Positions 1 through 59,254 of a DNA stretch of 59,254 bases are shown one piece after another. The notes beneath the pieces are model-generated. The model was not told the origin of the DNA and did not search any database. It was given only the letters and a program-made list of their open reading frames with translations. Each line of letters begins with the position of its first letter. The stretch's first letter is position 1. Position numbers and translations under genes: made by a program. Origin of the DNA: an uncultured Staphylococcaceae bacterium (lineage in GTDB: Bacteria; Bacillota_I; Bacilli_A; ML615J-28; CAG-313); assembly GCA_964368275.1 (NCBI GenBank), contig CAYJAQ010000002.1, positions 1-59,254 of the forward strand, given 5' to 3'.

Positions 1-1099
1 GGGTACTTTTACCAATTCCATTAAAGCCAGTAATCGCAATTTTCTCACCACTTTTAACTTGAAAAGATATCGGTGGCAAAAGTGAAAAATAATAACCTAT
101 TTCCAAGTTCTCCACTTCTAAAAATTTATGAGAAGCAATTGGTTTATAATTAAATGTCATATGCATTTTGGTACTACCCGTTTTCGGTTTTTCCAAAACA
201 TCCATTTTATCAAGTTTCTTTTGACGGCTCTTTGCCATATTCGCAGTTGAAGCACGTGTTTTATTCTTTTTAATATAATCCTCTAAGCGTGAGCGTTCCT
301 TAATATTAGCATCATATTCACGTTCATAGTTTTCAAGCATCATCGCTTTCTTTACTAAATACTCTTGGTAATTGCCTTTATACTTAGTCACTTTGCCGTA
401 ACCAATATCTAAAATACGATTTACGACATTATCAAGGAATTCTTGATTATGTGAAACAATCAGAAATGCACCCTTAAATTCTTTTAAGTATTTGACAAGC
501 CAGTCAACGTGAACAGTATCTAAAAAGTTAGTCGGTTCATCCAAAATAATCAAATTAGGATTTTCTAATAGCAACTTAGCTAAAATAACTTTTACTTTTT
601 GACCACCACTTAGTTTCCCCATTTCGGTGTTAATGCCATATTTGTTAATACCAAGACCAGTAGCAATTCGCGCAATAACAGAGTCAAGTGCATAGAAACC
701 ATCGCGTTCTAATTGTTCTCGGCAATTACTTGCCTTATTAATTAAGCTATTAAGTTCTTCTTCATCGGTAACCCCTTGGGTGGCATTTAAAAAACTATTC
801 ATCTTTTCATTTAATTCATATTGCTTCTTAAATGCACTTTTTAAATATTCAATAATCGTAATCTTTTTATCAATCTTTAAGTATTGGTCCAAATAGCCAA
901 CCTTGATATTTTTATCAAAAGTAACTGTTCCTGAATCTGGTATTACTTTATTACCAAGTATTTGGATTAGCGTCGACTTTCCTACTCCGTTATCACCAAC
1001 AATACCAATTTTCTCATTTTCGAATATTTTGAAAGATGCATTAGAATATAATACTTTCTTATCATATGATAAACATAAATTTTCAACTTCTAATAACAT
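1..1099 (-). CDS. ABC-F family ATPase (soluble, two NBDs); N-terminal ~366 codons only, 3' end lies beyond the window edge
   Basis: Not in the ORF track. My translation of the minus strand from the ATG at 1097-1099 gives MLLEVENLCLSYDKK...GDNGVGKST (Walker A), LSGGQKVKV (signature) and ILDEPTNFLD (Walker B). A basic linker follows (KERSRLEDYIKKNKTRASTANMAKSRQKKLD), then a second NBD begins (GFNGIGKST). Confidence 0.85.
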   Translation of the reverse strand, partial: MLLEVENLCLSYDKKVLYSNASFKIFENEKIGIVGDNGVGKSTLIQILGNKVIPDSGTVTFDKNIKVGYLDQYLKIDKKITIIEYLKSAFKKQYELNEKMNSFLNATQGVTDEEELNSLINKASNCREQLERDGFYALDSVIARIATGLGINKYGINTEMGKLSGGQKVKVILAKLLLENPNLIILDEPTNFLDTVHVDWLVKYLKEFKGAFLIVSHNQEFLDNVVNRILDIGYGKVTKYKGNYQEYLVKKAMMLENYEREYDANIKERSRLEDYIKKNKTRASTANMAKSRQKKLDKMDVLEKPKTGSTKMHMTFNYKPIASHKFLEVENLEIGYYFSLLPPISFQVKSGEKIAITGFNGIGKST

Positions 1100-1100
1100 A

Positions 1101-1613
1101 TTATGCCTCTTTCGTTAGCTTCTTTTCCATTATATAATCATCCATCACATAGCCACTACCAATATCAGTAACTACCGCAGCAATTTTTACAAAACCATAA
1201 TGCTCATAAACATTAATGCTATGTTCATTATACTTATTAACAGTAAGCCAAATTCGTTCTATTGTATACTCTTTAGCATATGTTTCAAGAAAATGCATAA
1301 CATCTTTGGTATAACCATGACCGCGGCTGCTTTTTAATAAATATAACTTACTGAGGAACAACCCATCAACATCTACTTTAATACCAAAATAACCTAAGCG
1401 TTTGCCATCATCTAAAAAATAATAGTTGTAGCCATCTGCTAACTGAGCAGTAATTGCCTTTATTGATTGATACTTATCAACCATATAATCAATTTGGTCA
1501 GTAGTTAATATTATCGGAAAAAACTCATGCCAAACAGTATTTGCTAAAGATGCTAATTCCGCAATATCCGTTGGTTTTACATTAATAATCTGCATTTTCA
1601 TCACCTTTTTCAT
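1101..1613 (-). CDS. GNAT family N-acetyltransferase
   Basis: 170-aa ORF with a GNAT-like core (RGHGYTKDVMHFLETYAKE, NEHSINVYEHYGF). An AAGGTGA SD favours the ATG at 1595 (MQIINV...) as the true start. Confidence 0.75.
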   Translation of the reverse strand: MKKVMKMQIINVKPTDIAELASLANTVWHEFFPIILTTDQIDYMVDKYQSIKAITAQLADGYNYYFLDDGKRLGYFGIKVDVDGLFLSKLYLLKSSRGHGYTKDVMHFLETYAKEYTIERIWLTVNKYNEHSINVYEHYGFVKIAAVVTDIGSGYVMDDYIMEKKLTKEA

Positions 1614-1644
1614 ATATTATATCATATTTTTCACTTTTTGAAAA

Positions 1645-1675
1645 CTAAAAAGCAGGCGAACCTTAATTCGCCTGT
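1645..1675 (-). terminator. Rho-independent terminator downstream of htrA
   Basis: Minus-strand stem CAGGCGAA/TTCGCCTG with a 6-nt loop, followed by a T-run. Confidence 0.7.
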
Positions 1676-1680
1676 TTAAA

Positions 1681-2934
1681 TTATGCTTTTAATGCTGCTT
1701 GAATAGTAACAACTTTATCAAGCGAACGAGAGTAATAAACAATATCGACAACGTCACCTACTTGAAAATCTACTAGTGAATTAAGGCGAGCTGAAATAAT
1801 ATGAGTTCTGGTAATCTTAACACCACCAACACTTAAAATAATATCATGTGGTTGTACTCCTGTACCTTTTAGGGTTGCATCATTGACTTCTATTACATAA
1901 ATACCATAACGAGTTTCACCTTCGTAAATATCAGGAATAGATTTAATATCTTCATCTTGTTCAATTTGATAGTCTGATAATGCACGTACCTCAGTTCCTA
2001 AAATACCTAAACGAGCACGGACAATCTCACGGTCTTTTTCAATATAGTCATTAGCAATTGTGTAAGCTACGTTTGATGGAATAGCAAATCCCATATTATC
2101 AATATCACTAGAAACTAATTTTAGTGTATTAATTCCTAAAAGCTCTCCATAAATATTGAACAATCCACCACCAGAGTTACCAGGGTTAATCGCAACATCA
2201 TGTTGAATATAGGTTGCTGAAAAATCGCTTGTGCCATCATCATCAGTATCGGTGTCAAAATAACGTAATGGTCCACTGATAACACCGAAAGTTACAGAGT
2301 TATAATAATCATAACCATCCGGATTACCTACGGCAATTGCGAAACTACCACTTTCAATTTCGTCACTATCAGCAATCACAACTGGCTCAAATAGTGTAGT
2401 ATGTTCAAATGTTATTACAGCAATATCAACTTTACTATCTGATCCAAGGACGGTTGCTTTAATTTCTTTGTCTTCATTGCCTAAATATGCATAAATATTG
2501 TATCCTAATGCCCCGTCTACTTCGCTGCCATCAATAACATGACGGTTAGTTAGTACATAGTATTTGTAGGCCTTAACAACATTATTATCAATGACTGCTT
2601 CTCTTTTATAAATTACCCCACTACCTAAAGAATTACTATGATCGGTAGTTCCTGATACAGTGCTTGGCATAATAGCTTTGCATGTCACACCAATAACTGA
2701 ATTTTTAACTTTCTTATATGCTTCTTGAACAGCCGTTTGAAAGTCTTCAACGCTCATCGTCTTATATTCCACAACTTTTTGGGTAATCTCTTGCGTAATA
2801 CTGTTGCTAGGTTGTGTTCCTACTAATAAATCATCTGCCCAGTCATCGGAAAAAATGCTACATCCCGTAAGTAAAAAACCACCCAATACTAATACCATTA
2901 TAAATGGTAAAATTCTCATTCTTTGATTCTTCAT
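1681..2934 (-). CDS. htrA: HtrA/DegP-family S1C serine protease with C-terminal PDZ domain; lipoprotein-type signal (LLTGC)
   Basis: Trypsin-like motifs TNRHV and GNSGGGLF. C-terminal PDZ-like segment. N-terminal lipobox. Lies directly downstream of the HK/RR pair. Confidence 0.85.
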   Translation of the reverse strand: MKNQRMRILPFIMVLVLGGFLLTGCSIFSDDWADDLLVGTQPSNSITQEITQKVVEYKTMSVEDFQTAVQEAYKKVKNSVIGVTCKAIMPSTVSGTTDHSNSLGSGVIYKREAVIDNNVVKAYKYYVLTNRHVIDGSEVDGALGYNIYAYLGNEDKEIKATVLGSDSKVDIAVITFEHTTLFEPVVIADSDEIESGSFAIAVGNPDGYDYYNSVTFGVISGPLRYFDTDTDDDGTSDFSATYIQHDVAINPGNSGGGLFNIYGELLGINTLKLVSSDIDNMGFAIPSNVAYTIANDYIEKDREIVRARLGILGTEVRALSDYQIEQDEDIKSIPDIYEGETRYGIYVIEVNDATLKGTGVQPHDIILSVGGVKITRTHIISARLNSLVDFQVGDVVDIVYYSRSLDKVVTIQAALKA

Positions 2935-2944
2935 ATTTCCTCCA

Positions 2945-4390
2945 TTAATTAAACTTGTCTATCTCTACAGGTGCAATTGGCATTGTAAACCAAAATTCGC
3001 TTCCCTTGCCTAATTCACTGTTACAACCATATTCATAATGATAATTCTCAAGAACTGCTTTGACTATTGAAAGTCCTAAACCCGAGCCAATTGTTGCTCG
3101 TTGATGTGTTTTGTCAACCTTGTAATAACGATTCCAAACATTCTCAAGATCTTCTTCAGCAATACCAATACCATGATCAATTACGGAAATTGTCACGGTA
3201 TTATCTTTATTAACGATTTGTCTAACTATAACTTGTCTATCATCCCCTGCATAATTAGTCGCATTACTAATAAAATTATAAATCACTTTGCTAATTTGAA
3301 TTTCATCAGCAATAACTTCAACCGACCGATCAAATTCAAAAGTAATCTTACAAGCTAATTGTTCTAAAAGTTTACTATTACGATTAATAATACTTTTAAT
3401 GCTTTCAGTTAATGAATAGCGTTCATTATTCAATTGCTCATTACCACTTTGCAACTTAGTCAGCGACAAAATATCATTTACCAGGGATGTTAAACGTTTT
3501 GCCTCATCAATAACAACCTGTAAATTGGCAGAATTAACTTCTTTCGGATAATCACGCATCATTTCACTATAGCCAACAATTAATGTAATTGGTGTTCTTA
3601 AATCGTGTGAAACATTAGCAATTAATTCCTTTTGATAACGATCTAACTTACCAAGTTCTCGTGCCGCATAGTTCAAAGTGTCTTTTAGTTCACGCACTTC
3701 GGTAAACCCATGAGCTTCAAAAATCGTACCATAGTCACCTTTAGCAAGCCGTTTAGCTGATCTACTAATTTCAGCAAGTGGATAAGAAACGATTCGGTCA
3801 AGAACTAAAGCAAAAATAATAGCTAAAAGAATAACAAACACAGTTATTAGTTTAAACTGAGCACTTAATACCGAAGCTACTGCGTTAACCATAATCAAAC
3901 GCACTTCAAAAACTAATAATACTTGTTGATTATTAATGGTAGATAGCTTGGAGAAGACAAATTTCTGAAAGTTTTCTTCAAATGATTCATTGGTAGCACT
4001 ATTAGAAAGGCGCTCCCAGGTACTGGTCAATTGATTTTGCTTAGCTAGACTAAATGTATCTACATCGCTAACACTCCAAACTCCATAAAGAATCTCTTGA
4101 GGGCCATTACCTTTGACTGAAATCCAAATATCAATCTCTTGTGCACTCGCAATATTACTTATCTGCTCGATTAAATCATTATTTTTCGGTAAATTTTTCA
4201 AATCACCATTTTTCTGTAATAAAGCAATTACGTGGTCAGCCGTATCATAGCATTCAGATTTCTTCTCAGCCTTATAGAAATTATTTAAAAAGGCTACTTG
4301 TAAAAGCCAAAATATCCCAACTATTATTATCGCAAAAATACAAAAACTGACAAAGATTTTCCATTTTAATTTAATCTGATCTCTTCTCAA
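2945..4390 (-). CDS. Sensor histidine kinase (2 TM, HAMP, HisKA, HATPase_c)
   Basis: H-box SHDLRTPIT, N-box NFISNATNY, G-boxes DHGIGI and GSGLGLSIV. Overlaps the RR gene by 20 nt. Confidence 0.9.
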   Translation of the reverse strand: MRRDQIKLKWKIFVSFCIFAIIIVGIFWLLQVAFLNNFYKAEKKSECYDTADHVIALLQKNGDLKNLPKNNDLIEQISNIASAQEIDIWISVKGNGPQEILYGVWSVSDVDTFSLAKQNQLTSTWERLSNSATNESFEENFQKFVFSKLSTINNQQVLLVFEVRLIMVNAVASVLSAQFKLITVFVILLAIIFALVLDRIVSYPLAEISRSAKRLAKGDYGTIFEAHGFTEVRELKDTLNYAARELGKLDRYQKELIANVSHDLRTPITLIVGYSEMMRDYPKEVNSANLQVVIDEAKRLTSLVNDILSLTKLQSGNEQLNNERYSLTESIKSIINRNSKLLEQLACKITFEFDRSVEVIADEIQISKVIYNFISNATNYAGDDRQVIVRQIVNKDNTVTISVIDHGIGIAEEDLENVWNRYYKVDKTHQRATIGSGLGLSIVKAVLENYHYEYGCNSELGKGSEFWFTMPIAPVEIDKFN

Positions 4391-5057
4391 AACGATAACC
4401 TACCCCTCTTATGGTAACAATGTATTGTCCATAATCACCGAGTTTTTTTCGTAATAGTTTCATATGCGTATCTAATGTACGATCGTCACCAAAGAAATCA
4501 TAACCCCATATCTTAGAAAGCAACTGCTCTCGAGTAACAGCGACATTCTCATTCTTAATTAAGTATATTAATAATTCATACTCTTTTGGTGTTAATTCAA
4601 TTCTTTCCGAATTAATTGTTACAATCCGTGACAAATAGTCTATTTTAAAATCATCATATGAAAAAACATTTTGATCAATATTCTCAGATACCGGATGATG
4701 ATAACGCGAAAGCACCGCGCTCACTCGCATCATTAACTCTTTAGGTGAAAAAGGCTTCACAACGTAGTCATCAATCCCTAAATCAAAACCATGTAAGCGA
4801 TCATACTCTTCCCCACGGGCCGAAAGCATGATAATAGGAATGTCTTTAGTTTTACGAATTTCTTTAACTGCCGAAAAGCCATCAAGTTCAGGCATCATGA
4901 CGTCCATAATAACAATGTCATATTCGTTGTTTTTGACTTTATTAATGGCATCTAATCCATTTATCGCTTCTCCTACTTCGAATCCTTCAAAAGAAGCATA
5001 TTTCTTGATTAGTTCTCTTATGTTATTCTCATCATCTACTACTAATACTCTGTACAT
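4371..5057 (-). CDS. OmpR/PhoB-family response regulator
   Basis: Receiver domain (VVDDE..., DVMMPELDG, K in VVKPF) plus a winged-helix C-terminus (TIRGVGYRF). Confidence 0.92.
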   Translation of the reverse strand: MYRVLVVDDENNIRELIKKYASFEGFEVGEAINGLDAINKVKNNEYDIVIMDVMMPELDGFSAVKEIRKTKDIPIIMLSARGEEYDRLHGFDLGIDDYVVKPFSPKELMMRVSAVLSRYHHPVSENIDQNVFSYDDFKIDYLSRIVTINSERIELTPKEYELLIYLIKNENVAVTREQLLSKIWGYDFFGDDRTLDTHMKLLRKKLGDYGQYIVTIRGVGYRFEKRSD

Positions 5058-5169
5058 AAGAACACTCCTTTCATTTCCTTAATATTATAACACATTTCTT
5101 TTTAAAACACGTGAATTTTAAATGAAAATTATATGAAAAGCACTATATTAATCTTTTTTATTATAAAAA

Positions 5170-5198
5170 ATGAAGAATTCAAAAAAATATGGTATAAT
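5170..5198 (+). promoter_or_regulatory. Extended -10 promoter (TGgTATAAT) for tRNA-Thr/rarA
   Basis: TGGTATAAT at 5190-5198, about 12 nt before the tRNA 5' end. The -35 is weak (ATGAAG, 17-nt spacer). Confidence 0.55.
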
Positions 5199-5210
5199 AA
5201 TTGACATGGA

Positions 5211-5284
5211 GCTCCTATAGTTCAATGGCAGAACGTAGCAATGGTAATGCTAAAATGCTAGTTCGATTCTGGCTAGGAGCACCA
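5211..5284 (+). tRNA. tRNA-Thr (anticodon GGT), CCA encoded
   Basis: Hand-folded cloverleaf. Acceptor GCTCCTA/TAGGAGC, D stem GTTC/GAAC with a GG loop, anticodon stem TAGCA/TGCTA with loop ATGGTAA. T arm GCTAG-TTCGATT-CTGGC, discriminator A, then CCA. Confidence 0.93.
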
Positions 5285-5302
5285 TTAAAAAGTGAGGTAA
5301 GT

Positions 5303-6544
5303 ATGAAGCCGTTAGCGTATGTTATGCGACCTACTAATTATGATGACATCGTCGGACAAGACCAACTAGTTGGTAAAAATGGTGTTTTACGAAAAATGAT
5401 TGAAAACAAGAAAATCTTTTCCTTTATTTTATATGGTGCACCAGGTTGTGGTAAAACAACCATAGCTGAGGCGACCTGCAAAATGAGTAACCTACCGTCA
5501 TATCGTTTTAATGCATCTACCGATAATAAAGATATTTTAAAACAAATTGTGAATGAAGCACGCTTTAACGATGAAACTATCATTGTAATTGATGAAATTC
5601 ATCGTATGAAGAAAGACATTCAAGATTTTCTCTTACCATATGTCGAAAGTGGTGCATTAACCATGATTGGGCTAACGACAGTTAACCCCTATCACGCGGT
5701 GAATCCGGCTATTAGATCACGCTGTCATGTTTTTAAACTACGAGAACTTGATCATAACGACATGATGACTGTGTTAAAAAGAGCTTACAAGTTGATGAAT
5801 TTAACCTGCAAAGTTGACGAAAATGTTTATGAATATTTAGTTAATCTTGCTGGTAACGAAATAAGAACATTGATTAATAGTTTTGAGACATTAGTTTCAA
5901 TCCATCCCAATGAAGATATTACCATTGAAATGGCTACAGCGACACTCTTAAAAGCTAATGTCGCTATTGATGGTAACGAAGATAGTTATTATGACACCTT
6001 AAGTGGTCTCCAAAAATCGATTAGAGGCAGTGATGTAAATGCCGCTCTTCACTATTTAGCCAAATTGATTGTCGCTGATGACTTACAAAGTTTATCAAGA
6101 CGTCTATTAGCAATTGCCTATGAAGATATTGCTCTTGCTAACCCCACAATTGGCCCTCGTGTAAAAGCTGCCGTTGATGCTGCTCGTGAACTTGGAAATC
6201 CTGAAGCTAGACTACCGCTATCAGTAATTGTAATTGAAATGGCGTTATCGCCTAAATCTAACTCCGCTCTTATCGCCATAGACGCCGCTTTAGCCGATGT
6301 CGAAGCAGGTAAAGGTGGAAAATTGCCACTACACTTAAAGAACACTTATTCTTTTGACCCTAAGCAAAAAGCTTACCTATATCCTCATGACTATCCAAAT
6401 GCCTGGGTTGAACAACAATATCTACCTGACACTATAAAAGATGCCAAATATTATTATCCAAAAGACTCTTCCAAAATTGAAGAAAGTTTACGGGATCGTT
6501 ATTTGCAAATTGAAAAGTGGCATGACCAAAATAAAAAGGCCTAA
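5303..6544 (+). CDS. rarA: Replication-associated recombination protein A (AAA+ ATPase, MgsA/RarA family)
   Basis: MKPLAYVMRPTNYDDIVGQDQLVG..., Walker A GAPGCGKTT, Walker B VIDEIHR, and the C-terminal MgsA domain. The start was re-set to the ATG at 5303 (SD AGTGAGGT) because the track ORF start at 5201 overlaps the tRNA. Confidence 0.92.
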   Translation: MKPLAYVMRPTNYDDIVGQDQLVGKNGVLRKMIENKKIFSFILYGAPGCGKTTIAEATCKMSNLPSYRFNASTDNKDILKQIVNEARFNDETIIVIDEIHRMKKDIQDFLLPYVESGALTMIGLTTVNPYHAVNPAIRSRCHVFKLRELDHNDMMTVLKRAYKLMNLTCKVDENVYEYLVNLAGNEIRTLINSFETLVSIHPNEDITIEMATATLLKANVAIDGNEDSYYDTLSGLQKSIRGSDVNAALHYLAKLIVADDLQSLSRRLLAIAYEDIALANPTIGPRVKAAVDAARELGNPEARLPLSVIVIEMALSPKSNSALIAIDAALADVEAGKGGKLPLHLKNTYSFDPKQKAYLYPHDYPNAWVEQQYLPDTIKDAKYYYPKDSSKIEESLRDRYLQIEKWHDQNKKA

Positions 6545-6555
6545 GGCCTTTTTTA
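6535..6555. terminator. Bidirectional terminator between rarA and the LRR gene
   Basis: AAAGGCC-TAA-GGCCTTT hairpin containing the rarA stop codon. A-run upstream and T-run downstream. Confidence 0.7.
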
Positions 6556-6564
6556 ATTTACAAA

Positions 6565-7464
6565 CTAATTAGCTTTTTCTTCAGAATATACAATAGATAC
6601 CGTGCTTAGTAAATCATTATTGCGATTGATAATCCAGATATTGGACCACATTTCTTCAGTACCTTCGTAGAAAACCTTATTTAAGTTCTTACAGCCTTCA
6701 ACTGCGTACTCATTAATTGCCAGCAATGTCTTCGGTAAACGTAAAGTAACAATCATTTCACAATTATGAAAGGCAGCTTGATTTAAGCGCGTAGTGTTTG
6801 TTACAACAACTTCTTCTAAAGCCTTGGGAATCTCCGCAACATATGAGCTACCACTAGCATATGTTTGTTCCACGCGAATTGTACCTGCACTAGCTTCTTG
6901 ACCAAACATATAGCCAAATACTGCTTTCTCATTAATAGCAGTAGTACTATCAGAAGTCCCCACAAAAGGAATACTAAGCATTTTTAGATTATCACAAAGG
7001 CCAAAAACAGCAAAGCCAATTTCCTTAACAGTAGTAGGGATGACAATTTTGGACAATGAAGTACAACCGAAGAAAGCTTTATCACCAATTGTATCAAGCT
7101 GACTACCTGTATTAAAAATAACACCATTTAATTTAGTACAACCACTAAATGCTTCTTGACCAATTGCGAGCATATTCTTAGGAATGTTAATACTTGTAAT
7201 ATCAAGATTAGCAAAAGCCTTGTCAGCAATCTTTAAAAGTGGTTTTCCATTAACGTTAGGCGATAAACGGACATCCTTACCAGCACCTTCATATTTTAGT
7301 ACGCCATAGCCAACTATTTCTTTGGTTTCAGCATTACTGATCTCATAATAGTAGACACCTTTAGAGAAACCATTTTCGTCATAATAATCTTTATCACGGT
7401 TACATCCACCAAGCATAAGCAAAGCTATAAAGATAATCCCGAATATTAAAACTCTTTTTTTCAT
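6565..7464 (-). CDS. BspA-type leucine-rich-repeat (LRR_5) lipoprotein
   Basis: Lipobox LMLGGC. Repeated ...IGxxAFxxCxxLxxIxIP... units. Start set to the ATG at 7464 (GGAGG 7 nt upstream). Confidence 0.75.
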   Translation of the reverse strand: MKKRVLIFGIIFIALLMLGGCNRDKDYYDENGFSKGVYYYEISNAETKEIVGYGVLKYEGAGKDVRLSPNVNGKPLLKIADKAFANLDITSINIPKNMLAIGQEAFSGCTKLNGVIFNTGSQLDTIGDKAFFGCTSLSKIVIPTTVKEIGFAVFGLCDNLKMLSIPFVGTSDSTTAINEKAVFGYMFGQEASAGTIRVEQTYASGSSYVAEIPKALEEVVVTNTTRLNQAAFHNCEMIVTLRLPKTLLAINEYAVEGCKNLNKVFYEGTEEMWSNIWIINRNNDLLSTVSIVYSEEKAN

Positions 7465-7537
7465 ACATTCCTCCAATTTTTAACTATTATAACACATTCA
7501 GAGTTTTTTTTCAATTAATGCAGTAATATAAGCCTTA

Positions 7538-9274
7538 TTAACTCTTGAAACCCTTTTGAAAAGCGGTAATATTATCATTTGTTATCATTGCTAAACTAAC
7601 CCGTTTAACAATATCTTTCTTTTGAAGAAATCCCTCATCTGGTGCTAAATGCCGAACCGGTGTTATCCCTAAATACTTACTAGTAATTGCAAACTCCCCG
7701 CGGCCAAAAATACGGACATCAAAAAGGTTATCAAGTTGATTACTGATATTGATATCTTTACTGAGGTGAATAATAAAATAAAAGCCAGCAATTTTTCCTA
7801 CTTGCAAAAGATAGCATAATTGCTCAAGTGCTTGATTATTTGTCATAAGTTTTTCTAAACCATTAATGATTACAAAATACTTCATCATTTTTTCCGTATT
7901 CAACTTGTTATACTCATCAATATTATTAGTATTAGCATTATTAATAATTTCAATGCGCTCATCAATTGTTTTCTGAAGTTTAAGGAAACTTTCATCCAAG
8001 TAATTATAATATCCATTAATCATATTGACACTACTGATAGTTTGAAGTAAGTCAAAAATTAGAAAATTGCCACTAGCAGATGGATACTTATAACAAAGCA
8101 TACATATTAACGCAATTAAAAACTGATTAACATGACTATCGTCATCACCGACAATTATCACTCGCTGATCACTTATCATGTTAACAATTAATACCGTATT
8201 ATCAGTGGCTATTCCTATTGGTAATAGTAAATTGTTTTTATATTCGCCCTGACGGAGGAGTAATGTTTTAAAGTGAGCAGTTTCGGAATAAAGGTTCTTC
8301 ACTTGAATGACAATTTTTCCACAGGTTAAATCTTTAGTTAGTAAAAAATCATCTTCTATTGTTCGTTTTAATTTCATGTATAAAGCATCCATACTAATAC
8401 TAGCTATAGTATCTATCAAAAAGGAAGTAACATGTAAACTAATCTCACATGCTATGTCTTTATAAAAGATATTCATATTGTTTAGAATACTACCTATAGT
8501 CTTCTTTAAATTCTGTGCATGTTTTTCTTCTACAATAATATACTTTTCACTAACAGGAACAGTAATATCATCTAACGATAATTTACGTATAACTGCTTTA
8601 GCAATTGTCTTTTTTACAATTTTTGTTCCTTCGCTCGTATTTTTCTTAATATCATATTTCATTGAATGGAAGAAACGTTTCACAAAATAAATAATTTTAA
8701 GAAGAAAGTGGCCAATCATGCCAATAAATTCCGAAATTGTTTTTTGCAAAGTAAAAGCAATTCCAACGAACAATAAACAAATAGTGATTATTACCGTACC
8801 AACACTTGCGAATAGGCTGTAACAAAGATAAAAAAAACAACCACCGATAACGCCGCCACCGACAATCATCCCATCTTGATAGTTTTTGAAATAATCAATG
8901 TATAGTTGAAAAGTTAATTTCACATAGTTATTCCCGAAACGGCTAACATAATTATGCATCGGGAAATGGGAGATAGTTAAGATCCCAATCAATATCAAAA
9001 TTACCCCAATAGTGCGCATATTCTTAAGCCGTAAAGGTTTATGATAAAGCAAGCAGCGCAAGCCATATAAGACAAGAGCCAAAAGGATAGCAAAATACCA
9101 ATCGCCAAAAGCAATTCGAAAACTCATCATAATATAATAACCTAAAGTTCCAAGCCGTGCAAGACCAAGAACCGGAATAATCAAACAAATAATACCAATA
9201 ATTTCATAATAAAATGTCAGTTCTTTTTGATTTTGTTCTATTGTTGTCTTCTTTTCCTTTGCCACTATAATCAC
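7538..9274 (-). CDS. FtsK/SpoIIIE-like membrane protein with degenerate (Walker A/B-less) motor domain
   Basis: N-terminal polytopic region resembling FtsK_4TM. The C-terminus aligns by eye to the FtsK alpha/beta core, but GxxGxGKS is replaced by GDDDSHVN, Walker B (hhhhDE) by VIINGL, and ATQRP by HLSKD. GTG start is uncertain. Confidence 0.65.
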   Translation of the reverse strand: MIIVAKEKKTTIEQNQKELTFYYEIIGIICLIIPVLGLARLGTLGYYIMMSFRIAFGDWYFAILLALVLYGLRCLLYHKPLRLKNMRTIGVILILIGILTISHFPMHNYVSRFGNNYVKLTFQLYIDYFKNYQDGMIVGGGVIGGCFFYLCYSLFASVGTVIITICLLFVGIAFTLQKTISEFIGMIGHFLLKIIYFVKRFFHSMKYDIKKNTSEGTKIVKKTIAKAVIRKLSLDDITVPVSEKYIIVEEKHAQNLKKTIGSILNNMNIFYKDIACEISLHVTSFLIDTIASISMDALYMKLKRTIEDDFLLTKDLTCGKIVIQVKNLYSETAHFKTLLLRQGEYKNNLLLPIGIATDNTVLIVNMISDQRVIIVGDDDSHVNQFLIALICMLCYKYPSASGNFLIFDLLQTISSVNMINGYYNYLDESFLKLQKTIDERIEIINNANTNNIDEYNKLNTEKMMKYFVIINGLEKLMTNNQALEQLCYLLQVGKIAGFYFIIHLSKDINISNQLDNLFDVRIFGRGEFAITSKYLGITPVRHLAPDEGFLQKKDIVKRVSLAMITNDNITAFQKGFKS

Positions 9275-9321
9275 CCAGTATATTAAACTACAAATAAAAG
9301 CAAAAAGGTGTAATTTTTTGC

Positions 9322-9350
9322 CAAAAGAAAAGCCAAGTTATCACTTGGCA
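9322..9350 (-). terminator. Terminator downstream of rpmG
   Basis: GCCAAGT-GATA-ACTTGGC on the minus strand, followed by TTTTCTTTT. Confidence 0.7.
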
Positions 9351-9358
9351 TCCTAAAA

Positions 9359-9514
9359 CTATTTTTTAGATTTTTCTTTGTGGATAGTAGCTTTCTTACA
9401 ACGTGGGCAATACTTTTTATATTCCATACGGTCAGGAGTATTACGTTTGTTTTTTTCTGTTAAGTAGTTTTCTTCTCCACACTCTGTACATTTTAATAAT
9501 ACATTAATACGCAT
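9359..9514 (-). CDS. rpmG: 50S ribosomal protein L33
   Basis: Not in the ORF track (51 aa). My translation is [51 protein letters not shown], with the L33 zinc-ribbon CxxC...CxxC. GGAGG SD 8 nt upstream. Confidence 0.93.
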
Positions 9515-9588
9515 TTTCGTACCTCCATAATAAATCCTTTATATTATACTATATTTCAATAACTTTTGCAAGCAATTACAAATATTAT

Positions 9589-10236
9589 TTAAAGATTTGT
9601 CTCAATTTCAAAGCATTTTTGAATATTTTTTATGAAAGCCGATTCGCTCCGACAATATTTCATCTTTAGTACTTCTCTATTAGAAGTAATTTTTCGCAAA
9701 TAATCTTTATATAAATAAACCGGAAGAATATTAGCATCTTCTGCTATATCACAGCTTGCATGCGTAAAAAAACCATACTTTACTTTATCTTTGATCATAA
9801 TTAAATCAAATGGTCCATCCTCATCTAAACTATATTGGGAAGCCGGATATAATTCCTTTAAACGCTCATAAAGAAAAATGCTTGTCCACTTATACTTATT
9901 TACTAAATATTCTACTACTTTTTCACTATAATAATGAACAATTAAAAACTCACCCTTATTGATTACTTTAACAATCGCCTTTACTAGTTTCAACTGCTTC
10001 AATACTTCATACAGCATGATTACACGATTTACTTCCATTGCATAAACATTAATAATCATTGTCGTATTCTTCACATAAGTTGTTTTCGGACAAGCAATGA
10101 CATTTTCTACAAAACCATACCACCAACCAGGTCGGTTACTGGCTAATTCATGGATTTTACTAATGAAAGCCTTCTCTACCTCATCATAATAATACTCGTC
10201 CAATAATTTACTAATACTATTTTTCACAAAAACCAC
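9589..10236 (-). CDS. Hypothetical protein (no recognisable family)
   Basis: 212-215 aa ORF with a GTG start (10236 or 10227; the latter has an AAGGGGTG SD). No motif I can assign. Confidence 0.5.
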   Translation of the reverse strand: MVFVKNSISKLLDEYYYDEVEKAFISKIHELASNRPGWWYGFVENVIACPKTTYVKNTTMIINVYAMEVNRVIMLYEVLKQLKLVKAIVKVINKGEFLIVHYYSEKVVEYLVNKYKWTSIFLYERLKELYPASQYSLDEDGPFDLIMIKDKVKYGFFTHASCDIAEDANILPVYLYKDYLRKITSNREVLKMKYCRSESAFIKNIQKCFEIETNL

Positions 10237-10270
10237 CCCTTAATAATATGAGGTGGTTTTCTTTTTTATA

Positions 10271-11941
10271 CTATTTTTTTAAATCAATTATTGAAGTAAT
10301 AATAATTGGACGTTTTTTAACAATTCTAAACGTTAATTTACCAATTTCATCACTTAGTGAAGACTTAATTGCTTCTTTATCAACAACATTTTTCGTAAAA
10401 GCATTTTTAAGCATTCGTGTGAAAAGATCAACTACTTGTTTATTAAAGTCCTCTTGAGGAACATTTAAAACAAAGCCTTTTGTTATTACAACTGGGTCCT
10501 TAACAATTTTACGGATGCGACTATCAACATATACTAAGATAATGATAGCACCATCTTCGGACATTTGTTCACGTTCCTTTAAAATTTGCTGATTAACACT
10601 AGCAATCAGTGAACCATCAACTAAAATATCGCCATATGTAATATTTTCATAACCTGTTAATTCTTTATTTTCAATAATAGCCGTTTTACCATTATCAATA
10701 ACCACAATATTTTTCTCTGGCACACCAGCACCTTTTAAGACATCAATATGACGATACTGGTGACGATATTCACCGATAACAGGTACAATATAATGTGGTT
10801 TTAACATTGAATAAAGCATTAGTAGATCATCAGGAGTAGCGTGGGTAGTTTTTAAAACACTCTTTGGTATTACTTCGACATCAATATCATTGCGATAAAG
10901 TTCATCCATAACGCCAATTGCAAAACGTTCTGTACCAGGTAATGGGTCAGAGATAAAAACAACAGTATCTTTTTCCGTGATTTGAACAATTCGGTCTTGC
11001 TTATTTAACATACGAAGTACCATATTGTATTGTTCATTTCGAACACCAGAAACAATAACTACTAGGTCATCATCATCATTTTTACAAGTGTCATCAATAT
11101 AGCGCAGATTTACTAGTTTATCAGTAGGAATCCGTAAATACCCAGAGTTAATCGCTACATCAATCGCCCGTTCGCCCGTTTTGCCAACAACTGCGATACG
11201 TTTTCCACTAGCGATACTCATATCAATAATGCGTTGAATACGACTTAAAGCAGAAGAAAAGCAAGTTACAATAATCCGATGTTGTGCTTTATTCAAAATA
11301 TTTTGGTATTTGTGTTCAAACTTAACATCGTTATTGGCACGATAATCATTAGTAACCCCAATGCTTTCAGATAATACAGCTAAAACTCCTTCGCGGTTTA
11401 ATTCAGTAATCTTTTCGAATGAAGTCTTGTAGCGTGGGTCAAGGGTTGAACCAAAATTAAAATCAGGTGCATAGACAATAACCCCATCAACCGTATGAAT
11501 CGCAATTGCGACAGATTCGGGAATACTATGGGTTGTGTTATAGAAAGTAACAAAATTGTCACCAAACTTCATCGTCTTTGTTTCATTAATTCGGTAAAGT
11601 TTATACTTACTAACATCCATGTCATTTGCTGATAACAAACTTTCGATTAAACAAATCGTAAAATGGGTTCCATATACTCTAACATTAATATTTTCTAATA
11701 AGAATGGTAAAGCCCCAGTATGGTCTTCATGACCATGGGATATAAAAATCCCCTCAATCCGTTCCTTATTTTCTACTAAATAACTTATATCGGGAATTAC
11801 GGCATCTATGCCATACAAATCAACTTCAGGATACTTAAGACCAGCATCTAAAATAAAGATTCGGTCATCGACTTCAACAACAAACATATTTTTGCCGTTC
11901 TCGCCAAGTCCCCCTAAAGATGATATTTTTATCTTACTCAT
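10271..11941 (-). CDS. rnj: Ribonuclease J (metallo-beta-lactamase/beta-CASP)
   Basis: MSKIKISSLGGLGENGKNM..., HGHEDHTG motif, beta-CASP and C-terminal domains, 556 aa. Confidence 0.93.
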   Translation of the reverse strand: MSKIKISSLGGLGENGKNMFVVEVDDRIFILDAGLKYPEVDLYGIDAVIPDISYLVENKERIEGIFISHGHEDHTGALPFLLENINVRVYGTHFTICLIESLLSANDMDVSKYKLYRINETKTMKFGDNFVTFYNTTHSIPESVAIAIHTVDGVIVYAPDFNFGSTLDPRYKTSFEKITELNREGVLAVLSESIGVTNDYRANNDVKFEHKYQNILNKAQHRIIVTCFSSALSRIQRIIDMSIASGKRIAVVGKTGERAIDVAINSGYLRIPTDKLVNLRYIDDTCKNDDDDLVVIVSGVRNEQYNMVLRMLNKQDRIVQITEKDTVVFISDPLPGTERFAIGVMDELYRNDIDVEVIPKSVLKTTHATPDDLLMLYSMLKPHYIVPVIGEYRHQYRHIDVLKGAGVPEKNIVVIDNGKTAIIENKELTGYENITYGDILVDGSLIASVNQQILKEREQMSEDGAIIILVYVDSRIRKIVKDPVVITKGFVLNVPQEDFNKQVVDLFTRMLKNAFTKNVVDKEAIKSSLSDEIGKLTFRIVKKRPIIITSIIDLKK

Positions 11942-12016
11942 ACTATTTCCTCACATTTCGTGTAACATACTTACACTATATTGTACCAAAAAACGGAAAA
12001 AATAGCAACGATTTCA

Positions 12017-12367
12017 CTAACCTTTAGGCTTAAAGACAATGGCAACTAAAAATGCAAAGAGAATAGCAGCAGCAATACCAGACGATGTTAAGTCAAAAAT
12101 ACCGACCAAAACTCCCATATATCCAATTTGCGTCGCTTCCTCTACTGCAGCATGGGTAAGGGAGTGACCAAAACTCGATATTGGCATTAAAGCACCTGCT
12201 CCACCTAATTCAATTAGTTTATCATACAGATGAAAGCATTCCAATGCACTACCTAGTACTACATAAAGAACCGTAATATGAAGTGGTAATAACTTAAAGA
12301 GATCCATAATTAGCTGTCCAATTGCACATATTAATCCACCAATAATAAAAGCCATTAGAAATTCCAT
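12017..12367 (-). CDS. spoVAE: Stage V sporulation protein AE (SpoVAEB-type)
   Basis: 116-aa membrane protein MEFLMAFIIGGLICAIGQ.... Start ATG overlaps the spoVAD stop (TAATG). Synteny after spoVAC-AD. Confidence 0.85.
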   Translation of the reverse strand: MEFLMAFIIGGLICAIGQLIMDLFKLLPLHITVLYVVLGSALECFHLYDKLIELGGAGALMPISSFGHSLTHAAVEEATQIGYMGVLVGIFDLTSSGIAAAILFAFLVAIVFKPKG

Positions 12368-13374
12368 TATTTCACCCTTTCTAAGCAAACAGCATGAGCA
12401 ATTGCTGGCACACTTTCATGTTGTGCCATCATAATTGGATTCATCAGTGCTCCTGTTGCTATTACTAATACTTTATTCAGTTTACCTTTTAGCATCTCGT
12501 GGTAAAGATAACCATACATTACTAAAGCTGAGCAACCACAACCACTACCGCCTGCGAAGACTGCTTGTTTATTTATATCATAGACAAGCATTCCACAATC
12601 ATGGTAATTCTTCTCAATATCAATATTCCATTCCTTTAAGATATCTAAAAACACTTTTCCCCCATACTTTGAAAGGTCACCTGTTAAAATTAAATCATAT
12701 TCCGATGGATCTATTTGAAAATCTACTAGATGCTGTCTGAGAGTTGACGCTGCAGCCGGCGCCATAGCTCGTCCCAAATCTTGTGGATCAGTTAAACCCG
12801 GATCAACCACTTTGCCAATAGTTGCACGTGTTACTTTAATCGGCGATTCATCACTACTTAAAATCCCAGCACCAGCGGCACTAACCGTAAAAGTGGTACA
12901 ATTAGGTTTAGGCCCACCATATTCGGTTGGATAACGAAATTGTCGCTCACTAGTTGCATTGTGAGAACTTGTCATACACACAACATTTTGGGAAACGCCA
13001 CTATCAATAAAGGTGGCACCACTTAATAATCCTAAAGTCGAATTACTACATGCTCCATAAATCCCCAGAAAACTGACATCATAATCGCGCATTAAATAAT
13101 TAGAAATTGCCAATTGATTATTCAAATCACCAGAGATTACTAAATCTACATCATATGAGCCTAAACTTGCTTTTAAAAGGACAAGTTCAAAAGCATCACG
13201 TAACATTTGAATTTCCGCCTTTTCCCATGTATCTTGTTCACAGTATAGATTAGGATAACTAGCATCATAATACTCGCCAAGCGGTCCATCTGCTTCTTTA
13301 GGACCTGATACACAAGCAGCAGCTTTTAAATATACGTTATCATACTGAATACTTGTTTTCCCTTTTTTTACCAT
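12367..13374 (-). CDS. spoVAD: Stage V sporulation protein AD (thiolase-like fold)
   Basis: 335 aa. Typical SpoVAD N-terminus (...YDNVYLKAAACVSGPKEADGPLGEYYD) and synteny. Confidence 0.9.
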   Translation of the reverse strand: MVKKGKTSIQYDNVYLKAAACVSGPKEADGPLGEYYDASYPNLYCEQDTWEKAEIQMLRDAFELVLLKASLGSYDVDLVISGDLNNQLAISNYLMRDYDVSFLGIYGACSNSTLGLLSGATFIDSGVSQNVVCMTSSHNATSERQFRYPTEYGGPKPNCTTFTVSAAGAGILSSDESPIKVTRATIGKVVDPGLTDPQDLGRAMAPAAASTLRQHLVDFQIDPSEYDLILTGDLSKYGGKVFLDILKEWNIDIEKNYHDCGMLVYDINKQAVFAGGSGCGCSALVMYGYLYHEMLKGKLNKVLVIATGALMNPIMMAQHESVPAIAHAVCLERVK

Positions 13375-13811
13375 ATTATGCCCACCAAATAAATAACTGA
13401 ACTAAAGAAAAAAGCACTAACAATACCTGCGACAATAATGGCGCCCGCTAGTTTAAACATATTTGACATAATTCCTAGTATTAGCCCTTCGCTCTTACTT
13501 TCTAAAGCGGCAGATGTCATCGAATTAGCAAAACCAGTTATTGGAATGTACGTGCCAGCCCCAGCAAATTGCCCAATTTTATCATATACTCCAAAACCCG
13601 TCAGGATTGAAGCAATGAATACTAACGTAATTGACATTAAACTACTAGACGTCGCTTTCTCAAAATCTAAAACTGATAAGTATAAGGTTAATAATCCTTG
13701 AGCAATCAGTCCGACGATTCCCCCAATAATAAATGCCCGTAATACATTCATAAATATTGGGCGCTTAATTTTTTCATTCTTTAATACTTTTTGATAAGTT
13801 TTTTGTTCCAT
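13368..13811 (-). CDS. spoVAC: Stage V sporulation protein AC
   Basis: 147-aa 4-TM protein matching the SpoVAC family by sequence pattern, and by position after sigF. Confidence 0.88.
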   Translation of the reverse strand: MEQKTYQKVLKNEKIKRPIFMNVLRAFIIGGIVGLIAQGLLTLYLSVLDFEKATSSSLMSITLVFIASILTGFGVYDKIGQFAGAGTYIPITGFANSMTSAALESKSEGLILGIMSNMFKLAGAIIVAGIVSAFFFSSVIYLVGIIW

Positions 13812-13848
13812 AAAAAATCACCATTTCTAGTATTTTCAAGAAATGGTG
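13812..13848 (-). terminator. sigF-spoVAC intergenic hairpin with T-run; its 3' arm contains the spoVAC SD
   Basis: Minus strand: CACCATTTC-12 nt-GAAATGGTG then ATTTTTT ATG. GGTGA lies in the 3' arm, 7 nt before the ATG. Confidence 0.55.
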
Positions 13849-13857
13849 TTATTATAC
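13828..13857 (-). promoter_or_regulatory. Candidate forespore (sigma-G/F-type) promoter for spoVA
   Basis: GTATA-18 nt-AATACTA, compared with consensus GHATR-18-CATxHTA (first -10 base mismatched). Sits inside the hairpin, as expected if spoVA has its own promoter as in B. subtilis. Confidence 0.3.
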
Positions 13858-13859
13858 AA

Positions 13860-14447
13860 TTAAATAAGGACTTTATTGGCAATCGTTTTTAATTTGCGAC
13901 AAACGCTGCTTTGATTAATTGCTAAAACTTGAGCTATTTCCTTTTGAGTCATATTATTAATTAAGCGCATTTTTAGTATTTTACGCTCAGTTTGGTCAAG
14001 TTCTGATGCATCAATCATATTATACCAACTATTATCAGCAATATTATCAATTTCTTCTTCTTTTAAATAATGGACTTTCTCCATGAAAGATGAGGCAATT
14101 ATCACATTCTCAATTGAGGTATTCTCCTCTTCAGCGATTTTTTCAAGTGGTTTATCGCCGTTTTTTAATTTATCAATAATTTTTCTAGTCCGATAATCAA
14201 GTTTAATCGCATTTTGTTTGGCTAGCTCTTTTTTGATAGATCCTAAAATATATGGCACCGCAAAACTGCTAAATGCTACCCCTTTTTCCATGTTAAATTT
14301 ACGGGCAGCGTCAAGTAGTCCCATCATCCCCGCTTGCACTAAGTCATCACGGTCAAAAGGGTTAGTCGGGAATCGCTTTACAATATGGTAAACGAGCCCT
14401 TGGTTGTTTTTAATCACATACTCATAACTAGTGATGTTATCCTTCAT
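13860..14447 (-). CDS. sigF: Sporulation sigma factor SigF (compact, 195 aa)
   Basis: Sigma-70 regions 2 and 4 (DLVQAGMMGLLDAARKF; MTQKEIAQVLAINQSSVCRKL). Position immediately after spoIIAA-spoIIAB. Confidence 0.85.
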   Translation of the reverse strand: MKDNITSYEYVIKNNQGLVYHIVKRFPTNPFDRDDLVQAGMMGLLDAARKFNMEKGVAFSSFAVPYILGSIKKELAKQNAIKLDYRTRKIIDKLKNGDKPLEKIAEEENTSIENVIIASSFMEKVHYLKEEEIDNIADNSWYNMIDASELDQTERKILKMRLINNMTQKEIAQVLAINQSSVCRKLKTIANKVLI

Positions 14448-14862
14448 AGTAGTTCTTTATCATTTTTACCCGTGTACCTTCACCTAGTTTTGAATACACC
14501 GCAATCTCATTCATAAACACTTCCATAATGGTAAAACCAAGCCCAGCTCGTTCTTGATCGTCCTTAGTTGAAAAAAGTGGTTCACGGGCTTTTTGAATAT
14601 CAGCAATACCAATCCCCTCATCAATAACTTCAATAATGATTTGGTGGTCATCGTAAGCCATTGTTAATTCAACCCATTTACTTTCATTATTACGATATCC
14701 ATGCACTATCGCATTAGTGACCGCCTCTGAGATAGCGGTTTTAACCTCATTTAGAATTCCTAACTCAATCTCTAGATTCACTAAGAAAGCAACTGACACT
14801 GTACGTGCAAAAACCACATTCTCATTTTTGGCTAAAAATTTTATTTTCATTTCATTTTTCAT
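14437..14862 (-). CDS. spoIIAB: Anti-sigma F factor / serine kinase SpoIIAB
   Basis: GHKL motifs EAVTNAIVHGY, DEGIGI and GLGFTIM. Start re-set to the ATG at 14862 (GGAGG, 7-nt spacer), which overlaps the spoIIAA stop as TAATG. Confidence 0.9.
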   Translation of the reverse strand: MKNEMKIKFLAKNENVVFARTVSVAFLVNLEIELGILNEVKTAISEAVTNAIVHGYRNNESKWVELTMAYDDHQIIIEVIDEGIGIADIQKAREPLFSTKDDQERAGLGFTIMEVFMNEIAVYSKLGEGTRVKMIKNYYEG

Positions 14863-15212
14863 TATACTGCCTCCAAGCATTCTTGTGCTTCTTTTTCATT
14901 TTCAGCAACAAGACAAATTTTCTTTAAACCTGATAGATTAAAAATTCGTTCAATCAGTTCATTCATCGCACATATTACCACTTTACCCCTTACTTGCTTT
15001 AATTGTGTATAACGACCGATAATGAAACCAATCCCACTACTATCCATAAATGGCACTTCTTCTAAATTGATAATTAAATGTTTAATATGGTATTTATCAA
15101 TTATTTCACTCACGCGATATTTCAAACTTACAGCACTTGCTTGATCTAGTTCCCCTTTTAATCTGATTAAAAGAACATTACGTTTTAATACCATTTGCAT
15201 TCCCAAACTCAT
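14862..15212 (-). CDS. spoIIAA: Anti-sigma F factor antagonist SpoIIAA (STAS)
   Basis: STAS domain with phosphorylatable Ser (FMDSSGIG). Start re-set to the ATG at 15212 (SD AGAAGGGGT). Confidence 0.9.
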   Translation of the reverse strand: MSLGMQMVLKRNVLLIRLKGELDQASAVSLKYRVSEIIDKYHIKHLIINLEEVPFMDSSGIGFIIGRYTQLKQVRGKVVICAMNELIERIFNLSGLKKICLVAENEKEAQECLEAV

Positions 15213-15255
15213 TCTACCCCTTCTTTCTGTGATAATTTTAGCACACTTTTCCCTA

Positions 15256-15283
15256 ACAAAAAAGACCTTCGACAAAGAAGGTT
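15256..15283 (-). terminator. Terminator downstream of dacF
   Basis: ACCTTC-TTTGTC-GAAGGT followed by TCTTTTTTG on the minus strand. Confidence 0.7.
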
Positions 15284-15377
15284 AAAACTAGACGCTAATG
15301 GCATATCCCAATTATGCGTTATTATGTCTAACTTTCTTCAAGAAAGTCCATTCTTGCAAAAATATAATGATTTTTTG

Positions 15378-16529
15378 TTATGTTAGCATCGCCTTTATCA
15401 CACTCCAAAGAACTGTCCAAAAATCTGCTCTTTTAATGGAATGCGTAAGTGATAACGAAGATTCGCCTACCACTTTATTGTTAAAAATTATCTGATAAGT
15501 GCCAATATTATCCTTTTCGCCATTTTTGATTTTGTCTTCATCAATGTTTTGACGATACGTGTATTCAGGTGGGATCTCTCCTTTTGGCAAAACGACAACT
15601 ATCGCTTTATTTAGAACAACATCTACTTTTTGAGGACTATTTAGCACTAATTCTAACTCTTTAACTACCGTACCTTTAGGTACGATTTCAGAGCGGTCGT
15701 AATTAGCGAAACCATAATTTAGCATACTCAAGGTATCTTTTGTTCTAACATCAGGACTAGCACACCCCATGACAACCGTGATTAGGCGCATGTCAGCTTT
15801 TTGCATCGTCGTAGTAACACAATAACCCGCTTCATTTGTCCAACCTGTTTTTAAACCATCAATTTCTTTAACGTGCTTAACTAGTTTATTAGTATTAACT
15901 AACCAAAAAGGACTATCAGTATCTTGCCGAAGATAATCTTCGTATGTGTTAGTTAAAGTTAATACTTCGGTGCCATGGCGATTTAGCAAGGCTTGGGCCA
16001 TAGTTGCCATATCATACGCACAAGTATAGTGGTTACTTTCTGGCAAGCCCGTTACATTAACAAAGTTGGTGTTTTTAAGTTTTAAAGTTTTGGCCTCTTT
16101 ATTCATTCGACTGACAAAGCTTTCTTCATTTCCACAAATCGCCTCCGCCACCGCAACCGCCGCGTCATTTGCTGAAGCTATCGTTATAGCTTTTAGTAAA
16201 TCACTTAATGGCATCTGTTCGCCAACTTTTAAGAAAATCTGCGAACCTCCCATACTGGCTGCATATTCCGAAGTTGTAATAATGGAATCAAGGCCAATGC
16301 GCCCCTCTTTAATGCTATCGAAGATAATCTTCAAAGACATTATTTTAGTCATTGAAGCGGGTGCTAAAGCTTTTTCCGCGTCTTTTTCAAATAAGATTTG
16401 ACCAGAATCTAATTCAATCAAAATAGCACTTTTCGCATTAGGAGCTAAATCGACCATCGCAGTTGTAATAACAGCAGGAATATTAAGCAAAAACAAGAAT
16501 ATCACTATACTTACTATTTTTTTCATCAT
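15378..16529 (-). CDS. dacF: D-alanyl-D-alanine carboxypeptidase (PBP5 family), DacF-like by synteny
   Basis: SxxK (ASMTK), SxN (SAND) and KTG motifs plus the C-terminal PBP5 domain. Lies directly upstream of the spoIIA operon as in B. subtilis. Start at 16529 (GGTGAG SD). Confidence 0.85.
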   Translation of the reverse strand: MMKKIVSIVIFLFLLNIPAVITTAMVDLAPNAKSAILIELDSGQILFEKDAEKALAPASMTKIMSLKIIFDSIKEGRIGLDSIITTSEYAASMGGSQIFLKVGEQMPLSDLLKAITIASANDAAVAVAEAICGNEESFVSRMNKEAKTLKLKNTNFVNVTGLPESNHYTCAYDMATMAQALLNRHGTEVLTLTNTYEDYLRQDTDSPFWLVNTNKLVKHVKEIDGLKTGWTNEAGYCVTTTMQKADMRLITVVMGCASPDVRTKDTLSMLNYGFANYDRSEIVPKGTVVKELELVLNSPQKVDVVLNKAIVVVLPKGEIPPEYTYRQNIDEDKIKNGEKDNIGTYQIIFNNKVVGESSLSLTHSIKRADFWTVLWSVIKAMLT

Positions 16530-16680
16530 TATCTCACCACTACAATGTATGAAAGTATTTCTAATTTTAGACACTAAAACAGAGAATTAATATAATTGAT
16601 TTTCATAGACATTATATTTAAACGTTAACTTCCTACTGGTTTCAAACAGCAAAAATAGATTTTGACAAACCAAACTACTT

Positions 16681-17400
16681 TTAATTTGGATTATCCACCG
16701 TTTTTGCTTTCTGATGTTTTTGCATTTTTGACCAATTTGCATAACCATAAATATCATTTATTAGAAATATTACAAAACAGATAACTACTGATAAATATGA
16801 AATATCGGAAGTAGCTGCTAGTATCCATAGAATAATTAGAACAATATCATTTGCTGCATATGCAGCAGCGAAAAAAGCACTTCTTCTAAATGTTAAATAA
16901 ACAGCAAAAAAGCTAGTGGTCACAGATATAGTACTAGGTATTAAATTAGTCGTATTTAAAGCTGCTAAAATATAGTAAAAGGCTAAAGTAACAATTATTG
17001 AAAGAATCACCATAAAAATAATCTCTTTTACTTGTAGATGATTTACTTTTACTTCAGCTTTATTTCCATTGTATGGATGCTTTAACCATGAAATCAAAGC
17101 AAAAACTGCCATTGGCGCTGTCATTCCTAAATATGTAGCCATTTCTCCATAATAAGCAAAAGTAAAAGAAATAATACCATATAGGATACTGAATATAATC
17201 ATAAGCAATTGTCCAAAAGGATTTCCCTTAGCATTAAAAATTAATGAAGTTACACCTATTAACGATGCAATAAGTGTCAAATAATTATCTCTGTCAAAAA
17301 TGAAAAAGGAAACCATTATTAATGCAACCGATATACTCCATAGGAAAATTTCTCCCTTAGTAAAATAGGATAATTTTGATTTTAATTTTTTAGTTAACAT
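16681..17400 (-). CDS. pnuC: PnuC-family (nicotinamide riboside-type) transporter
   Basis: About 239-aa, 7-8 TM protein with PnuC-like segments (NAKGNPFGQLLMI..., WLKHP). Start re-set to the ATG at 17400 (GGAGG SD). Confidence 0.75.
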   Translation of the reverse strand: MLTKKLKSKLSYFTKGEIFLWSISVALIMVSFFIFDRDNYLTLIASLIGVTSLIFNAKGNPFGQLLMIIFSILYGIISFTFAYYGEMATYLGMTAPMAVFALISWLKHPYNGNKAEVKVNHLQVKEIIFMVILSIIVTLAFYYILAALNTTNLIPSTISVTTSFFAVYLTFRRSAFFAAAYAANDIVLIILWILAATSDISYLSVVICFVIFLINDIYGYANWSKMQKHQKAKTVDNPN

Positions 17401-17411
17401 TTTATACCTCC

Positions 17412-17471
17412 AAAAAAAATAAGCATCTGTCCACACATCTTCAATGACCTAACGATGTGTTACAAATGCTT
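17412..17471 (-). terminator. Leader terminator/attenuator immediately upstream of the pnuC SD
   Basis: Minus strand: AAGCAT-TTGT-AACACATC ... GATGTGT-GGACA-GATGCTT followed by ATTTTTTTT, then GGAGG. Confidence 0.6.
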
Positions 17472-17594
17472 TCGTTATCTACCCGGTGGTAGAAATAAAA
17501 TTATTAAATTTTTAATACTATGCCTATTATCATATCGAGAGATATGGCAGTATTCTTCATATCAATTATTGAAAAAATAACGTAATTTCCGCTA

Positions 17595-18245
17595 TTATTT
17601 AATTTGCCAATCAATAGCAGCATCTTTCAGAAAACTATTAGCCTTAGAGAATGGGCGACTACCAAAGAAACCACGATACGCTGATAAAGGCGAAGGATGG
17701 GGTGATGTTATTATCAAGTGTTTAGGATTATTGAGTAATACCTTCTTTGATATCGCATAACTGCCCCAAAGAATAAAAACAATCGGTCGATCTTGACTAT
17801 TAACCGTTTTTATCACTTCATCGGTAAATACCTCCCAGCCAATCCCATTATGACTCAATGCTTCACCCTTACGGACGGTAAGAATAGCGTTCAATAATAA
17901 TACTCCTTGTTCAGCCCAAGTTGTCAAATCGCCATGATTAGGGATTGAGCACCCTAAGTCACTAGCAAGTTCTTTGTAAATATTTTGGAGACTCTTAGGG
18001 ATGGGAACACCTTTATTCACAGAGAAGCTCAAACCCATAGCTTGGTTTTCTTCATGATAGGGATCTTGACCTAGAATTACTACTTTAACCTTGGCAAGCG
18101 GAGTCAAAAGTAATGCGCGCATAATCTCACTTTGAGCGGGAAAAATTCGCCGAAAAGCATATTCATCTTTCAAAAAAGCCATCATTTTTTGCCAATACTC
18201 TTTTTGTGATTCAACTATAATTAATTCACGCCAATTTTGATACAT
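17595..18245 (-). CDS. ung: Uracil-DNA glycosylase (family 1)
   Basis: Motifs VVILGQDPYH, GVLLLN and HPSPLSA. Confidence 0.95.
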   Translation of the reverse strand: MYQNWRELIIVESQKEYWQKMMAFLKDEYAFRRIFPAQSEIMRALLLTPLAKVKVVILGQDPYHEENQAMGLSFSVNKGVPIPKSLQNIYKELASDLGCSIPNHGDLTTWAEQGVLLLNAILTVRKGEALSHNGIGWEVFTDEVIKTVNSQDRPIVFILWGSYAISKKVLLNNPKHLIITSPHPSPLSAYRGFFGSRPFSKANSFLKDAAIDWQIK

Positions 18246-18246
18246 A

Positions 18247-19152
18247 TTAAGCTTCCTTAGGTATCATTATTTTTATTTTCTTTGGTAGAATACTAATTTT
18301 AATATTTTGCCAACGATAGGTTTCACCATCAACACAAACAATTACTTCATTTTTAAAAGCCAGTTCAATTTGTTGGCCTTGCGTATATTTAATAATATTC
18401 CCAAAACGTGGATTATTAATATGAGTCCCTTGCTTATAGTCTTTTACTAAACGTAAGAAAGTCATTCGCAGAACATTGCGCACGACCATCACATCAAGTT
18501 TACTATCATCTAAACGAGCATTAGGAGCACAGTGATAACCGCCACCATAATATTCACCATTTGCGACATTTGCTAGAAACATCTTACCGTCAAAAAAGTT
18601 TTCGCCATCAACTCTAATCTTTACCGGATAAACTTTCTTGCGTAAAATTGTGGTAACTAATGACATTGTATATGCACGACTAATCTTCTTATAATGTTTA
18701 CGAATACGGATGCATTCAGCATTAGCATCAGCATCAAAGCCGATATTAACAACATTAATACTATAACGATTATTTACTTCTAAAACGTCAATCTCTTTTA
18801 ACTTTCCTTCAACATTTTTTTCGAGGTTGTTAAAATCAAGATCGCCAAAACTTTTTAATAAGTCATTGCATGAACCAATTGGAATTACACCAAAATGAGC
18901 ATGAGGATAGCCGACAATTCCGTTTATAACTTCATTGCAAGTACCGTCACCACCACAAGCGTAAAACACGACATCCTCAGTTAGGGTACTAGCCACTTTA
19001 CGGGCTTGAGTTTCAGCATCACCGATTGATTTCGTTATATAAATTTCATAGTCTGTCAAACTGTTGGCAAAAGTTCTTTCAATCCGAGCTGTCAACTCAT
19101 CAACATGATTAAACTTGCCACTAACGGGGTTAATAATAAAATAGTGTTTCAT
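18247..19152 (-). CDS. Diacylglycerol kinase-family lipid kinase (YegS/DagK-like)
   Basis: IINPVSGK and ACGGDGT motifs. Start re-set to the ATG at 19152 (AAGGAG SD). Confidence 0.85.
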   Translation of the reverse strand: MKHYFIINPVSGKFNHVDELTARIERTFANSLTDYEIYITKSIGDAETQARKVASTLTEDVVFYACGGDGTCNEVINGIVGYPHAHFGVIPIGSCNDLLKSFGDLDFNNLEKNVEGKLKEIDVLEVNNRYSINVVNIGFDADANAECIRIRKHYKKISRAYTMSLVTTILRKKVYPVKIRVDGENFFDGKMFLANVANGEYYGGGYHCAPNARLDDSKLDVMVVRNVLRMTFLRLVKDYKQGTHINNPRFGNIIKYTQGQQIELAFKNEVIVCVDGETYRWQNIKISILPKKIKIMIPKEA

Positions 19153-19251
19153 GCAATACTCCTTTGTCATAATTATTATAACAAATTTCGCTAATTTTTG
19201 CAAGTAGATATAATAGAAAATGAGATTTAGCTAGTAACACCTTTAAAAAAG

Positions 19252-19279
19252 AAAAAACTCGTTAACATTAGCTAACGAG
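19252..19279 (-). terminator. Terminator after the ABC substrate-binding gene
   Basis: CTCGTTA...TAACGAG hairpin flanked by A and T runs. Confidence 0.6.
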
Positions 19280-19307
19280 TTTTTCCCATATTTTACTTTA
19301 TTTAATA

Positions 19308-20312
19308 TTATTCTTTTTCAGCTTGTACAACACTCGCAAAGCGATTATCAACAATTTTAGCAAATGGTACCCGCTTTTCAAGTTCACCAGCTTCGGTCAT
19401 AACATCCATTAATCGTTCCAAACCAGCTTCCTTAAAGAAAGGTGTATCACACCAAACATCAGCATTTCGATAACGAGCTACTACTTTTGTTAAATCATCT
19501 ATTGATGAATCAGTGAAGAAACTAACTAGTTCTTTAGCAACATCAATATCACTTGATGACATAACAAATGCTTGCGATTTAGCTAAAGCACTAGTAAAAG
19601 CTTTTATCGTGTCCGGATTTTCCGCCATATATGACTTTGAAGTGTAAAAAGCGGTATATGGAATTTCTCCCGATAGTTCGCCTACTGATGCTAAAACAAA
19701 TGCTTTTCCCTCATTTTCGAGCATTGTTGCTGTTGGTTCAAATAAAGTTGTATAATCACCTTCGCCACTTAAGAAAGCACCAGCCATTGCTGTAAACTGA
19801 ATATCCGTACGCACCTTTACATCACCATTATCACTGTCACGTCCGACTGTTAACCCGGCTTCTTTAATAACATATTCTAATGTCATTTCCGGCATACCCG
19901 CTTTACGTCCCCCTAGAATAGTTTTCCCTTTTAAACTTTGAATAGTAAATTCTTCAGCACCACGCCCCACTATAAAGCTACCATCGCGCTTAGTAAGTTG
20001 AGCAAAATTAATCATATAATCGGTTTGACCATTTAAATAAACATAAATTGTGGTTTCTGGACCTGCTAAGCCAATCTGTGAGTCACCCGAAAGTAAAGCT
20101 GCGGTTACTTTATCAGCTCCACCAGCATTAACTAAAGTAAGATCTAAACCGGCTTCTTCAAAGTACCCCTTATTAATACCAACATATAGAGGTGCATAGA
20201 AGATTGAATGCGTTACCTCAGCCAGTTCAATTTTAGTTAATTCGTTCCCTTTGCACGAAGAAAGCATACCAAAGGAAAGAATTACAACCAATAAACATAA
20301 TATTTTTTTCAT
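19308..20312 (-). CDS. ABC transporter substrate-binding lipoprotein (NMT1/THI5-SsuA-like)
   Basis: Lipobox LSSC. NMT1-like fold pattern. Adjacent to a TauC/SsuC-type permease. Confidence 0.75.
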   Translation of the reverse strand: MKKILCLLVVILSFGMLSSCKGNELTKIELAEVTHSIFYAPLYVGINKGYFEEAGLDLTLVNAGGADKVTAALLSGDSQIGLAGPETTIYVYLNGQTDYMINFAQLTKRDGSFIVGRGAEEFTIQSLKGKTILGGRKAGMPEMTLEYVIKEAGLTVGRDSDNGDVKVRTDIQFTAMAGAFLSGEGDYTTLFEPTATMLENEGKAFVLASVGELSGEIPYTAFYTSKSYMAENPDTIKAFTSALAKSQAFVMSSSDIDVAKELVSFFTDSSIDDLTKVVARYRNADVWCDTPFFKEAGLERLMDVMTEAGELEKRVPFAKIVDNRFASVVQAEKE

Positions 20313-21103
20313 TTTATTCCTCTTTTCTTTTTAAATTTTTTTTCTAATATATTCACTACTTCATACATTAGAAAAGCAATAATCGCTAGGATAATAACTC
20401 CCATCATTACTAAATCCATTTTGAAAATTTGACTTCCGTAGACGATTAGATAACCAATACCGGCACGTGACACCAAAAATTCCCCAACTATTACGCCAAC
20501 CCATGTCATACCAATATTGACTTTGATTATATTCACAAGATTCGGATAATTAGCTGGTAAAACAAGTTTAATTAATAACTGCCATTTAGTAGCACCAAAG
20601 CTTAATAGCATTTTTATTTTATCGGTGTCAATACTAGTGAAATTGTGATAAGCCGTAATTATTGTTAATACCAGTGATATTGACATTGCGACTACAGTAA
20701 TGCCCTTTATTCCCGTTCCCGCCCAAATAATCAAAATGGGAGCTAATGCCGTTTTAGGTAAAGCATTCAAGACAACCAAGAAAGGATCAAAAATCTTTGC
20801 TAAAAAGCGATTCCACCAAAGAATAATAGCTATTATAAGACCAATTAAAGTCCCTAATATTAACCCGAGAACCGTCTCTAACACCGAAATGCCAATATGC
20901 ATGAATAATTGATTGCTTGCTAAATATACTTTTAATAGTTTTAGAATACTAGATGGTGAACTAAACAAAAAATCATTGATAATACCTAAATACGAAAAAA
21001 GCTCCCATATTGTGATAAAGCTAATCAATACTACAGATTGCCAAATAATGATCTTGCGTTTTTCTTTTCTTCTTTCAATGTAATAGGGGTTATTCTTCTT
21101 CAC
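20309..21103 (-). CDS. ABC transporter permease (SsuC/TauC family)
   Basis: 6-TM BPD_transp_1-type protein with an EAA-like loop (SFGATKWQLLIKLVLP). Confidence 0.85.
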   Translation of the reverse strand: MKKNNPYYIERRKEKRKIIIWQSVVLISFITIWELFSYLGIINDFLFSSPSSILKLLKVYLASNQLFMHIGISVLETVLGLILGTLIGLIIAIILWWNRFLAKIFDPFLVVLNALPKTALAPILIIWAGTGIKGITVVAMSISLVLTIITAYHNFTSIDTDKIKMLLSFGATKWQLLIKLVLPANYPNLVNIIKVNIGMTWVGVIVGEFLVSRAGIGYLIVYGSQIFKMDLVMMGVIILAIIAFLMYEVVNILEKKFKKKRGIK

Positions 21104-21839
21104 TATTTAACTCCTTCCAAATAGCATCAAAATAATCTCGAAATTCTTTTGCTGTGCGCGCTTTTAAAGGTGTAAATTCCCCTTCAACCGATAAATTTAT
21201 TTCATGAATATGCCTAATAGACGCTGGGCGTTTCGAAAGAACAATAACACGATTACTCATGGAAATTGCTTCTGATATATCATGGGTAACAAGAATAGTT
21301 GAAATATTAGCGTCTTTAATCATTTTATATACATCATCACAGACCATTAATCTAGTTTGAAAATCTAACGCTGAAAAAGGTTCATCTAGTAATAAAACAC
21401 TGGGTGAAATAGCTAATGTCCTAATCAAGGCAATTCGCTGACGCATTCCTCCTGATAATTCCTGAGGATAGTTGTCAATAAAATCAATTAATTCATATTT
21501 ATTTAACATTTCATCCACTTTTTTTAAGTGTTCATCATCAATTAGTTTCTTAATTTCTAACCCAATGAGAATATTCTTGTAAATTGTTCGCCATTCCAGT
21601 AAATTATCTTGTTGAAACATATAACCTATTTCACCATTAATAACTACTTCACCTTCAGTTGGTTTAATTAATCTTGAGATTATGTTTAAAAGTGTTGATT
21701 TGCCACTACCTGATGGACCAACTATAGCAATAATTTCCCCTTTTCTTAATGCTAAACTAATATCTTTAAGTACCTCTAACTCACCTAATTCCGTATAAAA
21801 ACTTTTATTAACATTCTTTAACTCAAGAACTTGATCCAT
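21090..21839 (-). CDS. ABC transporter ATP-binding protein (SsuB/TauB-like)
   Basis: [17 protein letters not shown] and LLLDEPFSALD. Confidence 0.92.
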   Translation of the reverse strand: MDQVLELKNVNKSFYTELGELEVLKDISLALRKGEIIAIVGPSGSGKSTLLNIISRLIKPTEGEVVINGEIGYMFQQDNLLEWRTIYKNILIGLEIKKLIDDEHLKKVDEMLNKYELIDFIDNYPQELSGGMRQRIALIRTLAISPSVLLLDEPFSALDFQTRLMVCDDVYKMIKDANISTILVTHDISEAISMSNRVIVLSKRPASIRHIHEINLSVEGEFTPLKARTAKEFRDYFDAIWKELNSEEE

Positions 21840-21911
21840 CTAATCACCTTTCTAGCCTACTTTATCATATAGTTAAATCAAATTTTGGTATAGTTAAATA
21901 CCCATTTTGCA

Positions 21912-21937
21912 CAAAAAAAGCTCTCCAAGTGGAGAAC
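21912..21937 (-). terminator. Terminator after the small lipoprotein gene
   Basis: GTTCTCC-ACTT-GGAGAGC followed by TTTTTTT on the minus strand. Confidence 0.65.
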
Positions 21938-21960
21938 TCTCAATTATATTATTAATGGTT

Positions 21961-22395
21961 TTACTCGTTAATTGCCATAATAAAAGCTAAAGTGTTTGGG
22001 TCTTTAACATCATACCAACCACGACTGACAGCAGAGCAATAATCAACATTAATGGCATCTTCTCTTACATCAAAAGCTCTTTCACCATTAATCTTCACAA
22101 AGTACTGCCCTTCGGAATAATCGTTTTGATTCATAACCGCGTATGGCCCAACAGTAAGTTTTACTTTTTCCAAATTTGCTAGAAAACTATCAATATCTTC
22201 TACAGCAACTTCGATAACACTCATTTTATCAGCGTTTTCGTCTACCGGGCAATAAATAATATATTCTCGACATACTGAAATACTTTCGACATTTATTTTG
22301 TCTAATTGAAGTACCTCGTAAATATTCTTTTTACTGCTGCAACTAGTTAGTGAAAGCAAAAACATAATAGCTAATAATCCAATTATTTTCTTCAT
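21961..22395 (-). CDS. Hypothetical lipoprotein
   Basis: Signal peptide with lipobox LSLTSC. No other recognisable motif. Confidence 0.55.
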   Translation of the reverse strand: MKKIIGLLAIMFLLSLTSCSSKKNIYEVLQLDKINVESISVCREYIIYCPVDENADKMSVIEVAVEDIDSFLANLEKVKLTVGPYAVMNQNDYSEGQYFVKINGERAFDVREDAINVDYCSAVSRGWYDVKDPNTLAFIMAINE

Positions 22396-22494
22396 CTAAT
22401 CCTCCATTTAGTTAATTCAAATATTATTTAGAATCACTTCTCAATAGTATATACTCTTTTTTTTAATGTTTTTGTGAATTTTTTTGAATTTTTT

Positions 22495-22529
22495 TACAAA
22501 AAAAATGCAAAAGCCACATAAGTGGCTTT
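22495..22529 (-). terminator. Terminator after the P-type ATPase gene
   Basis: AAAGCCAC-TTAT-GTGGCTTT then TGCATTTTTTTT on the minus strand. Confidence 0.7.
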
Positions 22530-22532
22530 CGA

Positions 22533-25094
22533 TTAGTCATTTTTTAGACGTTTTATCTTGTATTTAGCACGACGTTCTTTCGCTTTTTCACCTAAAAAGA
22601 AATCAACAACATAGTTAGCTATAAAGATAATAATGTAACTAGACATTGCCATTGTTAAAACCAGTAGCAGCGGTGTTGCATTTATGATCTCTGTTCCATC
22701 AGTAGCAATCTTAATAATAATTAATTCATATAATTGATACTGACGCTGCCAATCAATTTCAAACCAAAAGACTCTACCGACATTTTGCCGAACAGACTGT
22801 GTAGTAATAAACACACAGCAGAAGGCTAAAACTACATACATTAGAATCTTCCACCAAGTGTAAGGTTTGCAAGCAATGTAAAGAATCATCATACATGTCG
22901 CAGTAGCTACTATTACAATAATAGTAGTTACTTGTTCAAGCGTTAATTGTAATGGTCCTGACACCATGTAAATGATAATAACTTCAACTAGAACTGTCAA
23001 AGCTCCTGGTAACGAGGTTTTAATGACATTGAATAAAAACTTACCTTTTAAGCGTTCCTTATTTGGTTGTAACGAAAGCACAAAGGCTGGAACACCTATT
23101 GCAAATACTTCAATCATTGTTAATTGTGAAGCCGTAAATGGATAATTCCCAGCACCACCTGGCGCAAAAGCACTAATAAAGCCTGTTACTACTAATAAAG
23201 AGATAAACATTGTAAATAATGTTTTAACTAAGAAAAGGGAAGCAGTTTGTTGAATGTTGTTGATAACACGCCGTCCTTCAGCAACGACACTCGGCATAGA
23301 AGCAAAATTAGAATCTAACAGAACTAATTGAGCAACATTGCGCACAGCATCACATCCAGATGCCATTGCAATACTACAATCAGCTTCTTTTAATGCCAAA
23401 ATATCATTGACACCATCTCCCGTCATTGCAACGGTATGTTTCGCTGCTTTTAATGATTTAATAATAATCTGTTTTTGATGCGGTTTGACCCGTCCAAATA
23501 CCGTATAACCATTAGCCACTTCAGCAACTTCTTCATCAGTTAAATTCTCGAGACTAATATAATCTTCCGCATTATCAATGCCTACCCGGCGTGCTACTTC
23601 AGCAACCGTCACCGGATTATCACCTGAAATGACTTTGCATTTTACACCTTGGTCTTTAAAATACTTAATTGTATCAAAAGCCTCAGCTCTTATGCGGTCT
23701 TCGATAAGTATTAGTGCAACTAATTTAGGTTGTTTTTGAATTTTGCCCTTTTTTAAAGGCAAAGGACTGTGGGCAAGTGCAATTACCCGTAAACCTTGCA
23801 TAGCGTAATTATTTACTTCTTCACTTAAACGTTCATAATTACCTTTCATTACAAACTCAGGTGCACCGATAATGAACGTACCAGCTTTTTCAAATGTTAC
23901 ACCACTATACTTATTTTCTGATGAAAAGGCTAATATCTCAACTGGTTTCATTTTTTTACTAAAACCAAAATATTCCTCTAATGCTCTCGCTGTCGAATTA
24001 CTTTCTTCTAGGGCACTATTCATAGATGCGACTATCTCTGTTACATTATATTCACCCTTCTTTTGTTCTATATATCGGGTAACACTCATCGTACCATCAG
24101 TAATCGTTCCCGTTTTGTCTAAACAAAGGGTATCAACACGGGCTAAGGTTTCAATACAATAGATTTCTTGAACTAGTGTTTTTCGTTTAGCTAATCTAAT
24201 AACTCCGACAGCAAGCGCCATGCTAGTTAACAGGAATAATCCTGACGGAATCATACCTAAAAGAGCACCACTAGTTGATAAAATACTTTTTGAATACGTA
24301 TCGCTATGATTAAATAATGCTTTAAATGTTGCAATTATACCGGAACTATTCTCAGCGCGAGCAAATAACAATAAACCCATCGGAATAATTATTATACTGA
24401 CAAATTTCAATATGTTATTAAGTGATCTTAAAATATCCGAACGAGGTTTACTATATTTCTTAGCTTGGGCAGCTAATTTTTCCATAGCGTTTTCACTACC
24501 AACCCGTTCAACTTTGCAATAACAATTTCCGGATACTACATAACTGCCTGAAAATAAGGTATCACCTAGTTTTTTTCTTACGGGAACGGATTCACCAGTT
24601 AGTTGTGATTCATTAACTTCAATATCCCCACTAACCAAAATGGAATCAGTAGTTATTTCTTTACCCGCTGTTAAATATACAATATCATCTAGTACAACTT
24701 CGTCTATATTAATCTCTATTTTTTCACTATTTCGAATTACCACGACTTTACTTTCGGATAGTAGTGATAATTTATCAATGGTAATCTTGGAGCGGACTTC
24801 TTGAATAATACCGATTAAAGTGTTCGCAGCAACAATAATAATAAAGAAATAATTAGTAACTTCCGCATTAGCACTCAATAATAAGAAAAAGATTAATAAA
24901 TACATGCCATTGAAGAAGGTAAATAAATTATTAATAATAATCGATAAATACGACTTATTGCTACCATGATGCCGAACATTATTCATCTTCTGCTCATTAC
25001 GTTTAGCAACCTGTTCACTATTCAGACCTTCTAAATAGTCCACTTTAAAGCGCTCGATGTCACTTTGAGCTATTATATTAGTTTTCTTTCGCAC
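22533..25094 (-). CDS. Cation-translocating P-type ATPase (P2/P3-like, HAD-IC)
   Basis: DKTGTITDG phosphorylation motif, TGES actuator motif, MTGDGVNDILALKEAD, 10 predicted TM. The TM4 motif is IPSGL rather than PEGL. Confidence 0.88.
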   Translation of the reverse strand: MRKKTNIIAQSDIERFKVDYLEGLNSEQVAKRNEQKMNNVRHHGSNKSYLSIIINNLFTFFNGMYLLIFFLLLSANAEVTNYFFIIIVAANTLIGIIQEVRSKITIDKLSLLSESKVVVIRNSEKIEINIDEVVLDDIVYLTAGKEITTDSILVSGDIEVNESQLTGESVPVRKKLGDTLFSGSYVVSGNCYCKVERVGSENAMEKLAAQAKKYSKPRSDILRSLNNILKFVSIIIIPMGLLLFARAENSSGIIATFKALFNHSDTYSKSILSTSGALLGMIPSGLFLLTSMALAVGVIRLAKRKTLVQEIYCIETLARVDTLCLDKTGTITDGTMSVTRYIEQKKGEYNVTEIVASMNSALEESNSTARALEEYFGFSKKMKPVEILAFSSENKYSGVTFEKAGTFIIGAPEFVMKGNYERLSEEVNNYAMQGLRVIALAHSPLPLKKGKIQKQPKLVALILIEDRIRAEAFDTIKYFKDQGVKCKVISGDNPVTVAEVARRVGIDNAEDYISLENLTDEEVAEVANGYTVFGRVKPHQKQIIIKSLKAAKHTVAMTGDGVNDILALKEADCSIAMASGCDAVRNVAQLVLLDSNFASMPSVVAEGRRVINNIQQTASLFLVKTLFTMFISLLVVTGFISAFAPGGAGNYPFTASQLTMIEVFAIGVPAFVLSLQPNKERLKGKFLFNVIKTSLPGALTVLVEVIIIYMVSGPLQLTLEQVTTIIVIVATATCMMILYIACKPYTWWKILMYVVLAFCCVFITTQSVRQNVGRVFWFEIDWQRQYQLYELIIIKIATDGTEIINATPLLLVLTMAMSSYIIIFIANYVVDFFLGEKAKERRAKYKIKRLKND

Positions 25095-25241
25095 TTAAGT
25101 CGCCTCCTTATTAAATATAATTATTGTTTGATGATATTATACCACATTCGGAAGATTTTGCCAATGATTTTGCGAATATGTTATTGCTTTTTGTTGGCAT
25201 TTTAAATATTTTGTGATAGAATAGGATGGTGGAGGTTTTAT

Positions 25242-25931
25242 ATGAAAGCGACTATTATTGGAATAACTCCTCGTATTGCTAAAATCGACGATGTTACCAA
25301 ACTACAAGTGAACTACACTTACTTAGTACCATTTAACAAACGTAATGTATTACCGATTATTTTACCGATTGACTCCAAACTACTTGCTAGTGCATTGGAA
25401 CTTTGTGATGGTTTCTTGGTAATTGGTGGTGATGATATTAATCCAACCCTATATGGTGAAACTAATACCGGTTTATCTAAATGCGTCAATGATTCATTAG
25501 ACAGCATTGATCAAGAAGTAATTAAATACGCATATTCCCACCGGAAGCCTTTATTAGGAATCTGCCGGGGTATTCAATCGTTGGCCGTCTTCTTGGGGGG
25601 GACTCTTCATCAAGACTTAGAAACATGCAATGTAAGACATGAATGCGAGAATCACGAACATATTGTTGACAGAATGCTAACAACTCCTTTTACTAGTTTA
25701 TTACCTGAACATTTTATGGTCAATTCCTATCATCATCAAGCAGTAAACATTGTACCAAATGGCTTCCAGGTCATTTTCAAATACCAAGATACGATAGAAG
25801 CGATTGAACATGAAACATTACCAATTATCGGGGTTCAATGGCATCCAGAGCGCTACCAGACGCCTGAGAGTGAAATAATCTTTGATTATTTTATTAAAAT
25901 AGTCAATAATAACAAAAATTTGACGAATTAA
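25242..25931 (+). CDS. Gamma-glutamyl-GABA hydrolase-type class I glutamine amidotransferase (peptidase C26)
   Basis: Nucleophile elbow GICRGIQ and the VQWHPE histidine motif. Confidence 0.85.
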   Translation: MKATIIGITPRIAKIDDVTKLQVNYTYLVPFNKRNVLPIILPIDSKLLASALELCDGFLVIGGDDINPTLYGETNTGLSKCVNDSLDSIDQEVIKYAYSHRKPLLGICRGIQSLAVFLGGTLHQDLETCNVRHECENHEHIVDRMLTTPFTSLLPEHFMVNSYHHQAVNIVPNGFQVIFKYQDTIEAIEHETLPIIGVQWHPERYQTPESEIIFDYFIKIVNNNKNLTN

Positions 25932-25957
25932 GCAGTTAACAAAGCTGCTTTTTTTTA
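25930..25957 (+). terminator. Terminator of the amidotransferase gene
   Basis: AAGCAG...CTGCTT hairpin followed by TTTTTTT. Confidence 0.7.
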
Positions 25958-25985
25958 TACAAAAAGGCACAGAATTTCTGTGCCT
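25958..25985 (-). terminator. Terminator of the EF-G paralog gene
   Basis: AGGCACAG-AAATT-CTGTGCCT followed by TTTTTG on the minus strand. Confidence 0.75.
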
Positions 25986-25998
25986 CGAATGCTATTAA

Positions 25999-28056
25999 TT
26001 AGTTATTGTCCTTCTTATAATCAGCAATAATCTTTGCTACTAATTGTTCAGGGACATCATCATAGCGAATAAACTTACGTGTGAAACGACCACTTGCTTG
26101 GGTCATTGCCTTTAAGTCAATTGCATACTTAGTGATTTCTGCTTCTGGAACTTGAGCAACTACACATTGCTTACCACCTGGAAGTGGTTCAACACCTAAT
26201 ACTTGACCACGACGTTTGTTCATATCTCCCATTACGTCACCAACGAAATCATTGTCAACTGTAACACGCACTTCCATAACTGGTTCAAGAATAGTCGGTT
26301 TAATTATCTTACAAGCTTCTTTAAATGCTAAAGCAGCAGCAAGTTTGAAGGAAATTTCATTAGAATCAACTGGATGATAAGAACCAAAGAATAATACAGC
26401 TCTAACACCAATAACCGGGAAACCAGCTAACGGACCATGTTCAAGACATTCTTGTAACCCTTTTTCAACAGCTGGGAAATAGTTCTTTGGAACAGCTCCA
26501 CCAACTACTTCAGAAGCAAATTCAAATGGGGCATCACATGGTTCGAAACGAATCCATACATCACCAAATTGGCCAGCTCCACCTGATTGTTTTTTATGAC
26601 GGCCTTGTGCTTCACCTTTCTTACGGATTGTTTCACGATAAACAATCTTTTGATCAGTAATATCTACATCAACCTTAAACATATTCTTCATCTTCTCTAA
26701 AATATAACCAATGTGAGTCATACCTTGACCACCAATTAATAATTGAGAAGTTTCAGGATTACGTTTAATTTCAAATGATGGATCTTCGGCGTTTAACTTT
26801 TGAAGAGCACTTGAGATCTTATCTTCATCTTGTTTAGTTTTCGCAGCAATGGCTACATATAAAATAGGAGTAGGAAGTTCTGTCTTAGGATATAAGAATG
26901 GAGCTTTCTTATCACAAATAGTATAACCAGTTGCTAAATCAGATGCTTTTGTCATTGCGCCAATGTCACCTGCTTTTAATACATCGACATTAATTTGGTT
27001 TTTACCCATTAAGGCAATAATTTGACCAGGCTTAATAACAGCATCAGTATTTGCTACATATAATTCAGCTAAATCTTTAGTAGTACCTGATAATACCTTG
27101 AAGAAATTAATGGTGCCAAGGAATGGGTCTACTAATGTTTTAAAAATGTAAGCAGCAAATGGCTCAGCGTCACTAGCTTTGCGACTCATTGGAGCATCTG
27201 TCTTTGGATTAGTTCCTTTAACTTCGCCCTTGTCAGCAAATGATGGTAATAATTCACAAATCATTGATAGTAAATTATCAACGCCAATATCCTTTGTTGA
27301 TGCACCTACTAAAACTGGGAATATTTCACATTTAGCAGTACCAACGCGTAAACCAGTTTTTACTTCATCTGCAGTTAACTCTTCACCACCAAAGAATTTT
27401 TCTAATAATTCTTCGCTAGTTTCAGCAACCGCTTCATTAATTGTCATGTTCATCTCTTCAACTTGGTCAGCATTAGCACCTTCTAATGGTTTTTCACCAC
27501 TTAAAGTTCTTGCTACTTTGTGAACAGCATCAACATATCCATTAAAGCTAGCATCATGACCGATTGGATAACATAATGGAATGCACTTAGCATCTAAACG
27601 TTCTTTAATTGATTTCATAACTTGATCAATCTTGACGTTTTCCTTGTCAATTTTATTTACAAATACAATTGTAGGAATGTTACGAGATCTTACTTCGTCC
27701 CAAACACGTTCAGTCCCTACTTCAACGCCTTTAGTAGCATCTACTAAAATGATAGCACCTTCAACTACTGAAAGATCGTTATCAATTTCACCCACGAATT
27801 CTTCTGAACCCGGAGTATCTAAAACATTAATCTTGTGGCCGTTCCATTCAACTGGTAATAACGCAGTTGATAAAGAAGTTTGACGATTTTGTTCTTCAAC
27901 TAGGTAATCAGAGACTGTTGTTTTACGCTCTACTTCACCTTTTTTCGCAATCGCCTTACCGACAAAAAGAATTGATTCAGAAAGACTTGTCTTGCCGCTT
28001 CCTAAATGCCCTAAAATTGCAACATTTCTAATGTGGCTTGCTGAATATTCTTTCAT
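25999..28056 (-). CDS. Elongation factor G paralog (translational GTPase)
   Basis: G1 GHLGSGKTS, G3 DTPG, G4 NKID. EF-G domains II-V including the domain IV YHPVDS loop. Start re-set to the ATG at 28056 (GGAGGT SD). Monocistronic and not in an rpsL-rpsG-fusA-tuf context. Confidence 0.85.
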   Translation of the reverse strand: MKEYSASHIRNVAILGHLGSGKTSLSESILFVGKAIAKKGEVERKTTVSDYLVEEQNRQTSLSTALLPVEWNGHKINVLDTPGSEEFVGEIDNDLSVVEGAIILVDATKGVEVGTERVWDEVRSRNIPTIVFVNKIDKENVKIDQVMKSIKERLDAKCIPLCYPIGHDASFNGYVDAVHKVARTLSGEKPLEGANADQVEEMNMTINEAVAETSEELLEKFFGGEELTADEVKTGLRVGTAKCEIFPVLVGASTKDIGVDNLLSMICELLPSFADKGEVKGTNPKTDAPMSRKASDAEPFAAYIFKTLVDPFLGTINFFKVLSGTTKDLAELYVANTDAVIKPGQIIALMGKNQINVDVLKAGDIGAMTKASDLATGYTICDKKAPFLYPKTELPTPILYVAIAAKTKQDEDKISSALQKLNAEDPSFEIKRNPETSQLLIGGQGMTHIGYILEKMKNMFKVDVDITDQKIVYRETIRKKGEAQGRHKKQSGGAGQFGDVWIRFEPCDAPFEFASEVVGGAVPKNYFPAVEKGLQECLEHGPLAGFPVIGVRAVLFFGSYHPVDSNEISFKLAAALAFKEACKIIKPTILEPVMEVRVTVDNDFVGDVMGDMNKRRGQVLGVEPLPGGKQCVVAQVPEAEITKYAIDLKAMTQASGRFTRKFIRYDDVPEQLVAKIIADYKKDNN

Positions 28057-28209
28057 AATTACCTCCGTACTTGATAAATTCAACGTATATATTATACTAC
28101 ATTGAGATTAATAATGTCATATTTTTAATAATTTTTTTGTAAGTGCTTACATTTTCGTTTTAGATTAGTTTTCTTCTCCAATTTTAGTGCTATTTAGGAC
28201 GTTAATTAT

Positions 28210-28238
28210 TTGCAAAAACGTTATCATTTTGTTATAAT
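28210..28238 (+). promoter_or_regulatory. Sigma-A-type promoter for the WG-repeat/ABC operon
   Basis: TTGCAA, 17-nt spacer, TATAAT, about 20 nt upstream of the GAGGTG SD. Confidence 0.6.
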
Positions 28239-28257
28239 AATAAAATGAGGTGATGAT

Positions 28258-29469
28258 ATGCATAAGAAAATACTTTTTTTAACAATAATTCTACTCTTAA
28301 CACTTACTAGTTGTAAAAAAGTAGACTACATTAATGGTGCATTTGCTGTTGTATACAAGGATGATGTACCGTACTTAATTAACAAAAATATGGAAACCTT
28401 TTCTTTAGCAGAATATGATTATATCGTACCAACTTTTGGCGATTATCTAATTGTTGCTAAAAAAATAGGTGTTACATACTATTATGGTTACATTGATAAT
28501 ACTGGTTTAGAGATTATAGCACCAACGTACAATGCAGCTTATCCATTCAGTGATGGTAAAGCAGTTGTCAATGATGATGGCGTAACAAAAATCATCAATC
28601 TCGACAATCAGGTATTATATACTTTTTCCGAAGATAGTACTTCTTCCGCAAGTTATGCAAATGGTTTACTAAGATATGAAATAAACCAGAAATATAGTTA
28701 TTTAAATGCTGACTTTGAACCATTAACACAAACATTTGACTATGCTGAAGATTTTTCAGACGGCATAGCTGTTGTTGGTAATATTATTGAAGGGCACCTA
28801 AAGTATGGGTTCATTAACAAAAGTGGTGAATTCACAATAACTGACGGCTGCACTGCCGATTTTCTCGCAAATTATCACGACGGATTAGCACGAGTAGGTA
28901 CAATTGTTGATGATGCTCAAAATCCAGTAGTATACAAGTATAGTTATCTTAATCAAAATGGTGAATTATTAACAAATAGTTTAGGACAAGTTCTATCATT
29001 TGATTTTGCTTTAGATTTTTCAGAATCACTTGCAGTTGTCGCTGACTACTTTACCGAAGAAGGTTATGGTACGTACAAGATTCATAAATACTTAGACACT
29101 AATGGTGAATTTTCTGTTGTTATTCCTCGTGAAATGGCTGGCCATGGCGAAGGTTTATTCTACTTTGGTAGCTTCTGTGATGGTGTTGCCCGCCTTAGAA
29201 TGCGTTTCTCTGGTGCTGGTGCTTGGCATATTATCTACATCTATGATGGAATGCTTGAAGAAGCCGAAATAATTATGCCAGATGATATCAAAACCTTTGA
29301 TTCAGCTCACTATGCTACTCCTTATGAAATGACTGATTTCAAGATTAGTCCTTATTACAGCACAAATACTGCCCTTGCACGGGTAAGAATTTATACAGGT
29401 GAATATTCGTTGATTGATAGTGATGGTGTTTACATCCTTCCTGCTGAATACTCATTCCTCTTCTACTAG
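28258..29469 (+). CDS. WG-repeat (KWG) lipoprotein
   Basis: Lipobox LTLTSC. Repeated YGYIDxxGxxxIxPxYxxAxxFSDGxAxV units. Confidence 0.8.
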   Translation: MHKKILFLTIILLLTLTSCKKVDYINGAFAVVYKDDVPYLINKNMETFSLAEYDYIVPTFGDYLIVAKKIGVTYYYGYIDNTGLEIIAPTYNAAYPFSDGKAVVNDDGVTKIINLDNQVLYTFSEDSTSSASYANGLLRYEINQKYSYLNADFEPLTQTFDYAEDFSDGIAVVGNIIEGHLKYGFINKSGEFTITDGCTADFLANYHDGLARVGTIVDDAQNPVVYKYSYLNQNGELLTNSLGQVLSFDFALDFSESLAVVADYFTEEGYGTYKIHKYLDTNGEFSVVIPREMAGHGEGLFYFGSFCDGVARLRMRFSGAGAWHIIYIYDGMLEEAEIIMPDDIKTFDSAHYATPYEMTDFKISPYYSTNTALARVRIYTGEYSLIDSDGVYILPAEYSFLFY

Positions 29470-29478
29470 GAGGCTAAC

Positions 29479-31932
29479 ATGATAAAAATTACTAATCTTA
29501 ATAAATACTACAAGTCAGGCAATGAAAAATTTCATGCTCTAAAAGATATTAACATAACCTTTGGCAACTCAGGCATTCACTTTGTTCATGGTAAAAGTGG
29601 TAGTGGTAAGTCTACTCTACTAAATATTATTGGTGGACTTGATAGCTATGATAGTGGTGAACTAATTATTGACAATGTCAATACTAGCCACTTCACTAAA
29701 CGTAATTACAATACTTACCGTAATACTTACATTGGCTTTGTCTTCCAAGAATTTAACGTCCTAAAAGGTCTAAGTGTTTACGAGAATGTTGCTTTAAGTA
29801 TCGAATTACAACACTTATCAGTAAAAGAAAACCATTATAAAATTCAAGATATTATTGATAAGGTCGGTCTAACTGGACTAGAAAACCGAATGATGAATGA
29901 AATATCGGGGGGCCAACGTCAAAGAGTAGCCATCGCCCGTGCATTAATTAAAAATCCCCGGGTCATTATTGCTGATGAACCAACTGGTAACCTTGATAGC
30001 AAAAACAGCAAAATGGTTATGGACCTCTTAAAAGAATTATCGGTTGATCATTTGATTATAGTTGTTACTCACAATGATAAACTAGCAAAAGAATACGCCG
30101 ATCGTATTATTGAACTAAAAGATGGTGAAATAATCGGTGAAACCGGAACTAATAACATTGATGATGATCAACTTGATCTTACTCCTGTAAAAGTTCCTTT
30201 AAAAACCAGTTTGAACTTAGCCTTAAAAAGTATTGCTAAAAACAAACTACGTTTTATTGTAATGATTTTACTATTCACCCTATCCTTAACGTTTGCTGGC
30301 GTGGTAGTTAATCTATCCGTGGCTGATACCGCGAAAACTTATACTGAATATCAACAAGAATATGGCAACTTTGTTATTAATACTAGCAAAAACTATTTGT
30401 CACGTGGCAACGCCTTAACGACCGCTTTCTTTGATTACGAAGTGATGAATATGACAACAAAATATAATAATGATGAAGCTAGTACAATCCGATTACTAAA
30501 AGGAATGGATTACTTCCTACCAATCACTGACAGTGAAGATCCAAATGGCTTTTGGATGAACAACATTCAAAGAGTTCACCTCTATGACACCCAAGTAATG
30601 GCGCAATTCCCGATTATTGCAGGTCGTCTATCGGCTAGTGCATCAGCAATTGCTATTACCGACTATATCGCCGATAATCTATTACAATTAAACTACTTCG
30701 GTGAAGAGGTAACAACTCGCAATCAACTTTTGAATCAAAGATTAAGCTTTGATGGTTACAATGATGATCTAATTATTACTGGTATCATCCAGACCAATTA
30801 TTCTGATTTTCTTACAAGAGATATGAGTGACACCAAAGTATCTGCTGCGTTCAAAGATAATCTTGTTTTCTACAATTCTATCTTTATGCGTGATGATAAC
30901 TATAATACTTTCTATTCTTATGTAAACATTGATTATTCTTATGATGACATCATTTACGATGTTATGAATAAAACCGGAATGATCGAAAATGTCTTATTTA
31001 CAACTTATAGTAAAGCTCCTGATGTTCCTCATGCTGAATTAGGAAAGGAACCAACTAAACCTGAGGATGGTCAACCTACCCAACTCGCAGTATCAAGTGG
31101 ACTATTAAAAGCTATTTCCGGCATTGATGGAACCGTTGATGAGTTATTTAACAAAGTATACTACGAAATTACCTATGAAAAAACAGTCGGTAATTTTGTT
31201 ACTGGTAACATCTATTCCAATAACTACTTTAATGCTATTAGAAGAATTCCTGCATCTTTTGGATGCTGGATAACTGACGTTATTGATACTGATGAAGTTG
31301 CAATTTACCTACCAGATTTAGATGAAACTGATCTTTACAGTAAGTTCCTAAGTGCTACATATGGTGGTGGTGGCTTTGTTACTCTTTTAACTGATACCAA
31401 AGATTTACCAACTGCTGATATAGTAACTAAGAATTCTCAATATTACCAAGATATGGCAGATAACAATATTAATATTAATAACCTAGCTTACCAAAAAGTT
31501 ATGCTAGTTGATAATTTTATTGATGAAAACCTCTGGTTATTCATTGGTATCTTCTTTGTCTTTGGACTATTTAGTGTTCTTCTAATATTTAACTTTATCA
31601 TTATTAATATAAAAAATAGTACCCGCGACATTGGTATCTATATGTCTTTAGGATTGAGTGGGTTTAGAATTTCCTTAATCTACTTCTTCCAAGTTATCTT
31701 AATGGGACTTATTACTTTCGTGCTTGCAATTATTGCGGTCATGGCATTCTTGATAGTGCTTGACATTCGCTTTACTGCTTTATCAGCCGTTAATTTAACA
31801 ATCATCAAGATGACAGCAGTCGGCGTAGGAGCCGTCCTCGCAATTGCTACATTAGTACCAACCCTAGCTGTAATTATTCCACTCTTCAACCTCAGTCGCA
31901 AGCAACCAGTGGATGTTATCAAGAGTGTTTAG
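29479..31932 (+). CDS. Fused ABC ATPase-FtsX/MacB-type permease
   Basis: N-terminal NBD (GKSGSGKST, ISGGQRQR, IIADEPTGNLD), TM1, an extracytoplasmic domain of about 390 aa, and a C-terminal 3-TM FtsX module. Confidence 0.88.
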   Translation: MIKITNLNKYYKSGNEKFHALKDINITFGNSGIHFVHGKSGSGKSTLLNIIGGLDSYDSGELIIDNVNTSHFTKRNYNTYRNTYIGFVFQEFNVLKGLSVYENVALSIELQHLSVKENHYKIQDIIDKVGLTGLENRMMNEISGGQRQRVAIARALIKNPRVIIADEPTGNLDSKNSKMVMDLLKELSVDHLIIVVTHNDKLAKEYADRIIELKDGEIIGETGTNNIDDDQLDLTPVKVPLKTSLNLALKSIAKNKLRFIVMILLFTLSLTFAGVVVNLSVADTAKTYTEYQQEYGNFVINTSKNYLSRGNALTTAFFDYEVMNMTTKYNNDEASTIRLLKGMDYFLPITDSEDPNGFWMNNIQRVHLYDTQVMAQFPIIAGRLSASASAIAITDYIADNLLQLNYFGEEVTTRNQLLNQRLSFDGYNDDLIITGIIQTNYSDFLTRDMSDTKVSAAFKDNLVFYNSIFMRDDNYNTFYSYVNIDYSYDDIIYDVMNKTGMIENVLFTTYSKAPDVPHAELGKEPTKPEDGQPTQLAVSSGLLKAISGIDGTVDELFNKVYYEITYEKTVGNFVTGNIYSNNYFNAIRRIPASFGCWITDVIDTDEVAIYLPDLDETDLYSKFLSATYGGGGFVTLLTDTKDLPTADIVTKNSQYYQDMADNNININNLAYQKVMLVDNFIDENLWLFIGIFFVFGLFSVLLIFNFIIINIKNSTRDIGIYMSLGLSGFRISLIYFFQVILMGLITFVLAIIAVMAFLIVLDIRFTALSAVNLTIIKMTAVGVGAVLAIATLVPTLAVIIPLFNLSRKQPVDVIKSV

Positions 31933-31941
31933 GAGGCTAGC

Positions 31942-34452
31942 ATGATTAGATTAAATAAAATAAACAAATATTATCAATCTGGTAATGAATCAATTCATGC
32001 CATCAAAGACTTAAGCATTACTTTTCCTGACAAAGGCTTAGTATTTATTCTTGGTCAATCTGGCTGTGGTAAATCAACCCTTCTGAATATGTTAGGTGGT
32101 CTTGATAAGCCTGATAGCGGTGAAATATTAATTGAAGAACGTAACTTAAACGAGTTCTCAAAAGCTGAACTCAATGATTATCTAAACAGTTATTTAGGAT
32201 TCGTCTTCCAAGAATACAACATTCTAAAAGACTTAAACTTATATGAAAATATTAGTTTACCACTAGAGATGCAAAATTTGCCACGCAAGGTAGTAAAGAA
32301 AGCCGTTAACGAGATTTTAGAAAAAGTCGGATTAACTGAACTATCAAAACGTAAAATCAACCAACTATCTGGTGGCCAACGCCAAAGAATTGCTGTAGCA
32401 AGAGCTTTAATTAAAAATCCGAAACTTATTATCGCTGATGAACCTACCGGTAACCTTGATAGTACAACCGGCGAAACTATTTTTAACCTATTAAAAGAAT
32501 TATCACAAGATCGCTTAATTATTATTGTATCCCACGATGAAGAATCCGCTTACAAGTTTGGCGACCGGGTAATTCACATTAATGATGGAGCCTTAGAGCG
32601 CGACTCTAACCCAAATTTCTGCACAACACTTAATAATCAATTAGAACTCAAGAAAGCGCGTGTTCCGCTTAAAACAAGCCTTAAATTGTCACTAAAGAAC
32701 GTATGGAAGAAAAAATTCCGTTTTATGATAATGACCCTTATTTGTGCTTTATCACTTGCCTTCTTATCTTTCACACTCGAACTAAGAGGTGACAAATTAA
32801 GACAAAACATTTATACATCAATTGTTAATGATAATAATTATGTTGATATTTTAGCTAAGACTAATTTACCAGATGATTACATTAAAACTAGCTTCTATGA
32901 TGATTATATTGGTAATTCATTACCACTTGATTCTTATCAAAAGATCAAAGATAGCAATCCTAACCTTACCGTTCATCATTATCAAACAGCTGATATTGAC
33001 ATTGTTGGTCTTGACGATGAACGTGGCGACAATTACTATAAAGGTACCATTGAATACATTGTAAAATATGATTCAACCAACGACTATAACCTATTAGCTG
33101 GTCGCTTACCGATTGTGGGAAATAGAGAAATTCTCGTGACCGATTATTTAACTGCTATGTTTGACTACTTCAATATGTATGACAGTGATGGTACTGCGAG
33201 TGATTACATTGGTAAATATCTTCGTTTAGCATCTGGCCATGAATACAAAATAGTTGGTGTTCTTAAAACTAGTTACTTGAAATGGACTGACTTCTCAAAG
33301 TCAAAAACAATTGACGCTAGCTACAAAGTAAATTACCCTTATTTTAATGATTACAAAATGATGAATGCCATCTATTTGCTAGAAGATGATTTTAATCTTG
33401 AACGTAAAGCTAATATTCCTACTCTTGTCAAGTTAAATAATTACTATGCTAATACAAATGTTACAATTACTCCAAGACCAAATTGGGATGGTACACCTTC
33501 AACTGACAAAGTCGTAACCACAGCTATTAATGATTATGTTTTAACTAAAGATAAAGCTAATCTAATAAAACTACAACTACAAGGGTGGGGATCATCTAGT
33601 GTTAGTATTAGAGATGCCGGTTTACAACCAGTAAATGATGATGAAATCGTTATTCCACTAGAACTAGCTAAAGAACTTTTCCCTGATTATGTCTTAGATG
33701 TCGCTAGTGCTAATAATTTAAATAACACTTTCCGATATCGAATTCGAAACGCAGAATTAACTCTCGAAATTGTTAATCAAGCTACTAATGAAAGTGTTAA
33801 AAACACTTATCGAATTGTTGGTCTTACCGAAGTTAATTCAACAATTAATATGAGCGAAAACGGATTACGCAAAATTTATGATCACTTCAATGATCAAACC
33901 GAATTCTTATTAGCTGAATTACCTGCTAACGAAGAAACAGCATATTCATTATTTAAGACCGCTTATCGTAATGGTTACATTCTCGATGTTTGGGATTATA
34001 AAAACGATATTGACACTTATACAATTGACCCATTTGTTGATTTGTTATCAAAAGTCGGCTTATTTGTATTTGCCATTTTCAGTATTGGTATCTTATGGAC
34101 AATCATTACTTTGGAAATAGTTGATTCCAAAAAAGAAATCGGTATTTTCCGTTCAATCGGTCTAAGTGGTTTCAAGGTTTCTTTAATCTTTATTATTCAA
34201 ACTGTCTTCATTTGCATCTTCTCTTACGCAATTGCCTTAATTGTTGGCAAATATGCCTTAACTGTCTTCAATAGTACTGTTATGGATGAATTAAACTTAA
34301 TTCATTTATCGATGTACATGATGACAGCTACTTCACCAATTGCCCTTATCTTATTCTTAGTGGTTATTATCGCTGCGGCGTTATTCTTCCCATTATATAA
34401 GATAATGTCGCAAAAGATTATTGATGTAATTAGCGAGAGAGACGCTTTATAG
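31942..34452 (+). CDS. Fused ABC ATPase-FtsX/MacB-type permease (paralog of the upstream gene)
   Basis: Same architecture (GQSGCGKST, LSGGQRQR, IIADEPTGNLD; C-terminal FtsX). Confidence 0.88.
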   Translation: MIRLNKINKYYQSGNESIHAIKDLSITFPDKGLVFILGQSGCGKSTLLNMLGGLDKPDSGEILIEERNLNEFSKAELNDYLNSYLGFVFQEYNILKDLNLYENISLPLEMQNLPRKVVKKAVNEILEKVGLTELSKRKINQLSGGQRQRIAVARALIKNPKLIIADEPTGNLDSTTGETIFNLLKELSQDRLIIIVSHDEESAYKFGDRVIHINDGALERDSNPNFCTTLNNQLELKKARVPLKTSLKLSLKNVWKKKFRFMIMTLICALSLAFLSFTLELRGDKLRQNIYTSIVNDNNYVDILAKTNLPDDYIKTSFYDDYIGNSLPLDSYQKIKDSNPNLTVHHYQTADIDIVGLDDERGDNYYKGTIEYIVKYDSTNDYNLLAGRLPIVGNREILVTDYLTAMFDYFNMYDSDGTASDYIGKYLRLASGHEYKIVGVLKTSYLKWTDFSKSKTIDASYKVNYPYFNDYKMMNAIYLLEDDFNLERKANIPTLVKLNNYYANTNVTITPRPNWDGTPSTDKVVTTAINDYVLTKDKANLIKLQLQGWGSSSVSIRDAGLQPVNDDEIVIPLELAKELFPDYVLDVASANNLNNTFRYRIRNAELTLEIVNQATNESVKNTYRIVGLTEVNSTINMSENGLRKIYDHFNDQTEFLLAELPANEETAYSLFKTAYRNGYILDVWDYKNDIDTYTIDPFVDLLSKVGLFVFAIFSIGILWTIITLEIVDSKKEIGIFRSIGLSGFKVSLIFIIQTVFICIFSYAIALIVGKYALTVFNSTVMDELNLIHLSMYMMTATSPIALILFLVVIIAAALFFPLYKIMSQKIIDVISERDAL

Positions 34453-34467
34453 CAAATTAACTTCAAA

Positions 34468-34503
34468 AGGCGCAGACCAAAATAGTCTGCACCTTTTTTT
34501 ATT
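34468..34503 (+). terminator. Terminator after the ABC pair (convergent with the pullulanase gene)
   Basis: AGGCGCAGAC-7 nt-GTCTGCACCT (one mismatch) followed by TTTTTTTATTTT. Confidence 0.75.
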
Positions 34504-34510
34504 TTAATAT

Positions 34511-36589
34511 TTAACAACCTTTATTAATGATATAAACACCAGGTTTAGCGATAATAAGGGTATCAATTGCTTGATTTACTTTTTCCTTACCATTAAAGAT
34601 AAGTGTAGTTCCCGGTGCAAAATACAAAGCTTCCTCTTGATAATTATTCTTAATAATAATCTTGAGATTTGGTTCACCTTTTATAGTATAACTAATTGAT
34701 GCTGTTTGACGGACATCAAAAGTATACATTTTATCAATTAAATAAGGATCAGCAAGACGTAAAGGTGGATATTCTCGCCGAATAGCAAGTAGTGTCTTAA
34801 TCATTTTCAGATTATCTTGATATTGATCAATATCTTCAAAATTAATTTGATTAACCCCATCGCCTAAGTTATACGAGTTATCATAACCTTGTTTTGAACG
34901 AAAAAGTTCTTGACCTGCGTGAATGAACGGAACTCCCGCTGAAAGAATAACAATTGCGATACCTAGTGACGCTTGATCATGTAGTTCTTCGCTAGTCATC
35001 ATTGGGTTATTCTTTTTCAGTTGGTCAATCAGCGTGTAATTATCATGGCATTCTACATAGTTAATGCTTTGTTCGGCACTACTATAAAGAAATTCATTAG
35101 AAGCAGAACCTTTCAAAATATGACTCATCGTGTAAATATCCGGATGGCCACCACCTACGAAACCATTTCTGCTTTCAAATGGGCTACCCTTAATTGTATT
35201 TCGGAAAGTATCATTGAAAAATGCTATTTCAGGTACAGCCCAAAAATTATTACTAGTAGCACATTTATTAGCAGGAATACCAGTTGGAATATCCCATCCT
35301 TCGCCATAAATCATTGTATTTGGTTGGACATTTTTAGCAACTTCGACTATTTTATTCATTGTTTCATAATCAATCAACCCCATTAAGTCAAAGCGGAAAC
35401 CATCAATACTATAATTAAACATCCAGTGTAGAATCGAATCATTAATAAAACGACGCATCATCACTCTTTCAGTCGCTAAATCATTGCCACAGCCAGAGCC
35501 ATTGGTCATATATCCTCGGCCATCCGTCCGGTAGCAATATCCCGGTACAAGAATATTAAAGGGAAAAGTCTCATGGTGATAAACATGATTATAAACAACA
35601 TCCATATTCACTAGCAAACCTTTTTGATGGATCCCATCTACCATTTGTTTTAATTCATTGATTCTAGCATAAGGATCATTAGGATCACTTGCATACCAAC
35701 CACTTGGAACGTTATATTCAACTGGGTTATAACCCCAATTGTACATTGTATCGGGATTATTCTCATCTACTCCACCAAAAGCATTAATTGGCATTAATTG
35801 AAGATGGGTAATACCTAAATCCTTTAGATAATCTAAACCTGCCGGCTGATTATTCTTGGTAAATCTACTATCTAAAGCAGCTAAGTAATAACTCTGACTA
35901 GTAAGACGATTTGCTGAAAAATCTCTTAGATTAAGTTCGTAAATAACAGCATCAGTATAATTACCCGAAAATTTCGGTGTTTTATGTTTAAATTGATACG
36001 TTTTTCCCATATCTATTACATAATTAAATTCACTATTGGCATTTGATGATACCGCATATGGATCTAAGCAACGCTTCTTTTCACCATTGATACGAACCTC
36101 ATAATAATACTGAGCACATTCTAAATCGCCGGCTACTTCAATTTCCCATAAACCCTTATTCTTATATTCAAAATGGATGCTTTCAGTCGCTTTTTCTGGC
36201 AAAGTTAAACAAAGTTCAATCTCTTTAGCAACTGGCGACCAAACTCGAAAGGTTGTACTAGTCGGTGAATATTCAATTCCTAAAGGCCCTGTATAATTAT
36301 ATTCAATATCAAAACGGGGGCTCCGAATTATCTTACCTAAATCTAAGTGAACATTATCAATATTATTTAAACTAACAACATAATCAATATGAAGGCGAAT
36401 GCGACCACGGAAAGCTGTGTGAAGATGAATAACACCGTCTGCATCATCTTTTTTATAAACATAAAGTTTTATCTTACTCTTATTGCCAATTAAATAAAGA
36501 TTATTCAAGTCAACTAGAGCAAATACAGCATTGGGAATTAATAATTTAATATAATGATAATCTTCGAGATATGCTTTCACATTATTCAT
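34511..36589 (-). CDS. Type I pullulanase / debranching enzyme (GH13), no signal peptide
   Basis: GH13 regions MDVVYNHV, GFRFDLMG, GEGWD and VECHDN, plus the pullulanase signature YNWGYNP. Start uncertain: ATG at 36589, or at 36613 further upstream. Confidence 0.9.
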   Translation of the reverse strand: MNNVKAYLEDYHYIKLLIPNAVFALVDLNNLYLIGNKSKIKLYVYKKDDADGVIHLHTAFRGRIRLHIDYVVSLNNIDNVHLDLGKIIRSPRFDIEYNYTGPLGIEYSPTSTTFRVWSPVAKEIELCLTLPEKATESIHFEYKNKGLWEIEVAGDLECAQYYYEVRINGEKKRCLDPYAVSSNANSEFNYVIDMGKTYQFKHKTPKFSGNYTDAVIYELNLRDFSANRLTSQSYYLAALDSRFTKNNQPAGLDYLKDLGITHLQLMPINAFGGVDENNPDTMYNWGYNPVEYNVPSGWYASDPNDPYARINELKQMVDGIHQKGLLVNMDVVYNHVYHHETFPFNILVPGYCYRTDGRGYMTNGSGCGNDLATERVMMRRFINDSILHWMFNYSIDGFRFDLMGLIDYETMNKIVEVAKNVQPNTMIYGEGWDIPTGIPANKCATSNNFWAVPEIAFFNDTFRNTIKGSPFESRNGFVGGGHPDIYTMSHILKGSASNEFLYSSAEQSINYVECHDNYTLIDQLKKNNPMMTSEELHDQASLGIAIVILSAGVPFIHAGQELFRSKQGYDNSYNLGDGVNQINFEDIDQYQDNLKMIKTLLAIRREYPPLRLADPYLIDKMYTFDVRQTASISYTIKGEPNLKIIIKNNYQEEALYFAPGTTLIFNGKEKVNQAIDTLIIAKPGVYIINKGC

Positions 36590-37166
36590 AATCTTTTTCT
36601 TCTTCACTTTCATTATTAGTACTAGCATTTAAGATAAAGTATGTCGCAATAATAGAGGTACAACTAGCAACTACACCAACAAACATTGCGGCGTTTTTAG
36701 TAAAAACTTCCTTCTTAACATACTGATTACCGGTCGCTACATAAACAATGTTTTCTTTTGTGACAGGGCTATCAGCAAACGCATAGTATAATTTTAGATA
36801 AAAATTGCCTACACGCCCGCTTTCTACATCAAACTCAAGAAAATAATCATATTCGTTCGTTTCAACATCAAGAACTTCAGTATGAACCCAAGTACAATTG
36901 GTATTTTTAGTTCCATCTAAACGGCTCCAATTAAATGGATATTCTTTAGCACCATCAGCAAGTACAACTACTATTTCTAATGAATCTAGTTCAACATAGG
37001 TTGACCAAGTCATAGCAAGTTGAGTGGTGCTGCCCCCGATTGTTTTACTAACATCCATAGTAAAATTGTGCAGTTCCCATTCCTCTTCAGCATCTATTCC
37101 CACTGGCAACACTAATAAACACAAAAACGTAAGCAACAATATTAGGATACACTTATTCTTTTTCAT
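36582..37166 (-). CDS. Hypothetical exported protein with C-terminal TM anchor and acidic tail
   Basis: Signal peptide, an extracytoplasmic domain of about 130 aa, a TM segment (AAMFVGVVASCTSIIATYFIL), and an EEEKDYE tail. No family recognised. Confidence 0.55.
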   Translation of the reverse strand: MKKNKCILILLLTFLCLLVLPVGIDAEEEWELHNFTMDVSKTIGGSTTQLAMTWSTYVELDSLEIVVVLADGAKEYPFNWSRLDGTKNTNCTWVHTEVLDVETNEYDYFLEFDVESGRVGNFYLKLYYAFADSPVTKENIVYVATGNQYVKKEVFTKNAAMFVGVVASCTSIIATYFILNASTNNESEEEKDYE

Positions 37167-37596
37167 TTTGATCGTGCTCCTTATACTTTGCTAAATCTTC
37201 ATTCAATTTGCGAGATTCACGGTTTCTTCTTAGCAATAGAACTAATGCTAAAACAATAAAACCAACGACATTAATTGCAAGTGAAATTAGTAAAAAGTGT
37301 AAATTATTACGGGGGAACCAGCCACTAGTAAAACCAACCAGGTAAATTAGGAAGAGAATCGTTAAGTAAGTAACAACTATTTGGGTAATAAGAGTAACCT
37401 TATTAATCCGATAAAAAAGGTTAAGTAGAACACTGATAATAACAATATAAAAACAGATAAGTAAAATATTGCCAAAACGAATATTATGTTGACCAAAGAC
37501 ACCATAATCAATAATCATGTAAGACACCATCGTTGAAGCAAATACAATACTAAAAGTTACAAACATACTACGAATAATGTTTAACTTTTTCTTCAT
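37153..37596 (-). CDS. Polytopic membrane protein (DUF3021-like partner of LytTR regulators)
   Basis: 4 TM plus a charged C-tail. ATGA start/stop overlap with the LytTR gene. Confidence 0.6.
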   Translation of the reverse strand: MKKKLNIIRSMFVTFSIVFASTMVSYMIIDYGVFGQHNIRFGNILLICFYIVIISVLLNLFYRINKVTLITQIVVTYLTILFLIYLVGFTSGWFPRNNLHFLLISLAINVVGFIVLALVLLLRRNRESRKLNEDLAKYKEHDQNEKE

Positions 37597-38042
37597 TTTT
37601 TCACCTGCTCTCTTAACTTATTTTTAAAACTGCTTGCATAAAAACGGGTAATAATTATTTTTTCTCCATTATCCAAAACAGCCATAATCCGTCCATTTAC
37701 TAATGGGTGGACTTTTTTAATCTTATTAACACTTAAAATGATAGTGCGCGAAATCTGCGTAAAGGAAGTTCGCAGTAACAACTCACATAGTTCTTGAATT
37801 TTATACGAAATCTCATAAACAGCTTGGGCGGTGTATGCAAAAACATGATTTTCCACTGCTTCGAAATAATAAATATCACTTAACTTAATAACTACTTGCT
37901 CACCATCTAGTTTACCGAGAATGCTAATAAATTGTGCATTAATCACATCAACTAGACGGTCTATTTCCTCATTCTTGTGAGGACATCTAATAATTATTTC
38001 AACATCATCTTGCGTTTGAATCTCATCAACCTTTATCTTCAT
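37593..38042 (-). CDS. Stand-alone LytTR-family DNA-binding regulator
   Basis: LytTR pattern IKLSDIYYFEAVENHVFAYT...FTQISRTIILSVNKIKKV. No receiver domain. Confidence 0.85.
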   Translation of the reverse strand: MKIKVDEIQTQDDVEIIIRCPHKNEEIDRLVDVINAQFISILGKLDGEQVVIKLSDIYYFEAVENHVFAYTAQAVYEISYKIQELCELLLRTSFTQISRTIILSVNKIKKVHPLVNGRIMAVLDNGEKIIITRFYASSFKNKLREQVKK

Positions 38043-38100
38043 GATTATTAGCTCCTCTCTTCTTAGCTATTATATCATATTTTAATTAATTTTAAAATGA

Positions 38101-38131
38101 AAAAGAAAAAAACAGTATTCAAAATACTGTT
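38101..38131 (-). terminator. Terminator after the radical SAM gene
   Basis: AACAGTATT-TTG-AATACTGTT followed by TTTTTTCTTTT on the minus strand. Confidence 0.75.
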
Positions 38132-38981
38132 ATTCCACAAATCGATTGCGATATGTACATTTTTTACATACTTCAAAAAATGCTTCATGCTTAGTAAAAT
38201 TCACTAAAGCACTTTGGTATGGTTCAGAATTAATTATTTTCTCAAATGATTCTGCAAAAACATTGCCTATTTTAGTGGCACCAGTTGCGTCTAAGCAACA
38301 CAAAGTAACCGTTCCATCCACTAATATTGCTAAATGAGTTTTTCCACCCAAACATTTAAAGGCAGCCTCATTTATACTAATATTTTGTTCAGGCCATACA
38401 AACTCATCCTCTTTTGAAAGATAAACATGAGGTATAAGCATTTGACCATTTTGCCAGTCATCACAGTGAAAATTAGTTCGGAAATAATCCCTAATATGGC
38501 CATTCAACTCAATAATATCTGTTTGTTTTTCGTCATTCCAAAGTCTGAGAGAAATACTAAATGTTCCTTGTAGAGATGCTGTACAAAGAAATTTGCGCAA
38601 ATCATCTAGATAAACAAGACGCTCAAAATGGGTCATTGTTATGAGGGCTTGAAGTGATATGTTAAGTCGTTTTATAATAGGTGAAGCAAGAATAATTGAA
38701 CCTTTTTCGGAAAGCAAAGTGCCATTGGTAGTCAACTTTACAGTCAACCCATGTTTTTCTGAAATCTTCAAAATATCAGAAAAATTTGGATGAATTAATG
38801 GTTCTCCTTTAACGTGCAAATATATACTTGTCGTGTAGGGTTTAATCGCCTCACATATTCGTTCAAAATCACTAAGCGACATCACCTGTTTTAATCTTTT
38901 ATCAATACTACAAAAAGGGCATTGAAGATTACAATTATTAGTTATTTCAACATAAATATGATTAAACTTATTTCTTTTCAT
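38130..38981 (-). CDS. Radical SAM/SPASM-domain protein
   Basis: CNLQCPFC (CxxxCxxC) 17 aa from the start. C-terminal Cys-rich SPASM-like segment (CLGG...VDGTVTLCC...CKKC). Start is the ATG at 38981 or at 39005. Confidence 0.8.
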   Translation of the reverse strand: MKRNKFNHIYVEITNNCNLQCPFCSIDKRLKQVMSLSDFERICEAIKPYTTSIYLHVKGEPLIHPNFSDILKISEKHGLTVKLTTNGTLLSEKGSIILASPIIKRLNISLQALITMTHFERLVYLDDLRKFLCTASLQGTFSISLRLWNDEKQTDIIELNGHIRDYFRTNFHCDDWQNGQMLIPHVYLSKEDEFVWPEQNISINEAAFKCLGGKTHLAILVDGTVTLCCLDATGATKIGNVFAESFEKIINSEPYQSALVNFTKHEAFFEVCKKCTYRNRFVE

Positions 38982-39552
38982 CTTTTTCTTCCGTGTAATC
39001 AACATCAATTATATTCTCATCTACTTTTGGTTGCTCCTCAGGATGATAACTCGGATACTCAATAGTGGTATTTTTAATGAAAAAGATCTTAAATAAACCA
39101 TAAATAATTGCGAGAGCGCCAATTACATAAATAACTATTGTCATAATACCTTGGAAACCAAATAGTATTAAGATAGCAGCAATAATATATTTCAACAAAT
39201 CATCTTGAAATTGTTGCAATTTATTGGATGCACTAAACAAGCTAATTAATAATATGACTAATACTACAACACCTAAAATTGTGCTGATAATGTTTGGATT
39301 AAAGAATAAAACATAAATACCTATAACAGCAAGAACAATTGCTTTAATAAAATTAAACAAACTGGCCCTGCTTTTATCGACACTATATACCCTAAACCAC
39401 ATCGTTGCGCTAATAATATAAACAATTGACAAGCCCAAACCAATAATGATGGAAATAATGTCAACCATTCCTTTATTAAAAACAATAAATATTATGCCAA
39501 TTATGCAACCAATAACACCTTCTAATTTATGATTACGTGTGACAATTTTCAT
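38968..39552 (-). CDS. Polytopic membrane protein (HdeD/DUF308-like), acidic C-tail
   Basis: About 6 TM segments. The 3' end overlaps the radical SAM start. Confidence 0.55.
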   Translation of the reverse strand: MKIVTRNHKLEGVIGCIIGIIFIVFNKGMVDIISIIIGLGLSIVYIISATMWFRVYSVDKSRASLFNFIKAIVLAVIGIYVLFFNPNIISTILGVVVLVILLISLFSASNKLQQFQDDLLKYIIAAILILFGFQGIMTIVIYVIGALAIIYGLFKIFFIKNTTIEYPSYHPEEQPKVDENIIDVDYTEEKDEKK

Positions 39553-39596
39553 AGTACCTCCTTAGAAAAAATATTGTGGTTGCCCACAATATTCTC

Positions 39597-39827
39597 TTAA
39601 TCAAACCAAATAACTCTATTGCTTAATATAAGCGTAATAATGTCAAGAATAGCCACAGCAAAACCAACGAATAGTAATACTATTGCTAGTACAAGTTGTA
39701 ATACATTTTTACTACTAATTGCTTTAAAAATGCGATATAAATCCCAAAAAATGTGAATGCAAGGAATAGCAAAAATAACTTTTAAAAATCTTGGTAAGCC
39801 GTTAAGCCACTTAATGTAACCTTTCAT
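39597..39827 (-). CDS. Small 2-TM membrane protein
   Basis: 76 aa counted from the ATG at 39827 (GGAGG, 7-nt spacer). Confidence 0.5.
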   Translation of the reverse strand: MKGYIKWLNGLPRFLKVIFAIPCIHIFWDLYRIFKAISSKNVLQLVLAIVLLFVGFAVAILDIITLILSNRVIWFD

Positions 39828-39886
39828 ATAATACCTCCGTTTCATATATTATACAACATATTGATAAAAAGAGCAAGTTATTAGTA

Positions 39887-42415
39887 TTAAAACTCTTTCT
39901 TACCGATTATCCGAAGGGTATTTAAGATAGCCATCAGACAAACACCAACATCAGCAAACACAGCAATAATCATACCGAATGCCCCTAAGATACCAATAGC
40001 ACCACCTATTAAGGCAATTAGTTTAATAATGAGTGACAAAACAATATTTTGAATAACAATCTTCCTAGTATATTTAGCAATCTTAATTGCATCATCAATC
40101 TTACCTAAATCATCGTTCATGATAACGACATCTGCAGCTTCTATAGAAGCATCACTTGCAATACCACCAAGGGCAATACCTATATCCGAACGCTTAATTG
40201 AGGCTGTATCATTGATGCCATCGCCAACATAGGCTACTCCGGTTTTCTTTGGTTTATTTTTAATAATCTCTTCAAGTTTACTCATCTTTTGATGAGGTAA
40301 TAGCTTACTATAACAAGCATCTAAAGCTAGTTCTTTAGCAACTGCTTGTGCTGTTACATCATTGTCACCAGTCATCATAATTGTTTTGATTCCTTGTTTC
40401 TTAAGTGTTTCAATTAACCAATATGCTTCACTGCGAAGTTCATCACCAATTACAATAACACCTAGCAGTTCATGATCATTAGCAACATAGACAACTGTAC
40501 CTATTTCGTTAGGAACTTCGTAAGAAATCCCAAAAAGATTCATTAAATTGTAATTACCGATAATTACTTTTTCACCATCAAAGTTTGCTTCTAGTCCTAG
40601 ACCGGGGTGGTCACGAACATTCTCAACGCGATTTTTATTAACAATGCGTCCATATTCATCGACAATACTTTTAGCAATAGGGTGAGTTGAGAAATATTCA
40701 ACATGGGCTGCGATTTCCATAATTTCTTCTTTTGAAAGTTTACCGGCAGTTTCAACACAAAGAACTTTAAAATTACCTCTTGTAAGCGTCCCTGTTTTAT
40801 CGAAGACAACCGCTGATAATTTATTTAATCCTTCTAAGTAATTACCACCTTTAATTAGAATACCATTTTTAGAAGAAACACCCATTCCCCCAAAATAGCC
40901 AAGCGGAATTGAGATAATTAATGAGCAAGGGCAAGAAATAACTAAAAATACGCATGCTCTATGCAAATAATCAACAACTTCAGCATTTTCAAAAAAGATA
41001 ATAGGGATAAAGAAGATTAACGCCGCGATGATAACCACAGCAGGTGTATACCATTTTGCAAACTTGGTAATAAACTTTTCGGTATTGGATTTCCGATCAC
41101 TTGCATCTTCTACTAATTTCAATACTTTGGTAACAGTTGATTCACTATCAGTCTTTGTAACACAAACTTTAATAACATCCGATAAATTAATGCTACCAGA
41201 CAATACCTCATCATTATTAGCAACTCTTACAGGCATTGATTCACCGGTCAGTGCTTTCATATCAACTGTTGTTGTTCCTTCAACAACATAACCATCAAGT
41301 GGAATCCGTTCGCCCACTTTTACAATAATATTTTGACCAGCTACTACTTCTTTTACATCAATTATCTCGCCGGTTTCTAAGCAAGCAACATCAACCTTAA
41401 TATCCATTAAGTCTTTAATCGCATTACGACTTTTAGCCGAAGCACGATCTTGTAATATCTCACCAACCGTAAATAACACAATTACCATAATAGCTTCAAA
41501 TTCTTCATGAACAATAATAGCACCTAGCGATGCAATTATCATCAATAGATTCTCATCAAATATTTGCCCCCTAATAATTCGCTTAAAGGCACTGATGTAA
41601 AGTTTATAACTAATTAGAATATAACAAGCAACATAAAGAATTCGTCTAGTAATTTCATAATCAGCTGGTGTTTTTACTAAATACTCAAGGACTAGTGCCA
41701 TCACAAACAAGCAAGCCGCTAAACTAATCTTTATAATTGACCAAATCTTAAGTTGTTTCTTCGTTCTTACTTCTTTTTTATCATGACATTCTTGACAATT
41801 ACAACTATGATCATGGGCAAATTGTTCTAAGTGGCTATGGTCATGGTCATGGTCGTGATCACAATCACACGAATGATCATGAGAACACGAATGATCATGA
41901 GAACACGAATGATTACCTACTTCATAGATATGATTATAGTCACTATCATTATGTTTAGACACTTCACTAGGTGTATCACTCTTTATGACAACTGCATTAT
42001 CTTCGACTTTTGCTACTATACTACTTACTGTATCAAAAACTTCAACGTTGTTTAAATGGGTGATTAAAATCTTTTTATTCAAAAAGCTAACACGAGCATT
42101 AATGATATCGGTATTTTTATTTAAGGCTTCTTCAACCTTCATTGCACAATTAGGGCAATCAATATTAGCAAACTTAAATTCTTCAGTAACCTCTTCACCA
42201 TGATCATGTTTAGCACAGTGACTTAAAGCAGTTACCGTTTTAATTACTAAATCTACCTCAGTATCACTCATGTTACGATTACCTATAATTAATAAATCTT
42301 TGGTATCATAATTGATACTAACTTCTTTAATAAAATCAAGTTTTTGTAAGTTTGTTGCTAACAAACTAGCGCAGTTTGTACAACTCAAACTTTCTAAATG
42401 AATTCGTCTTTTCAT
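39887..42415 (-). CDS. cadA: Heavy-metal (Cd/Zn/Co-type) P1B ATPase with two HMA domains and a His/Cys-rich insert
   Basis: CTNC and CPNC HMA motifs, SCPC in TM6, DKTGTLT, GDGINDTAS. Insert HSCSHDHSCSHDHSCDCDHDHDHDHSH. Confidence 0.92.
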   Translation of the reverse strand: MKRRIHLESLSCTNCASLLATNLQKLDFIKEVSINYDTKDLLIIGNRNMSDTEVDLVIKTVTALSHCAKHDHGEEVTEEFKFANIDCPNCAMKVEEALNKNTDIINARVSFLNKKILITHLNNVEVFDTVSSIVAKVEDNAVVIKSDTPSEVSKHNDSDYNHIYEVGNHSCSHDHSCSHDHSCDCDHDHDHDHSHLEQFAHDHSCNCQECHDKKEVRTKKQLKIWSIIKISLAACLFVMALVLEYLVKTPADYEITRRILYVACYILISYKLYISAFKRIIRGQIFDENLLMIIASLGAIIVHEEFEAIMVIVLFTVGEILQDRASAKSRNAIKDLMDIKVDVACLETGEIIDVKEVVAGQNIIVKVGERIPLDGYVVEGTTTVDMKALTGESMPVRVANNDEVLSGSINLSDVIKVCVTKTDSESTVTKVLKLVEDASDRKSNTEKFITKFAKWYTPAVVIIAALIFFIPIIFFENAEVVDYLHRACVFLVISCPCSLIISIPLGYFGGMGVSSKNGILIKGGNYLEGLNKLSAVVFDKTGTLTRGNFKVLCVETAGKLSKEEIMEIAAHVEYFSTHPIAKSIVDEYGRIVNKNRVENVRDHPGLGLEANFDGEKVIIGNYNLMNLFGISYEVPNEIGTVVYVANDHELLGVIVIGDELRSEAYWLIETLKKQGIKTIMMTGDNDVTAQAVAKELALDACYSKLLPHQKMSKLEEIIKNKPKKTGVAYVGDGINDTASIKRSDIGIALGGIASDASIEAADVVIMNDDLGKIDDAIKIAKYTRKIVIQNIVLSLIIKLIALIGGAIGILGAFGMIIAVFADVGVCLMAILNTLRIIGKKEF
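41836..41915. repeat. In-frame tandem repeats inside cadA encoding the His/Cys/Asp-rich stretch
   Basis: 18-nt unit ACACGAATGATCATGAGA present about 2.7 times (41867-41915), preceded by a CATGGT-type hexamer about 3 times. Confidence 0.85.
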
Positions 42416-42729
42416 TAGTTGTGTTCCATATGAGTTATTGTATTATGAATAATATCACTTACATGATCATCATCAAGTGTATAAATAACTCGCTGTCCTT
42501 TCTTCTCATATCGTACTAATTTCATACTACGAAGAATTCGTAGTTGATAAGAAATTGATGTTTGCGTCATTTCAACAGCGTCAGCAATCTCCTGAACGCA
42601 CATCTCCTTTTGGGATAGCGCGTATATTATTTTCATACGGGTTGGATCAGCTAATGTTTTAAAGAAATCTGTCAACATTACTAAATGTTCATCAGATATT
42701 TTAAGCATTTCTTCGCTTTTTTCTTCCAT
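42415..42729 (-). CDS. cadC: ArsR/SmtB-family metalloregulator (CadC-like)
   Basis: wHTH LADPTRMKIIYALSQKEMCVQEIA...SYQLRILR. Start re-set to the ATG at 42729 (AAGAAGGT SD). ATGA-type overlap with cadA. Confidence 0.85.
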   Translation of the reverse strand: MEEKSEEMLKISDEHLVMLTDFFKTLADPTRMKIIYALSQKEMCVQEIADAVEMTQTSISYQLRILRSMKLVRYEKKGQRVIYTLDDDHVSDIIHNTITHMEHN

Positions 42730-42755
42730 AGATATACCTTCTTTCATATGAATAT

Positions 42756-42771
42756 ATGCTCATATGTGCAT
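42756..42771. promoter_or_regulatory. Candidate CadC operator (imperfect 16-bp palindrome)
   Basis: ATGCTCATATGTGCAT (14 of 16 self-complementary) between the -10 box and the cadC start. Confidence 0.5.
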
Positions 42772-42781
42772 ACACTCATAC

Positions 42782-42810
42782 AATATACTACTTCTTAATT
42801 ACTTTGTCAA
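42782..42810 (-). promoter_or_regulatory. cadCA promoter
   Basis: TTGACA, 17-nt spacer, TATATT on the minus strand. Confidence 0.65.
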
Positions 42811-42828
42811 GTAAAACACTTCAATTTG

Positions 42829-42853
42829 CCAAAAAAAAGCCCCAAAGGGCTTA
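42829..42853 (-). terminator. Terminator of the COG2984-type ABC operon
   Basis: AAGCCC-TTTG-GGGCTT followed by TTTTTTTT. The stem includes the stop codon. Confidence 0.75.
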
Positions 42854-43663
42854 GTTTTTCGATAAGAACATTTTATCATTAAGTTCAATATCACCATAAT
42901 TTTCAAATAAGGATAGTAATTTCTCAACTGTTAGGTTACGTTTATCCTCACCAGCAATATCTAAAATAATCTTGCCTTCATTAAACATTAATAAGCGATT
43001 ACCGTATTTGATGGCATCTCGCATATTATGCGTAATCATGATTGCTGTTAACTGCTCCTCGGTGATTATCTCATTAGTAAGTTCTAATACCTTTTTGGCC
43101 GTCTTAGGGTCTAAAGCAGCTGTATGTTCATCAAGTAGTAATAACCGCGGTTTTACTAAAGTTGACATTATCAAAGTTACCGCTTGGCGCTGACCACCAG
43201 AAAGTAAGCCCACCTTTTGCGTCAATCTTTGCTCTAAACCTAAATCTAGTCTCTCAAGTGCATTCTTATATTGAGCAAGTTTTTCTTTGTGAAAACCCCA
43301 ACGCAATTTATTAGGTTTGCCTCTACGGGCAGCAATTTCTAAATTTTCTAAAATAGACATATTACCAGCAGTTCCCATATTCGGGTCTTGAAATACACGT
43401 CCAAAGTAAACAGCCCGCTTATTTTCCGTTAGTTTCGTTATATCTTGCCCATCAATAAGAATATTACCACAATCAGGTTGATTAACGCCACAAATTAAAT
43501 TCATCAGTGTACTCTTCCCAGATCCGTTGCCACCAATTACAGTAACAAAATCACCTTCAGCAATCTTTAAATTAATATGATTAATAGCTGTTTTATGATT
43601 TTCAATAGTTTGTTCTTTATTAAAGGTAATTGCTAAATCATTTATTTCTAGTAAAGTGTTCAT
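42851..43663 (-). CDS. ABC transporter ATP-binding protein (COG1101 family)
   Basis: GGNGSGKST, LSGGQRQA and LLLDEHTAALDP. Confidence 0.9.
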   Translation of the reverse strand: MNTLLEINDLAITFNKEQTIENHKTAINHINLKIAEGDFVTVIGGNGSGKSTLMNLICGVNQPDCGNILIDGQDITKLTENKRAVYFGRVFQDPNMGTAGNMSILENLEIAARRGKPNKLRWGFHKEKLAQYKNALERLDLGLEQRLTQKVGLLSGGQRQAVTLIMSTLVKPRLLLLDEHTAALDPKTAKKVLELTNEIITEEQLTAIMITHNMRDAIKYGNRLLMFNEGKIILDIAGEDKRNLTVEKLLSLFENYGDIELNDKMFLSKN

Positions 43664-44601
43664 TATGCCACCTTCTTTTCTTTCTTACTCAGTAAATATG
43701 TTTTTAATAGAGGAAGGGCTAAAATAAAGGTAATAATAATTGCTATTACTAAATTCAAGAAATCAAGAACTTCAAGTTCAATGGCAATCATTTTTAATAA
43801 CTGATAGCAAATACTACCTATAATAACTGAGATGGTAGACCGTAAGAAATCGCGTTTACCAAAGAGAACTTCACCAATAATGATTGATGCCAAGCCAATA
43901 ACTATAGAACCTCTTCCCATCTCGACATTCGCACTTGACATTTTTTGAGCAAATAATGCTCCTCCTAGGGCAACTAAACCATTAGCAATTGCTAAACCTA
44001 AAATAATCATTTTCCCAGTATTGATACCTTGTGCTCGTGCCATTTTTTGGTTAATTCCGGTAGCCCGAACTCCCATACCAATTTCCGTACCAAAGAACCA
44101 ATATAATAAGAAGAAAACAGCTAAAATAATGATAATGATTATGGATACTCTTCCGAAATAATTCCAAAAGATAGTATTAGTGTTACTAGTAAGATTGTTT
44201 AAAAAGCTAGTAAAGCCTGAAAAAATCGTCTTTTTAAATGTTAAGTTAGCTAGTGTTTTTCCAAAACCATTACTTAAACCAAGGACAAATAGATTAATGG
44301 AATATAATCCAGTCATCGATATAATACCTGCCAAGATTGCAGGAATTTTAAGCTTTGTATGCAAAAGGCCTGTAATAATACCTGCCAAGACACCACCAAT
44401 AACTGCTAATACGGTAGCAACAATTGGTGAAATGCCAACAAAGATTAATAAGGCAGCTAGACATGCACCAAAAGGGAATGTTCCTTCTACTGTTAAATCA
44501 GCAACATCAAGTACCCGATATGAAATATATACTCCTAAAGCCAGCAAGCACCATATTAAGCCATTCTCTAAGGCTGACTTTAAAATCTCAACTATAAACA
44601 T
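43663..44601 (-). CDS. ABC transporter permease (COG4120, BPD_transp_2-like)
   Basis: About 9-TM protein. Start and stop codons overlap both neighbours. Confidence 0.85.
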   Translation of the reverse strand: MFIVEILKSALENGLIWCLLALGVYISYRVLDVADLTVEGTFPFGACLAALLIFVGISPIVATVLAVIGGVLAGIITGLLHTKLKIPAILAGIISMTGLYSINLFVLGLSNGFGKTLANLTFKKTIFSGFTSFLNNLTSNTNTIFWNYFGRVSIIIIIILAVFFLLYWFFGTEIGMGVRATGINQKMARAQGINTGKMIILGLAIANGLVALGGALFAQKMSSANVEMGRGSIVIGLASIIIGEVLFGKRDFLRSTISVIIGSICYQLLKMIAIELEVLDFLNLVIAIIITFILALPLLKTYLLSKKEKKVA

Positions 44602-45593
44602 TATTCTATCACTTCATCGGCCTTATTTAGTAATGCTTCCGGAATTGTAATGCCGGCTTGTAAAGCAGCTTTTTTATTTACTGATAATTGAATATCTTCA
44701 AAAGGGCAAGTTACAACCGGTGTATCTGCACAAGTTGCTTCACCTTTTAAAATTTTTGAACCCATACTACCTGTTAATTTACCAAGTGCATGATAGTCAA
44801 TTCCATAAGTAACTGTTCCACCATTATGAACCATACCTGCTTCACCACAAATTGATGGAATACCAGCTTGTCGAAGAATTGGTTCAACTGCTGACATAGC
44901 TGCTGACAAAGTATTATCAGTAGGAATATATAATGCTTCAATACCTTTATTTACTAATGACTGAATTACATCTTGAATATCATTAACAGTATTAATAGTA
45001 GCTTCTTCTACGGCTAAACCAATTGACTCAGCATGTTCAATTGCAATATCAATTTGCACTTTCGAATTTACTTCACTAGATGTATAAATTGTACCAATCT
45101 TTTTAATACTTGGATTTAGCTCTTTTGCTAAATCGATTTGATCAGCAACTGGATTCATATCATGTGTACCAGTAATATTGCCACCAGGTTTTTCATTAGA
45201 TGCAACTAAACCAGCTTCTACTGCATCAGTTACCGCTGTAAAGATAATTGGAATATCACGACCTTGATTTTCCATTTCAGCTTTCAAAGTAATCGCAGCA
45301 GGAGTCGCAATAACAAAAATAATATCACATTTCTTTACTAGTGTTTCCGCAGCAAGCGCTAGATTAGATGGGTCACCTTGAGGGTTTTGATATCTAATAT
45401 TAATGTTCTCGCCGTCAACGAAACCATTCTCTCTTAATCCTTCAACAATGCCAGCTTCTGCAGCATCTAAGGCAGAATGAGTCGCAAGTTTTAAAATACC
45501 AACTTGCGTTACATCATTTTTACAACTTGTTAGTGATAACACAGTTACCATTAGCATAACAACAACAAACAAACTTTTTAAAATCTTTTTCAT
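44601..45593 (-). CDS. ABC transporter substrate-binding lipoprotein (COG2984, ABC_sub_bind; putative Trp/Tyr-type)
   Basis: Lipobox LSLTSC. Start re-set to the ATG at 45593 (GGAGG SD) because the track ORF's N-terminal extension runs through the leader terminator. Confidence 0.85.
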   Translation of the reverse strand: MKKILKSLFVVVMLMVTVLSLTSCKNDVTQVGILKLATHSALDAAEAGIVEGLRENGFVDGENINIRYQNPQGDPSNLALAAETLVKKCDIIFVIATPAAITLKAEMENQGRDIPIIFTAVTDAVEAGLVASNEKPGGNITGTHDMNPVADQIDLAKELNPSIKKIGTIYTSSEVNSKVQIDIAIEHAESIGLAVEEATINTVNDIQDVIQSLVNKGIEALYIPTDNTLSAAMSAVEPILRQAGIPSICGEAGMVHNGGTVTYGIDYHALGKLTGSMGSKILKGEATCADTPVVTCPFEDIQLSVNKKAALQAGITIPEALLNKADEVIE

Positions 45594-45613
45594 AATTTCC
45601 TCCATTAATTTTT

Positions 45614-45658
45614 CAAAATAAAAAGTGTTATTACTCATATCACTATAAGTAATAACAC
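45614..45658 (-). terminator. Attenuator terminator in the leader of the COG2984 ABC operon
   Basis: Minus strand: AGTGTTATTACTTATA-GTGA-TATGAGTAATAACACT (16 bp with one G-U) followed by TTTTATTTT. It ends about 20 nt before the SBP start codon. Confidence 0.85.
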
Positions 45659-45688
45659 TCAAATTCAAAATTAATCTTACTTAATCTT

Positions 45689-45730
45689 ACGAGTTATTAC
45701 TTATAGTGCGATACTATCGTGTAACAACTC
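45689..45730 (-). promoter_or_regulatory. Antiterminator / anti-antiterminator segment of the attenuator
   Basis: CACTATAAGTAATAA (45707-45693) is perfectly complementary to the terminator 5' arm TTATTACTTATAGTG. CGAGTTGTTAC (45730-45720) pairs with GTAATAACTCG (45699-45689). Confidence 0.7.
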
Positions 45731-45764
45731 GCTAAACTTTTCAAAGGAAAAGTCCAAGAGATGG

Positions 45765-45836
45765 TCTAAGCACGACTTTCGCTTGGCAAGTAATAATAGT
45801 AATAATAAGATTGAGTATTAGTTATTTGATTAAACA
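45765..45836 (-). CDS. Leader peptide, 23 aa, six consecutive Tyr codons (MFNQITNTQSYYYYYYLPSESRA)
   Basis: AAAGGAGG SD, 7-nt spacer, ATG. Tyr codons TAT TAT TAC TAT TAT TAC. TAG stop. Lies between a near-consensus promoter and the attenuator stems. Confidence 0.7.
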
Positions 45837-45866
45837 TCGCAATAACCTCCTTTATTATACTACTCC

Positions 45867-45895
45867 CATTATACGCTCATCTTTTCCATAATGCA
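45867..45895 (-). promoter_or_regulatory. Promoter of the Tyr-leader/ABC operon
   Basis: TTGCAT, 17-nt spacer, TATAAT on the minus strand, about 30 nt upstream of the leader ATG. Confidence 0.65.
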
Positions 45896-45941
45896 AGTGT
45901 TTTTTCAAAGAAAACGTTTACTTTGACATTTTTTTCGTTTT

Positions 45942-46673
45942 TTATAGATATCTTTTTAAGAATTCTTTTGTTCTTTCTTGTGTAGGATTACTAAATAATT
46001 GCTTTGGTGCACCTTTTTCAATGATGTAACCATCATCCATAAAGACTACTTCGGTAGACACTTCTTCTGCAAATTTCATTTCGTGGGTAACTACAACCAT
46101 TGTTGTACCACGTGCTGCTAAGCTTTTCATAACATCCAGAACTTCACCAACCATCTCAGGATCAAGTGCACTAGTTGGTTCATCGAATAATACAACGTCA
46201 GGATTCATCGCTAAGCAACGGGCTATAGCGACCCTTTGCTTCTGACCACCTGATAGGGTCTGAACTGGTTGATTAGCATATTCTAACATACCAACAAGTT
46301 TTAAAAGTTCCATTGCTCGTTCAGTTGCATCAGCTTTGTTCATCTTTAGAACTTTCATAGGGCCAACAGTACAATTTTTAATAACTGTCATATTATTAAA
46401 CAGATTAAATGACTGGAAGACCATACCAACTTTTGTCCGAAGTTCATTAATACTTATTTCATTTTTTAATACATCTTTACCACGATAGTAGATTTCGCCA
46501 CCATCTGCTGTAGCTAACATATTAATACAGCGTAAAAGTGTTGATTTGCCGGAACCTGATGAACCTATTATACTAATAACTTCACCTTCATGAACATCTA
46601 AACTAACATCTTTTAGAACTTCTTCATTATCAAATGATTTTTTTAAATTTCTAATACTTAAGATTGTTTCCAT
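45942..46673 (-). CDS. Polar amino acid ABC transporter ATP-binding protein (GlnQ-like)
   Basis: [17 protein letters not shown] and [16 protein letters not shown] at 46673 preferred (AGGTGA SD) over the GTG at 46682. Confidence 0.92.
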
Positions 46674-46682
46674 ACTTTTCAC

Positions 46683-47441
46683 CTAATTAGAACTAGTGAT
46701 TTCCTTAACAGGAGCACCAATCTTCTTTTCTATAGCCATTAAGATCTTTGATAATGAGAAAGTTAGCAATAAATAGATAGCCGCTGCAATCAACATACTT
46801 TCTAGTTGGAATAAAGTCTTCCCGCCAGCTTTCGATGTCGCTGCAAACAGGTCAACAATCGTAATTGTACTAAGAACCGCCGTGTCTTTAATATTAATGA
46901 TAAACTCGTTACCAATGGCTGCCATTGAGTTTTTCAATGCTTGGGGGAAAACAACAAGGCGCATGGCTTGTGATTGTCGCATTCCCATACTACGTGCTGC
47001 TTCCATTTGGCCTATATCCACTGATTGCAAACCACCTCTAATAACTTCGGTTAAATAAGCAGTTGTATTAATTGATACTGTAAATAAACCGGCAGCAAGT
47101 GCACTCCACTGTAAACCTATACTGTAGAAACCATAGTAGAAAATAGTCGCCTGTAGAATCATAGGTGTACCACGAATCACAGTTACATAAACTTTTACAA
47201 TTGTCCGCCCAATTTTTTTTACTACTCGCATTATGCCACTATCTTGGGCATTAACTGTTTGAACACGAATTGTGCCAAAAACTAGTGCAAGTAGTAATCC
47301 AACAACCGTTCCTACTATTGATAAAAGAATTGTTATACCAATACCTTGTAAGATTAATTGCCACCAATCACGAATAATTACAACAAAGGGATTAATCAAT
47401 TTACCAAAGAAGGAATTGGCTAATACTAATGAACTAGCCAT
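46683..47441 (-). CDS. Polar amino acid ABC transporter permease (HisM/GlnP family)
   Basis: BPD_transp_1 with the EAA motif region (EAARSMGMRQSQAMRLVVFPQA). Confidence 0.9.
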   Translation of the reverse strand: MASSLVLANSFFGKLINPFVVIIRDWWQLILQGIGITILLSIVGTVVGLLLALVFGTIRVQTVNAQDSGIMRVVKKIGRTIVKVYVTVIRGTPMILQATIFYYGFYSIGLQWSALAAGLFTVSINTTAYLTEVIRGGLQSVDIGQMEAARSMGMRQSQAMRLVVFPQALKNSMAAIGNEFIINIKDTAVLSTITIVDLFAATSKAGGKTLFQLESMLIAAAIYLLLTFSLSKILMAIEKKIGAPVKEITSSN

Positions 47442-47444
47442 ACA

Positions 47445-48293
47445 TTACTCGTTTTCTTGGCTAGCAACCGCATTTTCCATTAGTGCATTGCGAGTTTCTG
47501 TAGAAATCTTAGCAAGAGCAGCATTAATATCGGCTAATAATTCGGTATCAATATGGCGTAAACCAATTGAAACAACTGCATCAGCTTCTTCTATTTCAAA
47601 TGGAGTGTCCAAAGTGAAATATTTTAGATTGGGATAAGCTCTAACTAAACCTTTAGCAACCGGTTCTTCTAAGATTGTTACATCAACAACACCAGTATTT
47701 AATGCAAAAATTATTTCAGGTACGCTCTTTAGAGGGTTAACTTCTGTTGCACTACCACATTTTTCAACAAGTTGATTAGCAAGTTTTTCATATGTAGTAT
47801 CTGCTTGCCCCATTACTTTAGCACCTGAGAAATCAGCAAAAGTCTTAGCATCTTTATATGAACCGTTTCCATCAACTAAAACAACATGAGTTGAACGATA
47901 ATAATCATTTGTAAAGCTTATTGCTTCTTTCCGTTCTTCCGTAGGACTCATACCAGCAATAATGGCATCAATCTTACCAACTTTTAACGCAGTTGGCAAA
48001 CTCTTCCAATCGGTCATTTCAATGACAAGCTCATAACCTAATTCTGCACAAATTAGCTTCGCCATTTGAATATCGTAACCTTCAGCGTACATTCCATTTT
48101 GACCATTTACAGGGACATTACTATCTGTATCCGCTGTTTCTAACCAGTTAAATGGTGGATAATCGCACTCCAATCCAACAATCAAAGTCTTCTTACTTTC
48201 ATCGAACTTTACCTCATTCTTACAACTAGTTAATAATAATGAACCTCCAAAAACTAATAAACAAATACATAAACCTTTTAATAAATTTTTCAT
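47445..48293 (-). CDS. Amino acid ABC transporter substrate-binding lipoprotein (SBP_bac_3)
   Basis: Lipobox LLLTSC and family-3 SBP pattern. Start re-set to the ATG at 48293 (AAAGGAG SD). Confidence 0.88.
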   Translation of the reverse strand: MKNLLKGLCICLLVFGGSLLLTSCKNEVKFDESKKTLIVGLECDYPPFNWLETADTDSNVPVNGQNGMYAEGYDIQMAKLICAELGYELVIEMTDWKSLPTALKVGKIDAIIAGMSPTEERKEAISFTNDYYRSTHVVLVDGNGSYKDAKTFADFSGAKVMGQADTTYEKLANQLVEKCGSATEVNPLKSVPEIIFALNTGVVDVTILEEPVAKGLVRAYPNLKYFTLDTPFEIEEADAVVSIGLRHIDTELLADINAALAKISTETRNALMENAVASQENE

Positions 48294-48314
48294 ATTATTC
48301 TCCTTTAAAATATT

Positions 48315-48342
48315 AAAAATAAAAAGCGTCATTAGACGCTTT
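48315..48342 (-). terminator. Expression-platform terminator of the lysine-riboswitch-like leader
   Basis: AAAGCGTC-TAAT-GACGCTTT followed by TTATTTTT, about 20 nt upstream of the SD. Confidence 0.75.
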
Positions 48343-48360
48343 GAAATCACAAAAAATTAT

Positions 48361-48518
48361 CAAGCGCCTCTGCTCATAAAAGCAGGAGTGTTATTGGTGT
48401 TCCCAATAACCCCACGATTTATTTATGCCTAAACAAACCGTTCGGCGATAATTACCTTTCACAAAGTTCTCAGCATGCCTGCTCCCTTTGTTACTTTGAC
48501 GTATCGCTACCTCTATCT
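48361..48518 (-). promoter_or_regulatory. Lysine riboswitch (L-box)-like aptamer
   Basis: Minus strand contains AGAGGTAGCG...AAGTAAC...TGAAAGGTAATTATCGCCGAACGG, a 12-bp P3-like stem, GTGGGG-TTATTGG/CCAATAA-CACTCCTGC, and ...AGAGGCGC. These resemble L-box core blocks (AGAGGnGC, GAGUA, UGAAAGG, GCCGAAG, CUGGGG...CACUGUCA). I could not assign P1 cleanly. Confidence 0.55.
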
Positions 48519-48540
48519 AAAACTATTTTTATTTTTAAGT

Positions 48541-48569
48541 ATTATACCACGCAATCTTTGTTTTGTCAA
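48541..48569 (-). promoter_or_regulatory. Consensus sigma-A promoter of the L-box-like leader
   Basis: TTGACA, 17-nt spacer, TATAAT with a TGg extended -10. Confidence 0.75.
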
Positions 48570-48601
48570 GGTTTCTGGCAATGAAAGCGCATATAAAGCA
48601 A

Positions 48602-50719
48602 TTATTTCTTTTCTTTTGAATAATAGTTAGAAATAAATGTGCTGAAATCTTCAACAGGTAAAGGTTTAGAGTAATAGAAACCTTGAATAACATCGCAGCC
48701 CATATTACTTAACATTTTTACTTGTTCTTCTGTTTCAACTCCCTCAGCAACTACATTCATTTTTAACTTTTTGGCCAGTTCAATAATTGTTTGGAGGATA
48801 TTGGTAGCCTTAATGTTACCAACAGAACCACGAATGAAGCCCATGTCTATTTTTAATACATCAACGTTAATTTCTTTTAACATATTAAGTGATGAATAGC
48901 CACTACCAAAATCATCCATTAATACTTCAAAACCAAGATTTTGAAGACTATTAATTGTCATTTGTAATTGTTGTGGATTATCAACATAAGCACTTTCAGT
49001 TATTTCAATCTTTAACCATTTTTTATCAATTTTATATTTCTTAATCAAATCAGTAAGCAATGTATCTAAATTAGGATTATACAAGCTAAGTCTTGAAGCA
49101 TTTACTGATACCGGTATCATTGGTAAGTGATGCTTACTACGCTCATGAAGGTACTTACATACTTCTTCCCAAACATAATAGTCTAGTTTTGAAATATAAC
49201 CATTTTGTTCGAAAATAGGAATAAACATACCAGGTGAAATAATTCCTCTTTCAGGATGACGCCATCTAACAAGAGCCTCTGAGCTAACTGGTTTTTCTTG
49301 AGCAACTGAAAAAATCGGTTGATAATACACAACAAATTGTCGTTCCTTAATTGCCTCTTCTACCATGCTTAGTATATCATGCTTATTCATGTATTCCATT
49401 CTAATATATTCATCATAGACTTTGAACTTAGTGGTATACTCATCTTTTATGCTTTGAAGAGCCATATTAGCACGTACACACATTGTTTCAATATCTAATT
49501 CAGGTTCTGTTATATGATAAATTCCAGCTGCTAGTCTAATCATGATTGGTACATCGGCCTTTTCATTTATTTCATTTTCTAAATCTTGCAATAATGTTAA
49601 CACATCAAAATAATTCTTCTCTGCACATATTGCAAAGCGATCAGCTTCAATTCGACCATAAGTACCATTATACATAACTCGCTTTTCAATAGCACGAGCT
49701 AGTTTACGTAAAACTTTAGCAAAAGCTTCAGGACCTAACAAGTCACTAAGAACTTTGGAATCAATAATATTTACTTTGATAATCTCAAATTCTTTATCGT
49801 TTAAACGTTCTAGCAAACTTCTCGTTGTGCTATAGAACGCATAATCGTTATAAATACCAGTTATCATATCATGGTTAGCCCGAAATTTCATTTCAACTAA
49901 AGCTAATTTTTTATCTTGTTCAGCTTGTTTAATGTTAGAAACGTCAGTAATAATTACTAAAACTACTGGGTTGCTATTATCTGGATAATCTATAACATCA
50001 CCCGTCATGCTTCCCCAATGGGCCGTGCCATCAACGTGATGAAAACGGAATTCAACATTAACACTTTCACGATTATTTATCGTATTAATTACTTCATTTA
50101 GAACTCGCTCACGATCTTCTTCAACGACTAAATCAAATTGATTATGGTTTAGTTTTTTAAACTCCTTTTGGGTAAGACCATACAAATTGTAGTAACCAGT
50201 ACTACCATATAAAAGTTGAGCTTCTTTTTTATCATTTATAGCTACTAGTGCAACACCACCATCTAGATTATCTACAATTGTTCTCAATTGTACTTGGGCT
50301 TGATTTTGTTCACGCAAAATAGTATTTTCAATCTTTGTTTGTTCTAACTCACGTTTATTAATTGCATTAAGCACGCGCTTACGCATAATTCTACTATCAT
50401 ATGGCTTTTGAATTACATCATACGCTCCTAAATCAAAAAGGGTAGTTTCGCTATCCGCATCACTCATTACAGTAACTACGATAATTGGAATATTCGAATA
50501 GACGGGGTCCTTTGTCATCACATCAAGTACAGCATAGCCATCTACAACTGGCATAATTATATCTAGCACCACAGCCGAAATATCGTCAGACCGTTCTTTT
50601 AAGATGTCAAAAACCTCTTGGCCATTTTTAGCTTCAAGTATTTCAAAATTATCTTTTAGTATTTCTCTTGCTAAAAGCCGATTTACTCGATTGTCATCAG
50701 CAATAATGATTGCTTTCAT
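48602..50719 (-). CDS. Response-regulator receiver-PAS-GGDEF(degenerate)-EAL protein (likely c-di-GMP phosphodiesterase)
   Basis: REC domain (DDN..., VLDIIMP). PAS domain. The GGDEF site reads GRIEADRF. EAL motifs are intact (EALVRW, VNAS, EITES, DDFGSGYSS, KID, EGVE). Confidence 0.88.
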   Translation of the reverse strand: MKAIIIADDNRVNRLLAREILKDNFEILEAKNGQEVFDILKERSDDISAVVLDIIMPVVDGYAVLDVMTKDPVYSNIPIIVVTVMSDADSETTLFDLGAYDVIQKPYDSRIMRKRVLNAINKRELEQTKIENTILREQNQAQVQLRTIVDNLDGGVALVAINDKKEAQLLYGSTGYYNLYGLTQKEFKKLNHNQFDLVVEEDRERVLNEVINTINNRESVNVEFRFHHVDGTAHWGSMTGDVIDYPDNSNPVVLVIITDVSNIKQAEQDKKLALVEMKFRANHDMITGIYNDYAFYSTTRSLLERLNDKEFEIIKVNIIDSKVLSDLLGPEAFAKVLRKLARAIEKRVMYNGTYGRIEADRFAICAEKNYFDVLTLLQDLENEINEKADVPIMIRLAAGIYHITEPELDIETMCVRANMALQSIKDEYTTKFKVYDEYIRMEYMNKHDILSMVEEAIKERQFVVYYQPIFSVAQEKPVSSEALVRWRHPERGIISPGMFIPIFEQNGYISKLDYYVWEEVCKYLHERSKHHLPMIPVSVNASRLSLYNPNLDTLLTDLIKKYKIDKKWLKIEITESAYVDNPQQLQMTINSLQNLGFEVLMDDFGSGYSSLNMLKEINVDVLKIDMGFIRGSVGNIKATNILQTIIELAKKLKMNVVAEGVETEEQVKMLSNMGCDVIQGFYYSKPLPVEDFSTFISNYYSKEKK

Positions 50720-50720
50720 A

Positions 50721-51074
50721 TTATTCTCCTTTTGCTAGTATTATTCCTTCATAAACGCGATGATAAGTTGCCTCAAATTCTAGAAAGCACTTATCTAAAC
50801 TTACATAATCATTGTAACGTAATTTTTCAACAATTACGCAACATTTTTTGTATAATTCGGTCATTGATAAATTTCCTACAACACCTTTTAAAGTATGGAA
50901 GTGATTGAATGCTGCTTGATAGTCTTTAGCTTTCAAAGACTTTTCGGCTTCAGCATATTCTTCATCACGTAAAAACTCGAGCAATAGCATCTGATAAAGA
51001 TCAGAATTGCCGATAAAACGTTTTAAACCATCATTATAATCAATTCCATATTGAATTAAGATTTCAATATTCAT
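50721..51074 (-). CDS. Hpt (histidine phosphotransfer) domain protein
   Basis: FHTLKGVVGNLSM motif in a 117-aa four-helix-type protein. Confidence 0.8.
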   Translation of the reverse strand: MNIEILIQYGIDYNDGLKRFIGNSDLYQMLLLEFLRDEEYAEAEKSLKAKDYQAAFNHFHTLKGVVGNLSMTELYKKCCVIVEKLRYNDYVSLDKCFLEFEATYHRVYEGIILAKGE

Positions 51075-51134
51075 ATTTCCTCCAATTTTTTACTATTAAA
51101 TTATATCACATTTTTCTATTTTTTGCCATTATTA

Positions 51135-52037
51135 TTACAAGTTTTTAACATTTTTCTTGCTTTCAACGAAGCTTTGGATCAATTGAGCAGCAATTACAGC
51201 CACAAATATAAGTAGACAACCAATTATTTCCACCATATTTAAATGCTCAGAAAGAATTAGCCAGCCACTAACAGTCGCAATAACTGCTTCTAAACTCATG
51301 ATTAAAGCAGCAATTGTGGGCGACACATGTTTTTGGGCAACAATCTGTAGGGTAAACGCAATAGCACTAGATAATAAGCCTGCATAAAGAATAGCTGGTA
51401 AAGCTTTAACAATATTGGCAAAAGTTGGTTGATTAATAATCATGGGAACGATCGCCAAAACAAAAACAACGAAAAATTGAATACAAGAAAGTTTTATAGC
51501 ATCAACATGATTGAACTTGTCCACAAGCAGAATCTGCAAAGCAAAAAAGATGCCACTAATTGCGATCAAGATTTCACCTAAACCAATTGAAAAGTTTTCA
51601 CCCGTGCAAAGTAAATATGAACCAAACAAAGCAACTACCACAAGCAACCAAATTGACCAATTTACCTGCTTTTTGAAAAAGATGCCAAGTAGTGGTACAA
51701 AGATAATGTACAATGATGTCAAGAAGCCCGATTTACCAGCATCTGTATCAAGCATTCCCACTTGTTGAGTAGTAAAGCCAATGAATAAAACAATCCCAAT
51801 GATAATAGATCCGACTATATCACTTTTACTAAAAGGAATTTTCTGTTGAGTTTCTTGATGTTTTCGTTTAACTAAGTAAGTGCAAAGTAAAACAATAAAG
51901 GCCGTTCCGCTGCGAAGTGCAATGAAAGTATACGGATCAACATAATCCATCCCCAGTTTTTGAGCAATAAACGTTGTTCCCCAAATAAGTGCTGTGATAA
52001 AGAGCAATATTGAGCCAGTAATTTTCTGTTTTTTCAT
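51135..52037 (-). CDS. DMT-superfamily (EamA) transporter
   Basis: 10-TM protein with two EamA repeats. Start/stop junction with the aspartate kinase gene. Confidence 0.85.
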   Translation of the reverse strand: MKKQKITGSILLFITALIWGTTFIAQKLGMDYVDPYTFIALRSGTAFIVLLCTYLVKRKHQETQQKIPFSKSDIVGSIIIGIVLFIGFTTQQVGMLDTDAGKSGFLTSLYIIFVPLLGIFFKKQVNWSIWLLVVVALFGSYLLCTGENFSIGLGEILIAISGIFFALQILLVDKFNHVDAIKLSCIQFFVVFVLAIVPMIINQPTFANIVKALPAILYAGLLSSAIAFTLQIVAQKHVSPTIAALIMSLEAVIATVSGWLILSEHLNMVEIIGCLLIFVAVIAAQLIQSFVESKKNVKNL

Positions 52038-53344
52038 TATTGCACCATTTTACGATAAATTGCTTTTATTGATTTCTCAAAATCGCAAGTTGCAATACCT
52101 ACAATAATATTTATTTCTTGGGCTCCTTGTGCTATCATTTTAATATTAATTTGATTACTACCAAAGATGGCAAATATTTGACCACTAATACCAGGTCTGG
52201 TAGCCATATTACGACCTACAACCGCAATCAGTGAAATATCATCATCTATTACTACATCCGTTACATCGCTCAGTGTTTTAATCTCACCTATTACTTCGTA
52301 CATACATTTGTCAATTTGTTTACTCTCCACAATAACACTAAATGAGTCAATACTAGTTGGTAAGTGTTCAACATTAACGTGATATTTTGCTAAAATAGTT
52401 AGCACATTTTGCATTACTTCAAGTTTATTGGTAGTTCTCTTCTTTGAGATTGTTAATGATTTAAAACCTTTTTTCCCAGCAATCCCCGTAATAATGTTCA
52501 TTTCCGTACTTTTTGCATTGCTAATAATAGTCCCCTCAGCACTTGGATCATTAGTATTCAAAATATGAATGGGAATACTTAGTTCTTGAATTGGAAAAAT
52601 GGTCTCCTCATGTAAAACACTAGCTCCCATGTATGATAGTTCCCGCAACTCGTCGTATGTGATAGTCTTTATTTTCTTTGGATTATCAACAATTTTCGGA
52701 TCTGTCATTAATATACCAGAAACATCAGTCCAGTTCTCATAGATTGCTGCGTTAACTGCTTGAGCAACAAGTGCCCCTGTAATATCAGAACCTCCACGTG
52801 AGAATAGTTTAATATCACCATTAGGGTAACAGCCATAAAAGCCCGGAATTACCATTTGGGGATGCTCATCATAGGCCTTTTGAATATGTTTCTTCGTTAA
52901 TTCATTGTTAACGGTACCATCATAATTAAAGGCAATTAAATCTTTAGCATCAACAAATTCATAATCTAAATAATGTGCCATCATTTGGGCGGTTAAATAC
53001 TCGCCCCTACTTACTAAGTACTCTTCAATATTACTACTTGAAAACTGTTCTTCTATTTCTGACAATGCTCCTGCTAAATCATAGTTAATTGCCAGTTCCT
53101 TTAAGATATCATAGTAGCGCTTAGTGATGCTCTGCCATAAATCATGATAATCAACTTTATATTTTAAATGAGCTGCTAATAAATAAAGCAAGTCAGTTAT
53201 TTTATTATCATCATTAATACTCTTGCCTAACGCAGAAACAATAACTATTTGCCGACTTTGGTCAGTCTTAACGATTTTTTTTACTTTTTGAAATTGTTCA
53301 GGACTAGCTAGTGATGAACCACCAAATTTTGCTACTTTAATCAT
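52037..53344 (-). CDS. Aspartate kinase (monofunctional, C-terminal ACT domains)
   Basis: MIKVAKFGGSSL and the amino-acid kinase fold. Start re-set to the ATG at 53344 (AGGAGG SD). Confidence 0.92.
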   Translation of the reverse strand: MIKVAKFGGSSLASPEQFQKVKKIVKTDQSRQIVIVSALGKSINDDNKITDLLYLLAAHLKYKVDYHDLWQSITKRYYDILKELAINYDLAGALSEIEEQFSSSNIEEYLVSRGEYLTAQMMAHYLDYEFVDAKDLIAFNYDGTVNNELTKKHIQKAYDEHPQMVIPGFYGCYPNGDIKLFSRGGSDITGALVAQAVNAAIYENWTDVSGILMTDPKIVDNPKKIKTITYDELRELSYMGASVLHEETIFPIQELSIPIHILNTNDPSAEGTIISNAKSTEMNIITGIAGKKGFKSLTISKKRTTNKLEVMQNVLTILAKYHVNVEHLPTSIDSFSVIVESKQIDKCMYEVIGEIKTLSDVTDVVIDDDISLIAVVGRNMATRPGISGQIFAIFGSNQINIKMIAQGAQEINIIVGIATCDFEKSIKAIYRKMVQ

Positions 53345-54362
53345 TATCACTTTCCTCCTTAGCAATTGTTTCAACAATACCTAACGCGATTTGTACTGCA
53401 TTAGCAGCAGCACCTTTACGAACATTATCACTAACTGAATAGAATAAAATACTATTAGGCATTGATAAATCGCGTCTTAAGCGCCCAACATAAACATTAT
53501 TATCACCTGCAGCCATGGTTGATAGTGGATATAAGCCTTTTTTAGGATCATCTACAACAACAATGCCAGGATAATTATTCCAAAGTTCGCGAATGTCCTC
53601 TAGTTCAAATGTTCTTGCAAGTTCAACCGAAATGACCACCCCATGAGCATTTTCAACAGGTACACGAATACATGTAGCTGAAATTGGTAAATCATCAGCG
53701 TGCAGAATTTTGCGTGTTTCATTAACCATTTTCATTTCTTCTTTGGTATAGCCATTATCTAAAAAATCATCAATTTGAGGAATGCAAGTCTTGCTAATGT
53801 TAGCTGGATAAAAGCTTGGCGCTTCCCCTTTTAAAGTATTTGCTAAATCATTAATACCTTTCTGACCACTGCCGCTAACCGCTTGGTAAGTAGAATACGC
53901 AATACGTTTTATGCCATATGCATCAAAAAGTGGTTTTAGCGGTAACACCGACTGAATAGTTGAACAATTGGGATTTGCAATTAGTTTTGACTTAACCAAA
54001 TAATCTGCTAAATTAACTTCCGGAATTATTAAAGCAACATCCGCTTCCATCCGAAAAGCACTAGAATTATCAATAACATACGCTCCTGCATCACGGGCAA
54101 TTGGGGCATACATTTTTGATATTGCGCCACCTGCACTAAATAATGCAAAATCAACGTTATTAAAGGCCTTTTCATTAAGTTCTTCAACATAATATGATTT
54201 ACCTTTATACTTAATTTCTTTGCCAGTACTTCTACTAGATGCAAACAAGTGCAATTCTTTTATTGGAAAATTATATTCTTCAAGCACTTTTAAAAATGTA
54301 GAACCAACCAGTCCCGTAGCGCCTACAATCGCTACATTATATTTTTTCGAACATTTCGACAT
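53337..54362 (-). CDS. asd: Aspartate-semialdehyde dehydrogenase
   Basis: VGATGLVG NAD site and NPNCSTI active-site Cys. Confidence 0.93.
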   Translation of the reverse strand: MSKCSKKYNVAIVGATGLVGSTFLKVLEEYNFPIKELHLFASSRSTGKEIKYKGKSYYVEELNEKAFNNVDFALFSAGGAISKMYAPIARDAGAYVIDNSSAFRMEADVALIIPEVNLADYLVKSKLIANPNCSTIQSVLPLKPLFDAYGIKRIAYSTYQAVSGSGQKGINDLANTLKGEAPSFYPANISKTCIPQIDDFLDNGYTKEEMKMVNETRKILHADDLPISATCIRVPVENAHGVVISVELARTFELEDIRELWNNYPGIVVVDDPKKGLYPLSTMAAGDNNVYVGRLRRDLSMPNSILFYSVSDNVRKGAAANAVQIALGIVETIAKEESDND

Positions 54363-55500
54363 TTTCTTCCTCCCATAAGCAAGCCCAGAAAATAATATGT
54401 GGGCAATTATTTATTGTCTGTTTCAATATTTTATCTGTTAAGTATACATCCCCACTAATTTTTTTATAGGGAAGTTCGATACCATCTGATTGAACAAGAT
54501 AATACTTTTTAGTATCAATATTAGTTTGGATTACCATTGACGTTTCGTCATGATAATCTTTTACGTAATTATCGTTTTGAATATTAATAATATCAGTAAC
54601 TACAGCACAAGCAGTTGGAAATGATCCAGCTCCCTTACCTATTAATTGAATAGTATTGTTATAAGTTCCTTGCCAACCAACAATATTATTTTCATCTTTG
54701 ACATTAGCAAATGGATGATCATTACTTACTACAATCGGTAACACTTCAACTGATGCTTCATTATTAACCAGTAAAGCATTAGCCAAATACTTTACGTTAA
54801 AGCCATATGATGCTATAATACGCAAAAAACTTTGATTAACACCTTTGATACTGGTAATAGCTACTTGCTCACGGTCTATTTTGCAATTGAATGCAAGAGA
54901 TGATAAGATCGTAATCTTTCGTGCTAAATCATATCCCTCAATGTCCATGGTAGGATCGCTTTCTGCAAACCCTTTCGCTTGGGCATCTTTGAGGGCTTCA
55001 CTAAAACTTTGCTTATTATCTTGCATCTTTGTTAAAATATAATTTGTCGTGCCATTTAAAATCCCCCAAACGTGATTTACCTGGTTTACTGCCAAGTTTT
55101 TAATCAAAGTTTGAATTATTGGAATGCCTCCACCTACTGACGCCTCGTATAATAAGGCCACATTTTGATCTTTCGCGATTGCTAAAAGTTCGGCTAAATT
55201 CTTGCTGATAACATCTTTATTTGCGGTAACAACATTTTTACCAGCAAGCAACGCTTTTTTTATAATCAAATAGGCAAAATCATATCCGCCTAATGTTTCA
55301 ACAACAACATTAATTGCCGGATCATGTAATATTTCTTGATAGTCACTTGTATGAAGATTACCAAGTAGAGCGGCCTTTTCCGGCTTATCAAAGACTTTCC
55401 TAACAATAATATTACGTTGAGGCAAATGGTTGATTACATCAAAAACACCACTGCCTACAGTACCAAAACCGAGAATGGCAACATTAATCACTTTTTGCAT
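54337..55500 (-). CDS. hom: Homoserine dehydrogenase (no recognisable C-terminal ACT domain)
   Basis: ILGFGTVGSGV, then the catalytic domain ...NGTTNYIL...GFAESDPTMDIEG. Confidence 0.9.
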   Translation of the reverse strand: MQKVINVAILGFGTVGSGVFDVINHLPQRNIIVRKVFDKPEKAALLGNLHTSDYQEILHDPAINVVVETLGGYDFAYLIIKKALLAGKNVVTANKDVISKNLAELLAIAKDQNVALLYEASVGGGIPIIQTLIKNLAVNQVNHVWGILNGTTNYILTKMQDNKQSFSEALKDAQAKGFAESDPTMDIEGYDLARKITILSSLAFNCKIDREQVAITSIKGVNQSFLRIIASYGFNVKYLANALLVNNEASVEVLPIVVSNDHPFANVKDENNIVGWQGTYNNTIQLIGKGAGSFPTACAVVTDIINIQNDNYVKDYHDETSMVIQTNIDTKKYYLVQSDGIELPYKKISGDVYLTDKILKQTINNCPHIIFWACLWEEENVEMFEKI

Positions 55501-55509
55501 ATTCTTCTC

Positions 55510-55941
55510 CTATTCTAGTGCTAATAGTTCAATATTTTTGACAAATGGCACTTTTTTTAACTCTTCTACTAGTTCATTAATGCTTGTTGTTAATTCGCTG
55601 ACATCAATTGCAATGGTAATATAGGCACTACCATCAATTGGCGTATCTTGATTAATTGAAACAATATTACCAGAAAAGCTAGCAATACGTGCCAAAATAT
55701 TTGACAATATCCCTTTTTCATTGCTTGATTGAAAGGCAAGTATCGCTTTGTGGCCAATATTTGACATTGGTTTAAAAACATAATCTTTATATTTATAGAA
55801 AGTAGAACGGCTTATACCAGTTTTCTTGCAAGCTTCTGAAACGCTCATCTTTTCTTCATTTATTAACTTGCGTGCTGTTATTACTACTTCATAATATTCT
55901 GGTAAGATACTCTTGTGTACTAATAGATATTCATTATTCAT
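55510..55941 (-). CDS. UPF0735/PheB-like ACT-domain protein with N-terminal HTH-like segment
   Basis: By eye it aligns along its whole length with B. subtilis PheB (…SRSTFYKYKDYVF…, then an ACT domain). Confidence 0.75.
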   Translation of the reverse strand: MNNEYLLVHKSILPEYYEVVITARKLINEEKMSVSEACKKTGISRSTFYKYKDYVFKPMSNIGHKAILAFQSSNEKGILSNILARIASFSGNIVSINQDTPIDGSAYITIAIDVSELTTSINELVEELKKVPFVKNIELLALE

Positions 55942-58252
55942 TAATTACCTCCAAGATAGCCCCATTATCACTAAGCTTATACTCAGCGCTTTCCCATTCG
56001 TGCAATAATTTTAAGCGTTTAAAACTATCAATTACTTTATTATCATGACTAATTATCAATAGAGTTGGACCAGCTCCACTTATGCAAAAGGCATTTGTGG
56101 TCTTATCACACCAACTTTTAATTCGTTTAGCATCATCAATTATCGGCAAGCGATATGGTTCATGCCAAGCATCCTGCATCATTTCCTTCAATAGTTCTAA
56201 ATCACCACTACTAAAAGCATAAGGAAGATTAACAACCCGTGAAGCATTAAATGTAGCATCTTGATAAGTCAATTCTTTCGGTAAAACGGATCGAGCCACA
56301 CTTGTTGCTAATTGAAAATCAGGAATTAGTAAAAAGAAATGAAGTTTTTCAGATACCGGATATTTAATGCTCTTTATTTGGTCTTTACTTCGGTAACTAG
56401 CCCGAAGTCCACCTAAATAACAGCTAGTAACATTATCAGCATGTCCTTCTAAGGTAGTCATTATCTTCAAGCACTCCGCCTCTGTTAGGCTATTTCCCAT
56501 ATAATAATTAGCAGCAAGAACACCTGCTACGATACAACAAGCACTGCTACCCAATCCACGAGCTACTGGAACATCTTGTTTTACTAGCATTACCTTGACA
56601 GGTCGCGCCGACTTCTGCAATACCTCAAAAGTATGGCGGTATGCATGAATTACTAAATTATTATCAATATCAGAAAATGTACCAAAGCCTTCTAAAGCAA
56701 AAGAATCAGCAATTTCAAATTTATAACAATTACCTTTTTGATAAGCGATACTTAAAAAGTCAAAGCCTGGTCCTAAGTTCGCTGAGGTTGCTGGTGCACT
56801 AATCATTATTGAACCAAATGGTTTATAAAGCATTTTATTTAGTTCACCTTCCGTAATGCCTACTGCTTTTTTACGAGAACTAGCAATTTTTTCAAAAATA
56901 GCTGGAATACTTGTGTTAGTAGCTTTACTGATTAGTTTATTTAATTCAAAGTCATTTTTCAAGATAGGCACGTCAATTGCTTTGGCTACTGCTTTAGCAA
57001 ACTTATAAGGAGATGCTGTTGAAACAATCATCGTAGGTAAATCATTATTTGTTTTACTCTTATATTGTAAGTACGCACCATATGCAACAGCGGTATGTGG
57101 GTCTATTAGATAGTGTTCTTCTAAGTAGACTTGACTAATTGCTCTAGTCGTATCAACTTCACTTGTGGAATAAGCATGAAAGTCTTCAAGCATTTTACGA
57201 TATTTATTGCTAATTCGGTAATAACCTTTTGAAACTAAATCACTCATTTCACCCTTGACAAGAGTGCCATCATCCATAATGAACGCTAACAACCGTTCTA
57301 GGTTAGAGGAAATCAAAATATCCATTGAAGGTGATATTGTCTTATAAAAAGGGCGATCTTTATTATAAGTACCAATTTGAAAGAATTCAGTCAAAACATT
57401 ATTGCGATTGGATGCGCAAATAATATCAGCAATCGGTAATCCCATTTGCTTGGCAATGTAACACGCTAATATGTTTCCAAAATTACCAGTTGGAACAGAT
57501 ACATTAATCGGTTTCCCATAGACTACCTGTTCATTATTAACCATTTGTAAATAAGCGTAATAGTAGTAAACAACTTGAGGAATTAAACGGCCAATATTAA
57601 TTGAATTAGCTGAAGTTAAGTCATAAAATGGATTTTCGGGAATCAAAGAGAAAAGTCGCTTTACTAGATTCTGACAATCATCAAAATTACCATTATATGC
57701 ATAAGCATGAGCTTGGTCATTAGAATAATAAAGCATTTGTGCTTCTTGAATAGGGCTAACCCCATTTTCAGGATAAACAACAAATATTTCAGTATTAGGC
57801 ACATTGTTAAAACTTGCTAAAGCAGCACTTCCCGTATCGCCAGAGGTAGCTGTTAAAATTACAGTCTTTTTATCAATATGATGTTTCTTTTTGGCAATAG
57901 TAATAAGGTACGGCAAAATCGCTAAAGCCATATCTTTAAAAGCTTTAGTAGGTCCATGATGAAGTTCTAAAAACACACCGCCATTAAAAGACTTTAAGGC
58001 AATAATTTCTTCATCAAACTTATCATCATATGCCGATTCAACTGCTATGTCAATCTCCTCTTTTGAAAAGTCATCAAGTAGTTTTGCAAGTACTTTTTTT
58101 GCTATTTCCTTGTAAGAGTAATTAAGGTATTCCTTCTTAAGGGGAAGGCTAGGAATCTGTTCGGGAATAAATAATCCACCGTCCTCGCAAATTCCTTTAA
58201 TGATAGCTAGACTTGCTGATATTCTAATATTACTACGTGTACTTTTATACAT
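55934..58252 (-). CDS. thrC-thrB: Fused threonine synthase (N-terminal ~470 aa) and homoserine kinase (C-terminal ~295 aa)
   Basis: N-terminus MYKSTRS...HGPTKAFKD (PLP Lys). The C-terminal half starts ...MISAPATSANLGPGFDF and carries the GHMP motif PVARGLGSSA. Single uninterrupted 772-codon ORF. Confidence 0.88.
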   Translation of the reverse strand: MYKSTRSNIRISASLAIIKGICEDGGLFIPEQIPSLPLKKEYLNYSYKEIAKKVLAKLLDDFSKEEIDIAVESAYDDKFDEEIIALKSFNGGVFLELHHGPTKAFKDMALAILPYLITIAKKKHHIDKKTVILTATSGDTGSAALASFNNVPNTEIFVVYPENGVSPIQEAQMLYYSNDQAHAYAYNGNFDDCQNLVKRLFSLIPENPFYDLTSANSINIGRLIPQVVYYYYAYLQMVNNEQVVYGKPINVSVPTGNFGNILACYIAKQMGLPIADIICASNRNNVLTEFFQIGTYNKDRPFYKTISPSMDILISSNLERLLAFIMDDGTLVKGEMSDLVSKGYYRISNKYRKMLEDFHAYSTSEVDTTRAISQVYLEEHYLIDPHTAVAYGAYLQYKSKTNNDLPTMIVSTASPYKFAKAVAKAIDVPILKNDFELNKLISKATNTSIPAIFEKIASSRKKAVGITEGELNKMLYKPFGSIMISAPATSANLGPGFDFLSIAYQKGNCYKFEIADSFALEGFGTFSDIDNNLVIHAYRHTFEVLQKSARPVKVMLVKQDVPVARGLGSSACCIVAGVLAANYYMGNSLTEAECLKIMTTLEGHADNVTSCYLGGLRASYRSKDQIKSIKYPVSEKLHFFLLIPDFQLATSVARSVLPKELTYQDATFNASRVVNLPYAFSSGDLELLKEMMQDAWHEPYRLPIIDDAKRIKSWCDKTTNAFCISGAGPTLLIISHDNKVIDSFKRLKLLHEWESAEYKLSDNGAILEVINE

Positions 58253-58299
58253 TATATCACCTCATTAGTTTAAATAGTATATCATGTTTCTAAAATAAA

Positions 58300-58330
58300 A
58301 ACAAGTGTTTTCATAATTAAAACACTTGTT
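58300..58330. promoter_or_regulatory. Perfect 12-bp inverted repeat overlapping the putative thrCB -35 (operator or minus-strand terminator-like hairpin)
   Basis: AACAAGTGTTTT-N7-AAAACACTTGTT. On the minus strand it is followed by TTTTTATTTT. A putative extended -10 (TGaTATACT, 58276-58284) lies downstream. Confidence 0.5.
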
Positions 58331-58396
58331 AAAAATATACAAAAAATGCATTGTATATTTAAACGAGATCTTATCACAATAAAAACGAGGGATATT

Positions 58397-59101
58397 ATGA
58401 ATTTATTTTTAAAAATCAATTTATTTATCATGGCTTTTAGTGGTATTAGTGGTGCCTTCTTTTCTTCACGACGTTCCCGTGGAATTGATAGTTTACGTTT
58501 CTTCACCAATCAATCAAACCTTATTATCGTCATTACGACCTTTATTTATTTAGTATTTGCCATTTTAAATAGCCAAAATATTTTAATACATAGCCAATTT
58601 TTCTATTTCGTCAGAATGCAAAGTATTGTCGCTATAATTATTACATTTAGCGTTTTTAACTTTATTATTCTACCTGCTACAAGTAAACGTGAAAGAAATA
58701 AAGATCCTATTAATAAACCCTATAAACGTTCTTTCAAAGTCTCAAGTGGACTAGTAGCTAATATTATTCTTCATTATCTAGTTCCGACTTTAGCGACACT
58801 TGATTTTATCATTTATGACAATCATACTTTAATTAGTTGGTGGATGCCGTTAGCTTGCCTTATTTATCCGCTTCTGTATTATTTATCAAGCATACTACTT
58901 GCCCAAATTAGTAAGCCATTCGAAACAGTCGAAGGCAAAAGGGAACGTTTCCCATACTTCTTCTTTGATAAAGAAAAGATAGGTTGGCTAAAAGGTGGTA
59001 GTTATAATTCTCGCCTTGGTGTTATTCCTTTCTTTTTCATTATTCTATTCAGCGTAGTTGGTGTATCATATGGCCTATATGCCATTTTAATTCATCTATA
59101 A
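58397..59101 (+). CDS. Pr6Pr-family (FAR-17a/AIG1-like) membrane protein
   Basis: Polytopic protein with the FFTNQSNLI motif. Start re-set to the ATG at 58397 (MNLFLKINL...). Confidence 0.65.
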   Translation: MNLFLKINLFIMAFSGISGAFFSSRRSRGIDSLRFFTNQSNLIIVITTFIYLVFAILNSQNILIHSQFFYFVRMQSIVAIIITFSVFNFIILPATSKRERNKDPINKPYKRSFKVSSGLVANIILHYLVPTLATLDFIIYDNHTLISWWMPLACLIYPLLYYLSSILLAQISKPFETVEGKRERFPYFFFDKEKIGWLKGGSYNSRLGVIPFFFIILFSVVGVSYGLYAILIHL

Positions 59102-59110
59102 AACAAAGCA

Positions 59111-59136
59111 AAAACACATCGCCCGATGTGTTTTTG
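59111..59136 (+). terminator. Terminator of the Pr6Pr gene
   Basis: AAAACACATC-GCCC-GATGTGTTTT followed by TG. Confidence 0.8.
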
Positions 59137-59152
59137 TTCATAATTTAGGTAA

Positions 59153-59217
59153 GTCAAGAATTCTACTGAAAAGTGGACCTGTCAAAAACTCTACTGATTA
59201 TCAGTAGAATTCTTGAC
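59153..59217. repeat. 17-bp perfect inverted repeat with a nested alternative hairpin
   Basis: GTCAAGAATTCTACTGA (59153-59169) and TCAGTAGAATTCTTGAC (59201-59217). An internal third copy TCTACTGA (59190-59197) can pair with the right arm. A T8 run lies 5 nt downstream. Confidence 0.8.
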
Positions 59218-59254
59218 AGCCATTTTTTTTGCATAAAAAAATGTCCTTTGTTAT

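Follow-up and report, generated by a model that had tools for sequence, protein, structure and literature searches.

We found that the leader of an ABC importer operon on the minus strand of the 59,254-nucleotide stretch of DNA analysed here (the window) probably acts as a ribosome-mediated transcription attenuator, which reports the supply of tyrosyl-tRNA and controls a tyrosine importer. All elements described in an earlier note on this DNA were recovered on the minus strand (Table 1), and its reading of the leader as a Tyr-sensing ribosome-mediated attenuator is supported by conservation, compensatory changes, ribosome-masked folds, the specificity residues of the regulated protein, and the absence of an Rfam family. 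This basis is computational: it consists of the elements read from the sequence and the extent to which they are conserved, of compensatory changes affecting P1, A2:B2 and A3:B3, and of a tyrosine-type pocket in the binding protein.

Table 1. Features of the leader region and of the importer operon in the window.
Feature	Coordinates	Strand	Details
cre-like (LacI-family-type) palindrome AAAGTAAACGTTTTC	45909..45923	(-)	12 nt upstream of -35
Promoter	45868..45896	(-)	-35 TTGCAT 45896-45891, 17-nt spacer, -10 TATAAT 45873-45868; read from sequence
Shine-Dalgarno site AAAGGAGG of leader ORF	45846..45853	(-)	8 nt ahead of ATG
Leader ORF MFNQITNTQSYYYYYYLPSESRA-stop	45766..45837	(-)	23 codons, stop TAG 45768-45766
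Segment A1, Tyr run TATTATTACTATTATTAC	45790..45807	(-)	six Tyr codons, two UUAUUAC copies; proposed sensor
Hairpin P1	45754..45786	(-)	CCAAG 45786-45782 (Pro-Ser codons) : CUUGG 45758-45754; MFE fold
Local hairpin ACUUUUC-CUUU-GAAAAGU	45736..45753	(-)	MFE fold; located in the window where most relatives have the GGAAAGUA "B1" box
Segment A2 GCGAGUUGUUAC	45721..45732	(-)	5' arm of A2:B2 hairpin; MFE fold
Segment B2 CACUAUAAGUAAUAACUCGU	45689..45708	(-)	partners: A2 12 bp, A3 16 bp (antiterminator), A1 9 bp
Intrinsic terminator hairpin	45623..45660	(-)	17 pairs: A3 45660-45644, loop GUGA, B3 45639-45623; then TTTTTATTTT
Terminator U run UUUUUAUUUU	45615..45624	(-)	read from sequence, terminator listing
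Gene 1, lipoprotein substrate-binding protein (PF04392)	44601..45593	(-)	Pfam E 4.5e-72, 243 bits
Genes 2 and 3	42851..44601	(-)	permease BPD_transp_2 44601-43663, ABC ATPase 43663-42851

Lying between the promoter and gene 1, the leader ORF is equipped with a ribosome-binding site and a start codon of its own, and carries tandem codons for the proposed sensed amino acid. The six consecutive Tyr codons noticed earlier (TAT TAT TAC TAT TAT TAC) are present; the ORF itself was placed one base off (45836-45765 instead of 45837-45766), and its Shine-Dalgarno spacing had been given as 7 nt, one less than measured. Six TAY codons in a row (TAYx6) occur only once in the 59-kb window and in none of 100 shuffles. 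The AT-richness of the window and the frequency of TAT/TTA-rich strings would suit a chance ORF in an AT-rich spacer followed by an ordinary terminator; this explanation is contradicted by the rarity of the run and by the recurrence of the whole arrangement in 20 distinct leaders (see below), and its probability is close to nil. The promoter had been called near-consensus, which holds for the perfect -10 hexamer and is generous for the -35 hexamer, which agrees with TTGACA at only 3/6 positions; for this reason the promoter is absent from the consensus-scan listing. Related leaders display a TTGCAT, TTGCAA or TTGACA hexamer together with TATAAT at the equivalent position.

The leader RNA is predicted to fold with -75.7 kcal/mol, compared with -48.7 +/- 4.4 kcal/mol for shuffles (z = -6.1). 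The stop codon and the final codons of the leader fall in the loop of hairpin P1, and a U-rich tract lies 3' of the hairpin; P1 and this tract plausibly form a candidate first terminator or pause site. The structural gene is preceded by an intrinsic terminator, a GTGA-capped hairpin followed by a U run. This terminator ends 20-21 nt ahead of the binding-protein ATG (45593), in line with the earlier description, and its hairpin has 17 bp, one more than noted earlier (hairpin and tail at 45658-45614). The mutually exclusive antiterminator, proposed over 15 nt (45707-45693), was found to extend over 16 nt: CACTATAAGTAATAAC (45708-45693) is the perfect complement of GTTATTACTTATAGTG (45656-45641). 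This antiterminator, B2:A3, shares A3 with the terminator, and B2 is in turn the object of competition between A2:B2 and A1:B2. The first of these two helices, GCGAGTTGTTAC (45732-45721) with GTAATAACTCGT (45700-45689), counts 12 bp including G-U pairs, where 11 bp had been expected for 45730-45720; for the second, the complementarity between the Tyr run (TTATTACTT) and AAGTAATAA in the B2 core was confirmed, and core pairs of A1:B2 are present in 16-20 of the 20 leaders, in line with the idea that the Tyr codons take part in the pairing network. A unit of 7-8 nt (UUAUUAC/GUAAUAAC) occurs three times, in A1, A2 and A3, and its complement twice, in B2 and B3. The three-part RNA pattern has a single occurrence in the window and none in shuffles.

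When the eight nearest homologs of the binding protein were selected by protein similarity alone, a Tyr-rich leader ORF was found upstream of all eight. An RNA-only pattern (B2..A3..B3), from which the ORF was excluded, gave 14 metagenome matches, 11 of them usable (one was a chance match within a gene and two were cut off upstream). All 11 carry an ATG-initiated ORF with UAUUAC repeats in the Tyr frame, and the same type of binding-protein gene downstream; the opposite case envisaged in the earlier note, stems conserved without the ORF or the Tyr run, was not encountered among them. The element was also present at five of 80 species-representative genome loci, and a motif count over the 80 genome loci gave no carriers beyond these five. 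Together this makes 20 distinct leaders, obtained by two independent routes, and the binding-protein genes behind them are only 42-56% identical.

All 20 leaders share the short ORF with its aromatic codons in frame, and both the place of the stop codon and the terminator are conserved. A GGAG-type Shine-Dalgarno site is located 5-10 nt ahead of the ATG in 19 leaders, the run comprises 4-6 Tyr codons (plus Phe) in all 20, a Pro codon stands exactly six codons ahead of the stop codon in 17, and the stop codon falls within the P1 loop in 19. The leader N-termini diverge, while the run remains Tyr or Phe. A1:B1 pairing is strong in 14/20 leaders and absent in the window, in which the B1 box is missing, and the route by which A2 is neutralised varies between leaders.

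Compensatory changes support P1, A2:B2 and the terminator, and more weakly the antiterminator B2:A3. For counting pairs we used an anchored, ungapped block alignment, because a whole-leader MAFFT alignment misaligned the variable spacers. The five core pairs of P1 are retained in 20/20 leaders, including C-G to U-G in leader L087 and A-U to G-U in leader L101. A flank pair of A2:B2 (alignment columns 45-74) appears as AU:7 UA:5 GC:3 UG:2 over the 20 leaders. The terminator, present in all 20, has covarying basal pairs at columns 85-106 (UA:15 GC:3 AU:2) and 86-105 (GC:18 AU:2). The terminator-state structure has 84% of its cells paired, against 33-52% with the partners slid, and 48 compensatory cells against 25 +/- 3.6 (0/500 shuffles), a control that relatedness alone can beat. 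For the antiterminator 82% of the cells are paired, with 19 compensatory cells against 11.9 (1/500 shuffles), again a control that relatedness alone can beat; as most of its pairs are invariant, its support comes mainly from conservation and a few flank changes. One flank position of B2 covaries with the A1 position and with the A3 position to which it pairs.

The repetition of the unit and of its complement, as found in some protein-bound leaders, and the mostly invariant antiterminator sequence would also suit an RNA-only switch, i.e. a riboswitch or protein-binding attenuator that recognises the repeated units and for which the ORF is incidental. We regard this as decidedly improbable: UAUUAC could be read as Ile or Leu in the two remaining frames, yet a Shine-Dalgarno site and an ATG place it in the Tyr frame in 11/11 ORF-blind and 8/8 protein-similarity leaders; the stop codon has a fixed place within P1; neither an Rfam match nor a conserved multi-helix junction or pocket-like core was found; and the amino acid of the leader tracks the specificity residue of the binding protein (see below). 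Pro-containing arrest motifs are known, and a conserved Pro directly after the run, at a fixed 6-codon distance from the stop, could point to a nascent-peptide arrest leader of the TnaC/Erm type, in which YYYY(F/L)P stalls on free tyrosine or another small molecule and not on tRNA charging. The Pro-Ser/Arg codons are, however, explained by RNA pairing, as CCAAG:CUUGG is kept in 20/20 leaders, and L087 (Leu for Pro, CUAAG) and L101 (CCAGG) keep the pair via G-U. The peptide sequence beyond the run is not conserved, a single-amino-acid codon run is the hallmark of charging sensors, and the predicted fold logic agrees poorly with an importer induced by abundance of its substrate, which makes peptide arrest very improbable and leaves tRNA charging, read by a translating ribosome, as the preferred signal.

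This preferred reading, the Tyr-sensing attenuator, was examined by folding the leader with a ribosome footprint. For the window, P(B2:A3) was 0.00 when no ribosome was placed, rose to 0.83 when Tyr codons occupied the A site, and dropped from 0.13 at the Pro codon to 0.00 at the stop codon; the fold comparison suggested earlier, with and without ribosome-covered codons, thus predicts the window antiterminator only with a ribosome on the Tyr run. Under the equilibrium model P(B2:A3) on the run was equal to or higher than that at the ORF end in 20/20 leaders (Wilcoxon p = 2e-6), with the states differing by >0.3 in only 10/20. In leaders L098-L101 the equilibrium scan favoured the antiterminator at every ribosome position, and therefore kinetics must matter there.

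We infer the following mechanism, down to leader translation, ribosome stalling, the order in which the helices fold and the precise relay that neutralises A2. Transcription would begin at the promoter, and the 23-codon leader would be translated during RNA synthesis. When tyrosine is plentiful, the ribosome would pass the six Tyr codons and reach the stop codon within P1; either A2 (GUUGUUAC) or the Tyr run A1 (UUAUUACUU), then exposed, would capture B2 (AAGUAAUAAC), and A2, by keeping B2 off A3, would block the antiterminator, so that A3 pairs with B3, the terminator forms, and RNA polymerase halts about 20 nt before the binding-protein gene. When Tyr-tRNA is scarce, a ribosome stalled on the Tyr run would mask A1 and open P1, releasing the distal leader codons and the 3' arm of P1 to pair with the A2 region, and B2:A3 (16 bp) would form, barring the terminator and allowing transcription of the importer operon. 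Without translation, the RNA would fold into the terminator state. The stop codon lies about 35 nt from A2, so that, unlike in trpL, a terminating ribosome cannot directly mask the next segment. A his-like relay (A1:B1, B1:A2, B2:A3) was rejected for the window, in which A1:B1 is absent and the B1:A2 complementarity is too weak; we therefore assign the neutralisation of A2 to the distal leader together with the 3' arm of P1, as constrained folds indicate.

Rfam searches over the leader (45400-46100, E <= 10) revealed no T-box and only chance miRNA-type matches far below gathering scores; at gathering threshold no family overlapped the leader in the whole window, and 18 related leaders contained neither a T-box nor another known family. 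The leader is accordingly neither a T-box riboswitch nor a member of the Rfam leader families (Trp, Phe, His, Leu, Thr; leu/phe leader), which bears out the earlier statement that no T-box is present, and no significant riboswitch or T-box match covers the stems. The expectation that this transporter family is under T-box control in other Firmicutes holds for the more distant streptococcal trpXYZ (PMC9382623) and failed for homologs from other lineages, as none of the 20 binding-protein loci scanned had a T-box upstream. In the literature, we found no description of a leader peptide or attenuator for tyrosine, in agreement with the earlier remark that none had been described. Leader-peptide attenuation is, as also remarked, uncommon in Firmicutes, but it has precedents in the predicted His leaders of Erysipelotrichales (PMC9413887) and in an Acholeplasma uORF with Phe codons (PMC8632094).

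The regulated operon ends at a terminator (42852-42837), and related loci show the same three-gene order 3' of the leader. In databases, this importer family is labelled "putative tryptophan/tyrosine" or "sugar-family". The best PDB relative of the binding protein is the tyrosine-binding CD0873 of Clostridioides difficile (6hni, E 1.2e-60), which is also the closest solved relative, sharing the selectivity residues at only moderate identity; nothing was found in the literature on the regulation of CD0873 itself. CD0873 bound only Tyr among 20 amino acids tested, and its selectivity was assigned to Glu-263, which binds the Tyr hydroxyl, and Tyr-279, which excludes Trp (PMC6816091). These residues correspond to E251 and Y267 of the window protein, which has the PF04392 fold and carries Tyr where SP1069 has a Gln accommodating Trp (PMC6816091). 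The protein scored 284 bits against the TrpX equivalog NF041285, below the curated 390-bit cut-off. Judged from these residues, the pocket looks to be of the tyrosine type, and the importer is predicted to be tyrosine-specific.

The same position distinguishes the loci by leader type: Glu occupies the Tyr-OH position at 26/26 loci with a Tyr leader, while Ala is found at only 2/101 loci, both from Leptolinea and both being the two loci with a Phe-run leader. The Phe-binder VC_1101 also has Ala at this position. This apparent correlation between Phe run and Ala pocket rests on a single genus, and the ribosome scan of the Leptolinea Phe leader gave no discrimination between ribosome positions. 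Phe codons are mixed into the run of several other relatives (e.g. FYYFYYF, FFYYFYFYF), so that specificity there may be aromatic and not strictly Tyr. Together with the capacity of CD0873-family binding proteins to take Tyr, Phe or Trp (PMC6816091), this interleaving could suggest general aromatic sensing (Tyr plus Phe) by a broad aromatic transporter also for the window; this is unlikely, as its run consists of six pure Tyr codons and its protein keeps the Glu that hydrogen-bonds the Tyr hydroxyl, with which CD0873 is Tyr-only. Tyrosine specificity remains the favoured reading.

The leader resembles trpL, pheL/pheM, hisL, leuL and thrL in its short ORF with a cognate codon run, intrinsic terminator and mutually exclusive antiterminator (summarised in PMC9413887); as in the enterobacterial leaders, the first pairing segment contains the regulatory codons, and the multi-segment relay is reminiscent of the his leader. 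Unlike the enterobacterial leaders, to which it has no sequence or Rfam relationship, it would sense tyrosine and control an importer instead of a biosynthetic operon or tRNA synthetase; its stop codon is too distant for direct masking, and A1 and A2 would compete for B2, keeping A3 free. The His leaders predicted by comparative genomics in Erysipelotrichales, Peptostreptococcaceae and the Bacillus cereus group (PMC9413887) are also Firmicutes attenuators with 3-5 tandem codons and terminator/antiterminator hairpins, but have His codons, precede the his biosynthesis operon and are unrelated in RNA sequence. The uORFC-13-1 motif of Acholeplasma (PMC8632094), from a neighbouring lineage and likewise concerned with aromatic amino-acid metabolism, combines a uORF of aromatic (Phe) codons with a terminator; by its description, it is set apart by its Phe codons, its position upstream of aroF (biosynthesis) and its different motif. 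In Streptococcus suis, the trpXYZ operon for a homologous PF04392 importer also employs a terminator/antiterminator choice reporting tRNA charging, but there a 461-nt T-box RNA (UGG specifier) binds uncharged tRNA-Trp directly (PMC9382623), whereas in the window the T-box is absent and the proposed sensor is a ribosome translating Tyr codons.

The proposed mechanism is that of a classical attenuator, and its predicted amino-acid specificity, tyrosine, would be new. Textbook leader-peptide attenuators respond to Trp, Phe, His, Leu, Thr and Ile/Val, and in bacteria other than Firmicutes tyrosine is the domain of protein repressors. In Firmicutes, tyrosine has been reported under T-box control (PMC1262725). 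We consider it likely that the 20 leaders represent the first tyrosine-specific ribosome-mediated attenuator family, distributed among uncultured Bacilli, Acholeplasma-like bacteria and relatives, in which the UAUUAC sensor codons have been copied twice downstream as RNA decoys (A2 and A3), the outcome of a three-way competition for B2 is set by one ribosome on the Tyr run, and the amino acid of the run predicts the importer ligand (Tyr run with Glu pocket, Phe run with Ala pocket). A conserved Tyr leader would fill an amino-acid gap among leader-peptide attenuators, and would point to ribosome-based sensing in the control of nutrient uptake, in addition to biosynthesis, in poorly sampled, T-box-poor lineages of the Bacilli. 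It would also provide an independent label for the transporter family, the codon run naming the substrate as T-box specifiers do; for the window this label (Tyr) agrees with the structural specificity residues. Being compact and built from one repeated 8-nt unit, the element may serve as a tractable model for multi-way strand-exchange switches. Upstream of the promoter, the palindrome may constitute a putative second, DNA-level control site, and a TGTAAACGTTTAC / GTAAGCGTTTTC box is located at the equivalent position in 14/20 related leaders.

The leader, which is the minus-strand RNA between a promoter and the gene of a PF04392 substrate-binding lipoprotein, is followed by three genes encoding this binding protein, a BPD_transp_2 permease and an ABC ATPase. 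The elements described in the earlier note were all present as stated, with coordinates shifted by one base; the Shine-Dalgarno site stands 8 nt from the ATG rather than the 7 nt given there, and the promoter, claimed to be near-consensus, has a -35 hexamer that fits the consensus at only 3/6 positions. Six consecutive TAY codons occur once in the 59 kb, at the Tyr run, and in 0 of 100 shuffles. The 277-nt leader has a folding energy of -75.7 kcal/mol versus -48.7 +/- 4.4 in shuffles (z = -6.1). The leader employs a single 8-nt unit in five places: in the Tyr run (A1) and in the downstream segments A2, B2, A3 and B3, where A2:B2 is the helix blocking the antiterminator, B2:A3 the antiterminator and A3:B3 the terminator. 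A further hairpin, P1, surrounds the leader stop codon.

Features of the Tyr leader and its surroundings in the window
Feature	Position	Strand	Remark
Perfect TTGACA-17-TATAAT promoter	48569-48541	-	precedes lysine riboswitch
Lysine riboswitch RF00168	48354-48523	-	70 bits; upstream of operon 48350-45942
cre-like palindrome AAAGTAAACGTTTTC	45923-45909	-	sequence reading
-35 TTGCAT	45896-45891	-	17 nt to TATAAT
-10 TATAAT	45873-45868	-	sequence reading
Shine-Dalgarno site AAAGGAGG	45853-45846	-	8 nt to leader ATG
Leader ORF MFNQITNTQSYYYYYYLPSESRA-TAG	ATG at 45837, end 45766	-	ORF reading
Tyr run TAT TAT TAC TAT TAT TAC	45807-45790	-	
Inverted-repeat series	between leader ORF and terminator hairpin	-	
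Terminator	45660-45623, then TTTTTATTTT	-	17-bp hairpin, GTGA loop
GGAGG and ATG of binding protein	ATG 45593	-	
Terminator closing importer operon	42852-42837		
A1			Tyr run, UUAUUAC
P1	between A1 and A2		CCAAG...stop...CUUGG, then U-rich tract
A2			GUUAUUAC
B2			GUAAUAAC
A3			GUGUUAUUAC
B3			GUAAUAACAC, then U run

The nearest homologs of the binding protein are only about 55% identical, so any leader common to them must be old. Three routes led to such leaders. A genome scan (one genome per species, with binding-protein alignment) gave 80 loci, whose upstream regions were searched; five had Tyr-run ORFs (for example MMTMNSTNRHYYYYYYFPSVSR and MKKIFNSYFYYYFYYPRT), and by motif count the RNA element is restricted to these five, which are MAGs labelled Bacilli, Mollicutes or Acholeplasmataceae and, in one case, Bacteroidales. 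An RNA-only pattern that left out the ORF (GTAATARC-N15-45-GTTATTAC-N2-22-ATAACACNTTT) had a single match in the window and 14 in metagenomes, one of them a chance match inside a gene and two cut off upstream and left out of the ORF count; the remaining 11/11 possess an ATG-started ORF, the repeats in Tyr frame and the same binding-protein gene 3'. Eight among the closest binding-protein homologs, picked by protein similarity alone and traced to their contigs, all carry the leader (for example MLNQNSTFRQFYYYYYFPSEARN and MMNLTYGQYYYYYYFPRESRK). Together these make 20 distinct leaders.

A GGAG-type Shine-Dalgarno site precedes the ATG in 19/20 leaders, and the stop codon likewise falls within the P1 loop in 19/20. 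The Pro codon starting P1 stands exactly six codons ahead of the stop in 17/20, with varying residues between, and this fixed distance suggests a constraint on the position of the terminating ribosome relative to P1. The N-termini are variable and the run keeps Tyr (TAT and TAC interchanging) with some Phe; UAUUAUUAC is readable as Ile-Ile or Leu-Leu, and the Tyr frame is always used. The 'P-S/R' kept after the run is, judged from sequence, an RNA rather than a peptide constraint, because CCAAG pairs with CUUGG in 20/20 leaders; CUAAG (Leu) in leader L087 and CCAGG in L101 retain this pairing via G-U.

Pairs were counted in an anchored, ungapped block alignment (20 sequences, 108 columns). The terminator-state structure (P1, A2:B2 and A3:B3) has 84% of its cells paired, versus 33-52% with slid partners, and 48 compensatory cells versus 25.4 +/- 3.6 in shuffles (0/500). 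Covariation is individually convincing at the A2:B2 flank (AU:7 UA:5 GC:3 UG:2) and at the terminator base (UA:15 GC:3 AU:2 and GC:18 AU:2). The antiterminator, whose core is invariant, is 82% paired versus 32-58% with slid partners, with 19 compensatory cells versus 11.9 in shuffles (1/500). The A1:B2 core is paired in 16-20 of the 20 leaders. Most leaders have A at one flank position of B2, with U in L005, L085 and L020; the A1 and A3 bases that face it both change accordingly, which is what alternation of B2 between the two segments would produce. Most relatives also contain a B1 box, GGAAAGUA, whose sequence complements the last part of the run (UACUUUCC); A1:B1 pairing is strong in 14/20 leaders, but the window lacks it and has a local hairpin instead of B1. 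The B2-A3 spacer of the window contains a perfect tandem duplication (GTAAGATTAA x2, 45671-45690, minus strand), which is absent from related leaders and forms part of an apical hairpin in the predicted antiterminator.

The window element is best explained as a predicted case of classical ribosome-mediated attenuation. Stalling on the Tyr run would let the ribosome mask A1 and open P1, and the freed segment would tie up A2, leaving B2 to pair with A3 and transcription to read through; with the ribosome at the stop, or with none, B2 would be taken by A2 or A1 and the terminator would form. The P1 hairpin with its U tract, a conserved feature, may be a pause site synchronising RNA polymerase and ribosome. 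Transcripts ending ahead of B3 were folded for every A-site codon in turn, with 28 nt around it masked as the ribosome footprint; this is an equilibrium model of a decision that is in reality kinetic. In the window the probability of B2:A3 is 0.00 with no ribosome and 0.83 with the A site on the Tyr codons; it drops to 0.13 at the Pro codon and reaches 0.00 by the stop. The fold predicted for a stalled ribosome releases B2, since A2 and its loop are taken up by the P1 3' arm, the stop region and the distal leader codons (GCGA, GUCGUG). The probability on the run equals or exceeds that at the ORF end in 20/20 leaders (Wilcoxon p = 2e-6); the difference is above 0.3 in only 10/20, and in four leaders (L098-L101) the antiterminator is the favoured equilibrium state whatever the ribosome position.

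The closest solved structure to the binding protein is C. difficile CD0873 (6hni, E 1.2e-60), which was crystallised with tyrosine, its sole stabiliser among 20 amino acids; Glu-263, replaced by Ala in the Phe-binder VC_1101 and the Trp-binder SP1069, hydrogen-bonds the tyrosine hydroxyl, while Tyr-279 excludes Trp sterically and is Gln in SP1069 (PMC6816091). The window protein has E251 and Y267 at these positions. Among 101 loci compared, Glu and Tyr occur in 26/26 Tyr-leader loci, and Ala at the tyrosine-hydroxyl position in only two, both from Leptolinea (Chloroflexota; L017:2843-2985, L027:2843-2985), which have a seven-Phe-codon leader, MGMQNIHSFFFFFFFATPHKVVQREFFA, and a GC-rich terminator, with its 5' arm complementing the leader codons GUUGUGCAG. 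With Tyr run beside Glu and, in one genus, Phe run beside Ala, the leader codon run tracks the pocket residue. Ribosome-masked folding of the Leptolinea leader did not separate ribosome positions. Asp replaces Glu in Veillonella loci L015, L016, L018, L019, L023, L025 and L028 and in L071; the upstream regions of the Asp-type loci scanned showed neither a leader ORF nor an Rfam element. In an Oscillospiraceae MAG (L045:2485-2640), the gene of a homologous binding protein whose N-terminal linker is long and acidic is preceded by a GC-rich terminator and, ahead of that, by the short ORF MFVKKSAVCAHSFYFYYIRGDVLA, which has a strong Shine-Dalgarno site. ORF and terminator may form an independent Tyr/Phe leader whose RNA sequence is unrelated.

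The Tyr-sensing interpretation, predicted from sequence and folding, is supported: the attenuator put forward in the earlier note agrees with all computation (conservation, compensatory changes, ribosome-masked folding, pocket residues), and no Rfam family, riboswitch or T-box, overlaps the leader, the only matches at E <= 10 being chance ones of miRNA type. Its working principle is that of trpL, pheL and hisL, with which it has no sequence or Rfam model in common. Firmicute precedents are the predicted His leaders of Erysipelotrichales and others (PMC9413887) and, in Acholeplasma, a Phe uORF that precedes aroF (PMC8632094). In S. suis, the homologous importer trpXYZ is under Trp T-box control (PMC9382623), whereas the window leader has no T-box; none was found upstream of 20 other binding-protein homologs, and the binding protein itself matches the TrpX equivalog (NCBIfam) with 284 bits, under the cut-off of 390. 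Seliverstov et al. listed tyrosine as T-box-regulated and reported no case of classical attenuation among the aminoacyl-tRNA synthetase genes of Firmicutes (PMC1262725). Full-text searches, covering subscription papers only in part, found no tyrosine leader peptide, and an earlier report is possible. The Tyr leader challenges no principle; it would be of interest to RNA-regulation specialists and would aid annotation of the importer family.

A cre-like, LacI-family-type palindrome (TGTAAACGTTTAC / GTAAGCGTTTTC) lies 12-16 nt 5' of the -35 in 14/20 leaders (the window, L005, L020, L044, L074, L084, L085, L087, L089, L091, L092, L099, L102 and L104). This putative site hints that the importer operon is additionally controlled at the DNA level, possibly by a catabolite-type mechanism. 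Upstream, a separate amino-acid ABC operon (48350-45942; SBP_bac_3, permease and ATPase) ends 46 nt ahead of the Tyr-leader promoter. With the lysine riboswitch before that operon and the Tyr leader, each of the two adjoining amino-acid importers would be under its own RNA switch.
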